A stretch of DNA of 24,259 bases from a virus (lineage: Duplodnaviria; Caudoviricetes). Numbering within the stretch: position 1 is the stretch's first letter; each line of letters opens with the position of its first letter. Made by a program: the position numbers and the translations under genes. Below, in pieces: positions 1 to 24,259 of the stretch. The notes beneath the pieces were generated by a model that saw only the letters and a list, made by a program, of their open reading frames with translations, searched no databases and was not told the origin of the DNA. The stretch lies in the IMG/VR virus record IMGVR_UViG_3300049595_001276, positions 1 to 24,259 of that record. One strand, written 5' to 3'.

Positions 1-351
1 GTTCATAAGGACGATATCGTTTATTTTCTTGGAGACTTCTGTTTCGGAAGACCTGGAAATGAAGTATCAAGATCTTATCGTTCTATGTTGAATGGAACGA
101 TCCATTTAATTCGTGGTAATCATGATAAGTTCATCGATGAATCGATCTTCGAATCAGTTCAAGATGAATTGTATTTAGACATAGATGGAAAGAAGATCTA
201 TCTATGTCATTATCCAGATCGAACGCCAGATCATTTCGATCTCTATCTATATGGTCATGTTCATGATAAGTGGACTCCGAAGCCGAAGTATCATTGTGTT
301 TGTGTAGAGAACACAAACTATTTTCCAGTTAACATTTACAATTTAATTTGA
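1..351 (+). CDS. Calcineurin-like metallophosphoesterase, 5'-truncated by window edge
   Basis: Frame is open from base 1 (VHKDDIVYFLGDFCFG...) into the 85..351 ORF; motifs LGD, GNHD, CHYP, YGHVH. Confidence 0.85.
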   Translation, partial: VHKDDIVYFLGDFCFGRPGNEVSRSYRSMLNGTIHLIRGNHDKFIDESIFESVQDELYLDIDGKKIYLCHYPDRTPDHFDLYLYGHVHDKWTPKPKYHCVCVENTNYFPVNIYNLI

Positions 352-358
352 GTATAAT

Positions 359-550
359 ATGCCAAAAATGAATATTGATAGATTTCAAGTTTACGGTACA
401 GACATTGTGAACAGGATGACAGGCGAGATTATCTATTCGTCTAATGAATCGAATTTGGAGATTCAGAATCACTGCGATGTTCTGAATGGTCGAGTCCAAG
501 CAGTTTGGGCCAGCGAAGAGCATCTGATGTGGGTTCCAGTCAAAAACTAA
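359..550 (+). CDS. Hypothetical protein (true start possibly ATG 368)
   Basis: 63-aa ORF filling the gap between genes; TATAAT at 353-358 lies too close to ATG 359. Confidence 0.6.
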   Translation: MPKMNIDRFQVYGTDIVNRMTGEIIYSSNESNLEIQNHCDVLNGRVQAVWASEEHLMWVPVKN

Positions 551-575
551 TTTTGAAAATAATTTTTGAAATCGC

Positions 576-604
576 TTGACACAAAAGATTGAACGAGGTA
601 TAAT
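576..604 (+). promoter_or_regulatory. Consensus sigma70-type promoter
   Basis: TTGACA 576-581, 17-bp spacer, TATAAT 599-604. Confidence 0.85.
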
Positions 605-610
605 ATGAAT

Positions 611-685
611 ATGGATGATTTTAAAGATTTTCTTTCTCTAGCTGGTGTGATGGTCGTTATCTATATTTCGGTGGTCATTCTATAA
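611..685 (+). CDS. 24-aa hydrophobic membrane peptide (MDDFKDFLSLAGVMVVIYISVVIL), probably leaderless
   Basis: ATG 6 nt after the -10 box; stop overlaps the pseT start (TAATG); absent from the ORF track. Confidence 0.55.
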   Translation: MDDFKDFLSLAGVMVVIYISVVIL

Positions 686-1641
686 TGAAGGCTTATATCA
701 CAATCGGTCTTCCGGCTTCCGGAAAGACGACTTGGGCGAAGGAATTTGTAGAAAAGAATTCTACCGATTCTAATAACATCGTGCGAGTTAACAACGATGA
801 TATCCGTGCGGCGATTTATGCTGACTCTGGTAATTACGATTGGTCTCCTAAGGTTGAGAGAGAAGTTCGTGTGATTCGTGAAGATCTGATTAAAGAGAGA
901 GCGAGTGTTCGTGCTGATATTGTGATCGACAATACTCATCTGAATCCGAAAACTCTAGAACAGATTAAATCGTTTTGTAAGTCTGAAGGATATGTTATTG
1001 AAATTGTAGACTTCAGACACGTTTCTCTCGAAGAATGCATTCGACGTGATTCCTTGCGTGAAGGTCCTTCGAAGGTTGGTGAGAAAGTGATTCGTGATAT
1101 GTATACTAAATTCATGAGTGATTCATTAGATCGAAATGTTCCTGAGTGGAATCCAAATTCTCTGCCAGATTGCATTATCGTAGATATCGACGGGACTCTT
1201 GCTAAGATGAAGGATCGTGGTCCTTATGAAGAGCATAAAGTCTACCAAGACGATGTTCGCAAGCATGTTCTATTCACCATCGCATCGATGATGACTGCGA
1301 ATCCAGAACTAAAGGTTTTCGTATTCTCGGGAAGATCAGAGGCTTGTTTAGGCGAAACAATTATATGGATTAACGAAAAGTGTGATCTTGTAGTAGATAA
1401 TTATCTGAATTGGAATTTTAAAAATGATTGTGTTCCAGATTATTCTGTAGAATTGCATATGCGTAAAGTCGGAGATAAGCGTCGTGATTCCCTGGTTAAG
1501 ATGGATTTGTATAATGAGTATGTGAAAGACAAGTACAATACAATTGTTGTATTTGATGATCGTCCGCAGGTGATTCGTGAATGTTGGAAGGCTCTGAATC
1601 TTCCAGTTTTTCAGTGTGGTTTGATTGATGTTGAATTTTAA
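685..1641 (+). CDS. pseT: Polynucleotide 5'-kinase / 3'-phosphatase (T4 PseT/Pnkp-like)
   Basis: N-terminal P-loop GLPASGKTT and DNTHL; C-terminal HAD motifs DIDGT, SGR, FDDR. Confidence 0.93.
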   Translation: MKAYITIGLPASGKTTWAKEFVEKNSTDSNNIVRVNNDDIRAAIYADSGNYDWSPKVEREVRVIREDLIKERASVRADIVIDNTHLNPKTLEQIKSFCKSEGYVIEIVDFRHVSLEECIRRDSLREGPSKVGEKVIRDMYTKFMSDSLDRNVPEWNPNSLPDCIIVDIDGTLAKMKDRGPYEEHKVYQDDVRKHVLFTIASMMTANPELKVFVFSGRSEACLGETIIWINEKCDLVVDNYLNWNFKNDCVPDYSVELHMRKVGDKRRDSLVKMDLYNEYVKDKYNTIVVFDDRPQVIRECWKALNLPVFQCGLIDVEF

Positions 1642-1657
1642 ATAATAGGAGAAATGG

Positions 1658-1879
1658 ATGACAAAGCAAAAGCAGAGTGATATGACACAGAAGGAACAAG
1701 TATTGCGGATTCTTTCACGAAAGAATCGAAATACCTTGACCGTTCGTCAGGCAAAGACTGAAATGGGTATTGCTAATGTTCGAGCAGTTGTTTCGGAACT
1801 TCGAAAGGAAGGTCATGATATCCAAACCGAAGCAAAGACTAATCGAGACGGTAGCGTAGAACTGTATTACGCACTATAA
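1658..1879 (+). CDS. Small winged helix-turn-helix DNA-binding protein
   Basis: Basic 73-aa protein, LTVRQA...ANVRAVVSELRKEGHDI pattern; AGGAG upstream. Confidence 0.7.
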   Translation: MTKQKQSDMTQKEQVLRILSRKNRNTLTVRQAKTEMGIANVRAVVSELRKEGHDIQTEAKTNRDGSVELYYAL

Positions 1880-1884
1880 ATATT

Positions 1885-1904
1885 TGGGGCGAAAGCCCCA
1901 TTTT
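1885..1904 (+). terminator. Rho-independent terminator
   Basis: TGGGGC-GAAA-GCCCCA followed by TTTT. Confidence 0.8.
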
Positions 1905-1909
1905 CATAT

Positions 1910-2302
1910 ATGTTACTTAAAACAATAACTCATTCGAAGATCTCTGATACTCTAATCGAACACATTATAGAAGACCCTAAGGGATTTAAGATGTTGATGG
2001 ATGTCACTTTCTTCATCAACATTTTCATGTTTATCATTTCCATTTTATGGATAGCTTATCTATTTGTTACCACACCAGAAAATATTTTGTACTATTTTCC
2101 GCCATGTTTTCTATTTGTATTCTATTTTAAAACTTTGTTCTCTTACAGAGAATATTTCAGGATATTCATTGAAACCTTTATTCTACAATATGATATCTTG
2201 AAGAAGATTCAGAATATGTCTGATGATGAAGTAGAATACTTTTTCGCAGGGATCAACAAAGAATCTAAGAACAAGTTCTTATTGCAAAGAAAAATATTGT
2301 GA
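1910..2302 (+). CDS. Hypothetical membrane protein (about 2 TM helices)
   Basis: Hydrophobic stretches FFINIFMFIISILWIAYLFV and ILYYFPPCFLFVFYF. Confidence 0.65.
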   Translation: MLLKTITHSKISDTLIEHIIEDPKGFKMLMDVTFFINIFMFIISILWIAYLFVTTPENILYYFPPCFLFVFYFKTLFSYREYFRIFIETFILQYDILKKIQNMSDDEVEYFFAGINKESKNKFLLQRKIL

Positions 2303-2312
2303 GGTGGGAAAA

Positions 2313-2585
2313 ATGACGAAATCTGAATTGAAAGAGGCTATTGATAACCAGAGAAAGATTCTAACATCATTAGAGTTGTATTTTCTGAGTTCTGGAATGC
2401 TTCCAACTACAGACGAAACTATGAAATATCACTTAGAAAATCTGTGGGCTATAACAGAGTTTATCGGAGAATCGTTTAATCTGGAGTTGCTGAGTTTACA
2501 AGAAATTGTCAAAGAGGGACAGACTGCTATCGGACTAAATAACTTCTATCGGATGAACGTAAATGACAAAAATTCAATTAACTGA
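2313..2585 (+). CDS. Hypothetical protein
   Basis: ORF in packed operon; GAGGTG SD precedes ATG 2313 (track start GTG 2304). Confidence 0.6.
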   Translation: MTKSELKEAIDNQRKILTSLELYFLSSGMLPTTDETMKYHLENLWAITEFIGESFNLELLSLQEIVKEGQTAIGLNNFYRMNVNDKNSIN

Positions 2586-2847
2586 TGTAGAAAAATTCAA
2601 AGAAGATAATTCATTGTGTATTCTGGTTTTCGGAGACACAACTTCTATCTTAACCAAGAGTCTATTCAACCTTATGTCTGGATTAGGGTGTGAAGTTCGT
2701 CTTCTTGATACAGAAGAAGATCTTCTTTCATATTCTACATTCAGAATCAGAACAACACCGATGGTCCATGTCTATAAAGATTCTGAGATTCTTGGGGTAT
2801 TTACTCTCCCTATAGATATAGAAGGAGTAAAGAGATGTTTGATGTAA
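2563..2847 (+). CDS. Thioredoxin-fold protein lacking CxxC
   Basis: Trx-like spacing: ILVFG strand, then FRIRTTPMVHVYKD cis-Pro motif; no redox cysteine pair. Confidence 0.5.
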   Translation: MTKIQLTDVEKFKEDNSLCILVFGDTTSILTKSLFNLMSGLGCEVRLLDTEEDLLSYSTFRIRTTPMVHVYKDSEILGVFTLPIDIEGVKRCLM

Positions 2848-3545
2848 TAGAAAAGATTTTGAACATTATCAAAAATCTGAGTATTATCGCATTTTTTTGT
2901 GTATCAATATTCTTTCTATTCAAAATTTCCAATACAATTGACGCTCTAGAAAGAGAAGTTAAACAGACTAATTCTATCATTCGATCTGAGATTCCTCTTA
3001 TTCGTGGAGAAGTATTCAAGACTACAAATACTGCTCTACTCAAAATAGATAATCGTTTAATCTCAATCGAGAAGAATTTATTCTCTAGAATCGATGTTAT
3101 AGAATCTAAAACATTTAACTCTATCGATAAACTACATGCGAATCTAGATAAGATCACAGAAGAATCTATCCTGTTATCCAAGGATTATAGAACTATTCCT
3201 GTTAATATTAGTGGGATAATGACACCATTGAATGCTAGATTAGATTGCAAATATAATGATTCTTGTTGGCCGAATCTATTCACTGATGTTCTGATAGATA
3301 CAAGAAACACAGCAAGAACAGCTTCAAGTTCTTTTATTCTATTCAACAGAGAAGTCCCTAAAATTACTTCTGATGTCAATAAAGTATCAACATCTTTTGC
3401 TGTTGGATTACCTGTGGTTATTGACAACACTAGTAAAATCACAAATAATATTAATAGAATCACTAAGCCACGCTGGTACGACCGCCTCATCGGCGCAGGA
3501 GTTAACGGGTCTATGATATGGTTTAATATTAATAGTTCAAGATAA
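2835..3545 (+). CDS. Single-pass membrane protein with helical/coiled-coil body
   Basis: N-terminal TM (LSIIAFFCVSIFFLF), heptad-like body; AAGGAG SD upstream. Confidence 0.65.
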   Translation: MFDVIEKILNIIKNLSIIAFFCVSIFFLFKISNTIDALEREVKQTNSIIRSEIPLIRGEVFKTTNTALLKIDNRLISIEKNLFSRIDVIESKTFNSIDKLHANLDKITEESILLSKDYRTIPVNISGIMTPLNARLDCKYNDSCWPNLFTDVLIDTRNTARTASSSFILFNREVPKITSDVNKVSTSFAVGLPVVIDNTSKITNNINRITKPRWYDRLIGAGVNGSMIWFNINSSR

Positions 3546-3571
3546 ATATATAAAAAGGAGGTAATAACAAA

Positions 3572-3937
3572 ATGAAATGGTTGAAGAATCTATTTGGATC
3601 AGTGAAATCTTTCTTCGTTAAGTTATTCGGAGTTGACGCCGAAGATTTTATGGATCTAATCGAAAAGCTATCGCCGCTAGTCAATAAAGCATATCCTATT
3701 GTAAAGAAGATTGCTGATTTGACACCAAACAAAACAGACGATGCTATTCTAGCAGCATACGAATCTCTCGGTTTCACTGGAGTGTTCAAACCAGGAACCG
3801 ATAAAGGTTTAGCTCTTAGAGATCTAGCAAAGAAAGTTTTGAATGCTACAACTGCAAATCCAGTTTCCGATTATTTGGCAAACACTGCTATTGAATTAGC
3901 ATATGCTAAATTCAAAGAATCTAAGAAAGATGAATAA
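3572..3937 (+). CDS. Hypothetical protein with amphipathic N-terminal helix
   Basis: Strong SD AAGGAGGT; GATAAATA late-promoter-like box at 3541; N-terminus MKWLKNLFGSVKSFFVKLF. Confidence 0.7.
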   Translation: MKWLKNLFGSVKSFFVKLFGVDAEDFMDLIEKLSPLVNKAYPIVKKIADLTPNKTDDAILAAYESLGFTGVFKPGTDKGLALRDLAKKVLNATTANPVSDYLANTAIELAYAKFKESKKDE

Positions 3938-4151
3938 TTGGTTTAAATTTCTACGTTCTATAGAAAGTGAAGGAGGATCTGTTCTAATACTGATCCTCCT
4001 CATAATTATGTTCGCTACATTCGTTAAGTTAGGATTTAAAGATGCTGAATCACAATTGTACTTTATTTTAGGTGCTCTAGTGGGACTATTAAAAGGAAAA
4101 GGTGGAAATTCAGAATCTGATGAGACAGATTTGACTGTAAAGAAAAAGTAA
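3930..4151 (+). CDS. Small 2-TM protein, holin-like
   Basis: 73 aa from ATG 3930; two TM segments and a charged C-terminal tail ending KKK. Confidence 0.5.
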   Translation: MNNWFKFLRSIESEGGSVLILILLIIMFATFVKLGFKDAESQLYFILGALVGLLKGKGGNSESDETDLTVKKK

Positions 4152-4159
4152 GGTATAAT
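4131..4159 (+). promoter_or_regulatory. sigma70-type promoter (leaderless dut mRNA)
   Basis: TTGACT-17 bp-TATAAT; ATG 7 nt downstream. Confidence 0.75.
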
Positions 4160-4166
4160 TAACTAT

Positions 4167-4673
4167 ATGACTGAATTGAAATATTACAAAATTTATGATG
4201 ATGTTATGGATCCGCATTATGCGACAGTAGATTCTGCTTGTTTTGATATCCACGCTTATCTGAAAGACGAAAAGATTCGTATTAAGTGTTATACACCATC
4301 AAACAGAGAAATTACTGTCGCAGTTTTTGAAGACGCAGTTTCAATTAAACCAGGCGACAGGATGTTGATTCCAACTGGTCTTATTTTTGATATTCCTAAG
4401 AATAATTCTGTCCGAATTCATGTTAGATCTTCTGTTGCATTTAAGCAAGGATTATTTCTAGCGAATGCTGAAGGAGTGATTGATTCAGATTATTTCCATG
4501 AAACATTTGTTATGTTAGTCAATACCAGTATGCATACAGTTGTAATCAGAAATGGTGATAGGATTGCACAAGGCGAACTGGTCAAGATCGAATCGAATGT
4601 TCTCGCAAGAACTTTAGATAAACCAGAACAATCTACAGATCGTGTCGGGGGAATTGGTTCTACTGGGAGATAA
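4167..4673 (+). CDS. dut: Trimeric dUTPase
   Basis: Motifs SACFDI, RSS, GVIDSDY, GDRIAQ, RVGGIGSTG. Confidence 0.95.
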   Translation: MTELKYYKIYDDVMDPHYATVDSACFDIHAYLKDEKIRIKCYTPSNREITVAVFEDAVSIKPGDRMLIPTGLIFDIPKNNSVRIHVRSSVAFKQGLFLANAEGVIDSDYFHETFVMLVNTSMHTVVIRNGDRIAQGELVKIESNVLARTLDKPEQSTDRVGGIGSTGR

Positions 4674-4675
4674 TT

Positions 4676-5662
4676 ATGATTGTTAATCGTGATGAATGTT
4701 TGGATTTTGATGATGTTATGATCGAACCTAGGATTACTGGGATCTCTTCAAGATCCCAAGTTAATCTAGAATATGAGTATATTAACGAATCAAAAGGAAT
4801 ATCTTGGAAAGGTGTACCTATTGTTGCATCTAATATGGATAAGATTGGTACAATCAAGGTTGCCAATGTATTATCTGGATACAAGATGTTGACATTTTTA
4901 CATAAATTCCACACTGTTAGAGAATTGAGAGGAAGAGATTATGATCCCGAATTTATTGGCATTTCTGCTGGGATTTCTGCTTTTGAATTTGAAAATGTTA
5001 AAGAAATATTAACCTATAATCCTAGAATCAAATTTATCTGTTTAGATGTTGCTAATGGATATATGTTATCTTTTCAGAAAGAAGTTCGTAGATATTCTAA
5101 AGAATTTCCAGATAAGTTTATTGTAGCTGGAAATGTTGTAGAAAATTCTGGGTCTAATGCACTATTCCATTCTGGCGCAGATCTTATTAAGTGTGGGATT
5201 GGTTCTGGGGCTGTTTGTACCACAAGAGCGAAAACTGGTGTTGGTTTACCTCAATTTTCTTGTATTGATAAATCTATTGGAGTTTGGCCGAATAACTTAG
5301 ATATTGTTTCTGATGGTGGATGTAAGACACCTGGAGATATTGCAAAAGCTTTCGGTGCTGGTGCTAAATTTGTTATGATCGGTGGAATGCTTGCTGGGCA
5401 TGATGAAACTGGTACAGAAATCTATGGAATGTCTTCCACAGAAGCGATGGACACATACTCTCTTGGATCTAAGGATTATAGAACTTCAGAAGGAAAGAGA
5501 GTCGTTCTCGAATCAAAGGGACCATTAGAAAACACAATTAAAGATATTCTTGGTGGCCTGAGATCTTCTCTTTCATATACAAATTCTGCATACATGACAG
5601 ATTTTATCGGAAAGCAGAAATTTAATATTGTTCGCAGACAGTTGAATAATTTATTCGAATAA
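4676..5662 (+). CDS. guaC: GMP reductase
   Basis: LDFDDV, NMD, CLDVANGY, GIGSGAVCTTR catalytic loop, SDGG, YGMSS, YRTSEG; no CBS domains. Confidence 0.9.
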   Translation: MIVNRDECLDFDDVMIEPRITGISSRSQVNLEYEYINESKGISWKGVPIVASNMDKIGTIKVANVLSGYKMLTFLHKFHTVRELRGRDYDPEFIGISAGISAFEFENVKEILTYNPRIKFICLDVANGYMLSFQKEVRRYSKEFPDKFIVAGNVVENSGSNALFHSGADLIKCGIGSGAVCTTRAKTGVGLPQFSCIDKSIGVWPNNLDIVSDGGCKTPGDIAKAFGAGAKFVMIGGMLAGHDETGTEIYGMSSTEAMDTYSLGSKDYRTSEGKRVVLESKGPLENTIKDILGGLRSSLSYTNSAYMTDFIGKQKFNIVRRQLNNLFE

Positions 5663-5663
5663 T

Positions 5664-6059
5664 ATGAAGAACGTTTTTCGTGAATTGAAATCTTGGGCAG
5701 AAGAACAAGATATAGAAGTTCAGATTGATTCTACATATTACGAATATGCTAAAACTAAACAAGAAGATAGAATCGTAAATGGATTAGCTGGTTCCGATGG
5801 GTATATTACTCTATATGTAGATGGAAATCGTATAGAAGAATCCTGGGATTATTTAACTTCTATGTTAATACACGAAATAGGTCATGTCCTCCTGTTTCAA
5901 GAAGGAAAGGGATGGCATACTGAAAAACAAGCCTGGATTTGTGGCATCCAGACAGTTCCGAAGAGGTTCCATCCAAAAACTCTAGAACAACATTGTATCG
6001 ATTGTCTTAAAACGTACAATTACAAGAGATTCGGATGGATTAAGAAACTCCTATCTTGA
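5664..6059 (+). CDS. Putative Zn-metallopeptidase (HExxH)
   Basis: LIHEIGH followed by EKQAW (third-ligand Glu), ImmA/IrrE-like arrangement. Confidence 0.6.
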   Translation: MKNVFRELKSWAEEQDIEVQIDSTYYEYAKTKQEDRIVNGLAGSDGYITLYVDGNRIEESWDYLTSMLIHEIGHVLLFQEGKGWHTEKQAWICGIQTVPKRFHPKTLEQHCIDCLKTYNYKRFGWIKKLLS

Positions 6060-6071
6060 ATAATAGATTTT

Positions 6072-6079
6072 TATAAATA
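6072..6079 (+). promoter_or_regulatory. T4-type late promoter
   Basis: Exact TATAAATA upstream of a structural-type gene with AAGGAG SD. Confidence 0.75.
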
Positions 6080-6125
6080 GTTATATATCCTAAAATTATA
6101 GCTATAAGGATTAAGGAGATTTTAA

Positions 6126-6860
6126 ATGCCTCTATGGGGAAATAAAGACAAAGTAACAGTTGATGGAAATTATACATTATCCGCCACTGGAGTCGTTGGA
6201 GTGACTGGTGCAACCGGGTTTCCAACAATTGTAAAATCTGGAGATTCTATCGTATTCGAGACTTCTCCAGTTTCAGAATATATTGTTAAGACTGTATCTG
6301 GTTCTACTGGTTTAACTGTTTTCGTTAATGAATATGGTGCTACTGGCGCAAAAGTAATTGGTGCAACTGGTATTTTCTTTCAAGAAAAACCAAAATATAT
6401 TTTAGATCCAGAAAGAGAACTAGTTTATGGTGTAGACACTAAAGAAATGGGTGCTACTGGACCAACTGATGCACTAATTAATCCAGGACCTGGCCACGCT
6501 GGATGGGTTAAAGTGACTCAAGGTGCTGGATATGTTAAAGAAGTTATCTTAAATACAACTGGTGCGACTGGATATAATCCTTCTGTTCCTCCTCCAGTTA
6601 CATTCTCTGCTGGTGGTGCGTCAGGTGTAGCAGTAGTTTCGCCTGCTGGTGCGGTCACTGGTGTCACCGTTACTGTTGGTGGTGTTTATACAACATCTGC
6701 GCCAACTGTTACAATCGGTTCTACTGGTGCGACTGGTGTTGTTGGAACTGTAGTTATGGGTGGAAGATTCAATCGTAAGACTTTCGAAACTCTAGTTGCT
6801 ATGGGTGTTCCTGCTGCAACAATGGGTGATGCTGAAGATACAATCTTCCCAGACGCTTAA
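6126..6860 (+). CDS. Putative virion structural (fibre/decoration) protein
   Basis: MPLWG start, GHAGWV and ETLVAM motifs as in T4-like fibre proteins; G/T/V-rich; late promoter and own terminator. Confidence 0.65.
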   Translation: MPLWGNKDKVTVDGNYTLSATGVVGVTGATGFPTIVKSGDSIVFETSPVSEYIVKTVSGSTGLTVFVNEYGATGAKVIGATGIFFQEKPKYILDPERELVYGVDTKEMGATGPTDALINPGPGHAGWVKVTQGAGYVKEVILNTTGATGYNPSVPPPVTFSAGGASGVAVVSPAGAVTGVTVTVGGVYTTSAPTVTIGSTGATGVVGTVVMGGRFNRKTFETLVAMGVPAATMGDAEDTIFPDA

Positions 6861-6867
6861 AACAAAC

Positions 6868-6890
6868 AGGGGAACTTCGGTTCCCCTTTC
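6868..6890 (+). terminator. Rho-independent terminator (UUCG loop)
   Basis: AGGGGAAC-TTCG-GTTCCCCT then T-rich tail. Confidence 0.85.
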
Positions 6891-6907
6891 ATTTAAAATA
6901 AAATAAT

Positions 6908-7003
6908 ATGCATGAACTTTTGAATATATTGATCTTGTTGTCTATTGTTTGGGTTTTCGTTTGTCTCTTCGAACATTTCGGTAGAAAAACGAATTTGTTT
7001 TAG
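6908..7003 (+). CDS. 31-aa membrane peptide (MHELLNILILLSIVWVFVCLFEHFGRKTNLF)
   Basis: Fills the intergenic gap; single TM with basic tail; absent from the ORF track. Confidence 0.4.
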   Translation: MHELLNILILLSIVWVFVCLFEHFGRKTNLF

Positions 7004-7034
7004 AATACAAAATATAGTATAATAAATAGTATAC

Positions 7035-7079
7035 GGAACGCCTAATGGGTTCCATAAAATTAAACTCGCTTAATAGGAG
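7035..7079 (+). promoter_or_regulatory. Structured hsp20 5' leader, ROSE-like RNA thermometer candidate
   Basis: Hairpins GGAAC-G-CC-TAAT-GG-GTTCC and CTC-G-CT-TAAT-AG-GAG; the second pairs the SD AGGAG. Confidence 0.6.
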
Positions 7080-7086
7080 AACAAAC

Positions 7087-7521
7087 ATGACTCTGAGAAG
7101 AATCAATTTAGACACACCCACATTTCCTTCCCTCTATTTTAATAATGATGTAACTTCCTTCTGGACACAAGAAGCTAAGTTAGCTGGATCTTTTCCTCCA
7201 TATAATCTAACAAAGAATTCAGATTCAACACAATTTAATCTGAAATTAGCTCTTGCTGGATTCGGTCCAGAAGATGTTGATGTCACTGTTGAAGATAATC
7301 AATTGATTATCAAAGGGAAGGCAGTATCACAACCTCTTGATGATGGTAGTGTATATGTTCATAAGGGAATTGCCGAGAGATCGTTCACCAGAACATTCAC
7401 TTTGGGTGATTATGTCGAAATTAAAGAAGTGACTTATAAGAATGGTATTCTAGATGTCTATATGGAACTAGTCTTACCGGAACATAAGAAACCAAAGAAG
7501 TTCGACATCGTGACTAAGTAA
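7087..7521 (+). CDS. hsp20: Small heat-shock protein Hsp20 (IbpA-like)
   Basis: FPPYN, ALAGF, YVHKGIAERSFTRTF, NGIL, PEHKKPK; SD AGGAG favours ATG 7087 over 7045. Confidence 0.93.
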   Translation: MTLRRINLDTPTFPSLYFNNDVTSFWTQEAKLAGSFPPYNLTKNSDSTQFNLKLALAGFGPEDVDVTVEDNQLIIKGKAVSQPLDDGSVYVHKGIAERSFTRTFTLGDYVEIKEVTYKNGILDVYMELVLPEHKKPKKFDIVTK

Positions 7522-7527
7522 AACTGA

Positions 7528-7551
7528 TGGGGAACTTCGGTTCCCCAATTT
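7528..7551 (+). terminator. Rho-independent terminator (UUCG loop)
   Basis: TGGGGAAC-TTCG-GTTCCCCA; core identical to 6869-6886. Confidence 0.75.
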
Positions 7552-7569
7552 ATTGTAAAGGATCTATAA

Positions 7570-7836
7570 ATGAAGATTATTAAATTTGGTGCTGAATGGT
7601 GCCCTGCTTGTAAAGCACTAGAACCTATTATCCAAGAATTAATTCCTGCTAATCCGAATCATGAATTTGTCAGTTTAGATGTTGATGATGAGTCGACAAC
7701 AGAATTAACACAACAATACAAAATTAAATCGCTACCGACAACTGTTATTTTAAATCATCGTGATGAGGAACTCTTTCGATTTGTCGGGATGAAGAAGAAG
7801 TCAGTTATCCAAGAGTATATTGATGATCTATCATGA
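7570..7836 (+). CDS. Thioredoxin
   Basis: FGAEWCPACK active site; IKSLPT cis-Pro. Confidence 0.92.
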   Translation: MKIIKFGAEWCPACKALEPIIQELIPANPNHEFVSLDVDDESTTELTQQYKIKSLPTTVILNHRDEELFRFVGMKKKSVIQEYIDDLS

Positions 7837-8060
7837 GACAGATCATAGATAAAGAGAAGATAGAAAAATACGAAGAAGTTCTGCACAGAATTCAAATTTA
7901 TGCAGAAGTTGTTATGGATAACGATAAGTTATCTAAAATCATAAGTAATATTTGTAGATGGTCTTATGCCCATCGAACAGGAAATGGGACATTGAGTGAG
8001 GAACAACAAAATGGAATTATCAGAAAAGCTTTCGATGGATTACTTGAAAGAAAAGATTGA
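7833..8060 (+). CDS. Hypothetical protein
   Basis: ATGA overlap with the thioredoxin stop; 75 aa. Confidence 0.6.
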   Translation: MRQIIDKEKIEKYEEVLHRIQIYAEVVMDNDKLSKIISNICRWSYAHRTGNGTLSEEQQNGIIRKAFDGLLERKD

Positions 8061-8646
8061 AGATTTGTTCTACGATGTAGAGAGTAATTATCTTTATGTA
8101 TTAAATTGGTTGAGATACAGAACAACAAGGAGATATCACATTGTTGACACTTATCTACAACCAGGTTATTATGATGCAGATGAAAGGATTTTGAACTCTA
8201 ATTTTTCCATTCTAGTAGATTTCATCGAGATCGAAAAGGCATGGATGAATACTTGGTCAGATCGCAGTAAGTATTCTAAATTATCATGGTTTGATAAGAA
8301 GTTTCGTAGATTCCGATCACCAGAAGATGGTATCTCTTATCTGAATTGGGAAATTGAACATACAGAAGCTAACCAAGCGAAAGCAGCAAAAGAGATGATG
8401 GATCTATATACATGGTGGAAAGTAACACGACCAAACAGAGAAGATCCATTCGTGGTTTCTGGATATTACGATCTATTTCCTGATAATTCTGAATCTGACA
8501 ATTTTTTCGATAGATCTAAGATTCTATCTTCTAAAAAAGCCGGAGCTGTATTCAAGAAGATTCGTAAGATCGAAGATGGATACGATAAAGAAGACGAGAA
8601 CATGTTAATTCGTCTTATGAAAGTAAGAAAATCGATGTGGACCTAA
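8035..8646 (+). CDS. Hypothetical phage protein (start uncertain, 7996-8035)
   Basis: Long ORF, Trp-rich (LYTWWK, RKSMWT). Confidence 0.7.
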   Translation: MDYLKEKIEDLFYDVESNYLYVLNWLRYRTTRRYHIVDTYLQPGYYDADERILNSNFSILVDFIEIEKAWMNTWSDRSKYSKLSWFDKKFRRFRSPEDGISYLNWEIEHTEANQAKAAKEMMDLYTWWKVTRPNREDPFVVSGYYDLFPDNSESDNFFDRSKILSSKKAGAVFKKIRKIEDGYDKEDENMLIRLMKVRKSMWT

Positions 8647-8647
8647 T

Positions 8648-9265
8648 ATGACAAAAGACTTAATTCAACCTATTCTAGAAGCATTCGATACATGTGGTAT
8701 CGAATGCATTTTCTTAAAAAAAGCAATCCTGGCAAATATTCAGAAGGAATGTGGTGGTATTCCTTCTGCAGAAAATCTGAATTATTCTAAAACTTCTAAT
8801 ACAAGAATTAGATCTATTTTTGGATCAAGAGTAGCCAATTTTTCAGAAGAAGAATTGAATAATGTGAAGAAAACACCGGAATCTTTTGCTGAAATTGTTT
8901 ATGGAAATAAGACTACTTTGGGTAGATCTATGGGTAATTTAGAGCCAGGAGATGGTTGGAAATATCGTGGGCGAGGATATATCCAATTAACAGGAAAGAA
9001 TAATTATATCACATATGGTAATGCAACTGGATTTGATTTAATTGATAATCCTGATATTCTGGTTAATGATAGAAAAGCTTCAGCTGTAGTTTCTGTTGAA
9101 TTTGTGAAGCTTGGATTAGCTGGTAAGTTGAAATTCTCTTCACAAGAAGAAGCTAATCGTGCAGTAACTCAAGTGATCGGAGGAAGAGGTCTAAACCTAA
9201 ATGCAGGATACGGCTCCGAATTATTGGCGAAAGTTAACAAGTTCGCTTCTAATATTGTTCTATGA
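8648..9265 (+). CDS. Glycoside hydrolase family 19 lysozyme/chitinase-like (endolysin-type)
   Basis: KECG, ENLNYS, GDGWKYRGRGYIQLTGKNNY, NPD. Confidence 0.9.
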   Translation: MTKDLIQPILEAFDTCGIECIFLKKAILANIQKECGGIPSAENLNYSKTSNTRIRSIFGSRVANFSEEELNNVKKTPESFAEIVYGNKTTLGRSMGNLEPGDGWKYRGRGYIQLTGKNNYITYGNATGFDLIDNPDILVNDRKASAVVSVEFVKLGLAGKLKFSSQEEANRAVTQVIGGRGLNLNAGYGSELLAKVNKFASNIVL

Positions 9266-10011
9266 AATATAGAGTGAATGCTCTATTCCTATCAGATCTA
9301 CATTTAGGTACAAATGCCTGTAATGTAGATCTGATTGTTTCTGTACTCAAATATTTCGATCCTGAAATTATTGTATTGAATGGAGATATCATAGATTTTT
9401 GGCAGCTTAGTCATTCAAGATCATGGACAAAAGATCACAATAATATCCTGAGAATCATATTCAAATTAGCAAGAGACGGAAAGAAGATTATCTACTGCAC
9501 AGGAAATCATGATGAGATATTAAGAGAGTATACTCCATTCTCATTAGATAATATCTATGTTGTTGACAGATACGAATATAATTCTGAATACAATAGAATC
9601 TTATTTGTACATGGTGATGCTTTCGATTTTGTGATTAAATCTAATAAGTGGTTGGCTAAGATTGGATCTATTGCTTATGATTTTCTGATTGTTGTTAATA
9701 GTTATTTCAACAGATTGAGAAAGATAATTGGAATGGATTATTGGTCTCTCTCAAAATATCTGAAAACACAAACTAAAAAGAGAATAGGTATCTTACAGAA
9801 ATTCGATACATTAGTTGCAGAATATGCTAAAGATTCTGGTTTTAACAAGATATCTGTTGGACACATACACATTCCAGAATATAAAACAATAGATGATATT
9901 CTATACATAAACACTGGTGATATGTGTGAAACTGGTTCATTTCTCATAGAAACAGTTGATGGTGAATTACAATTAATAACAGATTTTGTTACTTGGAAGA
10001 AGAGTAACTAA
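9262..10011 (+). CDS. LpxH/YbbF-like metallophosphoesterase
   Basis: SDLHLG, GDIIDFW, GNHD, HGDAFD, GHIH, YINTGD. Confidence 0.85.
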   Translation: MKYRVNALFLSDLHLGTNACNVDLIVSVLKYFDPEIIVLNGDIIDFWQLSHSRSWTKDHNNILRIIFKLARDGKKIIYCTGNHDEILREYTPFSLDNIYVVDRYEYNSEYNRILFVHGDAFDFVIKSNKWLAKIGSIAYDFLIVVNSYFNRLRKIIGMDYWSLSKYLKTQTKKRIGILQKFDTLVAEYAKDSGFNKISVGHIHIPEYKTIDDILYINTGDMCETGSFLIETVDGELQLITDFVTWKKSN

Positions 10012-10014
10012 CAG

Positions 10015-10043
10015 TTGCTATTACTTTTAGATTATTATATAAT
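10015..10043 (+). promoter_or_regulatory. sigma70-type promoter (leaderless polymerase mRNA)
   Basis: TTGCTA-17 bp-TATAAT; ATG 5 nt downstream, no SD. Confidence 0.65.
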
Positions 10044-10048
10044 ATATT

Positions 10049-12565
10049 ATGGACAAAATTTACACTAACATTCAGTCATGGGGAAGTACTCTATATGTCC
10101 GTTACTTAGAAAATGGACAAAGGTTACAAGAGAGAGTCACTGATTTCCATCCAAGAGTATGGATTCCTGCTCAATCTTCTACCGTAGAATCTGAATTTAA
10201 GAATCTACAAGATTATCCTGTAATCGAATTTGATGCTGGTAATATCAAAGAAACCAGAGAATTCATTGAGAGGAATAAAGGAGTTGGTAACTTTGCTGTA
10301 TATGGTAATATACAACCGGAATATCAATGGATTTCTCAGAATTGTACAGGAACTATTCCTTGGAATGTGGTTGATATCGTTGTTGCATATATCGATATTG
10401 AGTGTACTTGCGAGAATGGTTTTCCTTCTGTTACTGATGCTAATGAAGAGATTAATGCTATTACTATTAAGTTCTCTAATCTAGAGAAGAAAATTGTATT
10501 AGGATTTGATTATTTCACTGGTGAGATTGAAGATGCAATTTATATTCCTTGCGGCACAGAAGAGATTCTTCTTGATAAATTCCTGAAGGTTTGGAAGTCC
10601 AATTATCCTGATATTGTTTCAGGATGGCACGTTAAATTCTTCGATATTCCTTATCTGATTAATAGAATTAATCGTGTATTCGGTGAAGCAAAAACTAAAA
10701 CGATCTCTCCATGGAAGATTCTTCGTGAAGAGACTATCGAGATTATGGGTAAGAAAGTCCAGACCTATGATATGTTTGGGATCGCTGTTTTGGATTATCT
10801 TGATCTATACAAGAAATTCACATATTCTGCGCAAGAGTCTTATAAACTAGATTACATTGCTTCAGTTGAGTTAGGTGAGAAGAAGCTAGATTATTCTGAA
10901 CACGGTTCTTTGCATCTTCTATATAAAGAAGATTATAATAAATTCCTGCAATACAATGCACGAGACGTAGATCTTGTTGTATCTCTAGAAAACAAGATGA
11001 AATTAATCGAGTTGGCTATGACAATGGCTTATGATGCAAAGGTTAATTTCGATGATGTATTCTCACAAGTAAGAATGTGGGATGTGATTATTTATAATCA
11101 TCTTCTTTCAAAAGGATATGTAATTCCTGATAGACAAGAATCTAGAAAAGAACAGATTGAAGGTGCATACGTTAAGGATCCTAAACCTGGATTCTATAAT
11201 TGGGTTGTTTCTTTCGACTTACAATCACTCTATCCACACTTGATTATGGGTGGGAATTTTTCTCCGGATACGATTGTAGATAAGATTATTCCGGGTGTAA
11301 CAGTTGATAAATTGATATCTAAATCTATGGATCTCTCTTCTTTGAAAGAAAACGACTATTCAATGTCAGCAACAGGACAATTGTATCGTAGAGATAAGGA
11401 AAGTTTTTTGGCACAGCTCATGTCCTGGATGTTTGAGCAACGTAAGATTTACAAGTCTAAAATGATTCAAGCTGAGAAAGATCTTGAAATAGCAAAGAAA
11501 AATGGTCAAGATACGAAACAGATTCTTAATGATATCTCCAAGTACAAGAATCTACAGATGGCTAAAAAGATTGCATTGAATTCAGCTTATGGTGCGATCG
11601 CTAACAAATATTTTCGCTTCTACGATAAACGTATTGCAGAATCTATTACTATCGCAGGTCAATTAGCTATTCGTTGGGTTTCTGATAGATTAAATCTTTA
11701 TTTACAAAAATTACTTAAAACAAAAAAGGATTATGTAATAGCTGTAGATACAGATTCTTGTTATTTGAATTTAGAAGACTTAGTTAACAAATTCTTCAAG
11801 GATAAATCGAAATATCAGATTATCGATCTACTTGATAAGATCTGTAAAGAAGAACTACAGAAGATCATTAATGCTTCGTATGAAGATATGGCGGATTATC
11901 TAAATTCTTACTCTCAGAAAATGATTATGAAGAGAGAAGCAATTGCTGATCGTGGTATCTGGACTGCAAAGAAGAGATATATGTTAAACGTATATGATTC
12001 TGAAGGAGTCAGATATACCGAACCTAAGATGAAGATCATGGGTATCGAAGCGATTAAATCTTCGACTCCTAAATTCTGTCGTGATAAGATTAAAGAAGCT
12101 ATCAAAATTATCATGACTAGTGATCAACAAACATTACAAGATTACATTGATAGTGTTAAAACTATCTTCTTGACTCTTCCGCCAGAAGATATTGCATTCC
12201 CACGAGGAGTGAATAATCTATCAACTTATTCTTCTAATATCACCTTATACACGAAAGGAACTCCGATTCATGTAAGAGGATCTTTAATCTACAATAATCT
12301 ATTAAAGAAACACGATCTTCTCAAATCTTATACACAAATCTATGAAGGCGATAAGATTAAGTTTTTGTATCTACGAGAACCTAATCCTATTCGTGAGAAT
12401 ATTATCTCTTTTAATTCTGTTCTTCCAAAAGAGTTTGACTTACATCAATATATCGATTATAATCTACAGTTCCAGAAAACTTTCGTAGAACCTATTTCTA
12501 CAATTTTAGATGCTATTTCTTGGTCTTCGGAAAAGAAATCTACCTTAGATTCATTTTTTGACTAA
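10049..12565 (+). CDS. 43: Family B DNA polymerase (T4 gp43-like)
   Basis: Exo motifs DIE, FFDIPY, YNARD; Pol motifs SFDLQSLYP, KIALNSAYG, DTDS, KKRY; TLDSFF clamp-binding tail. Confidence 0.97.
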   Translation: MDKIYTNIQSWGSTLYVRYLENGQRLQERVTDFHPRVWIPAQSSTVESEFKNLQDYPVIEFDAGNIKETREFIERNKGVGNFAVYGNIQPEYQWISQNCTGTIPWNVVDIVVAYIDIECTCENGFPSVTDANEEINAITIKFSNLEKKIVLGFDYFTGEIEDAIYIPCGTEEILLDKFLKVWKSNYPDIVSGWHVKFFDIPYLINRINRVFGEAKTKTISPWKILREETIEIMGKKVQTYDMFGIAVLDYLDLYKKFTYSAQESYKLDYIASVELGEKKLDYSEHGSLHLLYKEDYNKFLQYNARDVDLVVSLENKMKLIELAMTMAYDAKVNFDDVFSQVRMWDVIIYNHLLSKGYVIPDRQESRKEQIEGAYVKDPKPGFYNWVVSFDLQSLYPHLIMGGNFSPDTIVDKIIPGVTVDKLISKSMDLSSLKENDYSMSATGQLYRRDKESFLAQLMSWMFEQRKIYKSKMIQAEKDLEIAKKNGQDTKQILNDISKYKNLQMAKKIALNSAYGAIANKYFRFYDKRIAESITIAGQLAIRWVSDRLNLYLQKLLKTKKDYVIAVDTDSCYLNLEDLVNKFFKDKSKYQIIDLLDKICKEELQKIINASYEDMADYLNSYSQKMIMKREAIADRGIWTAKKRYMLNVYDSEGVRYTEPKMKIMGIEAIKSSTPKFCRDKIKEAIKIIMTSDQQTLQDYIDSVKTIFLTLPPEDIAFPRGVNNLSTYSSNITLYTKGTPIHVRGSLIYNNLLKKHDLLKSYTQIYEGDKIKFLYLREPNPIRENIISFNSVLPKEFDLHQYIDYNLQFQKTFVEPISTILDAISWSSEKKSTLDSFFD

Positions 12566-12610
12566 ATATTAAAAACAGGTAGCTCCTGTATCAAACAGCA
12601 AAGGAAAAAC

Positions 12611-13642
12611 ATGAGTAAATTATTAGACAAGCTTCAAAAAGCCGGATCAGTCAAACACGCAGAGATTCTCTCTGAATCTTCTTTCTTTAATGTTAAAGAT
12701 TGTATTAGTACCGAACTTCCTATTCTGAATATTGCATTCTCTGGAGAAGTTAATGGTGGACTAGTTCCTGGTCTGACAGTTATCGCAGGACAATCTAAAT
12801 CATACAAAACACTTCTTTCATTGTATTGTATGAAAGCATACTTCAACAAGTATCCAGATTCAGTAGCTCTATTATATGATTCTGAGTTTGGTATCACTCC
12901 AGAATATCTTGAGATGTATGGAATTGATGCTTCTAGAATTATCCATATTCCTATTGAACATATCGAACAATTGAAATTCGATATTGTTAAGAGATTAACT
13001 GAAATTGTACGTGGCGATAAAGTATTCATCATGATCGATTCGATTGGTTCTCTATCTTCAAAGAAAGAAGTAGACGATGCTGTTGATGAGAAATCTGTTG
13101 CAGATATGACACGTGCTAAGTCTATCAGATCTCTACTAAGAATCATCACACCGCATCTCACGATGAAAGATATTCCTTGTCTTGCAATTAATCACGTGTA
13201 CAATACAATGGAAATGTACTCTAAAGCCGTCGTCGGTGGTGGTACTTCTGTGACATATTCTGCAAATCAAATCTTCATTGTTACACGTTCACAAGAGAAA
13301 GATGGGACTGATCTTGTTGGTTATAATTTCACAATCAATATCGAGAAATCTAGATTCGTCAAAGAAAAGAGCAAGTTAATGTTTAATGTTAAATTTGATG
13401 AGGGAATTAACAAATATTCTGGGTTGATGGATATTGCCTTAGAATCTGGTCATGTTACTAAACCTAAGGTTGGATGGTATCAGAAAGTAGGTGAAGAAAA
13501 AAATTATAGATTAGATAAAACTAATACAGAAGAATTCTGGTCTTCTATTCTTGAAGACGAATCATTCCAGAATTTTGTTATCTATAAATTCAAGTTAACA
13601 AATAAGATTCTCGTTGAAGAAGAATTCGAGGTTGAGGAGTAA
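12611..13642 (+). CDS. uvsX: UvsX RecA-like recombinase
   Basis: LNIAFSG, GQSKSYKT, YDSEFG, IDSIG, DMTRAK, EKSRFVKE. Confidence 0.96.
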   Translation: MSKLLDKLQKAGSVKHAEILSESSFFNVKDCISTELPILNIAFSGEVNGGLVPGLTVIAGQSKSYKTLLSLYCMKAYFNKYPDSVALLYDSEFGITPEYLEMYGIDASRIIHIPIEHIEQLKFDIVKRLTEIVRGDKVFIMIDSIGSLSSKKEVDDAVDEKSVADMTRAKSIRSLLRIITPHLTMKDIPCLAINHVYNTMEMYSKAVVGGGTSVTYSANQIFIVTRSQEKDGTDLVGYNFTINIEKSRFVKEKSKLMFNVKFDEGINKYSGLMDIALESGHVTKPKVGWYQKVGEEKNYRLDKTNTEEFWSSILEDESFQNFVIYKFKLTNKILVEEEFEVEE

Positions 13643-13647
13643 TCGAA

Positions 13648-13995
13648 ATGCCTAAGAAAAAGACAAAACAAAATCCAGAAGATGTATTCACTCCGTTCGG
13701 TGATCTACAAGTATCATTCTTCATTACTAGTGGTGAGAAGAATGAAGATAAGATTGTTCTCAGATTAGATGATGGATATCACGAAGGAACTATTTTAGAA
13801 ATTAAAGATTTCCGATTTGAAGACGAATCTAAACCTATTCTATCATTTGATATGAGTATTATCCATGTTCCTGATGATATCCAAACTAATGATAAGGAAA
13901 TTGAAAAGATTGTAAAAAAGGCAGTTAAACGGATTATCCAATCAACACTAAGAACTGCTATGGCTGATGAAACATCTAATTTTGTAAATATCTAA
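13648..13995 (+). CDS. Hypothetical protein at the T4 gp40 position
   Basis: Synteny between uvsX and 41 and similar size; sequence not recognised. Confidence 0.55.
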   Translation: MPKKKTKQNPEDVFTPFGDLQVSFFITSGEKNEDKIVLRLDDGYHEGTILEIKDFRFEDESKPILSFDMSIIHVPDDIQTNDKEIEKIVKKAVKRIIQSTLRTAMADETSNFVNI

Positions 13996-14009
13996 CAATA
14001 AGGTATAAT
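13982..14009 (+). promoter_or_regulatory. sigma70-type promoter for helicase
   Basis: TTGTAA-16 bp-TATAAT (AGGTATAAT as in other promoters here); ATG 9 nt downstream. Confidence 0.55.
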
Positions 14010-14018
14010 ATAGTTATA

Positions 14019-15419
14019 ATGAATATTGAACATCTTATCTTAAAGAATTTACTTCATAATGAAGAGTATGTTAGATCAGTTTTACCTTTCATCAAACCTG
14101 AATATTTTTCAGATATCAACGATCGATCTGTATTCAAGTTCATTAAATCTTTCGTTAATGAATACAATAAACAAGCTACTCCGGAAGCCATCAAGATTAT
14201 GGCTTCTGAGTCTAAAAAGATCAAGATTGAAGATGCTGAAGTAATCTCCAATCTATTAGACACTTGGGGAAAATCTGAATCAACAGATCTACCATTTCTG
14301 ATTAAACAGACTGAAACATTTTGTAAAGAAAAGGCTCTGCATAATGCAATCTTAGATTCTATCAAGATTATCTCTGACGAGAAAGACACAAGAGATAAAG
14401 GAACTATTCCTGAGATCTTAAAAGAAGCACTTGCTATTACATTTGATCCTTCAGTTGGACACGATTTTGTTATCGACGCCGAATGTAGATACGAATTCTA
14501 TCATAAGAAAGAAGAGAGGATCAGATTTGATATTCAGAATTTAAATATGATCACAGGTGGAGGAATTCCTAAGAAAACATTGAATTTGATCATAGCTGGA
14601 GTTAATGTTGGTAAATCTCTAGCAATGTGTCATATGGCTTCAGCAAATGTACTTGATGGCAAAAATGTTTTGTATATCACATGTGAGATGGCAGAAGAAA
14701 GGATTGCAGAAAGAATTGATGCTAATCTATTAGATCTAACACTAGATACACTGAGACAAGTTTCAAAGAAACAATTTATGTCATTAATTGATAATCTACA
14801 AAACAAGACTACTGGTAAATTAGTTATTAAAGAATATCCTACTGGTTCTGCTAATGTCTCGCATTTCAGATATCTTCTTCATGAGTTAGCTTTGAAGAAG
14901 AATTTCGTTCCTGATATCATCTATATTGATTATTTGAATATCTGCTCTTCGTCAAGAATCAAGAATAATGGACAAGCAAATTCTTATACTTTAGTTAAGT
15001 CAATTGCAGAAGAAGTTCGTGGATTGGCTGTTGAAGCGAATTTGCCTATAGTATCTGCAACACAATTTACGAGATCTGGGGCCTCTGATTCTGATGCTGA
15101 TATGTCTGATATCGCCGAAAGTTTCGGTGTGGCTGCAACTGCTGATCTGGCAATTGCTCTAATCAACACTGAAGAGTTAGAAACTCTAGGTCAATTAATG
15201 ATTAAACAGTTGAAGAATAGATATAATGATGTGACTAAGAATAAGAAATTCTTGGTTGGTGTTGACAGATCTAAAATGCGGTTATTTGATATTGGTGATG
15301 TTCAGATTGATGGAGATAATGGATTGACCGATCCATATCAGGATCGTTCTTATGGCAATAAACCATCATATGGCGGAGGATCTTCATACAAGAAGAACTT
15401 TGATAACTTCAAATTCTAA
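14019..15419 (+). CDS. 41: DnaB-like replicative helicase (T4 gp41-like)
   Basis: AGVNVGKS, YITCEMAEE, IKEYPTG, IDYLNI, SATQ, AESFG, KQLKNRY. Confidence 0.96.
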   Translation: MNIEHLILKNLLHNEEYVRSVLPFIKPEYFSDINDRSVFKFIKSFVNEYNKQATPEAIKIMASESKKIKIEDAEVISNLLDTWGKSESTDLPFLIKQTETFCKEKALHNAILDSIKIISDEKDTRDKGTIPEILKEALAITFDPSVGHDFVIDAECRYEFYHKKEERIRFDIQNLNMITGGGIPKKTLNLIIAGVNVGKSLAMCHMASANVLDGKNVLYITCEMAEERIAERIDANLLDLTLDTLRQVSKKQFMSLIDNLQNKTTGKLVIKEYPTGSANVSHFRYLLHELALKKNFVPDIIYIDYLNICSSSRIKNNGQANSYTLVKSIAEEVRGLAVEANLPIVSATQFTRSGASDSDADMSDIAESFGVAATADLAIALINTEELETLGQLMIKQLKNRYNDVTKNKKFLVGVDRSKMRLFDIGDVQIDGDNGLTDPYQDRSYGNKPSYGGGSSYKKNFDNFKF

Positions 15420-15424
15420 AAGAA

Positions 15425-15450
15425 AAAGGGAACCCGAAAAGGTTCCCTTT
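15425..15450. terminator. Bidirectional terminator between convergent genes
   Basis: AAAGGGAACC-CGAAAA-GGTTCCCTTT with A-run upstream. Confidence 0.8.
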
Positions 15451-15456
15451 AACAAT

Positions 15457-15744
15457 TCACCAACAATTTGGAATTCGAAATACATTCCTAATATACATTA
15501 GGATAGTTTTCAGTCGAGACTTTTGTTCAAAATGAGAACAATCTAGATTGACATTCTTAACCTTCCACCAAGGATTTCCATAAGAATCCTGTGTTCTAAT
15601 TCTGTGTTTTCCTTTAACTGGATGTTCTCTAATCTGATAGAGGGACGGATGGTTACAATCTAGATCATCAATATTTGGAATCTTAAGATCTAGATGACTG
15701 AATCTGTTATAATTAAAATGCTTGCAGTCTTTACAAAATACCAT
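15457..15744 (-). CDS. Small Cys-rich, putative Zn-binding protein
   Basis: FCKDCKHF...CNHP...CSHFE. Confidence 0.6.
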   Translation of the reverse strand: MVFCKDCKHFNYNRFSHLDLKIPNIDDLDCNHPSLYQIREHPVKGKHRIRTQDSYGNPWWKVKNVNLDCSHFEQKSRLKTILMYIRNVFRIPNCW

Positions 15745-15745
15745 A

Positions 15746-16864
15746 TTAACTCCTGAGATTAATAGTCACATCTAATACTTTTTCTGGTTGAAGCGCAACC
15801 AACCACTCAGTCGCATTCTTGATCTTTCCAGATCTCCGCATATAGAAATAAGAATGAACCTTTGGATTGAACTCTCTCTGAACTAACAGAGCAAAGTCTT
15901 TCTGAGTCCAAGTTAACATCCCATCCTCTACAATATAAGTCTCCCAAATATCATCTAAATACACAACAGTTCTATCAACACTACTCTTAATCTCATCGAA
16001 ACGAATCTTAAGATCAGGGAAGTAAGCAAAGACCTCAGAGTCTTCACCAGTGCGGATTAACTCGACAATTCGCTTGTCGTTGATAGAATCCTTCAGATGA
16101 TGAATAAGAACATACTTCTCAGACTTAACCTTGATTCGATTGAAATCTTTATCTACTAGAACAAATCCTTCCTGTTTTGATGGATCTAATTGTTTAGAAG
16201 ATGCTAAAATCTCATCGATAGTTTCCATCCCGAAAGATCTAACAACAGGAAATAGATCGGAATATAATTGCGGCCAGAACTCAATTCCGGTCTGGTTATC
16301 ACGAATACCAATAAGAGTCAAGGTCCCCTCATTATCGATCTGTGAAGTCACAACACGATTGTACTTGGAAGTCAACTCGAACATATAAGTGTTTCGACGA
16401 TCAAGATCCAGGGTACTCAGATTCTGACCATAGAATGTCTCCCAGAATAACTGGGCAAAAGTGAATGATTCTTTCCCAACCGACCCACCAGCATCTGGCG
16501 ATCCTTTTGTCGCAACATTCCACTTTCCACTATAATAGTAGACGATCATCAAAGATCCATCGATCTTCTCTTGTGCTACAAACGAAGACCAATCAAAGAT
16601 ATCTTCGTCGATGTTTTCGCCCCAATTAAAGAATCGATCGAATGGACGAGCAACAACTTCCCAACCATTCGCACGATCTAGGATAATTCCACGTGATTCC
16701 CGGACCATCGGATGATCTTTAATCTTTGATGCCTCGATCTGATCATAAGTGAATTGATAGAGATCTGGATAATCACGATGCTGCTGCGAAAAGATCCCAT
16801 ACTCTGCACCTAAAGCAGTTCGATCGCCGTTATTCTCGATTAAGTATTTTTGTAATTTCAACAT
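15746..16864 (-). CDS. rnlA: RNA ligase 1 (T4 RnlA-like)
   Basis: ESRGII, PFDRFFN, motif I EKIDGS, FEL, EGFV, RIKVKS. Confidence 0.9.
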   Translation of the reverse strand: MLKLQKYLIENNGDRTALGAEYGIFSQQHRDYPDLYQFTYDQIEASKIKDHPMVRESRGIILDRANGWEVVARPFDRFFNWGENIDEDIFDWSSFVAQEKIDGSLMIVYYYSGKWNVATKGSPDAGGSVGKESFTFAQLFWETFYGQNLSTLDLDRRNTYMFELTSKYNRVVTSQIDNEGTLTLIGIRDNQTGIEFWPQLYSDLFPVVRSFGMETIDEILASSKQLDPSKQEGFVLVDKDFNRIKVKSEKYVLIHHLKDSINDKRIVELIRTGEDSEVFAYFPDLKIRFDEIKSSVDRTVVYLDDIWETYIVEDGMLTWTQKDFALLVQREFNPKVHSYFYMRRSGKIKNATEWLVALQPEKVLDVTINLRS

Positions 16865-16866
16865 AA

Positions 16867-17085
16867 CTAAGATCCATAGACCTCTAAAGATTTCTTCCAG
16901 ATAATAGAATCTGAATCAACTAGAACCATCTCTGGCTTTCCAGCAAAACAATCTACTCGGAGGGATTCCGAACTGAAGAGATTAGCTTCTTCCTCAGTAT
17001 CAAAATACTGGGTGTCAACAACTGACACCCAACCAGTTTCTGAAGATGAACAAATATACACTGCCCATTTAACGGTGATTTTCAT
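16867..17085 (-). CDS. Hypothetical protein
   Basis: 72-aa ORF tightly packed in the - strand operon. Confidence 0.6.
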   Translation of the reverse strand: MKITVKWAVYICSSSETGWVSVVDTQYFDTEEEANLFSSESLRVDCFAGKPEMVLVDSDSIIWKKSLEVYGS

Positions 17086-17086
17086 G

Positions 17087-17479
17087 TTATAATCCTAATA
17101 GATCTCGCTCTTCATCAGTTAACTTCGAGAGTGCGGCAGATTTTTTTCTGAATAATTCTTCCGCTTCCCGCCTCTCTCGCAAAAACCATTCTAATCTCGA
17201 AGAGACAGTTTCGAATGCATCAACAACTTCTTGTGACCTGGATGCAGGAAGATGAAATGGAAGACTGACAACGTCTTGGTGTCTTTCTTCTAAGGTTGAG
17301 AAACGAAATTCCATGGTCTCTTCGGAACGTTCGACCCGAAGATCATGTCCGTTATTGAAATGTTCGAAGACGAGATTCAACAAATTGAAATGGTAATCTT
17401 TCTTGAAGGTCTCCCAATGTAGACGATCCCTCTCTTCCTGTTCTATTCTCAATTTTTCGTTTCGTTCACTCTTCTTCAT
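17087..17479 (-). CDS. Hypothetical protein
   Basis: 130 aa ending ALSKLTDEERDLLGL; directly behind a - strand promoter. Confidence 0.7.
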   Translation of the reverse strand: MKKSERNEKLRIEQEERDRLHWETFKKDYHFNLLNLVFEHFNNGHDLRVERSEETMEFRFSTLEERHQDVVSLPFHLPASRSQEVVDAFETVSSRLEWFLRERREAEELFRKKSAALSKLTDEERDLLGL

Positions 17480-17485
17480 ATAACC

Positions 17486-17513
17486 ATTATACCTCGAAAA
17501 CCAGAAAGATCAA
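17486..17513 (-). promoter_or_regulatory. sigma70-type promoter, leftward, leaderless
   Basis: - strand TTGATC-16 bp-TATAAT-GGTTAT-ATG. Confidence 0.75.
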
Positions 17514-17534
17514 AGTTTTTCTGAATATTTATTT

Positions 17535-17649
17535 CCTTTGTTTTCAACAACTTGTGCTAAACTATTGATTCTAAAGGGAATATTCTTTCGAATCTTTATC
17601 TCGTTTGTTTTCAATGATTTAGCACAAGTTGTTGAAAACAAACGAGATA
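17535..17649. repeat. Four about 19-bp IHF-site-like units forming overlapping inverted repeats
   Basis: Perfect 25-bp IR 17537-17561/17618-17642; perfect 18-bp IR 17597-17614/17632-17649; units resemble WATCAANNNNTTR. Confidence 0.85.
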
Positions 17650-17664
17650 TTCTTTTGAAAAAAT

Positions 17665-17693
17665 TTGCTTCTGAAATATGGGTACGCTATAAT
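17665..17693 (+). promoter_or_regulatory. sigma70-type promoter, rightward, leaderless
   Basis: TTGCTT-17 bp-TATAAT-GGTTAT-ATG. Confidence 0.75.
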
Positions 17694-17699
17694 GGTTAT

Positions 17700-17951
17700 A
17701 TGGAAAAGGGACGTTACGAGGAACTCTGCGAAATTAAAGGTCGCCTTTATAAAGATCTTTCGAGGATGATGGATTTATTAGGAAAAGGCTTGGCTGTAGA
17801 TAACGTCAACCAGGTTCTCCTTGAACTTGGTTATGTCTCGCAAGAACAACCTTCAGAAGATGAACTGATGCCTTCTTGGTTGGCAAGTCCGGATCGTATG
17901 GGCGGACAATTCACCCAATCTGAAATTTCAGATTCTAGAAATAATTGGTAA
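17700..17951 (+). CDS. Hypothetical protein (83 aa)
   Basis: ATG 17700 is 6 nt after the -10 box; the track's upstream extension runs through the repeat. Confidence 0.65.
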   Translation: MEKGRYEELCEIKGRLYKDLSRMMDLLGKGLAVDNVNQVLLELGYVSQEQPSEDELMPSWLASPDRMGGQFTQSEISDSRNNW

Positions 17952-17970
17952 AAAATATTTCCAAGATTCC

Positions 17971-17999
17971 TTGACAACAGTCGATCGATAAGGTAGAAT
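17971..17999 (+). promoter_or_regulatory. sigma70-type promoter, leaderless
   Basis: TTGACA-17 bp-TAGAAT; ATG 6 nt downstream. Confidence 0.8.
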
Positions 18000-18005
18000 A
18001 GAATT

Positions 18006-18773
18006 ATGGAAAAGCTTACTGCTGAAGAATATCGCCAAATGGCTCGTGGTCAGGCTCAGGAGCGTGAGGATTCGTTCGATCGGTGTGATACCGATGGATT
18101 CCTTTCTCAATGGGCTTCGGGTCTCCACTCTTCTCTCTATCAAACTCTGGCCGAATTAGCCGAAGCTGGTTGGGTTTCTGAATTTCCTGGACTCTTCGAC
18201 GCCAAGACTGGCAAGCGTGTTCCTGCGAAGATTATCTATGTCAAAGATCGATTCTCATATAATGGTGCTATGTATCTGAAGGCGCTATGGGCGATTGTAG
18301 ATCCGAAGACCGACAAATTCACTGGTGTTTTCCTTCCGGTTGGTGAGAAATCCCGAAAGCAGAAGCAGCTTGGTTTCATTCAGAAGACTGAGATTGCTCC
18401 GGCTTATGCTAAGATCGACGGTCGTGGATATGGACTCTCTGGTTCTGCTTGGGTTTCGACTTATCGCACGGATGGTGGATATCCGAAAGAGATGCGACAG
18501 GTGATGACACGTGATGAAGTCGTCGAGGAAATTATCCAGAACAAGCCGGGAAAGGTTGAGTTGATTACGACGACCAACAAAGTTTCTAACAGCGGAAAGA
18601 ATTACATTCGAGTATTCATGAAGAATGGATCTTGTGATATGTATCTTGATGTCTATGGCCCGAAGTTCATTCTTGGTCGTTGCCAGATTGATCTTTATGG
18701 TCGTCCTGTCTTCAACTCTGTTAAAGATGCTATTGATTATGTGAATCGAATTAATCCGGAGGCGAATCGGTAA
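18006..18773 (+). CDS. Hypothetical phage protein, possibly two-domain
   Basis: 255-aa ORF with DSFDRCDTDGFLSQWASG segment. Confidence 0.75.
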   Translation: MEKLTAEEYRQMARGQAQEREDSFDRCDTDGFLSQWASGLHSSLYQTLAELAEAGWVSEFPGLFDAKTGKRVPAKIIYVKDRFSYNGAMYLKALWAIVDPKTDKFTGVFLPVGEKSRKQKQLGFIQKTEIAPAYAKIDGRGYGLSGSAWVSTYRTDGGYPKEMRQVMTRDEVVEEIIQNKPGKVELITTTNKVSNSGKNYIRVFMKNGSCDMYLDVYGPKFILGRCQIDLYGRPVFNSVKDAIDYVNRINPEANR

Positions 18774-18814
18774 GCGCAGTTATTTCTAACTCGTATCTGA
18801 TGGGTGAAAAGTAA

Positions 18815-18913
18815 ATGAATTTATATGAATTGATTTATAATTCTTTTGTAGTATTGTGCTGGATGATTGGAATATGTACAGTGCTTACAGGAAAGTGGCC
18901 TTGGTCGAAATAA
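18815..18913 (+). CDS. 32-aa membrane peptide (MNLYELIYNSFVVLCWMIGICTVLTGKWPWSK)
   Basis: Fills the gap; stop 1 nt before ATG 18915; absent from the ORF track. Confidence 0.5.
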   Translation: MNLYELIYNSFVVLCWMIGICTVLTGKWPWSK

Positions 18914-18914
18914 T

Positions 18915-19340
18915 ATGAATCAAATCACATACGAATGGTTTTGGAAACGGGCAAATAAAAAACACTTTCTTGTATTAACTAAAGATGGAAAGAAGATTGC
19001 AAGTGTGAGAGATTATCTATTCACACCACAATGTGATTGTGGTCCGGATCATAACTGTTATGGACCAACTAGAACAGAACTAGAATACCATCATGGTCCT
19101 GGTTACCACGCTTATATTGGTGGGAAAAAGATCGGCCAATTCTTAACATCTACGGAAGCAAAGATTGCAGTAGAACAATATCTAAATATATCAACAAAAA
19201 AACGGAAAACGATTCAACCTGAAATATCATATACAAAAGGATCTGGTTCTGGTACGAAGATCAGAAAATATATCGAACGAAATGGCATCTGTGTTGCTAT
19301 AAAGAAATTTGGCATTCAAGAAGTCAAAAAATATTGGTAG
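18915..19340 (+). CDS. Hypothetical basic protein with Cys/His cluster
   Basis: ATG 18915 preferred over TTG 18867; QCDCGPDHNC. Confidence 0.65.
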   Translation: MNQITYEWFWKRANKKHFLVLTKDGKKIASVRDYLFTPQCDCGPDHNCYGPTRTELEYHHGPGYHAYIGGKKIGQFLTSTEAKIAVEQYLNISTKKRKTIQPEISYTKGSGSGTKIRKYIERNGICVAIKKFGIQEVKKYW

Positions 19341-19462
19341 AAATAAATAATATTATTGAAACTTTTCGGTTTTTTCGTCGTTATAATTTTGGTGTCAAGA
19401 TTAATTTCATTTTCTATCGTGAATTTAATTGAATATTCAACTCATTGGAAAAATGACAAATA

Positions 19463-19490
19463 TTGATTGAAACAATACATAAGGTATAAT
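19463..19490 (+). promoter_or_regulatory. sigma70-type promoter, leaderless
   Basis: TTGATT-16 bp-TATAAT; ATG 6 nt downstream. Confidence 0.7.
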
Positions 19491-19496
19491 TAAAGT

Positions 19497-19844
19497 ATGA
19501 ATAATTATGATATTGGAAAACTTAAAAGTAAATATGTGAGTGATATACATGAGATTTCATTAGGTGGTAGTCTTCTAGACTTAATTGCAGATCTGAACAA
19601 TTTCAAAGAGTATTGTGCTTCTGAAAATATTCCAATAACCAGCGACAAAGTGTCTTATCGTCTTGATGACTATGAATATCATGATGCTATCATAATCAAT
19701 TTCGAAAGACTAAAAACACAATTTGAATTGGATCAAGATAAGAAAATTTTAGATAAAATTAGCAAAACCAAAAAAGAAGCCAATATTAAACATAAAGAAG
19801 AAAGAAGGATCCTTTATGAGAAACTCAAAAAGGAATTCGAATAA
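19497..19844 (+). CDS. Hypothetical protein
   Basis: 115 aa with charged C-terminal helix (LYEKLKKEFE). Confidence 0.7.
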   Translation: MNNYDIGKLKSKYVSDIHEISLGGSLLDLIADLNNFKEYCASENIPITSDKVSYRLDDYEYHDAIIINFERLKTQFELDQDKKILDKISKTKKEANIKHKEERRILYEKLKKEFE

Positions 19845-20044
19845 TGAATAAATTTTTTGTTATTACATGTATTCTTTTTACTTCTTGTATGAGTGAAAAA
19901 GAAATGAAAGAACTTCGTAAAGAACTAGAAAAACCATATTCCCGGTGTCGGGAATATGGTGGTCTTCCCAAGAAACATATCCATTGTTCAATGGATGTTC
20001 CAGAATGTTATGCTGGTTGTGATTTCCCATGCAAGGGGAATTGA
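19844..20044 (+). CDS. Putative small Cys-rich lipoprotein
   Basis: MNK + hydrophobic core + lipobox-like FTSC; TAATG coupling with the upstream gene. Confidence 0.6.
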   Translation: MNKFFVITCILFTSCMSEKEMKELRKELEKPYSRCREYGGLPKKHIHCSMDVPECYAGCDFPCKGN

Positions 20045-20068
20045 CAATCACCAAAAATAAGTTATAAT
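20041..20068 (+). promoter_or_regulatory. sigma70-type promoter
   Basis: TTGACA-16 bp-TATAAT. Confidence 0.75.
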
Positions 20069-20084
20069 ATAATTGTGGTGAGAA

Positions 20085-20237
20085 ATGACAACAACTGAAA
20101 TTTTGATGAAAATTTATCCAGAATTAAACGAAGATGAAGGTTGGTTGTATGGAGCATATGGCTACCAGCCTATGATTGATTCTTTTGGAGAAGTCGTCAA
20201 GCAAGTAGAACAACGATATCCTTGGGATAGGGATTAA
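20085..20237 (+). CDS. 50-aa hypothetical protein (MTTTEILMKIYPELNEDEGWLYG...)
   Basis: Fills the gap after the promoter; stop 1 nt before ATG 20239; absent from the ORF track. Confidence 0.55.
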   Translation: MTTTEILMKIYPELNEDEGWLYGAYGYQPMIDSFGEVVKQVEQRYPWDRD

Positions 20238-20238
20238 T

Positions 20239-20634
20239 ATGTCAAAACCTTGGATTCATGCATTATCTTCTGCTAGAAAGTTTGGTGGTGTTCCGGAAGA
20301 TTATTTGGATATCCACCAACTGATGGATTCTTCAAAGGGTGTGATGTCTGATAATCGCCATCGTGCATTAACTCATAACTCTTGGTTTCTCTCAACTATC
20401 TTAGAAAAGATATTTGGAGTGAACATTAAGAATTCTGATGGTCGTGATGTATCTGTCAGGGATGTTGGTGAACAACATATCCTAGAGGATTTTGGTAATC
20501 GCTATATCCCAAATGCTTCTGATTATTTGGAAGAAATGGAATACAGGTCTTGGATGAATGCTGGCAAAGACACAGTCCCTTCTTCTCACAAGAAAATTAC
20601 AAAAACTGTAACAAATAAAATGAGGATTGATTAA
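20239..20634 (+). CDS. DUF6915-like protein
   Basis: PWIHALSSARKFGG.PEDY..IH..MDSSK, RHRALTH, VRDVGEQHILED. Confidence 0.75.
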   Translation: MSKPWIHALSSARKFGGVPEDYLDIHQLMDSSKGVMSDNRHRALTHNSWFLSTILEKIFGVNIKNSDGRDVSVRDVGEQHILEDFGNRYIPNASDYLEEMEYRSWMNAGKDTVPSSHKKITKTVTNKMRID

Positions 20635-20635
20635 T

Positions 20636-21100
20636 ATGGATAAGAATGTATTTATTGAAAAGATTGCTGAATTCAAGAGGATTCAAGCAGAACACAAGAA
20701 GATGATGAGTGAGAATGCAAAGAATATTTTCAGTGATATTTCGAAAGGAATTTTCGAAAAGAATCCTAGTTTAAACTCATTCGCATGGTCTCAGTATACT
20801 CCTTATTTTAATGATGGAGAAAGTTGTACATTCTCAGTTAATCGAGATTATTATAAGATTAATGGATCTGAAGAAACATGTGATGATTGGTCGTTAAATC
20901 ATGAAAAATACAGTCAAGAAATGGATCTAACAGATTATGGTTTCGAGACTTTGGATCAATTACGAGCAGCATATACTGACATTAATGAATTAATAGACAT
21001 GTTTGACGACGACGATCTTGAAGGTATGTTTGGTGACCATGTTGAAATTGTTGTATTTCGTGATGGTCGAATTGAAATTGATTATTACTCCCACGACTAG
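20636..21100 (+). CDS. Acidic phage protein of unknown function
   Basis: WSQYTPYFNDGESCTF and MFGDHVEI motifs; ATG 20636 lies 1 nt after the upstream stop. Confidence 0.75.
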   Translation: MDKNVFIEKIAEFKRIQAEHKKMMSENAKNIFSDISKGIFEKNPSLNSFAWSQYTPYFNDGESCTFSVNRDYYKINGSEETCDDWSLNHEKYSQEMDLTDYGFETLDQLRAAYTDINELIDMFDDDDLEGMFGDHVEIVVFRDGRIEIDYYSHD

Positions 21101-21271
21101 GGGAATTGATTTATGTTGAAGAAGTCAAATATTAGAAAAATTATTTACTCGGTGAAATCCGACATAGAGATATTGGATATGTGTTGTTTCTGGCCAGTAT
21201 GTAGGATAAGGTCCACAGTAAACATATCCTAAAGATCGCTAGCCACGATTTTGGAACAACTATATATCCAA

Positions 21272-21279
21272 TATAAATA
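21272..21279 (+). promoter_or_regulatory. T4-type late promoter driving the tmRNA
   Basis: Exact TATAAATA; predicted start near 21285 matches the beginning of the helix-2 strand ATTGAGT. Confidence 0.75.
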
Positions 21280-21531
21280 TTCATATTGAGTGATGATCTA
21301 GACTGAAAGCTTCTTGGACGTGGGAGGCAGAGCCCACCACCTCCACCAAAAGCGCATTGTGAGGAGCTAGTTGCATGGCAAATTCGAACAAAGTGCAACC
21401 CAAGATATAATAGTGTACATAAAAATCTTGAGCAGTGCGTTTTTGATGGGGGTGAAACAGATTCGACAGGATGAACTAGGAACAGGGAACTCAGTCGGAA
21501 GATGACTCCCGTAACAGCATAAACTATAAAC

Positions 21532-21564
21532 GGCAATGCAAAAGCAATGTCCATGTCTGCCTAG
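21532..21564 (+). other. tmRNA tag reading frame (A)GNAKAMSMSA*
   Basis: Resume context ATAAAC-GGC-AAT; stop embedded in hairpin GTCTGCCTA-GAAA-TAGGTAGAC. Confidence 0.8.
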
Positions 21565-21619
21565 AAATAGGTAGACTGGGTTTTTCGAGATTTCTCCTGG
21601 AAACAGAATAAAATCTCAT

Positions 21620-21645
21620 AACCTCACGCAAGTGAGGTTTTTTTT
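21620..21645 (+). terminator. Rho-independent terminator ending the tmRNA precursor
   Basis: AACCTCAC-GCAA-GTGAGGTT-TTTTTT. Confidence 0.9.
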
Positions 21646-21682
21646 GCGCATATCAATAAATAGATCCAGGAGGATCATACTG

Positions 21683-22702
21683 ATGATCTTAAACTCTAAA
21701 AGCCTTTCCGGAAAAGCGAAAGAACTAGAAGATAAATTAAATGCAGTTGTTATCGGTCAAGAAGAAGCTATTAAAGAATTAACCATAACAACACAGAAAT
21801 TCTTCAATGGTCTATCTGATCCAAAAAGACCTATCACATCTCTTTTCTTTGCAGGAAAGACTGGTTGTGGAAAAACGAAGGCCGCAGAAGAGTTAGCTAA
21901 ATTTTTCGGTGTTGAGAAATTCTTGAAGGTTAATTGTGGAGAATTTCAACAATCACACGAGATCTCTAAGTTAATTGGTTCTCCTCCAGGATATATCGGT
22001 CACTCAGAAACAAAAGCTTTCTTCAACAAGAAGGATGTAGAAGAAACTGTTCCGAACATAATTTTATTTGATGAAGTGGAGAAGGCAACTGATTCTCTAT
22101 TCCATCTGCTATTGTCTATTCTAGATAAGGGTGAGATTAAGTTAGGTAACAATGATGTGGTGAATTTCAGAAATTGTTTCATTATCTTTACATCGAATAT
22201 CGGCGTTGAGGAAGTTGCAAAAAGATCAAAATCAATTGGTTTCATAGAAGACAAGATAAACAATAGTGACGAGATCGATCTATTGAATAAATCCATGAAA
22301 GCTAAGTTTCGCCCAGAATTCATGAATAGAATTGAATCTGTTATAAAGTTCAACACACTCAACACAGATAACATGAAGAAAATTCTGGAATTAGAATTAT
22401 CTCAAATTCAATATAGAATTATGTCTTCTAAACTGAATAAGAAGAAAGTCTTTTTCGTGATGTCTGATGATACTAAGACTAAACTGATTGAAGAAGGTTT
22501 TTCAGAAGAATATGGGGCGAGAAATTTAAAGAGAGTTATTTCTAAAAAGATAGAAATCCCTCTCTCATGTGTGCTTGCGGACGATAGATTAGAATCTGGT
22601 GATATTATCGAAATTAAGACTGCAGTTGGCGAAGAAGATTTGATCTTCGAAAAGGCGAAGATCAAAAGAGCGAAAACTAAGACACTTACACTAGATATCT
22701 AA
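21683..22702 (+). CDS. Single-module Clp/Hsp100 AAA+ ATPase (ClpA/B/C D2-like) with IGF loop
   Basis: GKTGCGKT, pore loop GSPPGYIG, FDEVEKA, FTSN, KSIGF, FRPEFMNRI, YGARNL; AGGAGG SD and AATAAATA box favour ATG 21683. Confidence 0.9.
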   Translation: MILNSKSLSGKAKELEDKLNAVVIGQEEAIKELTITTQKFFNGLSDPKRPITSLFFAGKTGCGKTKAAEELAKFFGVEKFLKVNCGEFQQSHEISKLIGSPPGYIGHSETKAFFNKKDVEETVPNIILFDEVEKATDSLFHLLLSILDKGEIKLGNNDVVNFRNCFIIFTSNIGVEEVAKRSKSIGFIEDKINNSDEIDLLNKSMKAKFRPEFMNRIESVIKFNTLNTDNMKKILELELSQIQYRIMSSKLNKKKVFFVMSDDTKTKLIEEGFSEEYGARNLKRVISKKIEIPLSCVLADDRLESGDIIEIKTAVGEEDLIFEKAKIKRAKTKTLTLDI

Positions 22703-24259
22703 TCGACATTAATCTTAGTGAATCCATTTACTTTCACGAATCTCAATACTCGTTCAAACTTATCTGCTAAGAACTCAGTCTTGTGAGAAATAACGAAAGT
22801 GTTTGTTTTCTCTTTATCGGAAGCCAAGATTTTCAAGAATTCATCGATACCAAGCGCATCTAATGATGAGTCTAAAATTTCATCTAATATCAATAGATTC
22901 GTATTCGCTGCATTCTTCATCTTGGCTATTTCTCTCCAAGTGAACAGAATAGCAAGATCGATTCTTAGTTTCTCGCCTTCAGAAAAAGAGTGATAGGTAA
23001 ACGACTCTTTTGATTTATTCTTGATGACTTCATCGAAGTTTTCATCTAGTGTGAAGTTTACATAAAAATCCATTAATTGAAGATACTTGTTAATGATCTT
23101 ATTCATCATAGGAAGATAGTGACGAATAATCTTAGTCTTGATTCCATCATCTTTCAATAGGATCGAAGCAATAGATTGTAGATGCTGTCTATTCAAGAGA
23201 TCATCTCTCTCTTCAGTATAGATCTCTAATTCCTTCTTAATCTGAGTAGAATCTTCTTGAATCTTTCTTAGATCTTCTTGTTTCTTGCTATGGAGATCGG
23301 TAACTTGTTTCGACAATTTAGATAGATATTTCTGAATAGAATCTATCTCAAATTCTTTCTGTGTGATCTCACTCTTTCTAGATTTAATAATATCGAGACT
23401 CACATTGATAACATCAATCTCTTTCGAAATATTAGTTATCTCTGTTGAACAAGAATCTAAAGCTGTTGTGTATTTCTTAAGATCTTTGTTTCTGTCTTCA
23501 ATTGTTTGTGTTTTGAATGATTCTGGAATAGATTGTGTGCATGTTGGACAAGAATCATTAGTGTCAAAGAACTTAATCTCTTTTGTAAGAGTCTTAGTCT
23601 TCTCTTTGAACGTCGCCGAATATTGAGTTAGTTGAGACAACTTAGTATTCAGATTAGATAATTTAGAATCATTGACAATGATGTCTTGAATCTCATTTTG
23701 AATAGATTTGACAGTGACTTCTTTTGTAATCAGTTGTAGTGTATTTCTCTGAATCTCTTTCTCAATTTCTGAGATTTGAGCGTCTAGATTTGATGAAGAA
23801 TCAGATAGTATATTCGAATGAATCTTAATCTTCTCTTTCGTTAGATCTAGTTTATACGATGTATTCGTCAGATCTTCTTTTGTTTTGGAAACTTTAGATT
23901 TAAGTAAAACATTCATCTTAGAAAAGATATCTATATCTAATAGATTCTCTACGATATTTCTTCTATCCACCGGAGACAACTTCATGAACGGCATATAAGT
24001 TGCATTCCCAATCACAACAATTTGTGTGAATGACTTATAATTCATCTTCAAAATATTAGTTTCAAGGAACTCTTGATAATCTTTTGTGAGAGCATCTTGA
24101 TTTAAGAGTTTCTGATTTTCGTAGATTTCAAAGACATTAGGTTTCATACCACGTCTGACTAGATATGAATCAGAATTAATAGTGAATGTGACCTCAACAA
24201 GAAGATCTGAATTATTCGTTGTATTGATTAATTGTGGTTTATTGACTTTTCTGAATGGT
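22699..24259 (-). CDS. 46: T4 gp46-like SbcC/Rad50 recombination ATPase, 5'-truncated by window edge
   Basis: Frame open to the window edge (PFRKVNKPQLIN...); CPTC Zn hook, FSEGEK signature, LILDE Walker B, ISH. Confidence 0.95.
   Translation of the reverse strand, partial: PFRKVNKPQLINTTNNSDLLVEVTFTINSDSYLVRRGMKPNVFEIYENQKLLNQDALTKDYQEFLETNILKMNYKSFTQIVVIGNATYMPFMKLSPVDRRNIVENLLDIDIFSKMNVLLKSKVSKTKEDLTNTSYKLDLTKEKIKIHSNILSDSSSNLDAQISEIEKEIQRNTLQLITKEVTVKSIQNEIQDIIVNDSKLSNLNTKLSQLTQYSATFKEKTKTLTKEIKFFDTNDSCPTCTQSIPESFKTQTIEDRNKDLKKYTTALDSCSTEITNISKEIDVINVSLDIIKSRKSEITQKEFEIDSIQKYLSKLSKQVTDLHSKKQEDLRKIQEDSTQIKKELEIYTEERDDLLNRQHLQSIASILLKDDGIKTKIIRHYLPMMNKIINKYLQLMDFYVNFTLDENFDEVIKNKSKESFTYHSFSEGEKLRIDLAILFTWREIAKMKNAANTNLLILDEILDSSLDALGIDEFLKILASDKEKTNTFVISHKTEFLADKFERVLRFVKVNGFTKINVD

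Follow-up and report, generated by a model that had tools for sequence, protein, structure and literature searches.

Two-piece tmRNAs have already been published from phages (PMC9004378, PMC11915505, PMC4131195), where 53 of 133 unique tmRNAs had this form (PMC9004378), and both tmRNA and SmpB were reported for huge phages (PMC7162821). Phage-encoded ClpP, ClpA and ClpX were also published (PMC7824862, PMC6102473, PMC5964084). In ClpA, the D2 ring has been described as the principal motor, with D1 as the ring chiefly responsible for recognition (PMC11570520), and ClpX is described as using its RKH loop for ssrA recognition, with the AA ending of the tag as the main determinant (PMC7652416). 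In the literature covered, which took in few subscription journals, no description of D2-only Clp ATPases was found, Acidobacteriota members included, and no tmRNA-Clp ATPase adjacency was described, the supplementary tmRNA lists of PMC11915505 and PMC9004378 lying outside that coverage. The locus reported here makes the question of why phages carry tmRNA testable with three small purified parts, namely the tag, the ATPase and ClpP.

The window, which is the whole 24-kb stretch of DNA that was analysed, is a fragment of a T4-like phage with a G+C content of 35%. It contains genes for DNA polymerase, a UvsX-like protein, helicase, RNA ligase, Hsp20 and a gp46-type protein, the T4 gene names being assigned by reading the translations. 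The genome size of the relatives was estimated at ~180 kb from contig completeness. Cultured phage records contained no close ATPase (best 38%) and no close tmRNA. A first-pass annotation had placed in the window a permuted tmRNA beside a co-oriented Clp ATPase, with TATAAATA at 21272 ahead of the tmRNA, AATAAATA at 21655 ahead of the ATPase, a tag ending in MSMSA, and a GYIG pore loop together with an IGF motif past sensor 1 in the ATPase. All of these were confirmed here, with an Rfam RF04321 match and the ATPase gene on the same strand. Intact and on the same strand, the tmRNA and the ATPase have stayed together over a deep group of phages.

The annotation had suggested a search for this synteny in related phages, which was carried out and found the arrangement conserved down to 42% ATPase identity. 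The tmRNA was upstream of the ATPase on the same strand in 18/19 T4-like contigs, directly adjacent in 11 and with one gene between in 7; the 19 contigs include the window and represent about eight distinct ATPase types with 42-99% identity. The exception was L197, where the ATPase was present and no tmRNA was found in its mere 142 upstream bases. This linkage was kept while the other upstream neighbours of the tmRNA were shuffled. All viral matches to a tag-specific pattern (9/9) had the ATPase, and a Clp gene was found in the flank of none of the other viral permuted tmRNAs (0/77). This control scan covered 11/64 parts and gave 80 pattern matches with flanks, 78 of which passed the permuted-tmRNA test; the sole one with a Clp gene nearby was the L012 contig, which left 77 others. 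At least 2.5 kb downstream was available for 58 of the 78, and 40 further flankless matches were left out.

The gp46-type recombination gene (22699..24259, minus strand), which converges on the ATPase and is cut at the window end, is the fixed downstream neighbour of the ATPase in the relatives and served as the synteny control. It was downstream of the ATPase in 19/19 contigs, a linkage as tight as that to the tmRNA. Among 62 gp46 loci, 3 belonging to the T4-like group had both genes and 59 had neither, with at least 2 kb downstream available for 41 of the latter. ATPase identity followed that of gp46/47/55, and the trees of the ATPase and the gp46 set agreed. Since the ATPase is equally tied to gp46 and diverges with gp46/47/55, the linkage may reflect nothing more than inheritance within a single group of phages. 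The trees hinted that the tmRNA-ATPase pair had arisen twice in this group, a candidate that was dropped because monophyly was not rejected (p-AU 0.22). With gp46 present in 19/19 contigs and the trees in agreement, the pairing may thus be one event.

The permuted tmRNA at 21285-21564 matched RF04321 with 83 bits (cut-off 47, E 8e-15) and RF01849 with 64.6 bits; the window tmRNA was not detected by ARAGORN at default settings. The 3' tRNA half with CCA lies ahead of the 5' half. The acceptor piece (21285..21348, plus strand) consists of the T arm (21320-21337, T stem of 5 bp), the 3' acceptor strand (21338-21344) and the encoded ACCA (21345-21348). It is followed by an intervening segment of 99 nt (21349..21447, plus strand) with a 12-bp closing stem, and then by the coding piece (21448..21618, plus strand), which carries the 5' acceptor strand (21448-21454, with G3.U70), a D-loop analogue, the tag frame, a stop hairpin (21555-21576) and a conserved 3' motif (21596-21608). 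The acceptor stem of the window forms 7/7 pairs, and the seven pairs, G3.U70 and ACCA were present in 11/11 aligned loci, with compensatory changes at pairs 4-6. A pseudoknot ahead of the tag frame, made of a stem and a loop-tail pairing, was seen in 5/11 loci with compensatory changes; for the window it was not recovered by the script used. Judged by its sequence, the window tmRNA is intact and functional-looking.

The intervening segment was almost unchanged in L002, L010 and L293, and measured 7-85 nt in other relatives. It was near-identical to that of L010/L293, whose ATPase is 43% identical, and unlike that of L001, whose ATPase is 99% identical, so parts of the tmRNA move between lineages. 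Its fold had a z of -1.4, within the range of shuffles. A DUF6915 gene and a phrog_9564-type gene (20239..21100, plus strand) are frequent upstream neighbours in the relatives and were exchanged among lineages, as was the tmRNA. A gene for an HNH homing endonuclease adjoins the tmRNA 5' end in L005 (3988-4647) and L293, with remnants in L006, L007 and L294. This protein was 91% identical between L005 and L293, and the gp46 of those lineages was 44% identical; the endonuclease is a possible driver of the tmRNA segment swapping. A gene of 66 aa with an RF-1 domain, absent from the window, lies just 5' of the tmRNA in 6/19 contigs (L001:4178-4378, L002, L005, L006, L007 and L294) and has PRQ or PDQ in place of the release-factor GGQ. 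A glycosyltransferase-like gene was inserted beside the tmRNA in L003 (3735-4847) and L009 (4612-5709), on the downstream side in one lineage and on the upstream side in the other. SmpB was looked for in 5 contigs and not found.

Ahead of the tmRNA lies TATAAATA (21272..21279, plus strand), which we take to be a T4-type late-promoter motif. The stretch ahead of the ATPase (21655..21673, plus strand) holds the late-promoter-like AATAAATA and the ribosome-binding site of the ATPase (21667-21673). The number of TATAAATA copies in the window was at chance (4 found, 2.5 expected, 29/100 shuffles as high). The TAAATA core was at the same position ahead of the tmRNA in 11/11 aligned loci, and in 19/19 contigs TAAATA was also found upstream of the ATPase match, at a distance of 130 nt or less. 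The motifs are thus supported by conserved position, not by number, and the late-promoter context that had been proposed is supported at both genes. An intrinsic-terminator-like hairpin (21620-21639) with a T run lies between tmRNA and ATPase (21620..21647, plus strand), so the two genes probably give two transcripts. The TAAATA core of the ATPase lies in the loop of the tmRNA terminator hairpin in L009 (5960-5997), L228 and L243.

The Clp ATPase (21683..22702, plus strand, 339 aa) is a stand-alone D2 (NBD2) module of the ClpA/ClpC-type AAA+ proteins, with no N-domain and no D1. It comprises Walker A (residues 58-65), the pore-1 GYIG (103-106), Walker B (127-131), the sensor 1 TSN (170-172), IGF (185-187), an Arg at 216 and sensor 2 (278-280). 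AAA_2 and ClpB_D2-small were the only domain matches, and just the second AAA+ module of ClpA/B/C was matched. The predicted structure had a pLDDT of 86.6, and ClpC D2 was the closest match. In the alignment, IGF185-187 was in register with IGL617 of E. coli ClpA and IGF268 of ClpX. The catalytic motifs (Walker A/B, sensors, Arg finger and pore-1 aromatic) were all kept in 25 homologues, and the pore-1 loop read PPGY[ILV]GH in 25/25 proteins. The IGF loop was x-G-[FY] in 20/25 homologues and I-[TAS]-F in 5/25; the subgroup with ITF/ISF/IAF replacing IGF consists of P0014 and P0016-P0019. By these motifs, the ATPase is predicted to be catalytically intact, with the IGF loop correctly placed. 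Identification as ClpX was rejected (38.9 bits against a cut-off of 359, 21% identity, no zinc-binding domain, no RKH loop), as was a two-ring Hsp100 (ClpA/ClpC/ClpB), because the D2 part alone matches, and a split ClpC with a separate D1, because no D1 match was found in 5 partial contigs. The C-terminal tail (window 22655-22702) is basic and then alternating-hydrophobic; the close homologues keep it and the L010 lineage lacks it. It could contact ClpP or an adaptor.

D2-only proteins grouped in a clade of their own, separate from the D2 domains of full-length proteins (SH-aLRT 97 and 100); this clade joins Acidobacteriota and viral proteins, and its named cellular members are Acidobacteriota. 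The ATPase therefore belongs to a D2-only Clp family of Acidobacteriota and their probable viruses. Such ATPases were found in 6/61 sampled Acidobacteriota genomes, two of the 61 being unpublished and counted in the denominator only. The chromosomal members (L088-L166, L309-L388) have about 385-420 aa. The bacterial D2-only genes had no fixed tmRNA neighbour, and smpB was within about 6 kb of the Acidobacteriota gene in 8 of the loci that were clustered. Acidobacteriota genomes had one-piece tmRNAs in 10/10 cases, with tags such as ANQELALAA, ANTELAYAA and ANTELAMAA. The phage host is probably an acidobacterium. Two other routes to the host were given up. The tag pattern gave 5 matches in bacterial genomes, of which 1 was a phage contig in a bin and 4 were without tmRNA signal; the glycosyltransferase-like neighbour had Acidobacteriota as the sole named relative among the 120 matches listed, was absent from 151 sampled genomes of the phylum and gave a weak indication. 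A contig of the T4-like group (L294/L304) lies within a Phycisphaerales bin, where it is probably mis-binned and is not host evidence.

Viral D2-only loci with at least 1.5 kb upstream numbered 53, of which 10 had a tmRNA and 43 had none, so the ATPase has some role even where no tmRNA lies beside it. Given this, the equal link to gp46 and the terminator between the genes, a shared function of tmRNA and ATPase is something that we infer. A second phage lineage (L016-L087, e.g. L035:4918-6966 and 8974-9367) has a Clp ATPase of ~680 aa with D1 and D2 and no N-domain match. A one-piece tmRNA with a long tag was found 1.9-5.1 kb downstream of it in 47/67 loci, and in 40/47 with full flank; the profile used was built from 11 of those loci. 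The second-lineage pairing, the ClpP-tmRNA loci described below and the RF-1-domain mini-gene are independent hints of a functional link.

The tag reading frame (21532..21564, plus strand) reads (A)GNAKAMSMSA-stop. The tags of nine loci were GNAKAMSMSA, VNTNVMAMSAAA, ANTNVLVMSAAA, VTAKAKTMSAAA, ANTNVLAMSAAA (twice), ADTKVFAMAA, AKSNKMKSFAASA and AKAKAKTMSARG; 6/9 end in AA, and some end in MSA, ASA or RG. Tags ending in SA or RG (window, L228, L243 and L609) fit ClpX poorly. The tags of the window and its relatives differ from the -LAA ending that is usual for other phage tmRNAs and resemble those of Acidobacteriota such as ANTELAMAA, to which ANTNVLAMSAAA and ADTKVFAMAA are close, and the tag looks host-compatible, not private. 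In 8/9 tags, encoded position 8 is Met and the next two residues are Ser/Ala and Ala, always equally far from the resume codon, and in the L003 tag the serine codon was switched from TCN to AGT. ClpA reads internal tag residues, and the held Met-Ser/Ala-Ala element would suit such a reader. The codons of this element also form an RNA hairpin.

Across the 9 loci compared, ATPase identity was followed neither by tag similarity (Mantel rho 0.04, p 0.37) nor by that of either tmRNA piece (Mantel, 9 loci), as against gp46 and ATPase identity in the same 9 loci (rho 0.77, p 0.004). ATPases 42% identical had tags one residue apart, and ATPases 94% identical had differing tags. The covariation of tag and pore loop that the first-pass annotation had suggested looking for was thus not seen in the 9 loci, with pore-1 PPGY[ILV]GH in 25/25 proteins.

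In a contig whose ATPase is 99% identical and whose tag is the same, ClpP (L401:10013-10591) is encoded beside gp23 (the capsid gene), ~24 kb away, which means that host ClpP is not required in the lineage of the window. ClpP was found in 3/10 partial contigs searched (15-69% complete). The triad S95/H120/D171 of the phage ClpP aligned with S111/H136/D185 of E. coli and was invariant in 38/38 homologues. The earlier proposal that host ClpP is used did not hold for these three contigs, which encode triad-intact ClpP, though the most distant lineage, L010, showed none in the 124 kb of its 69%-complete contig, the site after gp23 included; this lineage may use host ClpP. A role of ClpP as prohead protease is disfavoured, since the gp21 prohead protease was present in 5/5 contigs and ClpP is not needed for this purpose. 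The residues that we take to form the aromatic pocket of E. coli ClpP (Tyr/Tyr/Phe) were replaced in the phage ClpP. Arg192 of E. coli ClpP, described as critical for ClpX binding (PMC7112951), was also missing from the phage ClpP and replaced in the phage family. With these docking residues replaced, either the interface has been remodelled or there is no docking. In three large contigs, related ClpPs were found alongside a full-length ClpA that has IGF/VGF loops, and the phage G014 holds ClpA, a ClpX-like protein, ClpP and a permuted tmRNA. In other T4-like contigs (L444, L459, L460 and L462; 4/80 phage ClpP loci), a permuted tmRNA lies 1.5-3 kb upstream of the phage ClpP.

Since the tmRNA lies beside the ATPase and close relatives have their own ClpP, the phage likely supplies its own rescue-and-destroy kit. 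That the locus is such a kit for late ribosome rescue and proteolysis, with a host-compatible rather than private tag, is the most likely of the readings considered, though one on which we stand evenly divided. It draws on the conserved acceptor stem, the ATPase motifs, the linkage in 18/19 contigs against 0/77 in the control, the ClpP triad and the second lineage, and further on the RF-1-domain mini-gene in 6/19 contigs, the held Met-Ser/Ala-Ala element and the Acidobacteriota-like tags. Against it stand the tie to gp46, the terminator, the 43/53 loci without tmRNA, the bacterial D2-only genes without a fixed tmRNA, L197, the distance of ~24 kb to ClpP and its absence from the 69%-complete contig of the L010 lineage, the missing Arg192, the lack of D1 and of an RKH loop, and the changed IGF in 5/25 homologues. 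In such a kit, tmRNA and ATPase would each be transcribed from their own late promoter. The tmRNA would be cut into two pieces, charged with alanine and work with host SmpB. The ATPase would hexamerise like ClpX and dock through IGF on ClpP, which would be the phage's own in the lineage of the window and probably the host's in the L010 lineage, and it would degrade tagged chains among other substrates, parallel to the host proteases. A bolder form of the kit reading, which we consider rather unlikely, is a self-sufficient trans-translation clean-up. The phage would have its own tmRNA, a ClpX-like single-ring unfoldase that evolved separately, out of a ClpC D2 ring, and a ClpP whose docking surface has been remodelled; the unfoldase would read the internal Met-Ser-Ala whatever the last residues, so that MSMSA/MSARG chains, poor substrates for host ClpX, would be destroyed under phage control.

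The two genes may instead be neighbours with separate jobs, the ATPase being a core late gene (a chaperone, or a ClpP partner for host or phage substrates) and the tmRNA a mobile rescue gene whose tags are read by host ClpXP, both placed where a block that converges on gp46 ends; this is a serious possibility that we tend to doubt. The ATPase does track gp46/47/55, and tmRNA pieces, DUF6915 and the HNH homing endonuclease move between lineages. The genes have their own promoters with a terminator between them, 43/53 viral D2-only loci lack the tmRNA, 6/9 tags have the AA ending on which ClpX mainly depends (PMC7652416), and one origin of the arrangement was not rejected (p-AU 0.22). Separate jobs would leave unaccounted for, however, that the tmRNA stays at most one gene from the ATPase in 18/19 contigs despite changing neighbours, that the pairing recurs in the second lineage, where both the form of the tmRNA and the architecture of the ATPase differ, and that the SA/RG tags (window, L228, L243, L609) fit ClpX poorly. 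The orthogonal, co-evolving pair of the first-pass annotation, in which each phage's own ATPase reads its tag, host proteases do not, and host ClpP is used, was contradicted by the lack of tag/ATPase covariation (rho 0.04, p 0.37), by the AA endings of most tags (6/9), by an invariant pore-1 loop common to bacterial members whose genomes have ordinary tags, and by the phage ClpP in the lineage of the window. It is quite unlikely, even though the tags depart from the usual phage -LAA, some ending in MSA, ASA or RG, and the ATPase family separates from the D2 domains of full-length Clp proteins (SH-aLRT 97-100). A takeover or decoy would have the ATPase occupy host ClpP and displace ClpX/ClpC, with the tmRNA competing for SmpB and adding weak tags, so that ribosomes are freed and host-directed proteolysis is damped or redirected. 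An IGF-type loop without N-domain or D1, weak-looking tag ends in 4/11 aligned loci or their twins, and the DS6A phage tmRNA fragment, for which possible SmpB titration was discussed (PMC4131195), would fit this. Against a takeover or decoy, which is very improbable, stand the conservation of every catalytic motif, a full-length tmRNA whose tag frame is conserved, and the intact ClpP that relatives keep.

If active with ClpP, the ATPase would mean that single-ring unfoldases of the ClpX kind arose a second time and independently, and it would show how substrates are selected by a protein that lacks the N-domain, D1 and the RKH loop. Targeted degradation could make use of a phage ATPase-ClpP pair whose interface has diverged.

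Among the known systems, the jumbo phages Atu_ph07 and Rak2-like also encode ClpP together with Clp ATPases, for which roles in virion assembly or host-protein cleavage were proposed (PMC6102473, PMC7824862). Unlike in the window, their ATPases are full-length and the genes are far apart, and tmRNA-ATPase adjacency was not described in the available text of PMC6102473, PMC7824862 and PMC7162821. ClpX, the standard ssrA reader in ClpXP, shares with the window ATPase a single AAA+ module, an IGF loop and an aromatic-hydrophobic pore-1 loop, whereas the window ATPase is 21% identical to it and has no zinc-binding domain and no RKH loop. The D2 ring of ClpA/ClpC (ClpAP, ClpCP) is alike in identity (33-37%), fold (TM about 0.8), pore-1 GY[IV]G and IGF/IGL in register, while the window ATPase is without N-domain, D1 and M-domain, forms its own clade and has an extra C-terminal tail. 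The ssrA of the Methylophilales phage Melnitz is alike in being a permuted gene of a T4-like myophage with a form unlike the tmRNA of the probable host, and rescue or tagging was proposed as its role (PMC9004378). It is early and lies before a transcription coactivator, and Clp was not mentioned in the available text of that paper (PMC9004378); the window tmRNA, by contrast, lies between a late motif and a Clp ATPase gene downstream of it, and belongs to a group with Met-Ser-Ala tags.
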